Part shown: one piece after another, positions 1 through 51,821 of the stretch
Layout of the letters: the number at the start of each line of letters is the position of its first letter
How positions within the stretch are numbered: the first letter of the stretch is position 1
DNA from: a virus
Lineage: Duplodnaviria; Caudoviricetes
Length of the DNA stretch: 51,821 nt
Direction: 5' to 3' (one strand)
IMG/VR virus record: IMGVR_UViG_3300017754_001798
Location: 1 to 51,821 of that record
The notes under the pieces: generated by a model
Databases searched by the model: none
What the model saw: only the letters and a program-made list of their open reading frames with translations
Told to the model about the DNA's origin: nothing
Translations under genes and position numbers: made by a program

Positions 1-1
1 G

Positions 2-1390
2 GCGACAGGCTCTGTGTCTAACTCGGGTATTACGATTGCCTATCAGATCAATACGGGCTTTCCTATTTACACTATTGGCACCGGTTGGGGCGCAGGTCCT
101 TGGTCTCGAGGCACATGGGGTTCGGGTTATACCACTGGCTTTGGCTTTCAGTTAAGGCTGTGGAGTCAGGCCAACTTTGGTGAGCGTCTGCTCTTTTCTC
201 CTCGTGGCGGTTCGCTTTATGTGTGGGACCCCGGCTCAGGCGCAACTCCCGCGTATGGCACTCGTGGTACAGCCGTTACAGGTACGGATTGCCCGTCCAA
301 AATTAACCAGATTATGGTGTCGGATACCTCACGTATCACGATTGCGTTCGGGTGTAACGACTACGGTGCGTACGATACAACGCCCCAAGACCCATTACTT
401 ATTCGCTGGTCTGAGCAGGAGAGCTACACCGGTTGGACACCAGCAATTACCAATCAAGCAGGTAGTTACCGCCTCTCGCATGGTTCCGAAATCGTCGGGG
501 CGTTACAGACTCGACAAGAAATTATTGTATGGACTGACGCATCTATCTACTCCATGCAGTACCTCGGCCCACCACTAGTGTATGGCTTCACTTTACTTGC
601 GGACAACATTTCTATTGTCTCCCCCAACGCTATGGCAACTGCTGCCGGTGTTGTGTACTGGATGGGGGTTGATAAGTTTTACATCTACTCAGGCCGAGTT
701 GAGACCCTACCCTGCTCAGTGCGTCAGTTCATCTTTAACGACATTAATCGAGATCAGGAAGCGCAGTTCAACGCGGGCACCAACGAGGGTTATTCTGAAG
801 TCTGGTGGAACTATTGCTCCAAGAACTCAACCGTCATTGACCGCTACGTCATCTTTAATTATCTGGACCGCGTCTGGTACTACGGTACGTTAGACCGAAC
901 CGCTTGGTTAGACTCCCCCCTGCGTCAGTTTCCTATGGCGGCTACACCGGGTAATATTATTGTGTACCACGAAGCGGCGGTGGACGATGGCTCAACCAAC
1001 CCACCCAGCCCAATCAATGCGTACATTCAATCGTCTGACTTTGATATTGGTGACGGCCACAACTACGGCTACGTATGGCGGATGATCCCGGACATTACGT
1101 TTGATGGCTCGGATACGACTGGCGCTACATCGGACAAGCCATTCGTGCAGTTCACAGTACGTCCCAAGCAGAACCCCGGTTCAAACTACGGCACAGCCTT
1201 GTCCCCAACAGTAACTTCAGCGCAGAGTTACGCGGGGCAGACGACTTACAACGTGCAGCAGTTCACCGAGATCGTGTACAGCCGAGTGCGTGGTCGCCAG
1301 ATGGCGTTCAAGATTGAGTCAAACAGTGTTGGTACCCAGTGGCAGTTGGGTGTGCCGCGTATTGATGTGCGTCCTGACGGTAGAAACTGA
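2..1390 (+). CDS. Tail tubular/stabilization protein (P22 gp10 / T7 gp12-like), 5'-truncated
   Basis: Frame is open from the window edge; W/G/D-rich beta-propeller-like sequence (LLIRWSEQE, VYWMGVDKFYIYSG) ending PDGRN; precedes ejection-protein genes. Confidence 0.75.
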   Translation, partial: ATGSVSNSGITIAYQINTGFPIYTIGTGWGAGPWSRGTWGSGYTTGFGFQLRLWSQANFGERLLFSPRGGSLYVWDPGSGATPAYGTRGTAVTGTDCPSKINQIMVSDTSRITIAFGCNDYGAYDTTPQDPLLIRWSEQESYTGWTPAITNQAGSYRLSHGSEIVGALQTRQEIIVWTDASIYSMQYLGPPLVYGFTLLADNISIVSPNAMATAAGVVYWMGVDKFYIYSGRVETLPCSVRQFIFNDINRDQEAQFNAGTNEGYSEVWWNYCSKNSTVIDRYVIFNYLDRVWYYGTLDRTAWLDSPLRQFPMAATPGNIIVYHEAAVDDGSTNPPSPINAYIQSSDFDIGDGHNYGYVWRMIPDITFDGSDTTGATSDKPFVQFTVRPKQNPGSNYGTALSPTVTSAQSYAGQTTYNVQQFTEIVYSRVRGRQMAFKIESNSVGTQWQLGVPRIDVRPDGRN

Positions 1391-2259
1391 TGACGATATT
1401 CACACAGGTCGTTACAACAGAAGAATCATCACTTACGGTGGTGAGCGCCCCCACGTTGCCTTTTGCACCCGTGCAGTACCAGCGCGAATACCAAGACACG
1501 CTAAATAACATCTTGCGTCTGTATTTCAACCGAATCGACGCATTGGTAAGTCAGCTACGGGTTGGTAACTTGAATACGCTGGCGCTGCCACAAGGCGCGT
1601 TCTTCCAAGACGGTGTGACTACGCTATCTGCGGGTATAAACAACGCAGTAACAACTATTCCTGTGGTGTCCACGACAGGCTTTCAAAATGCAGGGGCGTT
1701 CATTATTGGGTCTAAAGTTATAACGTATACCGGCAAGACCGCAACTTCATTTACTGGGTGTACCCGTGGTCAATATGGATCAAGCAACGCTGCTCATTTA
1801 GCTGGCGTTTATGTAGGCGAGGCGCAAGCCCCGACGGGTGCGGTTGCGCTTATTATGTCGGATACAACTAGTAGTAATGGCGTGGCGTTAGACCCGGCAG
1901 ATAAGTCCAAGGTAGTGTTTACAACGGCTGGGTATTACAACGTCCAGTTCAGCTTGCAGCTACTGTCGTTTGATAATGCGGTGGATAACGTAACAATCTG
2001 GTTTTCAAAGAACGGCACCAACATCGACTACAGCGCGGGTCTTGGTACCATTCCAGCAAGGATCAGTGCTACTAAGCCAGCTACGGCAATCATCTCGTGG
2101 AACATCATTATCCCGATGAACGCCAACGACTACATTCAGCTTTACTTCGCATCAGATAGCGGCAACACCTTGGCAGTGACTTACCCGCCCGGAACCAGCC
2201 CAGCACACCCGACTTCACCGTCAGTTATTTTAACAGCAACATTTACTTCGGCGCTGTAA
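1390..2259 (+). CDS. Tail-associated structural protein
   Basis: 289 aa; start overlaps the upstream stop (TGATG); N-terminal helix (LNNILRLYFNRID) then T/S/G-rich beta domain. Confidence 0.6.
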   Translation: MTIFTQVVTTEESSLTVVSAPTLPFAPVQYQREYQDTLNNILRLYFNRIDALVSQLRVGNLNTLALPQGAFFQDGVTTLSAGINNAVTTIPVVSTTGFQNAGAFIIGSKVITYTGKTATSFTGCTRGQYGSSNAAHLAGVYVGEAQAPTGAVALIMSDTTSSNGVALDPADKSKVVFTTAGYYNVQFSLQLLSFDNAVDNVTIWFSKNGTNIDYSAGLGTIPARISATKPATAIISWNIIIPMNANDYIQLYFASDSGNTLAVTYPPGTSPAHPTSPSVILTATFTSAL

Positions 2260-2319
2260 GCCTATGCTTTGCGTACGTACGATGTTAAACTTTGACAAAT
2301 TTTTCAGGATGAGGTAGCG

Positions 2320-4146
2320 ATGAGCCTCCACGACTTAGCCAATCAAGTACAGAGCGCCGGACGAGGGGAGGACAAAGTACTTGTCCATATGACCCCCGGA
2401 GAAGTTAAGGGGCTGCAATCTCTTGCCATGGCGCATGGTGGATCCCTTACAGTCAATCCAGAAACAGGCTTGCCTGAAGCTGGAATTCTGAAAAGTCTAC
2501 TCCCTACACTTATTGGTTTTGGTCTGGCCCCGCTTACGGGCGGTTTGTCCGCAGCTTTGATCACCGGTGCTGGTTATACAGCGGCCACGGGCAGTCTGAA
2601 GAAAGGCATCATGGCAGGTCTTGGCGCTTATGGTGGCGCGGGGCTGGCACAGGGGTTGAGTTCGATGGGTGCGCAAGCGGCAAACGCAGGGGCAACAGGG
2701 GTTTCTAACGCCGCAGCGACGTCTCACATGCAGATAGGTAATTCATACAGCACTCTTGCTGCCCCAACCACAACAACCGCAGCGAACGCAGCAACAACCG
2801 CTGCTAGAGGATTATCGCCAGAAGCAGCGGCAGCGCTTAAAGGCGGGCCGTATCCGTACGATATAGCGGCTAAATCAGCAACACCGATCTCCAGACCATT
2901 TACCGACTACATGAGCCAAGTGGGACAAGGCGCTAAAAACGTGTACGCGGGGGGCACTGAAGGACTAAAAGCATTGGGTGCAGCAATGCCAGAGTACTCT
3001 ATTACAGGCGGTCTCCTTGGCACGGCAGGGACATATGGGATTGAAAAGCAGGAAGAAGCCGAAGAAGAGATGCGCAAACGAAAAGACGCGCTAAATACTG
3101 GCATGATTCGTCCTTATACTTTTGACTATAACGCAACTAACGTAGCAGCAGAACCTTATTCGGGCAGTGCAGAGCGTACATACTTCCAACCTACATTTAC
3201 AGCACAAGAACCATACAAAGCTCCCGGCCCTGAATATGCGGCTAAAGGTGGTTTAATGGGCTTGGCTGTTGGGGGTCCTGTTGAGGATATGGCCGCGATG
3301 AACGCAGTGGGTGCGAATACAGGTTATCCCATGGCTGCTTTGCAAACACCTATGTACTCTAACCCTGCGATGCAGCGCCCAGAAGCTACAAACGTGGTTG
3401 CGCCCTCGGCTGATTATGGTGTGAGTACTTATAGCGGGGAACCACGGTTTGCCAAAGGTGGTGGTACAGCAGAGCCACAAAGCAGCGGGTACACGTACAA
3501 CTATGATCCCAAAACTATGCAGTTTACGCAGACGGGCGGCCCCGGTACATCGGGGGGAATCGGAGGTTTTGGTAGGGGCATCATTACGGGGCCAGAAAGT
3601 TTTGCGCTGACTCAAAAACAATATCAAGCAGCGTTAGCAGACAAAAACGCGCGGCAAGCTGCAGTGCCCAACGGTACAGTAAGCGGTGGCGTGGTTGCGC
3701 CTGTCATGCAGCCTACATCCCCAGTACAGCCTTTTATACCCAATATTGATATTCCGGCTTATCAAACGCCTGAACAACGGCTGGGGTTGGGTGGGTTTTA
3801 TGACATGATGAACCAACAAATGGGCGGGTATGGTGGCTACGCTGCTGGAGGTGGGGTTTCGCACCTTGGCGACTATTCTGATGGTGGGCGACTTTTGAAA
3901 GGACCCGGCGATGGAGTTTCGGATTCTATCCCTGCTTCTATTGGTGACAGGCAACCTGCTCGTCTTGCTGATGGTGAGTTTGTGGTTCCCGCACGTATTG
4001 TGTCCGAAATCGGAAACGGCTCAACCGAAGCCGGTGCCCGTAAACTCTACGCGATGATGGATCGCGTGCAAAAAGCACGACGCAAAACCACAGGTAAAAA
4101 CCAAGTAGCTGCAAATACGAAAGCGGAAAAACTGTTACCTGCATGA
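2320..4146 (+). CDS. Internal virion/ejection protein
   Basis: 608 aa, G/A-rich, GAGG RBS; LTVNPETGLPEA and GPGDGVSDSIPA...RLADGEFVVPA motifs typical of phage ejection/tape-measure-associated proteins. Confidence 0.65.
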   Translation: MSLHDLANQVQSAGRGEDKVLVHMTPGEVKGLQSLAMAHGGSLTVNPETGLPEAGILKSLLPTLIGFGLAPLTGGLSAALITGAGYTAATGSLKKGIMAGLGAYGGAGLAQGLSSMGAQAANAGATGVSNAAATSHMQIGNSYSTLAAPTTTTAANAATTAARGLSPEAAAALKGGPYPYDIAAKSATPISRPFTDYMSQVGQGAKNVYAGGTEGLKALGAAMPEYSITGGLLGTAGTYGIEKQEEAEEEMRKRKDALNTGMIRPYTFDYNATNVAAEPYSGSAERTYFQPTFTAQEPYKAPGPEYAAKGGLMGLAVGGPVEDMAAMNAVGANTGYPMAALQTPMYSNPAMQRPEATNVVAPSADYGVSTYSGEPRFAKGGGTAEPQSSGYTYNYDPKTMQFTQTGGPGTSGGIGGFGRGIITGPESFALTQKQYQAALADKNARQAAVPNGTVSGGVVAPVMQPTSPVQPFIPNIDIPAYQTPEQRLGLGGFYDMMNQQMGGYGGYAAGGGVSHLGDYSDGGRLLKGPGDGVSDSIPASIGDRQPARLADGEFVVPARIVSEIGNGSTEAGARKLYAMMDRVQKARRKTTGKNQVAANTKAEKLLPA

Positions 4147-4604
4147 GTTACACATTTCATCTTGGCCGATTTAAAGAAACATACGAAGAGTTGGAACCTT
4201 TGTATAGACAGCATTATGCTGAGATGACGGATAGGCTAGAGAAAAATGGCATACCATATTCTTCTTACAACCCGAGGCTAGACCGATACATATCCGCAGG
4301 AGATCGAGGAGATTTGTTGACATTCGTTCTGAGGTTTGATGGTGAGGCGGTTGGCTACAGTAATGTCTACCTTACGAATGATATGCACAATGGTGATTTA
4401 ATTGCCCAAGAAGATACTATTTTTGTACTTAAAGAGCATAGAAACGGTGTCGGTAAAAAACTTGTTAGAGTTATTTTAGAAGAACTGAAAGAGCGCGGAG
4501 TTAAAAGAGTATCTGTTGCCGCGCTTACCGATTTGAGAGTTGCCAAACTTTGGAAGCGAATGGGCTTTAAAGAGGCAGCGATTCAAATGATGTATACATT
4601 TTAA
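4143..4604 (+). CDS. GNAT-family acetyltransferase
   Basis: Acetyl-CoA motif A FVLKEHRNGVGKKL and C-terminal KLWKRMGF; ATGA overlap with upstream stop. Confidence 0.8.
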   Translation: MSYTFHLGRFKETYEELEPLYRQHYAEMTDRLEKNGIPYSSYNPRLDRYISAGDRGDLLTFVLRFDGEAVGYSNVYLTNDMHNGDLIAQEDTIFVLKEHRNGVGKKLVRVILEELKERGVKRVSVAALTDLRVAKLWKRMGFKEAAIQMMYTF

Positions 4605-4613
4605 GGTGCTGCT

Positions 4614-5582
4614 ATGTGCTCATCCTCTGAACCGCAACCAACTAGTACAAACCAAACAACTACAACTATTCCAGAATACGCCAAGCCGTATGTGGAAAAG
4701 ATGTTGGGTAAAACAGAAGCCCTTAGTAACGCCCCCTATCAAGCCTATGGTGGTGAGCGTATTGCTGGGTTTACGCCAATGCAGCAGCAAGCGCAACAGG
4801 CGGCAGCTAATTTGGGTCCAGCAAGGCAAATAGGAGTAGGCACCCAAATGGCTGGACTCGCTGGGTTGGGTGCAATGGGTGCTGGGCAGCAATATCAGCA
4901 AATGGCTACAAATCCATACGCCATGCAAGCTTACATGTCGCCTTATGTAGAGAACGCGTTGGCACCCCAGTTGCGAGAAGCCGCACGACAGTCGGCTATG
5001 GTGGGACAGCAAAACCAAGCCCAAGCAGTACAGCAAGGTGCATTCGGCGGTTCTCGTTCGGCCATAGTCGAGGCAGAGCGTCAGCGTAATCTGGGGCAAA
5101 CGCAATCAGATATTTACAGCCGTGGCATGCAGTCGGCATTTGAAGATGCGCGTCGCGCACAGCAGTTCGGCTCCACGCTAGGACTGCAAGGTATGCAAAC
5201 GGCAGGTCAGATGGCAGGGCAATTAGGGCAATTGGGGCAGACTCAGTTTGGCCAGCAACAACAAGCTTTACAAACCCAAGCACAGATGGGGCAGCAGCAA
5301 CAAGGTTTGGAGCAGCAGCGTCTGGCCCAACAATATCAAGACTATGCGGATCAACGGCAGTATCCATATAAACAGTTGGCGTTCATGTCTGACATGTTGC
5401 GCGGCTTGCCCTTGTCTCAAACTGCGCAAACAATGTATCAAGCTCCACCTTCCATGATGTCTCAACTTGCCGGTTTGGGTATGGCGGGGTACGGTGCATA
5501 TCAAATGTTTGGTAGCCCAAAAGGGCAGGGTAACGCTGATGGTGGGCTTATGGGTCTGGCTATGAAGAAATTGGAGGATTAA
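4614..5582 (+). CDS. Internal virion (DNA ejection/pilot) protein
   Basis: 322 aa, Q/G/A-rich, with YMSPY and GAFGGSR motifs; located in the ejection cluster. Confidence 0.65.
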   Translation: MCSSSEPQPTSTNQTTTTIPEYAKPYVEKMLGKTEALSNAPYQAYGGERIAGFTPMQQQAQQAAANLGPARQIGVGTQMAGLAGLGAMGAGQQYQQMATNPYAMQAYMSPYVENALAPQLREAARQSAMVGQQNQAQAVQQGAFGGSRSAIVEAERQRNLGQTQSDIYSRGMQSAFEDARRAQQFGSTLGLQGMQTAGQMAGQLGQLGQTQFGQQQQALQTQAQMGQQQQGLEQQRLAQQYQDYADQRQYPYKQLAFMSDMLRGLPLSQTAQTMYQAPPSMMSQLAGLGMAGYGAYQMFGSPKGQGNADGGLMGLAMKKLED

Positions 5583-7877
5583 ATGAAACCGATGTCGCTT
5601 ACTTCTCCCGAATCCATTGCCAGTGAGTATAAAGGGAATAAAAAAGCAATCGCCAACGCTGCTCGTATGGGGCTAATCGATCCTACCGCCGCACTCATGG
5701 CGGGGATGTTTATCGACCGTATGCGTAATGCTGCGGCAGAAGAACAAAAACAGCAGACAACCGTAGCGCAAGACGTATTTAACCCACCGATGCAACCACA
5801 GGCGGCACCGCAAGCCTCTATGCAGGGTCAAGCTCAACCCCAACCCCAAATGCAACAGCCTCAAATGGCGCAAGGTATTCCTGCTGCGCAGATGGCTGCA
5901 GCCCAACCACAAATGGCTCCGGGTGTGGAAGGTCTTCCTACTGGTGATGTGGGTGAGTACGCCGGTGGCGGTATTGTGGCATTTGGGGATGGTGGAGATG
6001 TTACAGACGAAGAAGCTAGGGCACTTGGATATTCTAGTGCCGCAGAATATAGAGAGTATAAAAAGTTATATGGCGACAATGTAGGTAGTGTTGAAACAGT
6101 GCCTACAGATGAGGCTAGTGAAATTACTAGGATAGCTCCCGAGTATGGACGGAGGTCATCGATAGAAGAACTTGACTATGGAAGGCTTAGTCCTGAAGAA
6201 CGTAATCAGCGGGTTATCGATGAATATACGCCAACTGAGGGGGTAAGGACTCTATATAATCAACTTGCCAGCCATCGTGCGCAACGTGGAGTTAGTGACC
6301 CAAAGTTTTATACGTCCACACGATTTGATAGACCTAGCGGCAACATTCCTAGAAAAGAAGCTTCTAGAGGAGAAGAGCGCCCGACTTTGCAAGATATTCG
6401 TAACCAGCGCCTTGATTTATCCACACCGTTTGATAGGCCGAGTGGGGTAACAACAAAAGCCGATGCTGCCAGAATGGAAGCAAGACAAGCCGTGCAAGAT
6501 ACGTTTGGACTACCCGGAATAATGAAGGGTAAGACAGATTTATCTACGGGGTTTAGGCAAGAAGGCGCTGCTGTACCTGAAGATAGACGCAGTGCAGCCG
6601 AGGTGCTCCCCCCGATTGCTGACCCTAATGCAGCTAAAACTGTGTCGCTCGGACCTAATCCTTCTAAACCTAACGTAGATAAATATGGGATACCACTTCC
6701 CGATGTAACTGGTAATCTTGAACGTGCAAAGAGACAGGCTAAGGATTTAGTTCCTGAAGTTAAAGAAGAAAGCCAAGCCGACGCTATTAAAGCTACGAAA
6801 GATCTATACACGGCAATGGGAGTTGATCCCGACTTGTATAAGAAACAGCGGGAGACGCTAGAGAAAGAACGGGGCGAACTTAAGTCTGACAAACAGGAAG
6901 CCAGAAACATGCGTCTTATTGAAGCCGGACTGGGTGTCTTGGCTGGTAAGTCGCCGTTTGCGCTTGTAAATATCGGTGAAGGTGCAAGCCCAGCGCTGAA
7001 AGGTCTTGCTCAAGACCTTAAGGATATTAAGAAAGCTGACCGGGATCTTACTCGCGCACAAATGGCGCTGGATACTACCGAGAATCAATTCAAGATTGAT
7101 CAGTCCAAGTCGGTGCAAGCTCGCTTGGAAAAGAATCAAGAACGTGTGGATAAAGCTGCGCAATCACGAGCAACTGCCGCCACTTCGCTTGCAACTTCTT
7201 TAAATGCGCTTGAAGGCTCAAAGTACGAGGCTATGCTCCGTGATTTAACTTCGCGGTCTGTGGCAGAGACACAACTTACAGGGACTAAATATTCTGCAGA
7301 TCAGCAACTTACGGGTACTAAATACCACGCGGATCAGTCTCTTCGGGGGGCACAGGCTCATGCAGCGGCTACTCAATACTCTGCAGATAGAGATGAAAGG
7401 CGTATTGAGCGTGTAATGAAAGATAAAAACATGTCGTATCCTGATGCGCTTGCTTGGGTCCTTGACCAGAAGCACCGCGAGGCTGACCGGTATAACTCAA
7501 TACGTACGTCACTTGGAAGAGCGAACCGTGCTTTAGACGAGGATCCTGCCGCAGGTCGTATAAGAAACGAGATGGGTAAGATCGAAAAGAAATCTGAAAA
7601 AGATAGGACCGCCGAAGACAAAGCTAGACTTGCAGAACTTAAAACTAATTTAAATCGTAGACGAGATGAAGTTTACGCGGAGCATAAAATTACTCCTGAA
7701 TCTTTAAGTTACATAGAATCAGTTGATAGAGATATATCAGGTAGATCCCCTTCTGCGTCCCCAGCCCCTGCCCCTGCTGGTGTAGGTGGATTTGTGGTAA
7801 ATACTCCACAAGGCCCTGTCAGCTTTACAACAAAGGAACAGGCTGACGCGTTCAGAAGACAATATAACCTTCCTTAA
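5583..7877 (+). CDS. Internal virion protein (coiled coil)
   Basis: 764 aa, GGAGG RBS, Q/P-rich N-terminus, long helical region with 11-aa repeats. Confidence 0.55.
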   Translation: MKPMSLTSPESIASEYKGNKKAIANAARMGLIDPTAALMAGMFIDRMRNAAAEEQKQQTTVAQDVFNPPMQPQAAPQASMQGQAQPQPQMQQPQMAQGIPAAQMAAAQPQMAPGVEGLPTGDVGEYAGGGIVAFGDGGDVTDEEARALGYSSAAEYREYKKLYGDNVGSVETVPTDEASEITRIAPEYGRRSSIEELDYGRLSPEERNQRVIDEYTPTEGVRTLYNQLASHRAQRGVSDPKFYTSTRFDRPSGNIPRKEASRGEERPTLQDIRNQRLDLSTPFDRPSGVTTKADAARMEARQAVQDTFGLPGIMKGKTDLSTGFRQEGAAVPEDRRSAAEVLPPIADPNAAKTVSLGPNPSKPNVDKYGIPLPDVTGNLERAKRQAKDLVPEVKEESQADAIKATKDLYTAMGVDPDLYKKQRETLEKERGELKSDKQEARNMRLIEAGLGVLAGKSPFALVNIGEGASPALKGLAQDLKDIKKADRDLTRAQMALDTTENQFKIDQSKSVQARLEKNQERVDKAAQSRATAATSLATSLNALEGSKYEAMLRDLTSRSVAETQLTGTKYSADQQLTGTKYHADQSLRGAQAHAAATQYSADRDERRIERVMKDKNMSYPDALAWVLDQKHREADRYNSIRTSLGRANRALDEDPAAGRIRNEMGKIEKKSEKDRTAEDKARLAELKTNLNRRRDEVYAEHKITPESLSYIESVDRDISGRSPSASPAPAPAGVGGFVVNTPQGPVSFTTKEQADAFRRQYNLP

Positions 7878-7880
7878 ATT

Positions 7881-10800
7881 ATGAACTACCTCGAAGAAGC
7901 TAAAAAATTTGGTGGGACTCCTGTAACCAGCGACACCAAGATAAACTTCTTGGAGGAAGCTAAAAAGATGGGGGGCGCTCCTGTGCCCACCCAGCAAATC
8001 AATTATCTGGATGCCGCCAAACAGTTTGGTGGTATGCCAGTCGCTGCCCCAGACTCGGCTACAAGAGACACAGTAACTAACCCATTTGCTGTAGAGGGTG
8101 CTGCCGCTGCGCCTGTTGTGGATAAAAGCCTTTCTCCAATTGAAGAGACTGTCAAAGGCGTAAAGTCTGGTATATCTAGCGTAAAGAGTATCCCTACTTC
8201 TACCGGCGCTTTTGTTGATGTCGGCGCGGCCCTTACTAACCTAAACATAGCAAGCCTCTACGATAAGATCGACAAGGGAGAGATTACTGATCCGCTGCAG
8301 ATTAAGGCAGGTTCTGATTTTGAGACTTCCCGTGCTCGGATGTATCTAAACTCAAAGCCTGAAACACGTAAGGTGCTTCGGGATAAAGCGACACAAGAAG
8401 TAGCTAACAGAAAAGAAAATATCCAAGAAGCGGTCAATATTCTTCAGCAATACCAAAAAGAAAACCTAGTAAACAAAGGCCGTACCCAAGATTTAACTGA
8501 CATAGAAGGCGTTACAGATTTTGCAAATTGGGCCGCGTTTAACTTAGGTTCAGGTGGTGTACAACTCGTACCTATTATTGCCGCTGCCGTTACTACTGGC
8601 GGTCTAGGCGTGTTTGCCACTGGCACCACTATGGAATTGTCAGGCGGGGTGCAGAACCGTCTCAACTATATTGTTGATAAAACTAAGGACATACAAGACC
8701 CTAAAGCTAAAGCCGACGCTGTCTTTGATTACTTGGCAAAGAGTGGAGATGTTACGCTGGCTTCAGCTATCGCGTCCGGTACCGTCGATGTAATTCTTGG
8801 CCCTGCGGCGGAACTAATCAAGCGCCCTGCTGCACAACTTATAAAAGAACAAACCAGAAAAGAGATCGCCAAAGAGATTCCAAAAGCAATAATCAAGCAA
8901 GGCGGTGAAGAATTTCTGGCTGGTGGCATTCAGGAAACTATTCAGATCGCTGCTGAACGTGCTTTGGGTGAGCAGACTGGTGACTTCCTTACTAAAGAAA
9001 ATATCAAGCGTATTGTCAACGCTGCCGCTGCCGAATCCGTTGCTGGTGGTGCATATGGCGGTGGGGCTAAAGCTGTACAAGCTGCATTCGCTAAACCCAG
9101 TACAAGCGGGGTCAATACTTCTACAGCAGAAGGAAGGGCCATGGCAGGGCTGGATGCGCTTGCAGCCAGCGAAGAAGCCGCTACTACTGCCGCTACAGAA
9201 GCTACTACAAGAGCCAAAAGAGAAAGTGGTGCTGGCGCTGCTCAACCTTTACGCACCCTTGATAGTCTCACTACACAAGAAGTAAGTAATATAGAGCGAC
9301 AGCTTTTTGCTGAACTTGGCCGGGCTCCCACTGCTGAAGAACTTGAAGGGGCATTCAATGAATATATTGCCGAGCAGAATGCAAGTTTGGGAGTTGAGTC
9401 CGGAGCTAGTGTCGCTGGCGTTTCTAATACTGGTGCAGAACAACCAGCCGGAGCCGCCGGGGTTTCCGATACCGGAGCCGCTGCAACACCTGACGCCGGA
9501 GGACTGGGGGTATCTGGAGTTTCTACTGGTCAGCTTGAGGCTGGAACAACAGAACAGCTTGGTGCATTAGAAGAAGCAGAAACTTTATATACTGAACTAT
9601 CCGCTGAATCTGATGCGGCTTGGGAAGAATACCAAGCTGCCAAAAATGCGTACGAGGCACTTACTGAAAATACTCCGGAAGATGTACAAGCCGAAATATA
9701 CAACGCGTACAGAGCTACTAGAGATAAGTGGTCAGCACTAACAGACGAAGCTATCGCCGCGAAAGAAAACTATAATTTTTTGCTTGAAGGGCTTAAAACT
9801 CCGGAGCAAATCGCAGATGAGTCTACTGAAGGCATTCCTTCTACAGAAGATGTAGAAGCTGCTGCGCCAGAAGCAGAAGAAGTAATTACGGAAGGGGAAC
9901 CTGCGAGTGTAGAAGCCCTCGCTACCAGCTACGCGGACGAGTTGTTCGAGGCTAACCCTGACTATGATGTAGAAGAATACGACGCCGCTGAAACCAAATT
10001 ATTTGAGGATCTCAAAGCCCAAGGACTAACCGACCAAGTGGCGAGGGATACTGCGTCTAAAGTTTTTAGCGACAGACTGGTTGAGTTGGATGAGGGTCGA
10101 GAAGGCAAGATATTTAAGAGTCTGACCCCTACTCCCGCCACGTACATATCTCCCGCTGTTGGTAGCGTGCCTACTAACAAATTTGGTATTAATCGGCTTA
10201 ACAAACTTTACAGTGATGGAAAGATATCAGCGCAGGAATACGCTGATGGGATGATCAAACTCTACGAAGAGCTTGAAGATAAGGCTATCAAAAAGTCCAT
10301 GTCGCGGGGGCTCAAGAGGGAACGTGGGCTTGGTGCGGTTATAAAAGCGTTGGAGGACGCGGTTAAAAAAGGGCGTATTAGCGAAGAAACCGCCGAGTTC
10401 GCTAAGTGGCTGCTATTACAGAATCCAGCTATTGCTGCGGATTTGGCAATCTCTATCAAGATTCCGCAGACTGTACGGGCGCAGGAACAAAACGCTGGGG
10501 TTGCTGGTTTTTATAGCGATATGGCCCGCTTGGTTCGAATCATTACCCGTAAAAACGAAGACGGTAAGTACCTTGCTACCCCTTCTGATGTCGCTGTGCA
10601 TGAGATATTGCACCACATGGAGCGTATGCTCCCCACTGAGCTACGTGCCTTAATCCGCGAAGAATGGAAGGTGCGGGTACAAAAGGCGATGGACAAAGCA
10701 GTCAAGGAAAACAACTTAGAAGTTATAAAGTACCTTGCGCTGGTAGTTAATGGTAACGCTGCTCAGTCCTCCGGCGTGATGCAAGAAGCCGAGAACATGA

Positions 10801-13800
10801 TTAAGGACGGTAGGGTGCCCCATAGCTACTATGGGTTTATAAATACGTCAGAGTTCTGGGCGGTCAACGGCTCCAATATTTTGGCTGGTCGGTATGGAGC
10901 GGAAACTAGACTTCAGAAACTGCGCCAGTATGTCAAAGAGTTTATTGAGAAGATCAAGAGTATCTTCGGTCTTGATACAGATGACCCAATTATTAGGGGG
11001 CTTAACGCCGTACTAAAAGGCGATGGTACCTTCTTACAGAAGCAGATGCTCGCCGATAGTCGTGGTGGGCCGCGTTCTCCAAGTTTAACTCCAGAAGGTC
11101 GGACCACTGCGGATACCGAAATCAGTGAAGACGAGAAGAAACTGCAAGAGCAATTCCGCCGTTCTGGTGACTTGCAGCCTGATGTCGTAGAGGCGATTCG
11201 CAACAACGATCTAAATGGTGCGCTTAATATTCTTGCCAACCGTCTCGGTGGGTTCTATGGTGAACTTGCGGCAAAACTTGCGTCACTTAACCTACAGACT
11301 TCTATCGCTTTTGATAATGGTAATAATCTGACATATCGTGCGGTAGAGCAAACTGTTGGACCGCAGTTGCAGCGTGTTATGAATTACATGCGGGTGGCTG
11401 ACCCAAACTATTACGATAATTGGTTTAAAGATTTTGATCGTCCAGAAAACCTGATTCGATTACGGACCGGAATTAATACCCTTTACTTTGATACTGTAAT
11501 AGCCAAAGGAAAAGGTAAACATAGTTTTACAGAAATAGCTAATGAAATTAAAGACGTATCTGACGCAATTTATAAATACGATGTAACTGGGGCGGCAGGT
11601 GCGTACTACAATCTGTTTGACGCTATATCCCTCAATACCAAGAATATGGCTGGTATGGGGAACCGTGTGTTCCTACATGAAGTCGTACACGCCGCAACCG
11701 TCTCTATTCTCCGCGCCGATCCTAGTCAACTAACAAAAGAGCAACTAGATGCTCGTGAGGAAATAGAAAAGCTATATAGGTTAGCGCAGCGCAACATCAA
11801 AGTTGGTGAATACGGATTAACAAATAGGTTTGAATTCCTTGCTGAGTTATTTACAAACGAAGAATTCCAAAAGTTACTAAAGGCTATCCCCTATCCTCCT
11901 GCACGGACTAACGTACTGTCTCGGTTCTTTAACGCCATTTTGCGCCTAGTCGGTGCTGACAATCTTGCCAGCCGTGCAATGGTTGAAGCCGAAAAACTGT
12001 TTACTGCGACTCGGTATCAAGAAGCCAAACCTATAGGGCCGTTGTTTGCTCAAGGTAAGAAGCGTCGGGTTCGTGGGCCTATATCTACACCAGACACCTA
12101 TCGCACCGCGTCAGATCAACAAAACATGTTCCTTCAGACTATGAAGGACGCATATGATGGTCGCATGGAATGGAAAGACGCGATAAAGATTCTAGGTCCT
12201 GCTCTTTGGGATTCTAAGAACGCGGTGCTTCGCGGTGCTACTTTACCGGTGTTAAACCTGACACACCTTGAAGATCTGACTCGTAACAAATTTACGCAGC
12301 TTACCGGTGCCCTGAAGATCATCCGCGATATGGTGGCGTATCGTGCCAAAAAGATGAATGCTGCCGGTGAGATACTTACTGAATGGACTAAACTCCAAAA
12401 GAAGAACTTTGCCCAATCTCAGCTTATGAGTCGTATTATGCTTGAGGCAACTATTCGTGGGGTTGATCCTGATACAGCTACGTCGGGTACATTAAACCCC
12501 GCATTCCAAAAAGCTTGGAACGCATTAAAGCCAGAATACAAAGAAATCTATCGTAAGGTTCGAGACTTCTACTCAGACTCAGTCACCCAGATGGTGCAGG
12601 AGATGAAGCGTCGCGCTGCGGCTATCCCAGACCCTGTAGCCCGTGCAGAAATGCTAAAGAAAATTGACGATCAATTCGGCCCTAACAATCTAGTTAAACC
12701 ATACTTCCCTTTACGGCGATTTGGCCAGTACTGGTTCCAAGTTGGCTCTGGTAATTTTAAAGAGTTTTACGAGTTTGAAAATCCAGTATCGCGTGATATC
12801 GCTATGCGTCGCCGTATACGAGAGTTATCGAAGGGTAACGCACAACAGAAGAAACTTGCAGAAACCATAGCTAAAGGCAATGGCATATCTGACCTGTATG
12901 GTCGTAACGTTGGTACGACTCAGGTGCTAAAAGATGTGCAAGAACTGGTAGACGGTGTTTCTGCTTCTAACGTAACTGACCTGAAAGACCAACTGCAAGA
13001 TAGCTTAAATCAGCTTATCTACCTGTTGTTGCCTCAGCAAAGTATGCGGAAGATGTTCATCAATCGTAAGGCTATTCAAGGTGCCAGTTCAGATATGTTG
13101 CGGGTATTTGCAACTACTGCAGTGCATAGCGCATACCAGCAGTCTCGGTTTATGTTTGCAGAGAAATTCTTGCAGAACCTAAACAACGCCCGTAGTGAGA
13201 TCGACGATGCCCAGAAGGTAGGGATGTTGGACACGGACACCGCCGCTGCGTATAAGGACTTTATCCTTGAAGTAGAGAAACGTGTACCGACGGTAATGAG
13301 TAATGAGGACACCAGCTTTACTGCACAAGTAGCAGGTAAGGCTTCGGAGCTTACGTTCTATTACATGCTTTCGGCCCCGTTCACTGCGATACTCAATACT
13401 ATCGGCGCGGTGCAGTTAGCTATGCCTTATATAGGTGGATCATACGGTTATGCCAAGGCAAACGCTCGGCTTCTAAAAAATATGGGGCGTTATCTTGGCA
13501 CATCCCCTACGCGTACGTTCATGCCATTAGCCAAAGGCGTCGTGTCACAAGTCAATTTCCCGTCTATCGTAGAGGGGGCAAAACTACCACCCTTACTACG
13601 GCGTGCAGCGGATAGGTTCTTAGATGATGGCGTCATTGATATTTCACTAACTAACGATATTTTCGAACTGGGGGATCGCCCATCTCAGTTATATACAGGT
13701 ATCGGTGCCACAGTTAAGAAGGTTATGTCCGGGTTGTTCCATCAGTCCGAACGCATGAACCGTGAGATCCTTTTATTGACCACGTTTGAATTAGCCTATG

Positions 13801-15161
13801 AAAAGGCGGTGAAGGACTATCAACGCCAGCCGGGTATGGAAGGTTTGCGTGGAGTCTATCTACGTGATGCGCAAGGCAACAAGACAAAGAATACACCGGA
13901 CCAAGCGTTTGAGATTGCTATTCAAGAAGCAACTCGCGTAGCCGCACTGACTTTGGGTGACTACTCTCGGCAGATGAAGGGCCGTATCTTCTCAAATCCG
14001 ATTGCCAACTTACTGTTGAAATTTAAACAGTACCCAATCCTTGCCCTCTTTGCGGTCTATCGTAATCTACAGATGGGGTACATTGAGCCGTTCAAGAAAG
14101 CCGAACTTGATCAGTATCGTGCGCTTCTAGAGAAAGAACTAGTAAACGATCCGAACAGAGATCAGGTCATTGAGCAGCGCATGGAGGAAGTCGAGGCTCA
14201 ACGTAAGGCGCTTTCAAAGGAGGCTCGTCGTAGATTGGCTGGCATCTTGGGTGTCTCTATGATTCTCGGTGGGCAGGTGGCTATGCCGTACTTCTCTTTG
14301 GTGTTAGGTACGCTGGTCAAGATGTTTGCTGGGGAGGATGAGGACGAATACTTCGACTGGGAGAACTGGTTCTACAACTACATGGAAACAGAGTTCGGTG
14401 GGTATCTCGGTGCCATGTTGGCTAATGCCGGAGTGAAGCCTGATACTGCTGAGAAAGCAGGAAGAACCGCTGCAGAGATTGTTACTCGCGGTGTGCCTTC
14501 CGCTATGGGCGCAGCGTTGGCAGACCGTATAAGCCTAGACCCTAAAGCCTTGTTGTGGCGGGACGGGCGGTTCTCTCCGGATGCACGGGAGAACTTTATC
14601 GAGTCCATAATTGCTAATTCCGGTCCGGTGGTTGGGCTTGGACTTAACTTCACCGACGCTTATCAGCTTGCTAAGGATGGTCAGTATGGACGCGCTGCCG
14701 AAAAAGCTCTCCCTGCCATCGTTGCAAAACCTTTATCCGCTGCCCGCATGAGTGAAGAAGGGGCCAAAACTAAAGGTGGGGATGTGCTGATTAACGACTT
14801 CACCATGACAGAACTAGCTTTGCAAGCAATCGGCCTTCAACCAGAACGCCTTGCCCAGAAGCAAAAGGCTGCAGCTTCTATGAAGTTGAAAGAGCAGAAG
14901 ATATTGGCCGAACGCTCTGCAATTATGGATAGGCTTTGGATGGAACGTGACAATCCCGATGCCTATGCCGAGCAGTACGACCGGGCTTTGGATTTCTCTG
15001 AGAAATACCCAGACGCTAAGATCACCCCTCGTCAGATTAGGGAGTCCTTCAAGAAACGTCAGAAAGACGCTATGGAAGCAGAGATGTACGGCGCTCGTAT
15101 CGACAAACGGCTTCGTGCGCAGTTGGGGGAAATGGGTGAATTCGCTGAGGATGAAGAGTAA
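7881..15161 (+). CDS. Giant internal virion/polyvalent-type protein with two zincin (HExxH) motifs
   Basis: 2426 aa; HEILH at 10599-10613 and HEVVH at 11676-11690, each followed by a downstream EF motif; last gene of the ejection cluster. Confidence 0.7.
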   Translation: MNYLEEAKKFGGTPVTSDTKINFLEEAKKMGGAPVPTQQINYLDAAKQFGGMPVAAPDSATRDTVTNPFAVEGAAAAPVVDKSLSPIEETVKGVKSGISSVKSIPTSTGAFVDVGAALTNLNIASLYDKIDKGEITDPLQIKAGSDFETSRARMYLNSKPETRKVLRDKATQEVANRKENIQEAVNILQQYQKENLVNKGRTQDLTDIEGVTDFANWAAFNLGSGGVQLVPIIAAAVTTGGLGVFATGTTMELSGGVQNRLNYIVDKTKDIQDPKAKADAVFDYLAKSGDVTLASAIASGTVDVILGPAAELIKRPAAQLIKEQTRKEIAKEIPKAIIKQGGEEFLAGGIQETIQIAAERALGEQTGDFLTKENIKRIVNAAAAESVAGGAYGGGAKAVQAAFAKPSTSGVNTSTAEGRAMAGLDALAASEEAATTAATEATTRAKRESGAGAAQPLRTLDSLTTQEVSNIERQLFAELGRAPTAEELEGAFNEYIAEQNASLGVESGASVAGVSNTGAEQPAGAAGVSDTGAAATPDAGGLGVSGVSTGQLEAGTTEQLGALEEAETLYTELSAESDAAWEEYQAAKNAYEALTENTPEDVQAEIYNAYRATRDKWSALTDEAIAAKENYNFLLEGLKTPEQIADESTEGIPSTEDVEAAAPEAEEVITEGEPASVEALATSYADELFEANPDYDVEEYDAAETKLFEDLKAQGLTDQVARDTASKVFSDRLVELDEGREGKIFKSLTPTPATYISPAVGSVPTNKFGINRLNKLYSDGKISAQEYADGMIKLYEELEDKAIKKSMSRGLKRERGLGAVIKALEDAVKKGRISEETAEFAKWLLLQNPAIAADLAISIKIPQTVRAQEQNAGVAGFYSDMARLVRIITRKNEDGKYLATPSDVAVHEILHHMERMLPTELRALIREEWKVRVQKAMDKAVKENNLEVIKYLALVVNGNAAQSSGVMQEAENMIKDGRVPHSYYGFINTSEFWAVNGSNILAGRYGAETRLQKLRQYVKEFIEKIKSIFGLDTDDPIIRGLNAVLKGDGTFLQKQMLADSRGGPRSPSLTPEGRTTADTEISEDEKKLQEQFRRSGDLQPDVVEAIRNNDLNGALNILANRLGGFYGELAAKLASLNLQTSIAFDNGNNLTYRAVEQTVGPQLQRVMNYMRVADPNYYDNWFKDFDRPENLIRLRTGINTLYFDTVIAKGKGKHSFTEIANEIKDVSDAIYKYDVTGAAGAYYNLFDAISLNTKNMAGMGNRVFLHEVVHAATVSILRADPSQLTKEQLDAREEIEKLYRLAQRNIKVGEYGLTNRFEFLAELFTNEEFQKLLKAIPYPPARTNVLSRFFNAILRLVGADNLASRAMVEAEKLFTATRYQEAKPIGPLFAQGKKRRVRGPISTPDTYRTASDQQNMFLQTMKDAYDGRMEWKDAIKILGPALWDSKNAVLRGATLPVLNLTHLEDLTRNKFTQLTGALKIIRDMVAYRAKKMNAAGEILTEWTKLQKKNFAQSQLMSRIMLEATIRGVDPDTATSGTLNPAFQKAWNALKPEYKEIYRKVRDFYSDSVTQMVQEMKRRAAAIPDPVARAEMLKKIDDQFGPNNLVKPYFPLRRFGQYWFQVGSGNFKEFYEFENPVSRDIAMRRRIRELSKGNAQQKKLAETIAKGNGISDLYGRNVGTTQVLKDVQELVDGVSASNVTDLKDQLQDSLNQLIYLLLPQQSMRKMFINRKAIQGASSDMLRVFATTAVHSAYQQSRFMFAEKFLQNLNNARSEIDDAQKVGMLDTDTAAAYKDFILEVEKRVPTVMSNEDTSFTAQVAGKASELTFYYMLSAPFTAILNTIGAVQLAMPYIGGSYGYAKANARLLKNMGRYLGTSPTRTFMPLAKGVVSQVNFPSIVEGAKLPPLLRRAADRFLDDGVIDISLTNDIFELGDRPSQLYTGIGATVKKVMSGLFHQSERMNREILLLTTFELAYEKAVKDYQRQPGMEGLRGVYLRDAQGNKTKNTPDQAFEIAIQEATRVAALTLGDYSRQMKGRIFSNPIANLLLKFKQYPILALFAVYRNLQMGYIEPFKKAELDQYRALLEKELVNDPNRDQVIEQRMEEVEAQRKALSKEARRRLAGILGVSMILGGQVAMPYFSLVLGTLVKMFAGEDEDEYFDWENWFYNYMETEFGGYLGAMLANAGVKPDTAEKAGRTAAEIVTRGVPSAMGAALADRISLDPKALLWRDGRFSPDARENFIESIIANSGPVVGLGLNFTDAYQLAKDGQYGRAAEKALPAIVAKPLSAARMSEEGAKTKGGDVLINDFTMTELALQAIGLQPERLAQKQKAAASMKLKEQKILAERSAIMDRLWMERDNPDAYAEQYDRALDFSEKYPDAKITPRQIRESFKKRQKDAMEAEMYGARIDKRLRAQLGEMGEFAEDEE

Positions 15162-15195
15162 AAAAAACCCCCGGCCAAAGAGGGGGTGCCGGGGG
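15160..15195 (-). terminator. Intrinsic terminator of the leftward replication operon
   Basis: CCCCCGGC/GCCGGGGG stem followed by a T-run on the minus strand, at the convergence of the two arms. Confidence 0.65.
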
Positions 15196-15248
15196 GAAAA
15201 ACATCTAGGAGAAACAACGTAAAAGCAACACGTTGTGTACCCATAATA

Positions 15249-15446
15249 CTACCTAATTCTCCAAACTCGCAAGCCGCGTACCCCATCCTCAATTACAACC
15301 TTGCTAACTATCTTAAAACCTAGTCGGCGTGAGATTCGCTTAACATCTTCTTTGGCTTGATACGCGTGTATACAAGGGACAAAGAAAGAGGAGTTTATAA
15401 AAAACTTCCTCCAGTTAACTGTGTACGTGACCCCGTCAACTACCAT
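15249..15446 (-). CDS. Small hypothetical phage protein
   Basis: 65 aa, overlaps the primase stop, ends GLRVWRIR. Confidence 0.6.
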   Translation of the reverse strand: MVVDGVTYTVNWRKFFINSSFFVPCIHAYQAKEDVKRISRRLGFKIVSKVVIEDGVRGLRVWRIR

Positions 15447-18291
15447 CAGTGCCAGTGGCTACCGCTTCCTCATCTGAACCAGATTCGGTCTGCGCCGCAC
15501 CAATATAAGTATCAGGATCAAGGAAATCACCACGGGAGCAATCAAATACGTAGGTATCCACCGGCGGAGTGCTAGACAGCTTGGTGCCCTTGGACATACG
15601 TTTTTTGATTGTGCCGACGTATACACCTTCCGACGCCAGAGCGTTCAAGACATCTTTCAAAGTAATCTGATTCTTGGAACAGTACTCCCTGAACTTTTTG
15701 GAAACAAGGAATAGTTTCTGAGTATCTGGCTCCATACGCACCGTCAACTCCCCTCGCGGCTCCAGAATCGGCAGTAACTCAACTCCCGTGCGTTTATCGA
15801 TCTCGTCGTTAATCACCAAAGTATTCTGGCGCTGCTCGTTCCAGTATTCACCTATCACACTAGCGTAGCTGGATGCGGGCGGCTTGATCTCTTGACGCAT
15901 TTGGGTAAACTCTTTGACCAGCCACTTGAACACCCTGCCGACATCAATATCGATCAAGCCAAGTCTACGTGCAAACATAGCACCGGCGATGTTGCAGGCT
16001 GCTACCCCCGACCAGAACCGCTCTCGGTTTGTGAAGCCGATCTTGCGGTCAATCAGAAGCTGGATATCTTTAACTTCTCTGATACGTTCCTCAAGATTGC
16101 ATACCAAGTCACGGATATAGATACGCCCTGCGTGGCCGTAGTTGGAGTACAACTTAGGAAATACCTCGTCGGCTTCTTCTTTGGTCATCACCTTAGTCTC
16201 GGGGATGCTGTACTCAATGACCCGCATCAACTCACCATCCGCAGTTGCCTTCAAAGACTTCAGCTTATCTACTGCCGAAGCGTTTGAGGAACACAACAGA
16301 ATTGTTTCCCATCTAGCAAAGTTATTACGCTCGGCGTTCTCGCTGGACTTCATCCTAGCCCTGCCTCTACCCTGCGATGCAGCGTATGAAAGGTCCGAAA
16401 AATCATCCGGAGTCATCTTGGTAAGCTCGTCACAACCAAGAGGTAGGTTATTCATCACCCCTAGCCGGTGCAACTTCACATTCATGGTATCTCGTTGAAT
16501 CAGCATAACTTCTTCCGGATGGCCGTAGATGCTGTGCATTGCTTTAATTGCTGTGGTCTTACCGGTACCAGACTGATTGTTGATCATGTTGATCAAGGCA
16601 CCCTTTAAGTTCAGGTGCTTTAGCAGTGGTGCGCCAAAACCGGTGAAGAACCCAAAAGCCATAGGCTCAAGCCCCGGCAGATCATACACACTGATAACGC
16701 TCTTCCATTCCTCTAACGACCCCACTGGAATAAAGTAATCTGCCAATGGTGCGGTATAACTTGATGGTGGGCTATAGCGGTCTCCGTCAGCACAAATTTC
16801 GGTATCGCCAACAACAAATGAACGACTATTTTCGGTCCACCCAAACTGGGTACGCATAATGTCTGCTCCTTCTCTACACTGCAATTCTTTTGTAAACCTG
16901 ACAATGTAGGCCATAATCGCTTCCATCTGTTTCTTCATAGCGATAACGCCAAACCATGCCAACTTTTCTCGTAGCTTCTCTGTAGTAAGCAAGTCAACTG
17001 CTGGTAACGCAAACTCACGCACACCATCTTTGGGGGTGTGCAGCCGCATCCATACAACTTCACCATGTTGCGGGTCTTTCATACGCTTTACTACATAGAG
17101 GTCATGCTCATAAATAAGCACGGCTTCATCGTCCTCGTCATCTGCCTTCCTGTATACACCACCAGTTTTTCCGCGAAAGTAGGGGTACGGGTATTCAGGC
17201 ACGGTGTACGTCACCGGTTTGCTGACATCTGATGGGGTAAATTGAATTACGTTATCTTCTGGTTCCGCTGCCACAATCTCTTGGCCGAGAACAATAGGAG
17301 AAGTAACCTTTCCCTTGTTCGGGCAGTTGTCACAGCCGCCGGGGTTGATCTTGTCAAACGCATCACAGGTATACGGGCCTTTGATTCTTGCCGCTTTCTC
17401 TGCGGTTGCTACAGGTGAATAGTCGGGGTGCTTAGACGAGATGTCATGGATTGCTTCCTCCATATCAACGCAGTGAGCCGCTATAGATAGCGCGGCCCTC
17501 CACCGAGGCTCCTCCAGACTTTCTTGATCCGCTATAGCCGAAGCCAACTGCGGACACGCACCATCCTTTTCAACCTTCATCATGATGGTAGAGAACCGAG
17601 ACTGCTTGTTCCCCATCAAAGATTTGGTCAACTCGTTAATTTGTGTACGAGCATATTCAGGTACTTCTTCAAGCACACCAAGAATGTTTTTGAATTCTTC
17701 GTAGCTAGTTTCGGCACCGATGCACATCAGAACGACATCCACAGGGGGGTCGCTCTTTGTATTTAAAGTTTCAGGTATACGAAGAATAGAAGCCGCATCC
17801 GCAGTACGCGCTGGGTCTGCATGGAATCCACGTTCATGACAAACAGTCTTTAACCTATCTGCAATAGGTTTCCACTGTTGCCGCGTTATAGCTTCCTTGA
17901 GTGTCCAGTAAACATGCACCCCACGACCGGAGTTAACCATCGTCGGTTTGGGTAAGCCGAGGTCAGCACAAAAATGTTTAAGGGCTTGTACCCCATCACC
18001 TTGCGTTTCGTACGGCTTACCTTCTCCGCAATCAACGTCCAGCCAGAACGATTTGATATTCTTAACGTTATCAGTCGTGCGAGTGCTGTTTGTTTCGTAT
18101 TTTGAACAGGCAAAGTAAACGTCATAGTTCTTTAGCAAAAGATCGTTTACTTCTTGCTCAACTTCCTCCAGAGTTTGCACGAAAACCTGCTTCGGCATTC
18201 CGGTCTTCTTTAGACCCACCACACAGTACCATCCCTCATCGGAGAGGACTGCGGACAACAAGTCTGTTCTTGCCATTTTTATCGCCGCCAA
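15436..18291 (-). CDS. Primase-helicase (AEP-type primase + DUF927-like + P-loop helicase)
   Basis: WLDVD and NSGRGVHVYW primase motifs, Cys cluster (PYTC..CDNCP), Walker A SGTGKTT, Walker B LGCDE. Confidence 0.8.
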   Translation of the reverse strand: MAAIKMARTDLLSAVLSDEGWYCVVGLKKTGMPKQVFVQTLEEVEQEVNDLLLKNYDVYFACSKYETNSTRTTDNVKNIKSFWLDVDCGEGKPYETQGDGVQALKHFCADLGLPKPTMVNSGRGVHVYWTLKEAITRQQWKPIADRLKTVCHERGFHADPARTADAASILRIPETLNTKSDPPVDVVLMCIGAETSYEEFKNILGVLEEVPEYARTQINELTKSLMGNKQSRFSTIMMKVEKDGACPQLASAIADQESLEEPRWRAALSIAAHCVDMEEAIHDISSKHPDYSPVATAEKAARIKGPYTCDAFDKINPGGCDNCPNKGKVTSPIVLGQEIVAAEPEDNVIQFTPSDVSKPVTYTVPEYPYPYFRGKTGGVYRKADDEDDEAVLIYEHDLYVVKRMKDPQHGEVVWMRLHTPKDGVREFALPAVDLLTTEKLREKLAWFGVIAMKKQMEAIMAYIVRFTKELQCREGADIMRTQFGWTENSRSFVVGDTEICADGDRYSPPSSYTAPLADYFIPVGSLEEWKSVISVYDLPGLEPMAFGFFTGFGAPLLKHLNLKGALINMINNQSGTGKTTAIKAMHSIYGHPEEVMLIQRDTMNVKLHRLGVMNNLPLGCDELTKMTPDDFSDLSYAASQGRGRARMKSSENAERNNFARWETILLCSSNASAVDKLKSLKATADGELMRVIEYSIPETKVMTKEEADEVFPKLYSNYGHAGRIYIRDLVCNLEERIREVKDIQLLIDRKIGFTNRERFWSGVAACNIAGAMFARRLGLIDIDVGRVFKWLVKEFTQMRQEIKPPASSYASVIGEYWNEQRQNTLVINDEIDKRTGVELLPILEPRGELTVRMEPDTQKLFLVSKKFREYCSKNQITLKDVLNALASEGVYVGTIKKRMSKGTKLSSTPPVDTYVFDCSRGDFLDPDTYIGAAQTESGSDEEAVATGTDGS

Positions 18292-18299
18292 TGCCGAGG

Positions 18300-18542
18300 T
18301 TATAGGGAGAACTTAGCCTGTTTCAGGATAGTCGATATCTTTTCTGCGTTAGATTTACGGGGTAACCATTCACCTACAAACCACTTGTAGATGGTCATCC
18401 TACTAACGCCAAAATACTCAGCTACATCTGATACGGGAATTTCTTTGGTGATGCAGAAGCGCCCCAGCGCAACGCCGGGGCTTTCCACACTAGCCTCTAA
18501 GTTCGCTTTGATGATCCTTGAAGCGTAACCACGGTTGTCCAT
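18300..18542 (-). CDS. Cro/CI-like helix-turn-helix protein
   Basis: VSDVAEYFGVSRMTIYKWFVGEWLP is a canonical HTH. Confidence 0.8.
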   Translation of the reverse strand: MDNRGYASRIIKANLEASVESPGVALGRFCITKEIPVSDVAEYFGVSRMTIYKWFVGEWLPRKSNAEKISTILKQAKFSL

Positions 18543-18544
18543 GA

Positions 18545-19405
18545 TTAATCATCTGTAGACCAACTATTGATTACCTCTGCAAAGTCCTTCTTAGCTGCAG
18601 GTTCCGCGTTTTTCTTCGAAGCGCGTTTAGTCGGCTCTGGAACGTCTTCAGGCGCTTCGACTTTGACCGGGGCCGATATTTTCTTCTTAGCACCGTCTGT
18701 CGTTGCCGGAGTCTGCGCAATAGCTGCCTTTGCAGCCGGGCTGTCACCTTTTGCACGGGCAATCTCCCACTGTTCACGGGTTAAGAACTTAACGGGCTTG
18801 AACGTCAGCTTCGGGGTATCTGAATCAGAATCCAGACGCATCTCTGTAATCAGAGTATTGATGTTCTTACCTTGCGAACCAACGTACTTGGCGTACTGCT
18901 GGAACGGCATCTTGTCTACATCGCCACGGCCAAAGATCGACGTAGATGGCAGTGTGAGTTGATATACATCACCCTCAATATCGTCGGCCAACAAGACAGC
19001 CAGACGCTGCTGGAATCGGCAAGCGCGGGAGTCACCATTACCAGAACCTTTAATGTTCTGTGGGCAGCTTTCGCATGTTTCGCCCTGTGGGGATTCGATG
19101 CTTGCATCAGGACGCTTACCATCATTCGACCAGCAGTCAGGTGCCGCAGATTCACCGGCTACGTATTTACCAGCGTAGAACTGACGGGCGATGTCACGGC
19201 CACCATTAACGATGACGATGTTCATGGCACGGTTCTCGTTCTTCGCAACTTCTTCTCCCGATACCATGAGACGGAACACGCCGCCACGAATCGAGATACG
19301 CTTGGTAGATGTATTACCAGCAAGGGATTTAGTCAGATCATCCAACTCAACTTCTTTAAGGTAGTCGGGCAGATTGTTTGATTGAAACAAAGTGATGTCG
19401 CTCAT
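18545..19405 (-). CDS. Putative ssDNA-binding protein
   Basis: 286 aa with CWSNDG/CESCPQN/CRF motif, low-complexity tail with acidic end (WSTDD), in the replication module. Confidence 0.55.
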   Translation of the reverse strand: MSDITLFQSNNLPDYLKEVELDDLTKSLAGNTSTKRISIRGGVFRLMVSGEEVAKNENRAMNIVIVNGGRDIARQFYAGKYVAGESAAPDCWSNDGKRPDASIESPQGETCESCPQNIKGSGNGDSRACRFQQRLAVLLADDIEGDVYQLTLPSTSIFGRGDVDKMPFQQYAKYVGSQGKNINTLITEMRLDSDSDTPKLTFKPVKFLTREQWEIARAKGDSPAAKAAIAQTPATTDGAKKKISAPVKVEAPEDVPEPTKRASKKNAEPAAKKDFAEVINSWSTDD

Positions 19406-19418
19406 TGCGTTCTCCTAA

Positions 19419-19814
19419 TTACTTACGTTTGATGGTAAATTCATATTCACTATCCACATGTAGTCCGGGCGGGTGTAAATCAGGATTACCCTCCATGAAC
19501 TCTTTCATGTTTGTTTGGTGAATACGTTTTTCTAAAAGCCCCATAGCCGCATGTTCCTGCATAAAACCGTAAAATCTTTCCCAATCGTTAGTCCAATAAC
19601 GATTTTTGACCGTACGGTATGCGGTGTAGTCGGGGGTAGAAAAAGTGGTAGCGCCGGTCTCTTTAGATAATTCAAGCAGTTTGTGCTTCAACACTGCCAT
19701 CTGTTCTTCAAGTTCAGCGGTGTCTTTTCTGTATGCGTGATAAATAGCTTCTTTTTTATCGCGTATTTTTACGTACGTCTCGATAATTTTATCGATAGGT
19801 ATATCAATTGGCAT
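19419..19814 (-). CDS. Hypothetical phage replication-module protein
   Basis: 131 aa, GGAGG RBS, N-terminal coiled coil, DW..FY and PPGL motifs. Confidence 0.6.
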   Translation of the reverse strand: MPIDIPIDKIIETYVKIRDKKEAIYHAYRKDTAELEEQMAVLKHKLLELSKETGATTFSTPDYTAYRTVKNRYWTNDWERFYGFMQEHAAMGLLEKRIHQTNMKEFMEGNPDLHPPGLHVDSEYEFTIKRK

Positions 19815-19849
19815 TACGTCCTCCTTTGTTCGGCAGTAGCCGATTTCTT

Positions 19850-19877
19850 ATACTACCATAGCTCTTTACAGTGTCAA
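19850..19877 (-). promoter_or_regulatory. Putative sigma70 promoter
   Basis: TTGACA-16 nt-TAGTAT with extended -10 TG, in the gap upstream of 19814. Confidence 0.55.
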
Positions 19878-19880
19878 GAA

Positions 19881-21434
19881 CTATTCGTTAATTTCGTTCT
19901 TGTAGAGATCAATAATTTTTGAGTGAAAGCCAAGCTTATCTTGCAGTGCCGCGTAGAGTTTTGTTTCAACGGGACTGCCTTCAATATGTACTACAGTAAC
20001 AGGGTTCTTTTGCCCTTGTCTATGGACTCGTGCATTTGCTTGCAGGTAATACTCAATGGAGGTTATTGGAGCGTACCAGATGACAACATTCGCAGCAGTC
20101 AAAGTAACGCCATGTGCAGCGGCTTGTGGTTGAATGAGTAATACTTTTGGATCTGTTTCTTCTTGAAACTTTTTAAATATCTCGGTGCGTTTAGTTACCG
20201 GTACTTCGCCGTTAATCACTTCGCAAGTTATTTTTTGTTTCGTTAGAAAATCTTTAATTATTCCAATAGTATGTGTGAAGGGTACAAAGACAAGCACCTT
20301 CGCTGTTGCCTCCTCAATAACCTCTTGTATTGCGTTTAGTCGGTCTGAGACATCAAACTCTACTACGCTACCAGTGTCGGTATAGACCGCGCCACCAGAT
20401 ATCTGTAGCAGCTTAGTAAAATTGGCGGCTGCATTCACAGCAGAAACATCCTCACCTGCCGCGCTAATCAGCATGTCTTTCTTAAGTTGTTTGTAGTACC
20501 TAACCTGTTGTGGCGACATAGGTACGTAACGGGATACGTGCGTAACATCAGGAAGATCAAGACATTCGGCCTTGGTGTACCGTATCGCTGGCTGCAATAA
20601 CCTATGCACTGTTTGCTCCGCGCTATTCTTTGGCACCCAAATAAATCTGGTTAGCTGCGTCATTACGCTATCGCGGAACGCGTTAAACAATAAAGGGGCA
20701 CGTTCAGGTACACACATTTTTGCCAACCCAAAAGCATCTAGTGGGGACTGTGCAGCGGGAGTGCCAGTCATCATCCACATCCATGTCTTGGGAGATGCTA
20801 TCTCTTTTAGCGCCTTAAATCTTTTTGTACGGTGATTCTTGTACGCATTGGCTTCATCGACAATAACTAGATCAAAGCCACCGTTTTTAATTTCATCCTT
20901 CACAATATCGAGACCATCAAAGTTAATGATGACGTACTCGGCACCGCTGTTGATGATTGCCTTTCTCTTAGAACGGTCACCATAGGCAACGTCCACACTA
21001 CGATGGACTGCGAACTTGAACAAGTCAGCCTGCCATGCGGACTGCATGATGGAGAGAGGGCAAATAATAAGGACACGGTTTACCACACCCTGTGTAAGCA
21101 AGTAGTCAGATGCCCAGATAGCGGATGCGGTCTTGCCTGTCCCCTGCTCGTTGAAGCAGAAGGCTCTCTGGTTGACCGTCAAGAAAGACGCTGTATCTTT
21201 CTGATGCGCCATCGGGGCAAACAGCCCCGGCCAGTTGTAGTCGCGTAGGATTGGGGAAGGCACTTTCTGTATACCTACCCTGCTCAATGTACGCGCTTCT
21301 TCTAGCCCCCAGAAGACTACGACTTTGCTGACTTCTCCTTGATGCGCTACCACCTTACTTTTCTTAACCGTTTCGGTTATCCGACTCGGCCATTTGGTAT
21401 GCACTACCAGTAGCTTGTTATCGACTATTTGCAT
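19881..21434 (-). CDS. SNF2-family (SF2) helicase
   Basis: EQGTGKT, VIVDEA, MTGTP, HGVTLTAA and QANARVHRQGQ helicase motifs. Confidence 0.9.
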   Translation of the reverse strand: MQIVDNKLLVVHTKWPSRITETVKKSKVVAHQGEVSKVVVFWGLEEARTLSRVGIQKVPSPILRDYNWPGLFAPMAHQKDTASFLTVNQRAFCFNEQGTGKTASAIWASDYLLTQGVVNRVLIICPLSIMQSAWQADLFKFAVHRSVDVAYGDRSKRKAIINSGAEYVIINFDGLDIVKDEIKNGGFDLVIVDEANAYKNHRTKRFKALKEIASPKTWMWMMTGTPAAQSPLDAFGLAKMCVPERAPLLFNAFRDSVMTQLTRFIWVPKNSAEQTVHRLLQPAIRYTKAECLDLPDVTHVSRYVPMSPQQVRYYKQLKKDMLISAAGEDVSAVNAAANFTKLLQISGGAVYTDTGSVVEFDVSDRLNAIQEVIEEATAKVLVFVPFTHTIGIIKDFLTKQKITCEVINGEVPVTKRTEIFKKFQEETDPKVLLIQPQAAAHGVTLTAANVVIWYAPITSIEYYLQANARVHRQGQKNPVTVVHIEGSPVETKLYAALQDKLGFHSKIIDLYKNEINE

Positions 21435-21700
21435 TATTTTGGTTCGTGGTTTGACTTGCGTGGATATGAACGGTTATCACTCGCGGTTTTGACGCGCAGG
21501 TTGCTCTTGGTAGTCTTACCACCTTTGGACAAAGGCACTTTATGGTCAACGTCTTTACCGTCGCCTTTATGCACCTTGCCAGCTTCCATCATGATGCGTC
21601 GTGCTTTGTTACGCTCGGCCCGTTTTTTCTTTACTTTCTCCGTACCATCATATGTCTCATACTCATGCTTGTAGGGACGGGGTTTATTTACGTATGGCAT
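21434..21700 (-). CDS. HNH endonuclease
   Basis: DVDHKVPLSKGG...NLRV...NRS motif; start taken at MPYVNK. Confidence 0.8.
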   Translation of the reverse strand: MPYVNKPRPYKHEYETYDGTEKVKKKRAERNKARRIMMEAGKVHKGDGKDVDHKVPLSKGGKTTKSNLRVKTASDNRSYPRKSNHEPK

Positions 21701-21860
21701 TATCATTTCCTTTACGAAAGGTAGATAAGTATGGGCTGACAGATGAGCGGTCTTGACACACCTTGCACACCCAACGGTTGATTTTTCCAGACTTCTTCAT
21801 TGCGCCCCCTTCAACGGGACGGGTTACCTGACAAGCAGTGCAAAACTTAGTGTCCATCAT
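21684..21860 (-). CDS. Small zinc-ribbon protein (not in ORF track)
   Basis: Manual translation MMDTKFCTACQVTRPVEGG...RWVCKVCQDRSS...IRK*, 58 aa, two CxxC pairs, ATGA overlap with the upstream stop. Confidence 0.65.
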   Translation of the reverse strand: MMDTKFCTACQVTRPVEGGAMKKSGKINRWVCKVCQDRSSVSPYLSTFRKGNDNAIRK

Positions 21861-22063
21861 TCTCCCTTTTTGCCTTTAATAAGGTCTATCATTTCGGCAT
21901 AAGCAGCCTTGCTTTGCTCATGTGTTCTTGCCATCACCATTTCACGCGCCACTTCAAAAACCCTACCAAGTTCACGTAGGGTTTTCGCTGCTTCTAAATC
22001 AATTTCTGTACGGGGCATTTCTTCCAAAGCGTTAGCCAGCCTTTCTATGTTGCGTGAACTCAT
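21857..22063 (-). CDS. Hypothetical protein
   Basis: 68 aa helical ORF in the operon. Confidence 0.55.
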   Translation of the reverse strand: MSSRNIERLANALEEMPRTEIDLEAAKTLRELGRVFEVAREMVMARTHEQSKAAYAEMIDLIKGKKGE

Positions 22064-23234
22064 ACTCTTCTTTCCCTTGGTTTTCTTCGCGGTTAATCAG
22101 TATGTCAACTACCTTTGTCATTCCAACCAACTGTACGTCTTTGTCTTGTAGTTCAGTTTCTTCCTCGGGGGCTACGTCAAACATTACTGTACTGACTTGA
22201 GAAAACTTAGGTGCGGTGACCACACAATCATATCCGTTCCATGTAAATTTGTTAAGCCCACGCAAATGTTCTTTAATGATAACTTTCTTACCTTTTATAA
22301 TCCGTTCGTGTTCGCTTACAAAGTGGACTATCTTTTTACGCTTTCCGTTTGCTGTTTGAATAGTCAAGTCTCTGTCGGCAAAGTATCGTTTTGTATCCAT
22401 ACGGTCTAAGGAAAACACCAACCTTCTCTTGCCTTGCTTGACGGATACGTTCCAACTTTCGTCTTTACGCTGCGTCCACCAATCAAACACGTTTTTAAAT
22501 ATCACTTTGTAGTGGTGTATAACTTTTATTAAATCTTTATTTTCTGCTTCATGCGGGTACATCATTGCGGGGTTGCCATTCCATTTTTTGTTGTACCTTG
22601 TACGGTCTTTTTCGTGGCGCGGTCTATTACCTATATCTACTATTTCTTGCCGATGTTCTCGGCATACAGATACTTTGCCAGTTTTTTTATCAACAACAAC
22701 ATACATAACAAGCCACATAAGCCTGCCATCTAGCTTTACAACTTCACCAAACTTGTACGGATGCCCCGGTAGTGGCTCTACCCCTAACGGCAATTTAGTC
22801 AGCTTCAAGGCAAAAAATACTTGAGGGGCGATACTTTCTTCGGTGTCTTCGTGAGGGAACGCCACAGCCATCATTGCTGGCAACCTGTCGAGACTCTCTA
22901 CTTCTACAGCTTCGCCGTCTTCTATCATCGTCATCTCCCACGGATGTGGGACATAGATGCCTAGTCTTGCAAAGCCTATTCTCTCATCAGCAGGTATCCA
23001 AGAAAGCCTTGTTGGAAGTTCTATAACCTCAAACATATGTTTTAAATTACTTAGTAGTGAGGCAAAAGATTCTGAGAATGATGTAGCTTTACCGTCAACT
23101 TTAGATACATGGTAAGGAGTGCGTTTTTTCCGTTCCTTCTTCACTACAATCGGCGGGGCAACCGCTTCAACAGGTTCATACTTTGGGCCAAACAAATTTG
23201 TTATGTACGATATAAATCGTTTGATGAAATACAT
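22032..23234 (-). CDS. Hypothetical protein (~400 aa)
   Basis: Long ORF; AGGAGA RBS before ATG at 23234; C-terminal HFVSEHER...KEHLRG motif. Confidence 0.7.
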   Translation of the reverse strand: MYFIKRFISYITNLFGPKYEPVEAVAPPIVVKKERKKRTPYHVSKVDGKATSFSESFASLLSNLKHMFEVIELPTRLSWIPADERIGFARLGIYVPHPWEMTMIEDGEAVEVESLDRLPAMMAVAFPHEDTEESIAPQVFFALKLTKLPLGVEPLPGHPYKFGEVVKLDGRLMWLVMYVVVDKKTGKVSVCREHRQEIVDIGNRPRHEKDRTRYNKKWNGNPAMMYPHEAENKDLIKVIHHYKVIFKNVFDWWTQRKDESWNVSVKQGKRRLVFSLDRMDTKRYFADRDLTIQTANGKRKKIVHFVSEHERIIKGKKVIIKEHLRGLNKFTWNGYDCVVTAPKFSQVSTVMFDVAPEEETELQDKDVQLVGMTKVVDILINREENQGKEEYEFTQHRKAG

Positions 23235-23248
23235 GACGTTTCTCCTAG

Positions 23249-23431
23249 TCACACTCTAAGCATGAACCCAAAAAATTTGGATAGAAAAGATTCTTTTTCT
23301 TCTTGATACCCAAGCAGAAGACTTTGTACAAATCGTTCTTCTGGTGTGTGAGTATCAGGCTTAAACTGCCGGACATAAAACGCCCCAATCTTAGGGTGTT
23401 CCTCCGGTATAAATTTACCATCGCGTAGCAT
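23249..23431 (-). CDS. Hypothetical protein
   Basis: 60 aa, AGGAGG RBS. Confidence 0.6.
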   Translation of the reverse strand: MLRDGKFIPEEHPKIGAFYVRQFKPDTHTPEERFVQSLLLGYQEEKESFLSKFFGFMLRV

Positions 23432-23440
23432 ATTTGCCTC

Positions 23441-24109
23441 CTAGTATTGACTCCTACCGTTATGTTCACAGTCTTTGACTGCACAAAAATTGCGGCATGT
23501 GAAGTTAGGTTTAGGATTCCAAACATCGTGTTGCATCGCCGCCTCCAACTGCTGCACATCGTTAATCCATTTAACCCATGCAGTCGATTGGATCTCGCTT
23601 TGATATTCTCTTGGCACTAAATCTTCTACAACCAAAAACAACAGCCCCGCCTTAATAGTTTTTACCTCTGGGAAATGCTTGAACGTTAGCAGTGCCAACA
23701 ACTCCAACTGTTTCGTATCGGCGTACTGACTGCTCTTGCTCGTTTTGTAATCAATGATCCTCGCCTTGTCCCCATTAATTACTAGCAAATCGACAATACC
23801 TCTTGCCCAGACTTCCGGATCGTTAAAGCTACACGGAGTGAAATCTTTTTTCAACCCCATTTCATGTTCGCAATACTTCGTACCCTTCAATGCCTTCATC
23901 GCATCTAATTGCTTCTGGAACTGGCTGAACTTCGGTGGAATCGGCGTACCGTCACGGATGTATTCTTCGGCAGCTTTATGCACTGCACTGCCGTAGATAA
24001 GATGATTCTGTGGCGGCTCAACAATATCCTTTACGATACGCAGCCGGTGGTACTTACGAGGACACTGCGTAAATAGGGAGATGCTTGAGTACGACCATGT
24101 GTATTTCAT
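23441..24109 (-). CDS. PD-(D/E)XK exonuclease (RecB/Cas4-like)
   Basis: WSYSS..CPR, GSAVH, RGIVDLL, IIDYKT and C-terminal CRNFC...C; start at MKYTW. Confidence 0.85.
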   Translation of the reverse strand: MKYTWSYSSISLFTQCPRKYHRLRIVKDIVEPPQNHLIYGSAVHKAAEEYIRDGTPIPPKFSQFQKQLDAMKALKGTKYCEHEMGLKKDFTPCSFNDPEVWARGIVDLLVINGDKARIIDYKTSKSSQYADTKQLELLALLTFKHFPEVKTIKAGLLFLVVEDLVPREYQSEIQSTAWVKWINDVQQLEAAMQHDVWNPKPNFTCRNFCAVKDCEHNGRSQY

Positions 24110-24288
24110 TTCTCTTCCCTTACTTTCATCATCGCGTCTGCGATCATGTAGCACTCTTTTGCACATGCCATTAGGCTATCTACATCTCCATGCCACCCAA
24201 TTTGATTCATCGCTTGTGCTGCAAAGTAGTCGCGCAAGTCCATACCTTGGTTGAGTTGATGAAAATCTAAATTTGGAAACGCTTTCAT
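24106..24288 (-). CDS. Small phage protein (GMxLRDYFAA motif)
   Basis: GMDLRDYFAAQAM...CYMIADAMMKVR motif common in proteobacterial phages. Confidence 0.7.
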   Translation of the reverse strand: MKAFPNLDFHQLNQGMDLRDYFAAQAMNQIGWHGDVDSLMACAKECYMIADAMMKVREEK

Positions 24289-24290
24289 GT

Positions 24291-24476
24291 TCAACTCCCT
24301 ACTCGTTGGTCTGGTGGTAACGTCAGTTGGTAATCGTCCCATGATTCTTCTAACAGCATCGCTGCTTTCATTAGCATATGGATTAACGCTTCATGCCTAT
24401 CCTCGTCCAACCCTTCAGCGTAACCGCGCAATCTGTATGCCATCGTGTAGTACTGTAATTTTCTCGCGTCGATCAT
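24291..24476 (-). CDS. Hypothetical protein
   Basis: 61 aa, tightly packed in the operon. Confidence 0.55.
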   Translation of the reverse strand: MIDARKLQYYTMAYRLRGYAEGLDEDRHEALIHMLMKAAMLLEESWDDYQLTLPPDQRVGS

Positions 24477-24479
24477 CTC

Positions 24480-24701
24480 TTATCCTATCAAGTCCAAGTA
24501 CGTCCCGTTCTTGTAAACAAACCGCACCCCAATAAGATCTTCTTTCTCATCGTAGTAGCAGCAAATCATATGGTTATCAACCCACGGGGCGTTGCAGCGT
24601 AGTGAGTCCGACTTCTTTTCCGGCATTGGATAGCTCACTGTGTACTTAACTCGCGGGTTATGCGGCTCTCTCTGGTAGTCGTATAGTTTTATATCAGGCA
24701 C
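24480..24701 (-). CDS. Hypothetical protein
   Basis: 73 aa, GTG start with GGAG RBS. Confidence 0.55.
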   Translation of the reverse strand: MPDIKLYDYQREPHNPRVKYTVSYPMPEKKSDSLRCNAPWVDNHMICCYYDEKEDLIGVRFVYKNGTYLDLIG

Positions 24702-24713
24702 TGTTCTTCTCCT

Positions 24714-24896
24714 TCATAATTTATGCCCCCTTATCTGTCTGCACCGCGCCCTGTCTTCTGCGCTAAAGTCAGGGCTGATCTCTGCCACGCCGCATGGTAT
24801 CTGCGGTTTCATTGAAAAAACCTTTGCTCCGTAATACAAACTGAACATAGCTATCGCTATGTAGAACGCAACGGCTATGATTTCAGGAGGCTTCAT
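24714..24896 (-). CDS. Small membrane-anchored protein
   Basis: Hydrophobic N-terminus IIAVAFYIAIAMFSLYYG then CGVAEISPDF...C. Confidence 0.6.
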   Translation of the reverse strand: MKPPEIIAVAFYIAIAMFSLYYGAKVFSMKPQIPCGVAEISPDFSAEDRARCRQIRGHKL

Positions 24897-24898
24897 CT

Positions 24899-26755
24899 CT
24901 ACCCTTTCCATTTCTTAGCACCGCCGTAGCTATCGCCCATCTTCACTTCGCAGTTCAACGGCAGCGTCTCTGCCCACTTCGGCCTCCAACGCATACACTC
25001 CTGCACATACCTTGCTGCTTCTTCCGCTTCTGCTATAGGTGCAATACAAGCCACAGCATCATGAACGGTAAGCACCACCTTGTACCGTTGCGCGATCTTC
25101 AACATCTGTTCACCAATCACGCACCGCGCAAGTCCTTGGCAAATGTTCTCTACGACCTTACCACCATAGATTCGATTCGGCCCTTTGCGCGTGTCGTACA
25201 CAATCTCTGGAACACCACGCATAGGGGTAGGTGCCCCACTAAACCTAATCCCCGGATATTTTTGCGGTATGCCACTTGGCATATCAAACCCAACCCCCGG
25301 CATAAAATACGTTGCTTGTGGTTGGACACCAAACGGTGCAGCTTTGATCTCCCCTTGTGCTAATGTAGCAATACACTCACTAGCCGCGCCCCACAACATG
25401 GGGATGTGACCAAATTGGGTGCGGTATGTATTTAAAATCTTCTTACAAAACTCCAAAGTCAGTTCCACACCAAATGACTTTAGCTGCATCTGAAACTTCA
25501 GCGCTCCCATGCCGTACCCTGCACCAAGGATTGTGGTCTTACCAACGAAACGTTCTTCCTCAGTAACGTCGTCTGGCTTCTTGTGATAGATACTCCCCGC
25601 CATCATTTTGTAAACATCCCTACCCTCTTTAAAGGCTATGACCAAATCCTTTTGTCCTGATAGCCAAGCGACAATCCTCGCTTCGATCTGTGCGGAGTCG
25701 GCGTCAATCAGCACATACCCCGGCGGGGGACAAATCGCAGTCTTCAGTGTGTTCTTGTCTTTGCCACGGCTCGGCAGGTTCTGCAAGTTCAGCTTATCGT
25801 CTCCACCCCAACGACCTGTGTGCGCTGCGTAGTAGCGTAGTGGGACGGGCATCTTGCCGCGCTTCGCAATATCAATAAACCGCTGCGTCCTTGTCTCTTC
25901 CAGTGTGCTTTTCGTCCCCAACCGCGCAGCTACCAACGCTTGTACCCGCTCATCCGGATACTCGGCCAAAGCTTTGAACCCCTCATCGCTCTTAGCCAAC
26001 GCCAACGTAGGCTTGCCCGTGGCTGGGCTAGTTTTCATAGGGGGTTCTACCCCAAGTTCCCTCAGCCGGTCAGCAAACTTCGGGTTGGACAATAGCGTAT
26101 CCCTATCGGAACTAGCCTCAGCGATTAATTTTTCCTTACGCTCCACCACCCCAATAAGATGCTGTTCTAGCAACGGTAGGTTTAACTCCAACGCCGGATC
26201 AGTAAACATACTCAGGGTCAAATCAATCAGCTTCAGTTCTTTCTTATTGAATCCTTCCTTCAAGATATCGAACAGCTTGTAGGTAATCTCGACATCGTTG
26301 ATACAGTAGTTTCCATACTGTGCTAACTGCGCAGGAGAAAAGTCCTTCCGGTGCATACCCTTTGCCGCAATTACTTCAGTGCCTTTAGTGCCTAGGGCGT
26401 AACGATCTGCGAGTTTTGCCAAACTGTTTCCAACTTCCACACCGTCCAAGGCTCTAGCCATCGACAGCGTATCCAACCAACCCATCGGCTTGATCTTAAA
26501 ACGCCACGACATAATTGCGCCATCGAACAGGGTGTTGTGTGCGAGAACAAGGGATTCCCCCCAATGAAACCCATAAAGAAAAGTCTGGGTCTCTTCAAAG
26601 TCACCGCTAAACCAAACGGTATCCTCATCGTTTACTTTCACTGCTACGCCGATAACCTCAAAGCGATCATCACGCACGTATTCTTCAGTCGTCAGCTTGG
26701 ACAAGCTATACTCTTGATCGTAGTACGTCTCGAAGTCCAAAGTAATTATGTTCAA
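24899..26755 (-). CDS. polA: DNA polymerase family A with 3'-5' exonuclease
   Basis: Exo I LDFETY, Exo II AHNTLFD, Exo III YCINDV; motif A DSAQIEAR, motif B RFVGKTTILGAGYG, motif C TVHDA. Confidence 0.95.
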   Translation of the reverse strand: MNIITLDFETYYDQEYSLSKLTTEEYVRDDRFEVIGVAVKVNDEDTVWFSGDFEETQTFLYGFHWGESLVLAHNTLFDGAIMSWRFKIKPMGWLDTLSMARALDGVEVGNSLAKLADRYALGTKGTEVIAAKGMHRKDFSPAQLAQYGNYCINDVEITYKLFDILKEGFNKKELKLIDLTLSMFTDPALELNLPLLEQHLIGVVERKEKLIAEASSDRDTLLSNPKFADRLRELGVEPPMKTSPATGKPTLALAKSDEGFKALAEYPDERVQALVAARLGTKSTLEETRTQRFIDIAKRGKMPVPLRYYAAHTGRWGGDDKLNLQNLPSRGKDKNTLKTAICPPPGYVLIDADSAQIEARIVAWLSGQKDLVIAFKEGRDVYKMMAGSIYHKKPDDVTEEERFVGKTTILGAGYGMGALKFQMQLKSFGVELTLEFCKKILNTYRTQFGHIPMLWGAASECIATLAQGEIKAAPFGVQPQATYFMPGVGFDMPSGIPQKYPGIRFSGAPTPMRGVPEIVYDTRKGPNRIYGGKVVENICQGLARCVIGEQMLKIAQRYKVVLTVHDAVACIAPIAEAEEAARYVQECMRWRPKWAETLPLNCEVKMGDSYGGAKKWKG

Positions 26756-27210
26756 AGCAAACCTTTCTGGCGCATAACTTCTGCTGTTTGTATTGGGGTT
26801 TTATATGCTTTATGAATATCCTTCTCCATCTCATCCGCTAATATCTTTAACGCTTGTTTTGTTACCCCTTCTGGAGTAATCATAGAAGTCGGGTTCGTCA
26901 TACGTTGCGATATTGTCTCGCCGGGTATGTACGACTTTGATCCTCGGTCTTTCCCCTCAAACAAAGTCTCTATAATTGCTATTTTCGTTGAAGCTCTATG
27001 AAGTTTATTCATAGTAGAGGCTAAGGCGACACGCTCTGCAAAAGAAAACCGTCCGTTGTTAACAATATGCAGGTAGCCATGAGAAGCACGAAACTCCCCT
27101 GCGTACGCGTTTAGGGATATTCTCTCGCCGTTTTCTTCGAGCTTATCAATCAACATCTTCACTTCAGTACTACTGAATTTGTACGCGAGCTTTCTAATTA
27201 GTTTTTTCAC
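26752..27210 (-). CDS. Hypothetical protein
   Basis: 152 aa, AGGAG RBS, GTG start, stop overlaps the polA start. Confidence 0.65.
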   Translation of the reverse strand: MKKLIRKLAYKFSSTEVKMLIDKLEENGERISLNAYAGEFRASHGYLHIVNNGRFSFAERVALASTMNKLHRASTKIAIIETLFEGKDRGSKSYIPGETISQRMTNPTSMITPEGVTKQALKILADEMEKDIHKAYKTPIQTAEVMRQKGLL

Positions 27211-27241
27211 AGCTTCTCCTAGAGAACGGTCATGGGATCAG

Positions 27242-27535
27242 TCATCGCGGCAGAGTGTCCAGCCACACTATCAATTCGTCCAGATTGGTTTCATTGATAA
27301 CGAAGGCTCCCCCGCCAGCATCTCGTATTTGTTTTAGTTCTCGCTCTTGTAGCGCAGTGGGTTTGTTATTACCCGCTTTGGTTTCTACCGCAAAGAAGTG
27401 TCCTCGGTAGCAGCCTACGATATCAGGGACACCGCTACGTCCATACCCACCTGTAGCAGGCATGAAGTGATAAATACCACGCCGCAATAACTCAGCGCGA
27501 ACTTTGGTTTTGACTTTACCTTCAGGGGTAGACAT
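27242..27535 (-). CDS. VRR-NUC / Holliday-junction resolvase-like nuclease
   Basis: TPEGKVK, SGVPDIVGC, FAVETKA, PTALQ motifs; start at MSTPE. Confidence 0.85.
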   Translation of the reverse strand: MSTPEGKVKTKVRAELLRRGIYHFMPATGGYGRSGVPDIVGCYRGHFFAVETKAGNNKPTALQERELKQIRDAGGGAFVINETNLDELIVWLDTLPR

Positions 27536-27565
27536 TCCACTCTCACTACAGACAGAAGTGGACTC

Positions 27566-27595
27566 AGTATAGAATGGAAGAAGGGGAGGGTGCAA
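27566..27595 (-). promoter_or_regulatory. Putative sigma70 promoter of the replication operon
   Basis: TTGCAC-18 nt-TATACT with an AT-rich upstream tract. Confidence 0.55.
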
Positions 27596-27643
27596 TAGCT
27601 TTTTATATTTATTTTCGCTATCGCGTTGGAGATATTGATAGAT

Positions 27644-27684
27644 AAAAAAAAGGGGACAAACTGACCTGAAGTCAACTTGTCCCC
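27644..27684 (-). terminator. Intrinsic terminator built from a copy of the 27-bp dyad
   Basis: Minus strand GGGGACAAGTTGAC-TTCAG-GTCAGTTTGTCCCC then T8; 14-bp stem with two G-U pairs. Confidence 0.75.
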
Positions 27685-27711
27685 AAAGAACGGAGTTATC
27701 GTTGCTGAACG

Positions 27712-28578
27712 CTAACTGGTAGTAATTATCTCACCACCTGTCAGGTAATACCAATTGGTATTATCAATCGCAAACTTAACGCCGATAGATTCTACCGGTT
27801 GCTTATGCTCTAGCATACGCAGCATAGCCAGCTTGGTCTGATACAACTCAGACATCTCATACGTATCCTTAAACTTCTGTACACGCATTTCATCAGTCAG
27901 CCCACATGCGTCATGTAGTACTACACTTAGCAGCGTACCATCACGCTCCTCCTTGACCACAATGCCGCTGCCATTCTTGTAGTCGGTGTTCACCGACATA
28001 GCAATCCTAGCTGTGTTCATGAACTTATCCAAGTTTGGCTTCGCCACCATCTTAGTTAGCTCCGCACTTAGAGTCGGCACTTCCCCTCTGCCTACCATCA
28101 AAGCAAGTTCCATCAGCGGGATAATACTATCCTCGCCAACACGCTCGGCTTGGCGTACCGCGTTGTAGTGTATCCCACTAATCTCAGAACTCATCTTATG
28201 CCTTATCTTATCGATAACCTCCGCTGCCGTTGATGTGTGCGTAAAAACTCTTACGGACGTTTTCAATGCTTCCTCTGGCAGCTTGGTTACCTTGTCATGC
28301 CGCGAGCCTATACGGTTCCTGATGCGTGGCGAATGTATCGTATACACATCGCACCTACCGTTGTTCCTGAACGATCTGTGTTCCACCTCAATCGTGCCGA
28401 CCTGCTCGTTACCGTTGAACACAATAACCTCACGGATAACTTTGTGTTCTCCTATAAATCCAGCATTAAGAGACTCGAACGTAAGGTTCGGTATCTTGTG
28501 ATACAGCTTGGTCAGCAACTTTTCCAACGGTTCGTACAGCGGGTAGTCGATGTGTTCGACTTTCTTTTTAAGTTTCAT
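27712..28578 (-). CDS. Hypothetical protein
   Basis: ~288 aa from MKLKKK, AAGGGA RBS. Confidence 0.7.
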   Translation of the reverse strand: MKLKKKVEHIDYPLYEPLEKLLTKLYHKIPNLTFESLNAGFIGEHKVIREVIVFNGNEQVGTIEVEHRSFRNNGRCDVYTIHSPRIRNRIGSRHDKVTKLPEEALKTSVRVFTHTSTAAEVIDKIRHKMSSEISGIHYNAVRQAERVGEDSIIPLMELALMVGRGEVPTLSAELTKMVAKPNLDKFMNTARIAMSVNTDYKNGSGIVVKEERDGTLLSVVLHDACGLTDEMRVQKFKDTYEMSELYQTKLAMLRMLEHKQPVESIGVKFAIDNTNWYYLTGGEIITTS

Positions 28579-28588
28579 TCTATTCCCC

Positions 28589-29479
28589 TTACCAATCAAA
28601 TTTAGCCAAGATGCTATCAACCTTGTCCTTCACCTCAGAGCGTACTTCCTCATGCTCTTTCAGGTCATCGGTATCCACAGTGCTGATCGCCTTCTTCAAC
28701 TGGACTCGGGCATCTTCCAGCTTCTGATCGTTGGTTACGTTGAGGCGACCCAACAACTCCACAAGGCTATGCGCATTTGATAACATCGTATCGTGAAACA
28801 CCTTGCGCTTCCCATCCTGACTATCTGTCAGTCTGTCGCTCATGTGCAAGAGACAATCATGCAGTCTGCCCCATATGTCACGCATGGCTCCCTCGATACG
28901 CTGATTGAAATGCTCGGCGTACTGCTGCGCGAGTTCAGCTTTCGCTTGCTCGTTGATGTCGATACGGAAGTCCCCTGCTGTCGGCACTGGGCTAACAGCG
29001 TAGTGAAAGCGGAACTTATGGGCTATCGCTTCTACGTCTGGGTACTCGTCCCTGTCGAACAGATCACCCAACTGGAAGGCCGCAGCAGAGATCAGCGTTG
29101 GATACTGTTGTAGGAAACTTGCTGTGAGTTCCTCAAAGTTAGCCTTATGCTGATCCATCTGTGCTTTGAAGCCGTTGAAGAAATGCTCGGCTGTCACGAT
29201 GCGTTGGCCGTTGTCAGACCACGGCATAGTGTTCAGGTTGTTCCACAGTCGGGCTTGCGCCGCATACTTCAGCACCGCTTCGAGTGCGGGACTACCTGCC
29301 AACAGATGCTTGTGGTAATTACCCGCCTTGACCTTAGTGTTCTTAGCGGAGTCAACTTCGAGGCCCACCTTCTTGTCCAGTTTCCTAGCAGTCCAGCAAG
29401 AGATGCTGAGTTCGATAAGTAACGATGACGATGCGATACCAAACGTTTCGAACGTTGGGGTTTCAGTTATTGCGTTCAT
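28589..29479 (-). CDS. DUF3150-like helical protein
   Basis: LIELSISCWTARKLDK, YPTL..AAFQLGDLFDRDEYP motifs; follows the MoxR/vWA pair; family name is by recollection. Confidence 0.55.
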   Translation of the reverse strand: MNAITETPTFETFGIASSSLLIELSISCWTARKLDKKVGLEVDSAKNTKVKAGNYHKHLLAGSPALEAVLKYAAQARLWNNLNTMPWSDNGQRIVTAEHFFNGFKAQMDQHKANFEELTASFLQQYPTLISAAAFQLGDLFDRDEYPDVEAIAHKFRFHYAVSPVPTAGDFRIDINEQAKAELAQQYAEHFNQRIEGAMRDIWGRLHDCLLHMSDRLTDSQDGKRKVFHDTMLSNAHSLVELLGRLNVTNDQKLEDARVQLKKAISTVDTDDLKEHEEVRSEVKDKVDSILAKFDW

Positions 29480-29489
29480 GTGCTTCTCC

Positions 29490-30779
29490 TTATTCTACGT
29501 ACACAGATTGACCATGCTTTGCTACAAAGTCTTTGTTGCCCACCACGCACCACAACACAGGTGCATTGGTACGTTGCCACTCATGCCACGCATCACCGTA
29601 GAACTCACCATCGGTTAGCATGATGATGCACTGCGGTGCAATACGCTCGGCTTCGAGGAACTTGGGCACACACTCAGGTTGTGTACCACCGCCACCTCTG
29701 GGCTTCGTGCTATTGACAAGATTGCTGACTTCGTTACCGCGATAGGTTTCCCGTCCTGCTACGTGGCTATCCCAATACAGTAGTTCAACTGTCTCAGGCA
29801 TAACGTCATCACAGATAGACTTCACCTCGCCAAGAAACTGCGCTAAGGTGTTGCCTACATAAGTAGAACCCGATGCGTCTACGCCGATAACAAACGTCTC
29901 TGCCTTCTCGCTTATGGTGCTAGGCATGATGATGTCCACGCCCAGATACCTGCGGTTGGGTCTACGCCATGTTGACTTGTCACCACCACGCGTGTTCGAC
30001 TTGATGAACATACGCAGTGCTTCCTTCCAATCAACTTTCGGATGTAGCAACTCGTCGATACCACGCGGCACTTTGCCTTTCATCTTTCCTGCTAAGATAG
30101 CGCCTTCGCGCAAAGCGTTATCGATATCGTTCGACAACTGTTCCTCTTCCTCTTTCGACAATTCATCAGCACCTGCCCAATCATGATCGTCAAAGTTCTC
30201 TCCGCTCTTACCATGCTTGTCGTTGCCTTCATTGCCTTGACCACTACCAGAAGGACTTCCTGACCCACCGTCAGTTTGTCCCCCAGAGCCGCCGCTACCT
30301 TTGCCATCGCCACCACCGAACTCTTCCTTGAGTAGGTTGTAGACTTGCTTGGTATCCTTGTCACGATACTTCTCATCTAACAAACCAAGCAGAGTTCCAT
30401 CGGGGTTACGCGGCATAGTCACCACAGCCCCATGTGGGTCTGAGTCAATGATCTGAAGATTGATCACGTAGTCCATCGCTGCGTTGGCTAGTCTTGGATT
30501 CTCTTTGGCAATACCCTTCCACACCGTCAGGTGACGGTATGCCTTGTGCATCGCTTCGTGAACCACAACAAACGCAAGCTGCTTGTCATCTAGGGAATCG
30601 ACAAAGGCACGGCCATACGTAACGTCCCTACCGTTTGTCATCGCAGTCGGTACGGTTTCACTAACCGATACCTTGCCCACCATGAACACGCCAGAGAACA
30701 AACAGAAATCTTTGTTTCTCATTAGCTGTGCATGGGCACGTTCGATCCGCTTCTCTGCGGATAGTTTTACTGAAGCCAT
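29490..30779 (-). CDS. Zincin metallopeptidase + vWA domain protein (DUF2201-like)
   Basis: PTAMTNG, HEAMH, NAAMDYVIN; G/S linker; MIDAS DASGS, GGGGT, LTDG. Confidence 0.85.
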   Translation of the reverse strand: MASVKLSAEKRIERAHAQLMRNKDFCLFSGVFMVGKVSVSETVPTAMTNGRDVTYGRAFVDSLDDKQLAFVVVHEAMHKAYRHLTVWKGIAKENPRLANAAMDYVINLQIIDSDPHGAVVTMPRNPDGTLLGLLDEKYRDKDTKQVYNLLKEEFGGGDGKGSGGSGGQTDGGSGSPSGSGQGNEGNDKHGKSGENFDDHDWAGADELSKEEEEQLSNDIDNALREGAILAGKMKGKVPRGIDELLHPKVDWKEALRMFIKSNTRGGDKSTWRRPNRRYLGVDIIMPSTISEKAETFVIGVDASGSTYVGNTLAQFLGEVKSICDDVMPETVELLYWDSHVAGRETYRGNEVSNLVNSTKPRGGGGTQPECVPKFLEAERIAPQCIIMLTDGEFYGDAWHEWQRTNAPVLWCVVGNKDFVAKHGQSVYVE

Positions 30780-31012
30780 TGCAGTTCTCCCTTCTTGTCT
30801 TGTTCGAACTCGTCGATGTGTGTTGATAAACCCTTGATAACTTCGGTTATGAAAGTTTCTTTGGGCATTACGTCGCTGTCGTGCATACTTGCGAGCATGT
30901 AAATCATGGCGGGTATGATGTGCCCGATCTGATACCCGTCGAGTACTTCGTTCATCGTGTTGCAGATCTGCTCTGCTGCGTCTCTTGCTTCTTCCAGTTC
31001 GTGGTCAGTCAT
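30767..31012 (-). CDS. Hypothetical protein
   Basis: 81 aa, AGGAG RBS, between the ATPase and vWA genes. Confidence 0.6.
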   Translation of the reverse strand: MTDHELEEARDAAEQICNTMNEVLDGYQIGHIIPAMIYMLASMHDSDVMPKETFITEVIKGLSTHIDEFEQDKKGELQWLQ

Positions 31013-31021
31013 GTTGTTCTC

Positions 31022-32083
31022 CTAGAACAAGTATTGGTTATCACGCATCCAGTTAATGAACGCGCTGCTAGTCATGAGGATGTTCTTCTTGTCCTCGTTC
31101 TTGCTTGTGGTAACACAGAACACAGATTGCAACTCTTTCGGTGTGCGCTTCAAGTACTCGAACCACGCTCCGATGTTGCCACGATCAATCTTCTGCACCG
31201 CGCTGTACGCCATGATGCACAATGCTGCTGCGTTCGTAGGTACGTTGGCTCCCTTGGGGTTTTTAATAACTTCGTCCCATGTTGGTAAGCTGTCAGCAAC
31301 TTCCACATACGCAAGCAAGTCACGCGCTGAACACTCACCGATAGTCCCGCACAACGCTGCGATCAACGCATTGCGTGAGATGGTGTGACGCTTCAACAAG
31401 ATGTTGCTTGCACGATGCCCTGAACGCTGCGAGAAGAATGACTTCTGCGGTGTCTTCGGATTGAAGATGTGGTTGTTATCCTTCTGCGATGGGTCTTTGT
31501 AGGAAGCCATCACCTCTGGATACTGACGTACGAAAGCCAGCAACTCAGGTGCATAGTTCATACGCGTACCGTAGTCCACATACTCTTCCCATGTCGCCTT
31601 GCGTACTGGAACCACCGTCATACGATTCAAGCTGTGTGCTTTCAGCATGTCGCCCACGCCATCGGACAGATTGTTACCTGCTGTGATAACAAAGCTATCT
31701 GGATGTAGTTTCATCCCACCAATGCGACGCTCGTTCAACAGTGGGTGCAACATGTTCTGCACTGCTTGGCTCGAAGGCTTGGTGAACTCGTCGATAAAGA
31801 TCACCATTGGTTCTTGCTTATGGAAACCCCAAACCTCGTTAGGATAGAGAGATGTTGTCTTGGTCTCATGGTTGGGCATCGGGATACCAATGTCACCCAA
31901 CTCGGTGTTTGGTGTGTCGATGTACACACCGCGATAGCCTGTGCGTTGTACCAGACGCTCGTACATTGCTGTTTTGCCAATCCCAGGTTCGCCCACCAGA
32001 TGGATGGCGTTCTGCGTACCGACGTTCAAGATGAGTTCTTCTGCTTCAGCAAGGGATACTTCCACGTTCATGCGAATTTCCAT
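31022..32083 (-). CDS. MoxR-like AAA+ ATPase
   Basis: Walker A GEPGIGKT, Walker B IFIDE, ITAGN sensor, LNRM arginine finger; adjacent vWA gene. Confidence 0.85.
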   Translation of the reverse strand: MEIRMNVEVSLAEAEELILNVGTQNAIHLVGEPGIGKTAMYERLVQRTGYRGVYIDTPNTELGDIGIPMPNHETKTTSLYPNEVWGFHKQEPMVIFIDEFTKPSSQAVQNMLHPLLNERRIGGMKLHPDSFVITAGNNLSDGVGDMLKAHSLNRMTVVPVRKATWEEYVDYGTRMNYAPELLAFVRQYPEVMASYKDPSQKDNNHIFNPKTPQKSFFSQRSGHRASNILLKRHTISRNALIAALCGTIGECSARDLLAYVEVADSLPTWDEVIKNPKGANVPTNAAALCIMAYSAVQKIDRGNIGAWFEYLKRTPKELQSVFCVTTSKNEDKKNILMTSSAFINWMRDNQYLF

Positions 32084-32128
32084 TTTTATTCTCCTAGTTG
32101 TGACATTCTGACGGGATGTCAGTTTGTC

Positions 32129-33133
32129 TTAGATTGCAAACGGCATTGCTGCACCGTCTGATTTGTAGTCCACGTACTTGCTGTTCTCATCGAGAACAAC
32201 TTTGCCCTTCTCTACTGCTTCCTTCTTGAATAGGTAATCAGCGTAGTGATACCGGCACAGCTCATAAAAGAAGTCCCGCGCCGCCTGCGGCGTGATCGCA
32301 TACTTGTATATCTGCGCTGCCCAGTCGTACTGCTTGTTCGCTGCGTTGACCACCAACTGCTCTGCCAATGGCAGAAAGTTAGTCAACTTGTCCTCTCCTG
32401 TTACGAACATAGCCAAGTTCAGCATGTAGAAAAACTCCTCCCTCTCTCGTATCTGTGGCTTGCTGTTCCACCGCAAGTCGCCCTTGATCACCGACAGCTT
32501 CTTCTGCTGGATGATGTCAGACGCCGCCCGCGTACCTACCATCTGTGAGTAGTAAGTTAGGTATTCGGTGAACTCGGCGTAGTGTTTCCTGACCCTTGCC
32601 ATCATGTCCTTGTCCAGCACCCACGCGTACTCGGATGCGCCACCGGTTACCTCGTTGTACATGCCCAACTTAAGTACGCTCTCGAACCTATGCTCACCAT
32701 TGGCAGGTGACCCGTCACAGAAATACAGCTTGCCCCGCCGTCTAGTGATACCCGCCCACTTCGAGTTCCCAGAACCAAAATCGCTACGTGCAGCGAATCC
32801 CGCATTGGCCGATTGGCACTGGTTAAACCTGCTACGCAAGACCGTATTGATGAAGTCCATTGTCCCTATGGTTTCCCACGAACCATGTTTAAGCACTATG
32901 CTGTCGTCTGGGTAAAACGTAATTACTGGGCAGGTGTGGAAAGAGAGAATGACCGATCCCACTTTGCCATCAACGTCAGTGCTTGTTGTGATCAAGCTCC
33001 TGTCATACCGGCGGTTGTTACCCAACGGACGCAGCCCCTTGCTCCGCCCCCTCTTGTACGGTTGCCTGCTTTGATACCAAGCTAATGCTTCAGCGAAAGT
33101 GCTGAGTTTTGGCAGATCGTCTCCTCGGTACAT
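32129..33133 (-). CDS. Hypothetical early protein
   Basis: 334 aa, AGGAGG RBS. Confidence 0.7.
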   Translation of the reverse strand: MYRGDDLPKLSTFAEALAWYQSRQPYKRGRSKGLRPLGNNRRYDRSLITTSTDVDGKVGSVILSFHTCPVITFYPDDSIVLKHGSWETIGTMDFINTVLRSRFNQCQSANAGFAARSDFGSGNSKWAGITRRRGKLYFCDGSPANGEHRFESVLKLGMYNEVTGGASEYAWVLDKDMMARVRKHYAEFTEYLTYYSQMVGTRAASDIIQQKKLSVIKGDLRWNSKPQIREREEFFYMLNLAMFVTGEDKLTNFLPLAEQLVVNAANKQYDWAAQIYKYAITPQAARDFFYELCRYHYADYLFKKEAVEKGKVVLDENSKYVDYKSDGAAMPFAI

Positions 33134-33135
33134 AG

Positions 33136-33330
33136 TTAACCCTCCTTGATCATCTCGAACTGAATCCCCTCAGCGGTGCGAACCAACCGCACCTCCCCGT
33201 CTGCCACCTTGACCAACCCCTCTTTGATGATGGCTAGGATTGTCACTAGCCTCGATAGCTTGTTGATAAGATGATAGGCATAGAGTGCCTGCCCCAGACA
33301 AATAACCCCAAGTACGATTACTGACTCCAT
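33136..33330 (-). CDS. Small membrane-associated protein
   Basis: 64 aa, hydrophobic N-terminus, GGAGG RBS. Confidence 0.55.
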   Translation of the reverse strand: MESVIVLGVICLGQALYAYHLINKLSRLVTILAIIKEGLVKVADGEVRLVRTAEGIQFEMIKEG

Positions 33331-33331
33331 C

Positions 33332-33571
33332 TCATACCTCCCCTACCTGTTTAACCTGCTCTGCGATTGTGTTGATCAGCACCTGCATGGCTGTGATCAC
33401 CGCGACTTTGTCCTTCGGTTCGAGCGTCTCGATTATTGTGTATGCGTACTCGTAGGCTTCGCCGATTGACCCCTTGGTTGCAAACATAGGCGCTTGAAGC
33501 CCGCTTGCTAGTTTGATAATGTCATCACGGGCTGCGTCTTGTGCTGCGTACTGCGCTTCGATTGATCTCAT
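33332..33571 (-). CDS. Hypothetical early protein
   Basis: 79 aa, AGGAG RBS just downstream of a dyad copy. Confidence 0.65.
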   Translation of the reverse strand: MRSIEAQYAAQDAARDDIIKLASGLQAPMFATKGSIGEAYEYAYTIIETLEPKDKVAVITAMQVLINTIAEQVKQVGEV

Positions 33572-33605
33572 GTTGCTCTCCTAGTTGAGACAAACTGACG
33601 GGATG

Positions 33606-33812
33606 TCAGATTGTCGTTGCGTTTATTTCGTTTATTTCTGCTTTCATTTTGTTAACTTCGGTTACCCTGAGTTGCGCGTTGAGGCGTAGCTGCACCTCGC
33701 GAATTGGCTCGGACTGCTTACCAAAGAAGCCATACAGCAGGGCGTTGTTCTCCCTGATGCGTTGCTCGTCCGCTTCCCTACGAAGTTTGTATAAGTCTTT
33801 ACTGGTTGGCAT
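33606..33812 (-). CDS. Hypothetical early protein
   Basis: From MPTSKDLY; TGA stop lies inside the dyad at 33589-33615. Confidence 0.55.
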   Translation of the reverse strand: MPTSKDLYKLRREADEQRIRENNALLYGFFGKQSEPIREVQLRLNAQLRVTEVNKMKAEINEINATTI

Positions 33813-33813
33813 G

Positions 33814-33927
33814 TCACTTCCCCCAAAAGCCAAGTAACAGCATCAGCAATGCGCCGATAGCCGTACCCAAGATTGCGCCAATGACGGCGGTTATGATTGC
33901 AATTACTTCGTTCTCGTCCAGTTTCAT
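33814..33927 (-). CDS. 37-aa single-TM peptide (not in ORF track)
   Basis: MKLDENEVIAIITAVIGAILGTAIGALLMLLLGFWGK*, GGAG RBS, ATGA overlap, fills the gap between neighbouring genes. Confidence 0.6.
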   Translation of the reverse strand: MKLDENEVIAIITAVIGAILGTAIGALLMLLLGFWGK

Positions 33928-34115
33928 TTCGTTCTCCATCTCAAATCGTTCATTGTCATCACCTCGCGGTAGTAGATACGGGCATACCGCTTGAACTCAG
34001 GCTCGTCAGGGAACAGCACACGAGCATAAACCTCTGCTGCTTCTTTCGTATCAAACAGCGTAGGCATGACGTACTCCTCGTCATGCTCCCCTCGCACATA
34101 CCAGACCTGATTCAT
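33924..34115 (-). CDS. Hypothetical early protein
   Basis: From MNQVWYVRG, GAGG RBS, ATGA overlap. Confidence 0.6.
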   Translation of the reverse strand: MNQVWYVRGEHDEEYVMPTLFDTKEAAEVYARVLFPDEPEFKRYARIYYREVMTMNDLRWRTK

Positions 34116-34324
34116 GTTGTCCTCTTTGGGTTGAGTTGCTTCAGTGTCTCGATGCTGCTGATGTAGTAATAGTTGCTCTTGTTCAGCGGCGCGATGCAAT
34201 GCTTCACTTTCTTAGCTGCTTCCTCGCCACACTGGACGCAGGTTTTGTAGCCAAGTTTGTAACGTGCATGGGCGATGAACCCGCCGCACACTACGCATAA
34301 GTACCTCGTATCTTCGTTACTCAT
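34112..34324 (-). CDS. DksA/TraR-like C4 zinc-finger protein
   Basis: CVVCGGFIAHARYKLGYKTCVQC. Confidence 0.7.
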   Translation of the reverse strand: MSNEDTRYLCVVCGGFIAHARYKLGYKTCVQCGEEAAKKVKHCIAPLNKSNYYYISSIETLKQLNPKRTT

Positions 34325-34523
34325 CCTTGCCTCCCTTCGCTGCTAGGTAACTCTCTAGCGCCTTGATTAGATTGTTACGCTCTATTACCCGCTGCATTAC
34401 CTCCTGCTTGGTGCAGCAAGTTGCGGGTTTTAGCTGTCTCAGGCACATGGCAAACAGCTTGTCGTATGTAGCGGTTAGCTGCTCCACGTTGGCTTTTATC
34501 TCCGCGACTCGCTCGTTACTCAT
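34317..34523 (-). CDS. Hypothetical early protein
   Basis: From MSNERVAEIK, GAGGAG RBS, 8-nt overlaps at both ends. Confidence 0.55.
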   Translation of the reverse strand: MSNERVAEIKANVEQLTATYDKLFAMCLRQLKPATCCTKQEVMQRVIERNNLIKALESYLAAKGGKDE

Positions 34524-34707
34524 TTGGCATCTCCTCATTACTTTCGGCGTTGCTTTGGGGCAGCGTCTCTGGGTCTGTCCTTGCACATGCTTGGCAGATG
34601 GTGTGTCCGTAAGCTAGGCGGGTTTTGCCGATTGGGTTGGTCAGGCAGCGTCTGCATGTGTTTGGGTTGCGTGGGTTGTGTGCATGTTTGCGTTGTTGTT
34701 TAGACAT
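34516..34707 (-). CDS. Second DksA/TraR-like C4 zinc-finger protein
   Basis: CRRCLTNPIGKTRLAYGHTICQAC; ATG and SD lie within a dyad copy. Confidence 0.55.
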   Translation of the reverse strand: MSKQQRKHAHNPRNPNTCRRCLTNPIGKTRLAYGHTICQACARTDPETLPQSNAESNEEMPNE

Positions 34708-34888
34708 CCTGACCACCTGTCAGTTTGTCGTTGTTTTTGTGATACGCATCGGCAGCTTCGTTGACCCGCAACTGCTCTGCGTACATGTGGTTGAGTTCGT
34801 GCTGTGCCCACATGTATTCCTCGCGGTCGGTGTTTGGATTGGCAAGGATGTGGCGCAGATACGAGGCGCGGTTGAATAAGTCGGACAT
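34700..34888 (-). CDS. First gene of the leftward early operon, hypothetical
   Basis: 62 aa; GGAGG SD is the N5 centre of the dyad at 34884-34910. Confidence 0.6.
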   Translation of the reverse strand: MSDLFNRASYLRHILANPNTDREEYMWAQHELNHMYAEQLRVNEAADAYHKNNDKLTGGQDV

Positions 34889-34948
34889 GATGACCCTCCG
34901 TCAGATTGTCGTTGGTTACGTTAGGGGCGATCTCCCACTAACCCCTCT

Positions 34949-34977
34949 ATTATAGCATAATAACTATACAAAGTCAA
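34949..34977 (-). promoter_or_regulatory. Strong sigma70 early promoter
   Basis: TTGACT-17 nt-TATAAT with extended -10 TG. Confidence 0.85.
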
Positions 34978-35252
34978 GTTAGTGTCTGGTGTGTGGAGTG
35001 GTTGTCTTGCATGATAGGAAGAGAGGGAGTGTGGGTCAAATACTTCTCGGAGCAATTTGCACCGGTGCAAGTTCAAGATGAAAAGCTATTTGCACTGACA
35101 CACGGCGTTGCTTGTGGTGTAGTGGGACGGGATGGAGTGAGCTACGTGAGCCACGGGTAATGGTGTTGTTCTGGATTGTTCGGGGGTTTGGGAAAAATAG
35201 AGAACAAATGCGAGAATGGCAACGGTTTTGGCGAGGAGGCAAAGTCCAATAA

Positions 35253-35265
35253 AATCAACGACTTA
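35253..35265 (+). promoter_or_regulatory. IHF-consensus site 1
   Basis: AATCAACGACTTA matches WATCAANNNNTTR. Confidence 0.55.
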
Positions 35266-35283
35266 CGGCGTTGTAAATGTTGT

Positions 35284-35626
35284 TAATGTTGCTATTGTTC
35301 GAAAAAAAAAAATTAGAGAACATTAGGTCTAGCAAAAATGCGGATTGTACGGAATGTTCTAATGTTCTTTAGTTTAGAGAGAGCGGAGCTAAAATCGCTG
35401 TTGCTATTTGTAGAAGATGTGGGGCTGCACTTGCCAAGAGGCGCGTTCGAAGTCAAAAATCCGTACATGCTGAAAAACGTCGGAACATTAGAACATTATA
35501 GAACAATTAACGAAATTTTGATAACATTTTGAGACAAAACCCAATATAATCAATGAGTTACACGCGATTTATAATGTTCGAAAATTTTCTTGTAATGTTC
35601 TGCGTTTTTGGTTTTTTCGAACATTA
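35284..35626. repeat. AT-rich cluster of GAACATTA/TAATGTTC octamers (iteron-like)
   Basis: Exact copies at 35318, 35360, 35483, 35491, 35572, 35593, 35619; partial copies at 35284, 35294, 35353, 35501. Confidence 0.7.
35548..35560 (+). promoter_or_regulatory. IHF-consensus site 2
   Basis: AATCAATGAGTTA matches WATCAANNNNTTR. Confidence 0.55.
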
Positions 35627-35687
35627 GGGACAAAATGACGCCTTGTCAGGATGTCGAACTTAAAAAACTGCAATAGGGAGAGTTTAC

Positions 35688-35762
35688 TGCCTATTTTTTA
35701 AGCAGATTGCCTATTTTTTAGGCACTGCCTATTTTTTAAGCAGATTGCCTATTTTTTAGGCA
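35688..35762. repeat. Four tandem 17-bp quasi-palindromes TGCCTATTTTTTA(A/G)GCA (Fis-consensus-like)
   Basis: Copies at 35688, 35708, 35726, 35746 (38-bp unit x2); inner 15-mer fits G-N2-YR-N5-YR-N2-C. Confidence 0.8.
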
Positions 35763-35787
35763 GCGCGTGGGGAATTCCCATGCAAGT

Positions 35788-35812
35788 GGCTACCGCGTTG
35801 GTATGACCGTTC
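35788..35812 (+). repeat. 25-bp direct repeat, copy 1
   Basis: GGCTACCGCGTTGGTATGACCGTTC, identical to 36576-36600. Confidence 0.9.
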
Positions 35813-35875
35813 TCTCCTCTATATTGCAAAGACAACAACACTATTGAAAAGACAAAGCTCATAGATAAATACAAT

Positions 35876-35904
35876 TTGATAGGATGATAGGAAAACGAGA
35901 TAAT
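35876..35904 (+). promoter_or_regulatory. Putative sigma70 promoter of cassette 1
   Basis: TTGATA-17 nt-GATAAT; homologous sequence recurs at about 36701-36731. Confidence 0.55.
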
Positions 35905-35955
35905 TATCCCTGACGAACTGACATGGGGTCAGCAAGTCGTAACTTGGAGAAACAA

Positions 35956-36519
35956 ATGAGTGCAATCAAGTCCGGCGAAATGTTCGCCCGTAGTGAGATC
36001 GAAGCAACCGAAGCCCTTGAAGTATTCGCCCGCGATGTCGGAACCGAGCCAACCTATGAGGCGTGGAACGCCGCCCGCGTGGACTTCATCAACGGCTACG
36101 TGATGGTCAAGCCGCAAGCCAAAGGCGATGCCTCTGACAAGGCATTCCAGCGATTCAAGGATCGGCTTGTAGATCGTTTTGGTATCACCGTACCAAAGGC
36201 CACTAGCGAAGGCGCGATCAAGAAAGCCGCCGAGCGCAAGGCCAAAGAGGAAAAGCTTGTAGCGAAGTATGCGGACGCTACGCCGACTCTGCTACGCTCC
36301 CAGATCGAGGCGTGCTATCAGACTCTAGCCAAGAATCCGGATAGCAAGGTAGCCAAAGCGCAAGCCGCCGAGCTTGGCAAGGTTTTGAAGATCAAGACCC
36401 GCGAAACCGACAAGGCCGAGCGTGGTGAGATCAAGGCGATCAAGGATGATATCCGCGAAGCCCTGAAGCTTTGCGATGATGCTACCAAGCTTGAAGCCGC
36501 ACTCGAAGCCTTGCAGTAA
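35956..36519 (+). CDS. Helical hypothetical protein, paralog A
   Basis: GGAGA RBS then ATG at 35956; aligns with 36783-37412. Confidence 0.8.
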   Translation: MSAIKSGEMFARSEIEATEALEVFARDVGTEPTYEAWNAARVDFINGYVMVKPQAKGDASDKAFQRFKDRLVDRFGITVPKATSEGAIKKAAERKAKEEKLVAKYADATPTLLRSQIEACYQTLAKNPDSKVAKAQAAELGKVLKIKTRETDKAERGEIKAIKDDIREALKLCDDATKLEAALEALQ

Positions 36520-36537
36520 TCCGATCAACCCAACCAG

Positions 36538-36560
36538 ACCCGCCGAAAGGCGGGTTTTTT
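36538..36560 (+). terminator. Intrinsic terminator
   Basis: ACCCGCC-GAAA-GGCGGGT followed by a T-run. Confidence 0.9.
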
Positions 36561-36575
36561 ATTTTTGCTCAAAAA

Positions 36576-36600
36576 GGCTACCGCGTTGGTATGACCGTTC
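36576..36600 (+). repeat. 25-bp direct repeat, copy 2
   Basis: Identical to 35788-35812. Confidence 0.9.
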
Positions 36601-36782
36601 CCTTCCCTTTTTTATAACATTTCCTATTGACGTAGTGACAAGCTGGTCATCATGTCGGACCAGCAGCTATTAAATTCCCTATCATGATAGTGACAATCAA
36701 TTGGATAAGATCATAGGAAACGCGAGATAATCCCCGTACTGGTTCAGCAATTGGGCTGACCAGTTTTTTAGGGAGAATCACC

Positions 36783-37412
36783 ATGGAGAAATCCATCATC
36801 GCCGAGCAGGTATCTGCTCTGTCCGCCGAGCAGTCATTGACTGCTAAAGACTGCGGTTTCCAGTATGCACGGAATCAATTAGCTGTTTTCGAAAACGCTA
36901 GGGATTATGCTGGCATGCTGGGCACTGATCCTACATTCGACCAGTGGGAAGCTGGCCGCTTGCAGTGGGTTTCTGGGTACGTGGAAGCAAACCCAGCCAA
37001 TACTGGTAATGCAGCCGACAAGGCTTGGGACCGCTTTTCTGGTTTGCTGAATGAGTTTTTCGGGTTAGTCAAACCGAAATCAGCCAGCGCAGCAGCAGAG
37101 AAAAAGCGTATCGAGCGCGAGAAAAAGCAGCAGGAACTACTGGAAAAACATGGTGATTTGACTCCGACCATGATTCGCGCCCAGATGGAAGCAGCATATC
37201 AAACCCTCGCCAAGAACCCGACCAACAAGGAAGCAGCGAAGCAGGTTAAAGAACTGGACAAGGTTTTGAAGGTGAAGCAGTCAGCCGAGAACAAGCAGCA
37301 CGGCGAAGAACTGAAGTCACTCAGAACCGAAGTCAAAGACGCAGTTGGCAAGTGTACCAATATCGGTTTGCTTGAATCTGTACTGGCAGCATTGACTGAA
37401 GCAGCAGAGTAA
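36783..37412 (+). CDS. Helical hypothetical protein, paralog B
   Basis: 209 aa, AGGGAG RBS; GTDPTFDQW and YQTLAKNP match paralog A. Confidence 0.8.
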   Translation: MEKSIIAEQVSALSAEQSLTAKDCGFQYARNQLAVFENARDYAGMLGTDPTFDQWEAGRLQWVSGYVEANPANTGNAADKAWDRFSGLLNEFFGLVKPKSASAAAEKKRIEREKKQQELLEKHGDLTPTMIRAQMEAAYQTLAKNPTNKEAAKQVKELDKVLKVKQSAENKQHGEELKSLRTEVKDAVGKCTNIGLLESVLAALTEAAE

Positions 37413-37475
37413 TCAATCGGGAGTGTCCGGTAATTAGCCTGGACACTCTCACTACCATCTTAGGGAGAATCAACC

Positions 37476-37706
37476 ATGATCGAACGCACCTCTGGCAAAC
37501 TGGTAATCAAAACCTACATCAACCACAACCAGCCAGATCAGCATGGCCGACAGTCTGGCAAGTGGGTAACTCTCATGACCCAGCATGGCCTGAGCTATGA
37601 AGAGGCCGACACTGCTGGCCGAGAGTTTATTAAAAACAATGAGCGGTTCAGTGGCACCGAACTATTCGCCCAGTGGATGCCATATGCGCAGCATGTATAT
37701 CTCTGA
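37476..37706 (+). CDS. Hypothetical protein
   Basis: 76 aa, same TAGGGAGAATCA leader as 36783, followed by a terminator. Confidence 0.7.
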   Translation: MIERTSGKLVIKTYINHNQPDQHGRQSGKWVTLMTQHGLSYEEADTAGREFIKNNERFSGTELFAQWMPYAQHVYL

Positions 37707-37725
37707 TCCACCCAGCATCAACGAG

Positions 37726-37749
37726 AACCCAGCTTCGGCTGGGTTTTTT
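37726..37749 (+). terminator. Intrinsic terminator
   Basis: AACCCAGC-TTCG-GCTGGGTT followed by a T-run. Confidence 0.9.
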
Positions 37750-37963
37750 ATTGCCAGCAGCAGACAGGCCGACCCAGTTAATCTGGCTGGCTGGCCGACC
37801 CTACCCGCCCCCGACCCCCCTAAAAATCGCTTACCACCCTACCGCACATATACACTATGATTTGCACATCACATCATCGCGTTTCAAAAACACATACAAA
37901 AATAACAACATATAACTTAAACCACCCCTATTGATAAGTTATTCGCATACCCCCCCCACCCCC

Positions 37964-37992
37964 TTGTTTTTTCTGCATCACTTACTTATACT
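37964..37992 (+). promoter_or_regulatory. Putative sigma70 promoter upstream of the packaging operon
   Basis: TTGTTT-17 nt-TATACT. Confidence 0.45.
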
Positions 37993-38056
37993 GCGCTGGC
38001 AGAAACACCCCCCTATGTTTTTCTTTTAGGATCCATATAGGTAGGGTAATATTTCT

Positions 38057-38250
38057 GCGGGGAAAGCGGATGGTGCTTCTTTTGATTAACTGGGGTTCAT
38101 CAACGCACTGGAGCGAGTACCCTGTACCAACACGCATGAGGATTGGAGCCCGAGTCCGCAAGACTTAGTAGGCTTGCCAAAAGATAGCCAGCAGTCCTAG
38201 GAAACTCTGGATGAGACAAGCTAGATAGCCAGTCCTCAGTCGTGTTGGTA
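38057..38250 (+). ncRNA. Candidate structured RNA(s) upstream of terS
   Basis: Nested stems at 38057-38125, and long-range stems 38125-38134/38241-38250 and 38137-38146/38229-38238; no ORF. Confidence 0.5.
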
Positions 38251-38294
38251 TTAATTAGTACCTATCTTCATCTGTCTCTCAGACAAGGCAGAAC

Positions 38295-38912
38295 ATGACA
38301 ATTGAGATACAACCTACTGAAGGTGTGCCCGTCCCCAAAGATTTGGGCGACGAAGTCGGCGCGTCTTTGCAGGATAACGCTCGTGTCGCTGCCAACACGG
38401 CTGCACTTATGGCAGAGCTTGGGATGCCCTTCGAAATGACGGAGGAAGATGAGAAGTTAGCCCATGACTTGTTTAAACAGGTCGATGCCAAAAAACAAAA
38501 AACCCCTTCAGGCCAGTACAACCCCGCAGCTTTATATCAGGGCAACGTAGCCTTGAAGCTGTCTGCTCTATTAAATGAGTACGACCAGCGGGTTGTCTTG
38601 GATGCTACCCAAGCACGGACCTATATAACTAATAGACTCCTTGAAATATCCTCTTGCGGCGATGCTAGGTACGAGCTAAAGGCTATCGAGCTCCTTGGCA
38701 AGCTTTCCGATGTTGGTGCTTTCACAGAGAAGTCCGAAGTAACCATCACTCACCGCACTTCAGATGACCTAAAGACAGCCATTGCGGACAAAATTAACCG
38801 TCTTTTGGCGGCTCAAGCGGCAAATACCATTGATATAACCCCCGAACACGACTCTCTAGAAGCAGAATTAGGACTTTTAGATCCTCCAACCCCGGAGGAA
38901 AACCCAGAATGA
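38295..38912 (+). CDS. terS: Terminase small subunit (putative)
   Basis: Immediately upstream of terL with ATGA overlap; LKAIELLGKLSDVGAFTEKSEV motif. Confidence 0.7.
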   Translation: MTIEIQPTEGVPVPKDLGDEVGASLQDNARVAANTAALMAELGMPFEMTEEDEKLAHDLFKQVDAKKQKTPSGQYNPAALYQGNVALKLSALLNEYDQRVVLDATQARTYITNRLLEISSCGDARYELKAIELLGKLSDVGAFTEKSEVTITHRTSDDLKTAIADKINRLLAAQAANTIDITPEHDSLEAELGLLDPPTPEENPE

Positions 38913-40420
38913 ACCCCCAAGAGTTGCAGAATCTTTTGAAAGTGCTTCCAAATCTACCTGAAGCACAGCTTCGTGACCTCTATGCGTCCCTAGAAGAGCA
39001 TGAAGTCTTACAAAAAAGAGAGAACGCAGCGAATAACTTCATGGATTTTGTCCATAAGGTATGGCCTCACTTCATAGACGGCGCTCACCACACAAGAATG
39101 GCCCGTGCCTTTGAACGAGTCGCCAGAGGCGAATGCAAGAGGCTCATTATTAACATGCCACCACGGCACACGAAATCCGAATTTGCCTCATACCTGCTAC
39201 CAGCATGGTTTCTGGGCAATTTTCCTCACAAAAAAGTAATCCAAACGTCCCATACAGCAGAACTTGCCGTGGGTTTTGGACGAAAAGTGCGAAATCTGGT
39301 CGATTCCGAAGTGTTTCACGAGATATTTCCGGGGGTTGGCCTGCGGGCGGACTCCCAAGCGGCAGGTCGATGGAATACATCAGCGGGCGGTGACTACTTC
39401 GCTATCGGTGTAGGGGGTGCGGTAACCGGTAAGGGTGCTGACATCCTGATTATTGACGATCCTCATAGTGAACAAGAAGCTGCCTTGGCCGAGGTGAACC
39501 CAGAAATCTACGACAAGGTCTATGAGTGGTACACATCCGGACCTCGTCAGCGTCTCCAGCCGGGTGGCTCCATTATTATCGTGATGACCCGTTGGTCAAA
39601 GAAAGATTTGACTGGTCAAGTATTAAAAGCCGCAGCCCAGCGTGGGGGAGACGAGTGGGAAGTAATCGAGTTCCCTGCAATCCTACCCAGTGGGAATCCT
39701 TTGTGGCCACAGTTCTGGTCTTTGAAGGAACTGATGGCGTTGAAGGAGGAACTGCCCAACCAGAAGTGGATGGCGCAGTATATGCAGAACCCCACTTCCG
39801 AATCCGCCGCTATCGTCAAGCGGGAATGGTGGCAGATATGGGAGGAAGAGTCTCCTCCGCAGTGCGAGTTCATATTGCAGTCTTGGGATACGGCGTTTGA
39901 GAAGTCTACCCGTGCTGACTACAGCGCATGTACTACTTGGGGGGTCTTCTACCAGCCAGACGATACAGGGTTATCACAGGCAAATATTATTCTCCTAAAC
40001 GCGTTCCGTGACCGGATGGAGTTTCCGGCGCTAAAGAAGAAGGCAATTGAGGAGTTCAAAGAGTGGGACCCGGACTCCATCATTGTGGAGAAAAAGGCGT
40101 CAGGTGCGCCTCTTATATATGAGATGCGGTCGATGGGGATCCCTGTGCAGGAGTTCACGCCCTCCAAAGGCAATGACAAGATTTCGAGGTTGAATGCGGT
40201 CGCTGATCTGTTCGCATCCGGACGGGTTTGGGTACCCAACACACAATGGGCAGAGGAAGTCGTAGATGAGGTAGCAAGCTTCCCCGGTGGGGAGCATGAC
40301 GACTATGTTGACTCCGTGTCCCTTGCAATGATGCGTTTTAGACGAGGTGGCTATATCCGCACTCTGTTGGATGAGCCTGAAGAAGTTAGAGAATTTAGGC
40401 GGCAACGACCGTACTACTGA
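38909..40420 (+). CDS. terL: Terminase large subunit
   Basis: NMPPRHTKS Walker A, IIDDP Walker B, MTRW, SWDTA nuclease motif, HDDYVDS. Confidence 0.95.
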   Translation: MNPQELQNLLKVLPNLPEAQLRDLYASLEEHEVLQKRENAANNFMDFVHKVWPHFIDGAHHTRMARAFERVARGECKRLIINMPPRHTKSEFASYLLPAWFLGNFPHKKVIQTSHTAELAVGFGRKVRNLVDSEVFHEIFPGVGLRADSQAAGRWNTSAGGDYFAIGVGGAVTGKGADILIIDDPHSEQEAALAEVNPEIYDKVYEWYTSGPRQRLQPGGSIIIVMTRWSKKDLTGQVLKAAAQRGGDEWEVIEFPAILPSGNPLWPQFWSLKELMALKEELPNQKWMAQYMQNPTSESAAIVKREWWQIWEEESPPQCEFILQSWDTAFEKSTRADYSACTTWGVFYQPDDTGLSQANIILLNAFRDRMEFPALKKKAIEEFKEWDPDSIIVEKKASGAPLIYEMRSMGIPVQEFTPSKGNDKISRLNAVADLFASGRVWVPNTQWAEEVVDEVASFPGGEHDDYVDSVSLAMMRFRRGGYIRTLLDEPEEVREFRRQRPYY

Positions 40421-40659
40421 TGACCATTTTTGAAATGATTAAGTTTTGGTGGCGGGTTAAGAAAGCCAACCGTCGTTTACTTAAACAAGTAAAGGTGGCG
40501 GACAGAACACCTCATGTTCCCACCCAAGAAGATATTGATAGATGGATTAGAACCAATCCTTTTGGCATAACGCGTGAAGACTTAAACGTGAGCCATATGA
40601 CGCAAGTGACAGCCCCGCCTGTTACAACATTTAAGGAATTTGAACATGGCAATCGATAA
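40420..40659 (+). CDS. Hypothetical protein between terL and portal
   Basis: 79 aa, TGATG-coupled to terL, overlaps the portal start. Confidence 0.55.
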   Translation: MTIFEMIKFWWRVKKANRRLLKQVKVADRTPHVPTQEDIDRWIRTNPFGITREDLNVSHMTQVTAPPVTTFKEFEHGNR

Positions 40660-43114
40660 GGCATTGAACCAAGCCCCCTTGGGCTTAAACGCTGTAGGTA
40701 TGCAGCCCGGACCTGTGGAGCCGGATCTGGAGATTGAGATCGAAGACCCTGAGTCAGTAACTATTGGCATGGGCGATCTAGAGATTGAGATCGAGCCGGG
40801 TAAAGAAGAGGACGATGAGTTCAACGAGAACCTTGCCGAGAAGATCAGTGAAGACGTTTTGGAAGGTCTGGCGGCAGAGCTTGTCTCCGACTATGAGGAT
40901 GACGTAGCCAGTCGCAAAGACTGGATGCAGACTTATGTGGACGGCTTAGAGTTGTTGGGTATGAAGCTCGAAGAGCGTAGCGAACCGTGGGAGGGTGCCT
41001 GTGGCGTATACCATCCGTTGCTATCTGAAGCATTGGTTAAATTCCAGTCCGAGACCATCATGGCGACTTTCCCGGCTTCTGGTCCGGTTAAAACGCAAAT
41101 CATTGGCAAAGAAACTCCAGCGAAGAAAAAAGCGGCTGAACGAGTCCAAAATGACATGAACTATCAGCTTACTGAGGTAATGACTGAATATCGCAGTGAG
41201 CACGAGCGTATGCTGTGGGGCTTGGGTCTGTCTGGTAATGCGTTCAAGAAGGTTTACTTTGACCCCTCCAGAGATCGTCAGGCATCTATATTTGTGCCTG
41301 CTGAAGACGTTGTAGTTCCGTACGGATCTGAAGATTTGCAGACAGCCGAGCGGGTCACGCATGTGATGCGAAAGTCAGAGAACGATTTGAAGAAGCTGAT
41401 GGTCGGTGGCTTCTATAGAGACGTTGATCTGGGCGACCCAGTCAATACACTGGACGATGTAGAGAAGAAGATTGCCGAGAAGATGGGCTTTAGAGCTACA
41501 TCGGACGACCGCTACAAGCTCTTGGAGATGCAGGTCAATCTAGACTTGCCGGGGTATGAGGATGAAGATGGTATAGCACTACCTTACATCGTCACTCTGG
41601 AGAAAGGCACCAATACAGTACTAGCTATTCGCCGTAACTGGGAGCCTGATGATGAGACTAAGCAAAAGCGCACTCACTTCGTCCACTATGGCTACATCCC
41701 CGGCTTTGGCTTCTACTATTTTGGTTTGATCCATCTGATCGGTGCGTACGCAAAGAGCGGTACTTCCATACTGCGTCAGTTGGTTGATGCTGGCACACTG
41801 TCAAATCTTCCCGGCGGTCTTAAAACTAAAGGTATGCGCACCAAGGGTGACGATACCCCGATCTCTCCGGGCGAATGGCGGGATGTGGATGTGGCGTCTG
41901 GCACCATACGGGATAACATTCTCCCCCTTCCATACAAGGAACCAAGTCAGGTCTTAAAAGGCTTGATGGACCAGATAGTAGACGAGGGAAGACGCTTTGC
42001 TTCCGCTGCTGACCTGCAAGTTAGCGATATGTCTGCTCAAGCACCAGTAGGCACAACTCTGGCACTTCTTGAACGTCAATTAAAGGTGATGTCTGCTGTT
42101 CAGGCTCGCATTCACTTTGCTATGAAACAAGAGTTCAAACTCTTGAAGCACATCATCGCTGCGTACGCTCCAGAAGAATACAGCTACGACCCGACTGATG
42201 GCGACCGTATGGCTCGCCGTCAAGACTATGATGATGTGGATGTCATCCCAGTATCGGACCCCAACGCGGCAACTATGTCGCAGAAGGTTGTGCAGTATCA
42301 AGCCGTGATGCAGATGGCGCAAGCAACACCACAGGTCTATGACATGGTCGAGCTAAACCGTCAGATGCTGGAGGTCTTGGGTATCAAGAATATCGGCAAG
42401 CTAGTTCCTTCTGCAGAAGATCAAAAACCAAAAGATCCAGTTGCCGAAAACATGGCCATATTAAATATGAAGCCAGTTAAAGCATTTGCGCATCAAGATC
42501 ACGAAGCACATATCCAAGTCCATGCGGCAGCTATGCAAGATCCAAAAATAGCCGCATTAGTAGGACAGCATCCACAAGCGCAGGCAATGATGGCTGCAGC
42601 TATGGCGCACATTAATGAGCACGTCGCGTTCCAGTATCGCAAGCAGATTGAAGAGATGTTGGGCGTACCGCTGCCTCAGACTAAGGAAGATGAAGTAATA
42701 CCGCAGGATATTGAGAACCAAATAGCAAGCATGATGGCTATGGCATCTGCCAAATTGCTACAGAAAAACCAAGCTGAAGTTGCACAACAACAAGCGCAAG
42801 AAGCTACGCAAGACCCCGTCGTTCAGATGCAACAGCAGGAGTTGGCACTCAAGAAAGAAGAAGTGGATCTTAAGAAAGCCAAACTTCAAATTGAGGCCGC
42901 CGATAAAGCAGATCGATTGGAGCTCGAAAAGGAACGCATCGAGGCGCAGAAAGAAATTGCAGGTATGCAGATTGGCGCAAAGAGCGCCAAAGATCGAGCA
43001 GATTTGGAAGCTCGTCAGGAAGAGTCAGGCGTTCGTATGGGAATCGATGTAGCTAAAACTCATGCGCAACTACAGCAACAACTAAAGGCGAGGCAGAAAC
43101 CTTCTAAGGAGTAA
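40646..43114 (+). CDS. Portal protein (P22-like, long C-terminal coiled coil)
   Basis: ~820 aa after terL; PWEGACGVYHPLL, GNAFKKVYFD, PVGTTLALLE; Q-rich helical C-terminus. Confidence 0.85.
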   Translation: MAIDKALNQAPLGLNAVGMQPGPVEPDLEIEIEDPESVTIGMGDLEIEIEPGKEEDDEFNENLAEKISEDVLEGLAAELVSDYEDDVASRKDWMQTYVDGLELLGMKLEERSEPWEGACGVYHPLLSEALVKFQSETIMATFPASGPVKTQIIGKETPAKKKAAERVQNDMNYQLTEVMTEYRSEHERMLWGLGLSGNAFKKVYFDPSRDRQASIFVPAEDVVVPYGSEDLQTAERVTHVMRKSENDLKKLMVGGFYRDVDLGDPVNTLDDVEKKIAEKMGFRATSDDRYKLLEMQVNLDLPGYEDEDGIALPYIVTLEKGTNTVLAIRRNWEPDDETKQKRTHFVHYGYIPGFGFYYFGLIHLIGAYAKSGTSILRQLVDAGTLSNLPGGLKTKGMRTKGDDTPISPGEWRDVDVASGTIRDNILPLPYKEPSQVLKGLMDQIVDEGRRFASAADLQVSDMSAQAPVGTTLALLERQLKVMSAVQARIHFAMKQEFKLLKHIIAAYAPEEYSYDPTDGDRMARRQDYDDVDVIPVSDPNAATMSQKVVQYQAVMQMAQATPQVYDMVELNRQMLEVLGIKNIGKLVPSAEDQKPKDPVAENMAILNMKPVKAFAHQDHEAHIQVHAAAMQDPKIAALVGQHPQAQAMMAAAMAHINEHVAFQYRKQIEEMLGVPLPQTKEDEVIPQDIENQIASMMAMASAKLLQKNQAEVAQQQAQEATQDPVVQMQQQELALKKEEVDLKKAKLQIEAADKADRLELEKERIEAQKEIAGMQIGAKSAKDRADLEARQEESGVRMGIDVAKTHAQLQQQLKARQKPSKE

Positions 43115-43117
43115 TCA

Positions 43118-43312
43118 GTGGACAAAGCACTGGAAGTTATTAAAGACAAGATAAATGAGAAACAAGCTTTCCTAGCCAAAGCGGTTAGTGAAGGTATTGC
43201 AAAGGATTACACGGAGTATCGTGCAATGTGCGGGGAGATTCGGGGTCTATCCATCGCAGAAGGTTTTATTTTAGATCTCGCAGACCAAATGGAGCGCCAC
43301 GAAGATGAGTGA
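43118..43312 (+). CDS. Small hypothetical protein
   Basis: 64 aa, AAGGAG RBS, GTG start, Y..MCGEIRGL motif. Confidence 0.65.
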   Translation: MDKALEVIKDKINEKQAFLAKAVSEGIAKDYTEYRAMCGEIRGLSIAEGFILDLADQMERHEDE

Positions 43313-43697
43313 AATACTAATCGCTACAGAAAGCGGTGTAGTACCACAGGAAGCAGAAGAAAAAGCCAAGCAATTACCACAGCCAACGGGGTATCACATC
43401 CTTGTCGGGCTGCCGGAAATTGAAGATACGTACGAGAGTGGACTGATTAAAGCAGACCAAACTCGTCATTTTGAAGAGGTACTAGCGACGGTATTTTTTG
43501 TCATTGAGCTTGGACCAGATTGCTACAAAGACGAAAAGCGTTTCCCAAGTGGCCCGTGGTGTAAGCCGGGGGATTTCATTTTGGCTCGTCCAAATAGTGG
43601 CACTCGGTTGAAGATTCACGGACAAGAGTTCCGCATGATTAATGACGACACGGTCGAGGCCGTTGTTCAAGACCCCCGTGGCATCCGCCGCGCATAA
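43305..43697 (+). CDS. groES: Phage co-chaperonin GroES
   Basis: PTGYHILV, mobile-loop-like ESGLI, VIELGP, KPGDFI, FRMINDDTVEAVV. Confidence 0.85.
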   Translation: MSEILIATESGVVPQEAEEKAKQLPQPTGYHILVGLPEIEDTYESGLIKADQTRHFEEVLATVFFVIELGPDCYKDEKRFPSGPWCKPGDFILARPNSGTRLKIHGQEFRMINDDTVEAVVQDPRGIRRA

Positions 43698-43707
43698 GGA
43701 GATATAA

Positions 43708-44658
43708 ATGGATCAGACAGAATTTGAATTTCCTGACGAGAAAGAACTTAAGTCAGGTGGTGCGGCAGAAAGCAAGCAAGATGATCTTGACTTCGAAATT
43801 GAAGACGATACCCCACCGGAGGATCGTGGTCGTGAGCCTATGCCCAAAGAACTTGTACAAGAACTTGAACAAGATGAACTTGAGGACTACTCCGAGAAGG
43901 TAAAGACACGCCTGAAGCAGATGAAAAAGGTGTGGCATGACGAACGTCGGGAGAAAGAATCCGCCCTGCGGGAGCGTCAAGCGGCGGAAGAATTAGCCAA
44001 GCGGATGCTTGAGGAGAACCGTAAGCTTAAGACCAAGCTCTCTGAGGGCGAGAAGTCGTATCTGGATACATATAAGAGTGCGGCTGAATTAGAACTACAT
44101 GTTGCCGAAAAAGCATATAAAGCGGCGTATGAAGAGGGCGATACTGAAAAGTTGCTAGACGCACAACGAAAGTTGAGCGACGCAAACTATAAATTGCAAA
44201 AAGCAAAAGAATACGTTCCCTCTTTACAATATGATGAAAGTGAGGTACAACCTCAGCCAGAAGCACAAGTGGCTCGCCCTGACCCGAGGGCTGTTGCGTG
44301 GCAAGAGCGCAATACATGGTTCGGTCAGGACGAGGAGATGACTAGTCTTGCACTTGGGCTACATCAAAAACTAGTCAAACAGTACGGCCAAAACTATACG
44401 TCCACCGACGAGTATTGGCAGAAGATTGATGGCACTATGCGTCAACGCTTCCCGGACTACTTCCAAGATTCTACGCAACCGGCTAAACCCGCTTCGCGCA
44501 CAGAAAAATCATCCACGGTCGTTGCTCCTGCAACCCGTAGCACATCCTCCAAAAAGATAGTGTTAAAGCAGTCGCAGTTGAGCATTGCTAAACGTCTGGG
44601 CTTAAGCCCTGAGCAATACGCCCGTGAACTTATGAAAATGGAGGCCAACAATGGCTGA
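43708..44658 (+). CDS. Capsid scaffolding protein (putative)
   Basis: Acidic coiled coil upstream of the capsid gene; C-terminal IAKRLGLSPEQYA. Confidence 0.65.
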   Translation: MDQTEFEFPDEKELKSGGAAESKQDDLDFEIEDDTPPEDRGREPMPKELVQELEQDELEDYSEKVKTRLKQMKKVWHDERREKESALRERQAAEELAKRMLEENRKLKTKLSEGEKSYLDTYKSAAELELHVAEKAYKAAYEEGDTEKLLDAQRKLSDANYKLQKAKEYVPSLQYDESEVQPQPEAQVARPDPRAVAWQERNTWFGQDEEMTSLALGLHQKLVKQYGQNYTSTDEYWQKIDGTMRQRFPDYFQDSTQPAKPASRTEKSSTVVAPATRSTSSKKIVLKQSQLSIAKRLGLSPEQYARELMKMEANNG

Positions 44659-45097
44659 AAACAAGCTTAGTCGTGAACTTGAAACCCGTGCCGTGCAGGA
44701 ACGTCCCAAGCAGTGGACACCACCTGAGCTTCTCCCTGAACCAGATAAGCAGCCCGGTTTCGCGTACAGATGGATTCGTGTCTCAACCTTGAACAATACT
44801 GATCCACGTAATTTTTCGGCCAAATTGCGGGAAGGATGGGAGCCAGTCAAGATTGAAGAACAGCCAAAATTTCAACTGCTAATCGACCCGAATAGTCGCT
44901 TTAAGGACAATATCGAGGTCGGTGGGTTGCTTCTCTGCAAGACTCCACAGGAGTTGGTAGATCAGCGTAATAGCTACTATCAGCGACAGTCCGAAGGACA
45001 GATTGAGTCTGTAGACAACAACCTGATGCGCCAGAACGATCCGAGGATGCCACTGTTCAATGAACGTAAGTCTTCAACGTCGTTTGGTAAAGGTTAA
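44651..45097 (+). CDS. Head-module hypothetical protein
   Basis: 148 aa, YRWIR, REGWEPV, VGGLLLCK motifs. Confidence 0.7.
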   Translation: MAENKLSRELETRAVQERPKQWTPPELLPEPDKQPGFAYRWIRVSTLNNTDPRNFSAKLREGWEPVKIEEQPKFQLLIDPNSRFKDNIEVGGLLLCKTPQELVDQRNSYYQRQSEGQIESVDNNLMRQNDPRMPLFNERKSSTSFGKG

Positions 45098-45118
45098 TAA
45101 CTTTTTCTGGAGTCTAAT

Positions 45119-45799
45119 ATGGCTTATCCGACTGTAAATGCCCCTTACGGGCTAATTCCGATCAATTTGATCGGCGGTCAGGTGTTTGCTGGTGCAACCC
45201 GGCAACTCCCGATTGCAAGCGGCTACGGCACTGCTATCTACTACGGTGACGTTGTCAAATTTAACACTACTGACGGTACTATCGTCAAAGAAGCAGGTAC
45301 TGCTACTGTTTCCGCAAACGGTGTTGTAGGCGTCTTCCTTGGCTGCACTTACACCAACCCCTCGACTGGTCAGAAGCTGTTTGCTCAGTCATATCCTTCG
45401 GGTGGTGTAGTAGCTTCGGATATCGAGGCTTACGTTGCTGATGATCCTGACCAACTGTTCAAGGTTGCTGTGACTGGTGGCTCCACTTCGAGCACCATCA
45501 CCCCAATTTCGGGCGCAATTCTTGGCAGCAACATGGGCATTTCTCAGCCCGCTTCTAACACTACTATTTCGGGTAACTCGAATATTGGTGCGTATAACGC
45601 AGCAGACAGCACTGTATTTACGCTGCCACTGCGTGTCGTTGGCCTTGTTCCTGAAACAACTGATTCGTCTGGTAACTACAGCGAAGTTATTGTTAAGTGG
45701 AATGTTCCGTATATCACCCTGACTGAAGGTACTCCTAACGTCGTGGCATATAACGGTGGTCATTCGTACCTCAACCCGAACGGCCAGTTCAACGTTTAA
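45119..45799 (+). CDS. Head decoration/minor capsid protein (putative)
   Basis: 226 aa, T/G/S-rich, directly before the major capsid gene. Confidence 0.6.
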   Translation: MAYPTVNAPYGLIPINLIGGQVFAGATRQLPIASGYGTAIYYGDVVKFNTTDGTIVKEAGTATVSANGVVGVFLGCTYTNPSTGQKLFAQSYPSGGVVASDIEAYVADDPDQLFKVAVTGGSTSSTITPISGAILGSNMGISQPASNTTISGNSNIGAYNAADSTVFTLPLRVVGLVPETTDSSGNYSEVIVKWNVPYITLTEGTPNVVAYNGGHSYLNPNGQFNV

Positions 45800-45811
45800 G
45801 GGAGTTAAATA

Positions 45812-46720
45812 ATGGCTATTTCACGCGCACAACTACTGAAAGAGCTTCTCCCCGGCCTGAACGCCTTGTTCGGTCTGGAGTACGCTCGCTATGGCGAAGA
45901 GCACAAAGAGATCTACGAAACAGAGACTTCCGAGCGTTCCTTCGAAGAAGAAACCAAGCTGTCTGGCTTCTCGGCTGCTCCAGTCAAGAACGAAGGCTCT
46001 GCGATTGCTTATGATAACGCGCAGGAAGCTTGGACCGCTCGATACAACCACGAGACCATCGCTCTGGGTTTCTCGCTGACCGAAGAGGCCATCGAAGATA
46101 ACCTGTATGACAGCCTGTCGGCTCGTTATACCAAGGGTCTGGCTCGTGCCATGGCTTATACCAAGCAAGTTAAAGCGGCGGCAGTTCTGAACAACGGCTT
46201 CTCGGCTTCCTATCCGGGCGGTGACGGTAAAGCTCTGTTCGCAAACAACCACCCACTCGTCTCTGGTGGCGTCAATAGCAACATTCCTGCTACTGCCGCT
46301 GACCTGAACGAAACTTCGCTGGAAAACGCTGTGATTCAGATCGCTGCGTGGACTGACGAACGTGGTCTGCTGATTGCTGCCAAGCCTCGCAAGCTGATTG
46401 TTCCTACTGCTCTCCAGTTCGTTGCTACTCGTCTGTTGGAAACCGAACTCCGTGTCGGTACCAATGATAACGACGTTAACGCTCTGAAGAACAATGGTTC
46501 GATCCCAGAAGGCTATACGATCAACCACTTCCTGACCGACACAAACGCATGGTTCCTGACCACTGACGTTCCTAACGGCATGAAGCACTTTGTTCGTACC
46601 CCGATGTCCACCGGCATGGATGGTGACTTCGATACTGGCAACGTCCGTTACAAGGCTCGTGAGCGTTATTCGTTCGGCTGGTCTGACCCGCTGGGCATGT
46701 ACGGCTCGCAAGGCGCGTAA
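45812..46720 (+). CDS. Major capsid protein
   Basis: 302 aa, strong codon bias, MAISRAQLLKELLPGLNALFG start, P-domain-like KPRKLIVP and RERYSFGWSD; followed by a terminator. Confidence 0.85.
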   Translation: MAISRAQLLKELLPGLNALFGLEYARYGEEHKEIYETETSERSFEEETKLSGFSAAPVKNEGSAIAYDNAQEAWTARYNHETIALGFSLTEEAIEDNLYDSLSARYTKGLARAMAYTKQVKAAAVLNNGFSASYPGGDGKALFANNHPLVSGGVNSNIPATAADLNETSLENAVIQIAAWTDERGLLIAAKPRKLIVPTALQFVATRLLETELRVGTNDNDVNALKNNGSIPEGYTINHFLTDTNAWFLTTDVPNGMKHFVRTPMSTGMDGDFDTGNVRYKARERYSFGWSDPLGMYGSQGA

Positions 46721-46723
46721 TAG

Positions 46724-46751
46724 AGAGGGGGGCTTTACGGCCCCCCTTTTT
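46724..46751 (+). terminator. Intrinsic terminator after the capsid gene, overlapping a possible promoter
   Basis: GGGGGGC-TTTACG-GCCCCCC followed by T5; TTTACG-17 nt-TATAAA spans 46734-46762. Confidence 0.8.
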
Positions 46752-46859
46752 CAGTATATAAAGTAACAAATCCGGGGGTTTCCCGGCGCTTACGAACAGG
46801 CCCCCCGCCTGACGACATGCAGATCGTTCGCGCTTAACTCGCATGTGAGGACAACTCAA

Positions 46860-47309
46860 ATGGCATTATCTACTACCCAAAGCATCTGGCGTTCGGGCGG
46901 CGGCGATCAAACTCGCACCGCATATTGTGGCTCCGGCGTTATGGCCGCGCAATTCTATATCCCTGACGCATCTGAAGCCGCTAACGTCGTAGTTTCTTCG
47001 GCTGCTGGCGCTCCTAACCTTATTCTCCCCGCCGGTGCTGTTGTCCTCTCGGTAAACATCACTACTGCTGGCGCTGGTTCGGTTGACATTGGCACCACTG
47101 GCGTGTCGTCTGGCACAGCTACCCCTGCCGCTATTGCTAACAACCTGTCTGTGGCTACGGCTGGTTTGGTTACAACAGGTCTGACCCTGACTGCAATTAC
47201 CGAACTGTCGTATGTGACTTCGCGTATTGATACAAGCGGTAATAACCCTGTCGCTGGTTACATCACTTACTTCGTCGCCGATCCGTTGGTTGGTCAGCAG
47301 AACGTCTAA
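46860..47309 (+). CDS. Virion structural protein (putative)
   Basis: ATG at 46860 after GAGG; A/T/G-rich beta protein with LPAGAVV motif. Confidence 0.65.
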   Translation: MALSTTQSIWRSGGGDQTRTAYCGSGVMAAQFYIPDASEAANVVVSSAAGAPNLILPAGAVVLSVNITTAGAGSVDIGTTGVSSGTATPAAIANNLSVATAGLVTTGLTLTAITELSYVTSRIDTSGNNPVAGYITYFVADPLVGQQNV

Positions 47310-47324
47310 TAAGGAGGCATCACC

Positions 47325-47606
47325 ATGATGCAAACAGACGTAAAAGCGGCGCATGTAGAGGCGACTGGCACAATGGTGTCTGGTCGCACTCGCGTGAAAG
47401 GCTATCAGTGCTTGTCCGGCGGCACGGCGGGAGATATAGAGTTTCGTGATGGTGGGGCTTCTGGCACTATCCGTCTGGAATTCAACATACCTGCCAACAC
47501 AAACAATCCTTTTGCAAACCTGATTCCCGGCGAGGGCATTTTGTTTACGACGGATGTTCATGTGACGTTGCCTACCAATGCAAAAGTAACGGTGTTTTAT
47601 GGCTAA
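47325..47606 (+). CDS. Virion structural protein (putative)
   Basis: 93 aa, AAGGAGG RBS, IPGEGILF motif. Confidence 0.65.
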   Translation: MMQTDVKAAHVEATGTMVSGRTRVKGYQCLSGGTAGDIEFRDGGASGTIRLEFNIPANTNNPFANLIPGEGILFTTDVHVTLPTNAKVTVFYG

Positions 47607-47853
47607 GTCCCCGGCATGGACGCGGAAAGAGGGCAAAAATCCCAAGGGTGGTCTAAACGCCAAAGGGAGAGCCTCCTACAACGCAGCGAATCCGGGGAAG
47701 CCGGGGTTGAAAGCCCCCCAGCCGGAAGGCGGCGCAAGGAAAAAATCGTTCTGTTCCAGAATGGAAGGGATGAAAAAGAAGCTCACCTCTGCGAAAACCG
47801 CGAAAGATCCGAATAGCCGTATTAATAAATCATTAAGAGCATGGAAGTGCTGA
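47599..47853 (+). CDS. Small basic phage protein
   Basis: AWTRKEGKNPKGGLNAKGRASYN...SFCSRM...SLRAWKC. Confidence 0.7.
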   Translation: MAKSPAWTRKEGKNPKGGLNAKGRASYNAANPGKPGLKAPQPEGGARKKSFCSRMEGMKKKLTSAKTAKDPNSRINKSLRAWKC

Positions 47854-47854
47854 C

Positions 47855-48097
47855 ATGAGCGTACCTGAAATAGAAACGGCGCGTGAACTTGCAACACACG
47901 CCAACGACATCAAACATTTGCAAGATGATATGGATGCCATGAAAACAGACGTAGCGGCTATCCGTAAGTCTATTGAAGAAATAAACAAAACGCTTTCTGA
48001 AGCCAGAGGCGGTTGGAAGGTGTTGATGTGGGCAGGCGGCGCTGCCAGTGGTGTATCTGCGCTGGTTGGGTTTATCTCCGGTAAGTGGAGTAGCTAG
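47855..48097 (+). CDS. Coiled-coil protein with C-terminal TM (holin/hemolysin-like)
   Basis: 80 aa; heptad region followed by a hydrophobic G-rich tail. Confidence 0.5.
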   Translation: MSVPEIETARELATHANDIKHLQDDMDAMKTDVAAIRKSIEEINKTLSEARGGWKVLMWAGGAASGVSALVGFISGKWSS

Positions 48098-48510
48098 TGC
48101 CAGCTAAGTCTGCCAAGCAGGAAAAGTTTATGCGGGCTGTCGCTCACAGCCCGTCTTTCGCTAAGAAGGTTGGCGTACCGATGAGCGTAGGGCGCGAATT
48201 CACTAAATCAGGAGGCGGTATGCCAGTTACACCAATCACAGAATCTAAGATGCGTTCAAAAGAATCCGATGAAGATAAACGTAGCGCAATGTCACAGGAA
48301 AAATATCCCGCTCTAAAAACGCCAAAGACACCTACCCCCGCCAAATCAATGGCAGCCATGAAAAAAGGTGGCAAAGTCAAGAAGATGGCAGGTGGTGGTT
48401 TGGCTGCTGGCCATAAATCGGCTGACGGTATCGCTTCCAAGGGCAAAACTAAAGCCAAGAAGATTACCATGGCCGGTAGTAAAAATATGAAGTACGGCGG
48501 TAAGTGCTAA
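48097..48510 (+). CDS. Small basic protein
   Basis: K-rich; FAKKVGVP, KKGGKV, ADGIASKGKTK motifs. Confidence 0.65.
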   Translation: MPAKSAKQEKFMRAVAHSPSFAKKVGVPMSVGREFTKSGGGMPVTPITESKMRSKESDEDKRSAMSQEKYPALKTPKTPTPAKSMAAMKKGGKVKKMAGGGLAAGHKSADGIASKGKTKAKKITMAGSKNMKYGGKC

Positions 48511-48521
48511 CAGGGGCTTAT

Positions 48522-48851
48522 ATGCCAAACAAACCAACAGCCAGAAAAGCCCCCAGAGTCAGTTTTGGCACTAGGGGCACTGGCACTACCCCAGTTAATC
48601 CAAGTGATAGCAACGCTAGTAGTTCTACGGCTAATGTTTTTGACGATATTGGCCCTAACCAGCTAGTTGATACTTCTGAAGATATAACGATAGTACCTTT
48701 TGAAGACGAAGAGTCCGAAACTGTAGGTGGCGGTGGGATTCGGAAAAGTAACCGAATCAAGAAACGCGCTTCTGGTGGGGCTATAAAGTCCGCGTCTTCT
48801 CGTGCTGACGGTATTGCCCAACGTGGTAAGACGAAAGGTAGGATGATCTGA
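48522..48851 (+). CDS. Small protein with ADGIAxRGKTK C-terminus
   Basis: ATG at 48522; C-terminal SASSRADGIAQRGKTKGRMI resembles the previous gene. Confidence 0.6.
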   Translation: MPNKPTARKAPRVSFGTRGTGTTPVNPSDSNASSSTANVFDDIGPNQLVDTSEDITIVPFEDEESETVGGGGIRKSNRIKKRASGGAIKSASSRADGIAQRGKTKGRMI

Positions 48852-49105
48852 TGATGGCCTCGCGAGGTATGGGTGATATCAATCCTTCTAAGATGCCTAA
48901 AGCTAAGAAAAAAGCGCGTCGGGATAATACTGACTTTACACAGTATAAGAAGGGTGGTGAGGTGTGGGATAAAGCCCGCCCCAAAGATTTGGGTAAACCA
49001 AAGAAGTTAAGCCCCGCTAAGAAGTCAGCAGCGAAGGCTGCGGCAAAAGCCGCTGGTAGGCCGTATCCGAATTTAGTGGATAACATGAGAGCAGCGAGGA
49101 AGTAA
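48851..49105 (+). CDS. Small basic protein
   Basis: 84 aa, K/A-rich, AGRPYPNLVDNM motif. Confidence 0.65.
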   Translation: MMASRGMGDINPSKMPKAKKKARRDNTDFTQYKKGGEVWDKARPKDLGKPKKLSPAKKSAAKAAAKAAGRPYPNLVDNMRAARK

Positions 49106-49848
49106 TGGCCGTAACTACATCGACAACCAGCTTTAATCCTGACCTCAATGAGTTGATGGAGGAGGCGTTTGAACGCTGTGGTACGGAATTGCGTACGGGC
49201 TACCACTTCCGTACGGCTAGACGTAGTTTGAACTTCCTGATTACTGAGTGGGCCAACCGTGGAATCAATCTCTGGACCATTGAGCAGGGGCAGATTCCTC
49301 TAGTACAAGGGACGGTTACTTATGATCTACCTAATGATACCGTGGATCTTCTTGAGCACGTTATTCGTACTTATCCCGGACAAGGTGCTAATCAGAACGA
49401 CATCAATATCAATAGAATCAGTATCTCGACGTATTCGACGATCCCGAACAAACTGACTCAAGGCCGTCCGATTCAGGTGTGGGTAAACCGTCGTTCCGGA
49501 CAGACATCGGATCTTCTCGGCGCTACTCCTGCATATCCGCAGATTAACGTGTGGCCGTCACCAGATCAGGGTAGTTTAGCTAGTCCGTTTTATTACTTTG
49601 TTTACTGGCGGCTACGTCGCATGGTGGACGCTGGTAATGGTGTGAACGTCGAAGAAATTCCTTTCCGCTTTCAGAATTGCATGGTCGCAGGATTGGCATA
49701 TATGCTGTCTATGAAGCTGCCGGATATTGACCCAGCAAGAATAGGTATTCTAAAAACGCAATACGACGAGGCTTGGGATCTTGCTTCTGCGGAGGATCGT
49801 GAAAAGGCACCGGATCGATTCGTGCCGCGTACGTTGTTTTACAGGTGA
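49105..49848 (+). CDS. Head-tail adaptor (tail tubular A / P22 gp4-like, putative)
   Basis: EEAFERCG, ARRSLN..EWANRGINLWT, VWPSPD, GLAYML. Confidence 0.65.
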   Translation: MAVTTSTTSFNPDLNELMEEAFERCGTELRTGYHFRTARRSLNFLITEWANRGINLWTIEQGQIPLVQGTVTYDLPNDTVDLLEHVIRTYPGQGANQNDININRISISTYSTIPNKLTQGRPIQVWVNRRSGQTSDLLGATPAYPQINVWPSPDQGSLASPFYYFVYWRLRRMVDAGNGVNVEEIPFRFQNCMVAGLAYMLSMKLPDIDPARIGILKTQYDEAWDLASAEDREKAPDRFVPRTLFYR

Positions 49849-49851
49849 TAT

Positions 49852-50259
49852 ATGGGGAGTAAGTATTCATCTGGTAAGAATAGTATTGCAGAGTGTGACC
49901 GTTGCGGTTTTCGGTACATGCTTAAAGAGTTACGTAAACTGACAATCAAAACCAAATTGGTATCGATTAAAGTTTGTAAAAATTGTTGGGAACCAGATCA
50001 ACCACAGTTGTCGCTTGGTTTATATCCAGTGAATGACCCACAAGCTGTTCGGGAACCAAGACCAGATATAAGCTACAAGCAAGCGGGTTACACAGGGTTG
50101 CAGCTTACAAACAATACTGATTTTGGAGATCCGTCTGGTGGTAGCCGAGTCTTTCAGTGGGGTTGGGCACCGGTAGGCGGCGCTAGTTCAAACGATGTGG
50201 GATTAACGCCAAATGCTTTGGCCCCCATTAGCGTAGTGGGTAGTGTGACAATTACTTAG
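49852..50259 (+). CDS. Cys-motif hypothetical protein
   Basis: CDRCGFRY...VCKNCWEPDQPQL, REPRPD. Confidence 0.65.
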   Translation: MGSKYSSGKNSIAECDRCGFRYMLKELRKLTIKTKLVSIKVCKNCWEPDQPQLSLGLYPVNDPQAVREPRPDISYKQAGYTGLQLTNNTDFGDPSGGSRVFQWGWAPVGGASSNDVGLTPNALAPISVVGSVTIT

Positions 50260-50268
50260 GAGTGGATT

Positions 50269-50442
50269 ATGAAACACGAGGATATTAAGAAAGATAAACC
50301 GTTCATGGAAAAGATTGCGAAAAAAGCAGTCAAAGGCCATGAGAAAAAGATGCACGGCATGAAAAAAGGCGGCGTGACCGGCGAGGCCATGAAGAAGATG
50401 GGGCGTAATATGGCTCGTGCTATGAATCAGCGTGGTCGATAA
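50269..50442 (+). CDS. 57-aa basic protein (not in ORF track)
   Basis: AGGAG RBS; MKHEDIKKDK...HEKKMHGMKKGGV...MNQRGR*; TAATG coupling to the next gene. Confidence 0.7.
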   Translation: MKHEDIKKDKPFMEKIAKKAVKGHEKKMHGMKKGGVTGEAMKKMGRNMARAMNQRGR

Positions 50443-50699
50443 TGGCTAAATACTCACAAAAGCAGGGCGGCAAGGAAGTAGGCCAAGCTGCGGTTTACGC
50501 GGAGCCACACACTATGGACGCAAAGAAAGTAAATCCACAAGTGCCTGAGAAAACTGGCGCTTCGTATATCAATGAAATGAATATTGCTGGTGGTGTAGTT
50601 AGCAAGGGCAATTACAAGGAAGCCAAGACGACGGGTATTAAAATCCGTGGTACTGGCGCAGCAACTAAAGGCACGATGGCTCGTGGTCCGATGGGTTAA
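50442..50699 (+). CDS. Small basic protein
   Basis: 85 aa, C-terminal GIKIRGTGAATKG. Confidence 0.65.
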   Translation: MAKYSQKQGGKEVGQAAVYAEPHTMDAKKVNPQVPEKTGASYINEMNIAGGVVSKGNYKEAKTTGIKIRGTGAATKGTMARGPMG

Positions 50700-50701
50700 T
50701 C

Positions 50702-51421
50702 ATGACGTACAACGAACTGTTCATTGCTGTTAAGAACTACCTGCAAAACGACTTCCCCACAAATACGTGGACGAACGTAGCAGGTACAGGCACAACTACG
50801 TCTGACGGCACTGAACAGATCAACACTTTTATCAAGCAGGCTGAAGAGCGCATTTACAACAATGTGCAACTACCCGCGCTGAGGAAGAACGTCACAGGCT
50901 TGACCACATCTGGCAATAAGTATTTGTCTTGCCCAGCCGACTTCCTATCTGTCTTTTCGATGGCAGTAATTGATGGTAGTGGGAATTATGAGTACTTGCT
51001 GAACAAGGATGTGAACTTTTTGCGTGCGGCATATCCAAACCCGTCGTCCACTGGCTTGCCGCAGTATTACGCTTTGTTTGGCCCAACGGTGGTCACCAGC
51101 GTCATTACAGACGAGTTGAGTTTCATTCTTGCTCCCACGCCAGATTCTGGATACACAGTTGAATTGCACTATTATTACTATCCTGAGTCAATCACGACTG
51201 CTGCTGATGGGCGCACATGGCTGGGCGACAACTACTCGCCGGTTCTGCTGTATGGCGCAATGTTGGAAGCCTACATATTCCTGAAAGGCGAAGCCGACTT
51301 GATGGCAGTTTACAAAACCAAGTACGACGAAGCCGTGGCACAGTTGAATCGTCTGGGTACAGGTCTTGAGCGCGGTGATGCTTACCGTGATGGTCAGGCT
51401 AAGATTAGGGTGAACCCATAA
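50702..51421 (+). CDS. Second head-tail adaptor-like protein
   Basis: FIKQAEERI, PADFL, GLPQYYA, APTPD, LLYGAMLEAYIFLKG. Confidence 0.65.
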   Translation: MTYNELFIAVKNYLQNDFPTNTWTNVAGTGTTTSDGTEQINTFIKQAEERIYNNVQLPALRKNVTGLTTSGNKYLSCPADFLSVFSMAVIDGSGNYEYLLNKDVNFLRAAYPNPSSTGLPQYYALFGPTVVTSVITDELSFILAPTPDSGYTVELHYYYYPESITTAADGRTWLGDNYSPVLLYGAMLEAYIFLKGEADLMAVYKTKYDEAVAQLNRLGTGLERGDAYRDGQAKIRVNP

Positions 51422-51821
51422 TGCCAATCCAACAGGGACTCACAAATAGCTTCAAACAAGAGATGCTCCAAGCGGGGCAGAACTTGGCAACTGATACATT
51501 GAAGATGGAGTTGTACACCGCGTTCTCTGATATCGGGCAGTTGACCACTGTGTACACAACAAGCAATGAAGTAACTGGCACGGGATACACGGCGGGCGGC
51601 GTAGTGATGACGGGGGTGACAATTAGCACCCAAACAACCGGCCCTGATGCAGGAACTGTCTACGTGGATTTTGCCGATGTGTCTTGGCCGGGTGCTAATT
51701 TTGTGGCGCGTGGGGCTTTGATTTACAACGTGACTCGCAGTAACAAGTCGGTAGCTGTTCTGGACTTTGGTTCAGACAAAACTTTTAGCAGTACAAGCAA
51801 CACCGTCACAATGCCAGCGAA
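51421..51821 (+). CDS. Virion/tail protein, 3'-truncated (not in ORF track)
   Basis: TAATG-coupled; MPIQQGLTNSFKQEML...NEVTGTGYTAGG...ARGALIYN...VLDFGSDK, open to the window end. Confidence 0.7.
   Translation, partial: MPIQQGLTNSFKQEMLQAGQNLATDTLKMELYTAFSDIGQLTTVYTTSNEVTGTGYTAGGVVMTGVTISTQTTGPDAGTVYVDFADVSWPGANFVARGALIYNVTRSNKSVAVLDFGSDKTFSSTSNTVTMPA

Follow-up and report, generated by a model that had tools for sequence, protein, structure and literature searches.

Dispersed dyads in the early region of freshwater podophages and a candidate protein reader

In the Cluster A mycobacteriophages (L5, Bxb1), stoperators and operators are bound by Rep. The stoperators are 13-14 bp long, asymmetric, oriented with transcription and number 20-30 per genome, and the regulator is a monomeric HTH repressor of temperate phages (PMC6550527). 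Such phages carry an integrase or parABS, and the protein bound at a stoperator blocks elongation. The lambdoid immunity regions (lambda versus 434) provide orthogonal repressor-operator specificities in related phages (PMC6550527). Cluster O mycobacteriophages carry a 17-bp dyad, TGTTCGG-N3-CCGAACA, in more than 30 copies genome-wide, and its describers predicted that a dimer binds it and gave its function as unknown (PMC4351075). Reg576 of plasmid p576, an autoregulated ribbon-helix-helix repressor with a double operator, acts at four promoters; it allows early genes to be expressed once the DNA has entered and silences them afterwards (PMC6294495).

The array described here lies in a freshwater podophage genome of 51,821 bases, referred to as the window, which is the whole stretch of DNA analysed. 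As in Cluster A, there are many sites, mostly off promoters in short gaps and genes, and motif and candidate regulator diverge together into specificity groups, here with one exception (G061). Unlike in Cluster A, the sites are unoriented dyads of 27-29 bp, about 6-12 per genome and restricted to the early region, the candidate reader has no known fold, and no tyrosine integrase was found in five complete records. With Cluster O the array shares a multi-copy unoriented dyad, both intergenic and intragenic, in phages without a detected integrase. The Cluster O repeat is a single 7-3-7 palindrome for which the Discussion and related passages of the account name no reader or lineage types, whereas sequence and geometry differ here and the copies keep to the early region. 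Like Reg576, the array has an operator-like copy at the promoter of the candidate regulator itself, a likeness of position only; unlike it, the reader is predicted to be all-helical without a strand, and most sites are off promoters. The lambdoids use one compact locus, whereas here sites over about 9 kb are retained and the intervening genes are homogenised. New here are the swapping of the site sets and the candidate reader; a literature search of titles and abstract openings, with few subscription journals, gave no description of the motif or the reader.

The dyad GACA-N3-TGAC-N5-GTCA-N3-TGTC is present in the window in nine copies of 27 bp and one of 28 bp. Six are exact (27655, 32102, 33589, 34703, 34884 and 35629), the copy at 30254 has one mismatch, those at 28811 and 35912 have two, and the 28-bp copy with an N6 centre (36629-36656) has one. 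An earlier note on this DNA had listed ten copies, and a mismatch scan found all of them in place. It had also noticed none elsewhere in the genome, and the scan of all 51,821 bases with up to three mismatches agrees, as nothing appeared beyond the nine 27-bp copies. When the other spacer lengths from 3 to 8 were scanned, no copy with fewer than three mismatches was observed apart from the N6 copy. Shuffled windows gave a mean of 0.24 matches, and none of 100 shuffles reached nine. As had been described, N3 and N5 vary: the N5 spacer is unconstrained in sequence and the N3 arms are mostly unpaired.

Most copies fall in a dyad-bearing early operon on the minus strand (27712..34888), which encodes small ORFs, two unknown proteins of 334 and 302 aa, a MoxR-type AAA ATPase (31022-32083), a DUF2201_N/vWA protein (29490-30779) and a DUF3150-like protein (28589-29479). 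A leftward sigma70-type early promoter matches the consensus at 34949..34977 (minus strand, TTGACT-17-TATAAT, 11/12, extended -10). About 40 bp downstream of its -10 box lies the exact copy 34884..34910 with N5 = GGAGG, and the first early ORF (34700-34888) has its ATG in the arm of this copy. The sequence of the exact copy 34703..34729 was read directly; on the minus strand its N5 is AGGTG, and a small Cys-rich ORF probably starts at an ATG in its arm. The exact copy 33589..33615 has the RBS of the ORF 33332-33571 downstream of it, and the exact copy 32102..32128 follows the stop of 32129-33133 and precedes the RBS of the MoxR-type ATPase. Two copies are inside genes, one where the metallopeptidase-vWA (DUF2201) gene encodes its Gly-rich linker (30254..30280) and a degenerate one in the DUF3150-like gene (28811..28837). 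The terminal copy (27655..27681, minus strand), just upstream of the VRR-NUC gene, is an intrinsic terminator with a 15-pair hairpin followed by T8 (the U-tract) and a folding energy of -21.5 kcal/mol; a copy at this position is present in the 24 oriented records classed by location.

To the right, the exact copy 35629..35655 lies in non-coding DNA, with the divergent promoter-like sites on either side. The rightward one, at 35876..35904 (plus strand, TTGATA-17-GATAAT), is a consensus match in front of a gene for a protein of 187 aa (paralogue A, 35956..36519, plus strand). The copy 35912..35938 starts 7 bp past the -10 box, at the expected transcript start, and relatives have a similarly placed copy; its position suggests that it is likely an autoregulatory operator. 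Paralogue B (36783..37412, plus strand), which has 209 aa and is about 40% identical to paralogue A, has a promoter-like site as well, and the 28-bp copy 36629..36656 lies upstream of that site.

The restriction to the early region was also observed in related records. In 13 records with the motif, the early region from terS to VRR-NUC contained 107 copies in 132,247 bp, whereas outside it a single copy was found in 493,462 bp, at the border. We located 192 copies, 82 of them near gene starts, 37 in genes, 24 at the terminator, 25 in the rightward unit and 24 elsewhere; the majority are in gaps and genes and are not promoter-associated. The spacing is even, with a median gap of 1,010 bp and a largest gap of 2.9 kb. 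Copy positions shift between genes and gaps among relatives, and the order of the genes between the sites is conserved. In the in-gene copy 30254 six third codon positions were invariant in 19 of 19 variants, so that the proposed check for synonymous-site conservation came out positive for this copy. A host search in GTDB contigs gave seven loci, all in MAGs or uncultured bins of mixed taxa, which point to no one host, and no RNA data set carrying the sequence was listed.

The better half of the dyad had been thought to lie upstream with respect to transcription and to flip at the 35-kb divergence. The half-site counts show neither. Near gene starts the better half was upstream in 38 and downstream in 27 cases, at the terminator copy in 5 and 8, and in the rightward unit in 9 and 13; the 23 to 7 excess inside genes comes mostly from one orthologous site. 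The sites are region-restricted, conserved and symmetric, behave as protein-binding sites on DNA would and resemble stoperators in their distribution, but they show no polarity with transcription.

The inner tetramer and the spacer vary by lineage and define 17 double-dyad types, with the spacer length fixed within a lineage. Phages that are 95-98% identical in DNA differ in type at orthologous sites, although the flanks of these sites are nearly the same (L414/G065, L418/L421 and L475/L476). The whole site set is swapped together with the protein of the 35956/36783 type, and therefore this protein likely binds the sites. Two records deviate. G061 has a CTAG-type reader and one adjoining CTAG site, whereas the rest of its array is CCGY, and it is a real exception to the match of reader and array, one in eight; L315 has a mixed array. 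Both may be recombinants or assembly chimeras. Taken together, the sequence comparisons make it somewhat probable that the system forms swappable specificity groups with dispersed operators.

The identity of the proteins was then compared with the motif by partial rank correlation of gene identity against motif distance with the backbone removed. Among 14 genes, the 35956/36783 family tracked the array type best, with r = -0.67 in 56 records and -0.77 in close pairs; the record pairs are not independent, and the coefficients carry no valid p-value. The next genes were terS (-0.43 and -0.47) and gp66 (-0.37 and -0.40), and the HTH protein at 18300 gave +0.33 and -0.31. Since the reader gene sits at one end of the region, the correlation is partly inflated by linkage. 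In the seven of seven records with pure arrays, reader identity was 53-86% within and 30-37% between the CCGY and CTAG types, and among 10 gene trees only the reader tree separated the two. The earlier note had named the paralogous pair as one of its candidates; its tracking of the motif type makes it the best one, and the odds that it reads the array are slightly in its favour.

AlphaFold2 models of both paralogues are all-helical with no strand. The net charge of the proteins is near neutral (-4 to +3), and only the helix 4-5 segment is mildly basic. Neither Foldseek against the PDB and BFVD (no match at E<=0.001) nor VIA (the two models each reached at best Z 6.3, below 8) matched the fold, and searches of PDB sequences, Pfam, PHROG and the ESM Atlas assigned the proteins to no family; the lack of a match in these searches does not speak against an HTH repressor. 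The reader family comprises 365 clusters at 50% identity. DUF3102 scored 0.77-0.78 and is a lead only. For the N-domain, weak and non-significant similarities were listed to XerA residues 18-91 (Z 4.4, rmsd 5.0, 67 aligned) and to the protelomerase TelA 121-192 (Z 4.8, rmsd 3.8, 70 aligned).

Our main reading, with a probability of roughly 0.55, is that the dyads are dispersed operators, likely read by the phage's own early helical proteins, which would repress the early operon. A strong host-type promoter would make the reader the first protein to appear, and it would dimerise, each half reading an 11-bp arm with a constant ACA and a variable inner tetramer. It would repress its own promoter and also switch off the early operon for host takeover. 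Sites at transcript starts would serve it as operators for repression; at the junction and in-gene sites, about one per kb, it would work as a roadblock or by occluding gene starts; the last copy would additionally terminate the transcript. The reader would also silence the early region of later-arriving phages of the same type, and because of this rare types would gain. Such an advantage would explain why reader and sites are swapped as groups while the intervening genes are homogenised by recombination. PF00589 (tyrosine integrase) was found in none of five complete records, with a control of 14/14, and neither integrase nor ParA was among 75 extra ORFs of three records. Since no integrase was found, classic lysogen immunity would hardly supply the selection. 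Speaking against the main reading are this lack of an integrase, the absence of a recognised DNA-binding fold, the near-neutral charge of the reader, the deviating records G061 and L315, the first genes of distant relatives and the G-U bias of the rightward copies described below.

The dyad could act as RNA instead, as a hairpin with a 3x3 internal loop that a phage protein reads and that serves in processing, stabilisation or translational control. Seven folded places, of which six are motif copies, gave hairpins with energies from -7.8 to -21.5 kcal/mol, and the terminal copy is a terminator with a well-paired N3. In the rightward transcript-start copies G-U outnumbers A-C by 10 to 1, and positions 1 and 27 pair in 30 of 30 CCGY copies. 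But this 1/27 pairing is mostly a per-genome trait, the hairpin loop is unconstrained, and 129 distinct transcribed non-terminator copies showed G-U 14 versus A-C 13, with 15 versus 29 at the N3 centre. The inner degenerate positions paired no more often than by chance (13/30 with 14.3 expected, 4/12 with 6.2, 18/26 with 19.2 and 5/10 with 5.0). The transcribed strand showed neither covariation nor a tolerance of G-U pairs, the terminator and rightward copies being partial exceptions, and an Rfam scan of 27000-38500 gave no match. The lack of covariation at the inner degenerate positions favours a DNA site. As the inner positions assort independently and N3 is mostly unpaired, the preference of the earlier note for a protein site over a plain hairpin is upheld, whereas its RNA element is improbable as a general explanation, even though the 27655 copy doubles as a terminator.

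The same reader and sites could also have a non-transcriptional role and mark or organise the first-entering DNA as self, by licensing further entry, nuclease shielding, looping or excluding other genomes. The even spacing, the positions that move between genes and gaps and the copy between the divergent promoters would suit such a role. In two of four runs the contig depth about doubles from 35733 to about 37750-37983, and a third run shows an upward step at 35733, which hints weakly at a genome end here. Contig depth is no measure of copy number, however, and a short tandem repeat of a kind able to break assemblies lies at the step. The copies on the reader transcript start and on RBS or start codons are operator-like, and we regard self-marking as rather unlikely. 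Another reader, the XRE-like HTH protein of the replication operon (18300..18542, minus strand) or another small early protein, is more doubtful still. No other DNA-binding domain can be recognised in the window; 28 of 50 records with the motif have the HTH, many of these 50 being fragments, and its expression would come later than that of the early operon, as expected of a shut-off factor. Yet its identity does not track the motif type, and its helix SRMT(I/V)YKW is unchanged across TGAC, TTAC, TGAG, CTAG and CCGY phages, so we rejected this earlier candidate for reading the variable tetramer. Among the other early proteins, gp66 keeps 96% identity between L475 and L476 although their sites are swapped. 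Tyrosine-recombinase targets have arms and spacers of such a geometry, partner sites with an identical spacer and a recombinase gene. The 11-bp arms with a 5-7-bp spacer resemble them, and XerA and TelA were among the weak, non-significant N-domain similarities. However, the spacers differ between copies, which would block strand exchange, PF00589 is missing from all five complete records and the genes between the sites keep their order, making recombination or gene shuffling very improbable. Least probable is a host transcription factor, although the early promoters are host-type, because phages of 95-98% identity with terS at 96-100% differ in type at all sites and the motif type follows a phage gene.

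If the dyads are operators read by the phage's own proteins, these results offer a candidate reader for phage dyad arrays of open function, of the Cluster O type, and suggest immunity-like specificity groups in phages without a detected integrase, with operators over 9 kb that switch in concert. The 17 double-dyad types and 365 protein clusters would provide, ready-made in nature, a library of protein-DNA pairs that are probably orthogonal, built on a candidate reader protein without a known fold. A wider reading of the sequences, which we put forward only tentatively, is that integrase-less freshwater phages recognise themselves by a lineage barcode, of which the DNA expressed first bears roughly one copy in each kb. 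A first-expressed protein with a new DNA-binding fold would read it and silence or exclude kin that bear the same barcode, and many orthogonal reader-site pairs would have diversified under phage-phage competition. It includes that distant relatives, among them the isolate MinM2 with its GGTTCAG-N-CTGAACC sites, rebuilt the scheme with other palindromes and unrelated first genes. In the distant relatives with shorter palindromes the first gene had no detectable homology to the reader, and the profile comparison with the first gene of G083/G073 gave a probability of 0.1%. The Cluster O repeat is closer to the short palindromes of G073/G083, G025, G087 and MinM2.

Scanning of the window for the dyad GACA-N3-TGAC-N5-GTCA-N3-TGTC with up to three mismatches gave nine matches, where 0.24 were expected by chance, and these lie precisely where the earlier note had placed its 27-bp copies. 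With other spacer lengths, the sole near match was the 28-bp copy at 36629, also described before as having an N6 centre. The claimed polarity, with the better half-site mostly upstream relative to local transcription, was not found on checking. The copies (27655..36656) cover the leftward early operon, the gap between the divergent promoter-like sites and the rightward paralogues A (35956..36519, + strand) and B (36783..37412, + strand). The first two copies past the early promoter have the ribosome-binding site within N5 and the ATG within an arm, the 35912 copy begins 7 bp past a −10 box, and at 27655 the copy forms a hairpin followed by a U-tract. At the expected transcript start of paralogue B, where relatives have a degenerate copy of the motif, stands another dyad, ACTGGTTCAGC-N-GCTGACCAGT (36738-36764).

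An exact-pattern scan of viral contigs found the motif at at least 203 loci, with at least 201 distinct copies. Of 24 records taken from a set of 50, 23 contained both the early module and the array; G025 lacks the two. In the 13 records covering both terS and VRR-NUC, 107 copies were found in the 132,247 bp between these borders and a single one, at the border, in the remaining 493,462 bp; neighbouring copies are separated by a median of 1,010 bp and at most by 2.9 kb. At the copy in the vWA linker, where the earlier note had proposed a look at synonymous sites, 19/19 variants have the same base at each of six third codon positions, flanking third positions vary and the amino acids change. 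Since the third positions are fixed while the amino acids change, this copy is, judging from its codons, under selection at the nucleotide level.

Relatives for de novo motif scans were collected by DUF3150 (best 80 of 583 loci) and AAA (best 80 of 431 loci) alignments. Their dyads have the geometry of the window's motif with other letters. The arms start with GACA, AACA or CACA, the inner tetramers, which name the types, include TTAC, TGAG, TTTC, CTAG, CCGY, TGTC, TAAC, CGAC, TTAG, CCAT, CAAG and CGAA, and the central spacer of 5, 6 or 7 is constant per lineage. With 19 type labels set by hand, 76 of 81 non-redundant contigs, each with 7 kb or more of the early region, were assigned a type, 36 of them TGAC, and five stayed unassigned; 17 labels are double dyads, besides the shorter relatives of TGAC. 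The dyad array is real, conserved and lineage-coded. The arrays of L283/G024, L282/G055 and L452 have mixed inner tetramers (TGAC, TTAC, TTTC, TTCC, GTAC) and constant GACA ends, possibly a relaxed or transitional specificity. In phages further removed, the equivalent positions are occupied by single palindromes: ATACTGTC-N-GACAGTAT in G073 and G083, GGGTCAC-N-GTGACCC in G025, CTAAA-N3-TTTAG in G087 and, with 25 copies, some outside the early region, GTTCA-N3-TGAAC in the isolated phage MinM2 (L204, OQ594354, record 2165-63559), which shares the AAA-DUF3150-vWA module with the window.

Two readers of the sites had been suggested. The HTH protein 18300 (18300..18542, − strand) was discarded because its recognition helix is identical in TGAC, TTAC, TGAG, CTAG and CCGY phages. 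The paralogous pair 35956/36783 fared better, tracking the motif type best of 14 genes. In the seven of seven pure arrays of CCGY and CTAG phages, this family is 53-86% identical within a type and 30-37% between types, and its tree alone, out of ten gene trees, splits CCGY from CTAG. Much of the AAA-vWA-DUF3150 DNA is 95-98% identical between the CCGY record L414 and the CTAG record G065, and likewise between L418 (CCGY) and L421 (CTAG); at orthologous positions the 27-mer is swapped within near-identical flanks. An independent swap was observed between L475 (TGAC, N5) and L476 (TAAC, N6), with the backbone at 97%, gp66 at 96-98% and the reader at 63-64% identity, and one TGAC copy still common to both. 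In a partial rank correlation of motif distance with gene identity over 56 records, whose pairs are not independent, the reader was strongest (−0.67), followed by its neighbour terS (−0.43). Against the pair stands G061, which has the backbone and array of L418, yet a CTAG-type reader with an adjacent CTAG site. The record of L315, which has a mixed array, does not cover the reader gene.

The models of the candidate reader are all-helical and confident (pLDDT 92.7 and 89.6), and in 79 sequences P80 is invariant and R94 nearly so. Sequence and fold searches with the reader gave no match to a known family or fold; the family has 365 clusters at 50% identity. We regard it as a specific candidate reader that can be tested. 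Short-palindrome lineages have a different small first gene without detectable homology to it. Within a cultured system, a candidate reader is the product of the first early gene of MinM2 (54908-55471, 187 aa).

The comparisons show that the sites are confined to one region and conserved, that they come in types and are swapped site by site, and that they track one gene. We propose that the reader would be made first, dimerise, bind the dyads and repress the early operon as well as its own promoter via operators and roadblocks. It may also act in trans on co-infecting phages of the same type, so that rare types would be favoured. In the main rival explanation, this protein is still the reader, but its role is to mark or organise the DNA. 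We consider this rather improbable; slightly in its favour, a step in depth near 35.7-38 kb hints weakly at a genome end there. The contig depth is about twice that of the flanks over 35733-37983 in the public runs X2 and X3 and steps up at 35733 in X4, hinting weakly at a terminal repeat that holds the reader genes. A short tandem repeat, four copies of a TGCCTATTTTTT-containing unit (35685-35765), lies at a contig break seen in several runs.

Action of the motif as RNA is more doubtful still. Terminator copies are better paired than others, rightward copies favour G-U over A-C by 10 to 1, and positions 1/27 pair in 30/30 CCGY copies, though mostly as a per-genome trait. However, tetramer deviations in 129 distinct transcribed non-terminator copies were G-U-compatible in 14 cases and A-C in 13, and degenerate inner positions of the variant lineages paired no more than by chance (13/30, 4/12, 18/26 and 5/10). 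In our reading, the element is a site on DNA, and its terminal copy serves in addition as an RNA terminator.

We judge the array to be, probably, dispersed operator control with a specific candidate reader. It is like the Cluster A stoperators (PMC6550527) in distribution and regulator-motif divergence, but departs from them in symmetry and orientation. It resembles the Cluster O dyad, itself unexplained (PMC4351075), and Reg576 (PMC6294495) in timing logic. The literature searched, judged from titles and the starts of abstracts and with subscription journals mostly outside its coverage, held no description of the motif or reader.

Part of a podophage genome, the window has a leftward replication operon and encodes terminase, portal, GroES, capsid and a DarB-like virion protein of 2,426 aa. 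The terminase shares 53% identity with that of Pelagibacter phage HTVC027P, and the public runs in which the window occurs are mostly freshwater metagenomes. The GroES co-chaperonin gene (43305-43697) adjoins the portal gene and is kept in relatives and MinM2. By domain matches, the leftward early operon (− strand) encodes MoxR-type AAA, DUF2201_N/vWA and DUF3150-like proteins; the HNH endonuclease label of PHROG 1314 for 29490-30779 contrasts with Pfam, which gives metallopeptidase DUF2201_N and vWA-like DUF2201. A search for tyrosine integrase found none in 5/5 complete records or in 75 further ORFs of three records, where ORFs crossing stretch borders were skipped.

Intrinsic-terminator-like hairpins follow paralogue A (36536-36557) and a 76-aa ORF (37725-37750, read by eye), and each rightward gene may therefore form its own unit. 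A second element, CC.CGTTG..ATGACCG, lies upstream of each reader paralogue (35793 and 36581) and was found in 9/19 records checked, all in the two-paralogue TGAC-like group. A cluster of AWTGTTC/GAACAWT, 11 repeats in 600 bp (35175-35775), is possibly a replication origin and possibly the target of the invariant HTH 18300; 6-15 such repeats per 600 bp occur near the equivalent place in 18/19 records, whatever the dyad type.
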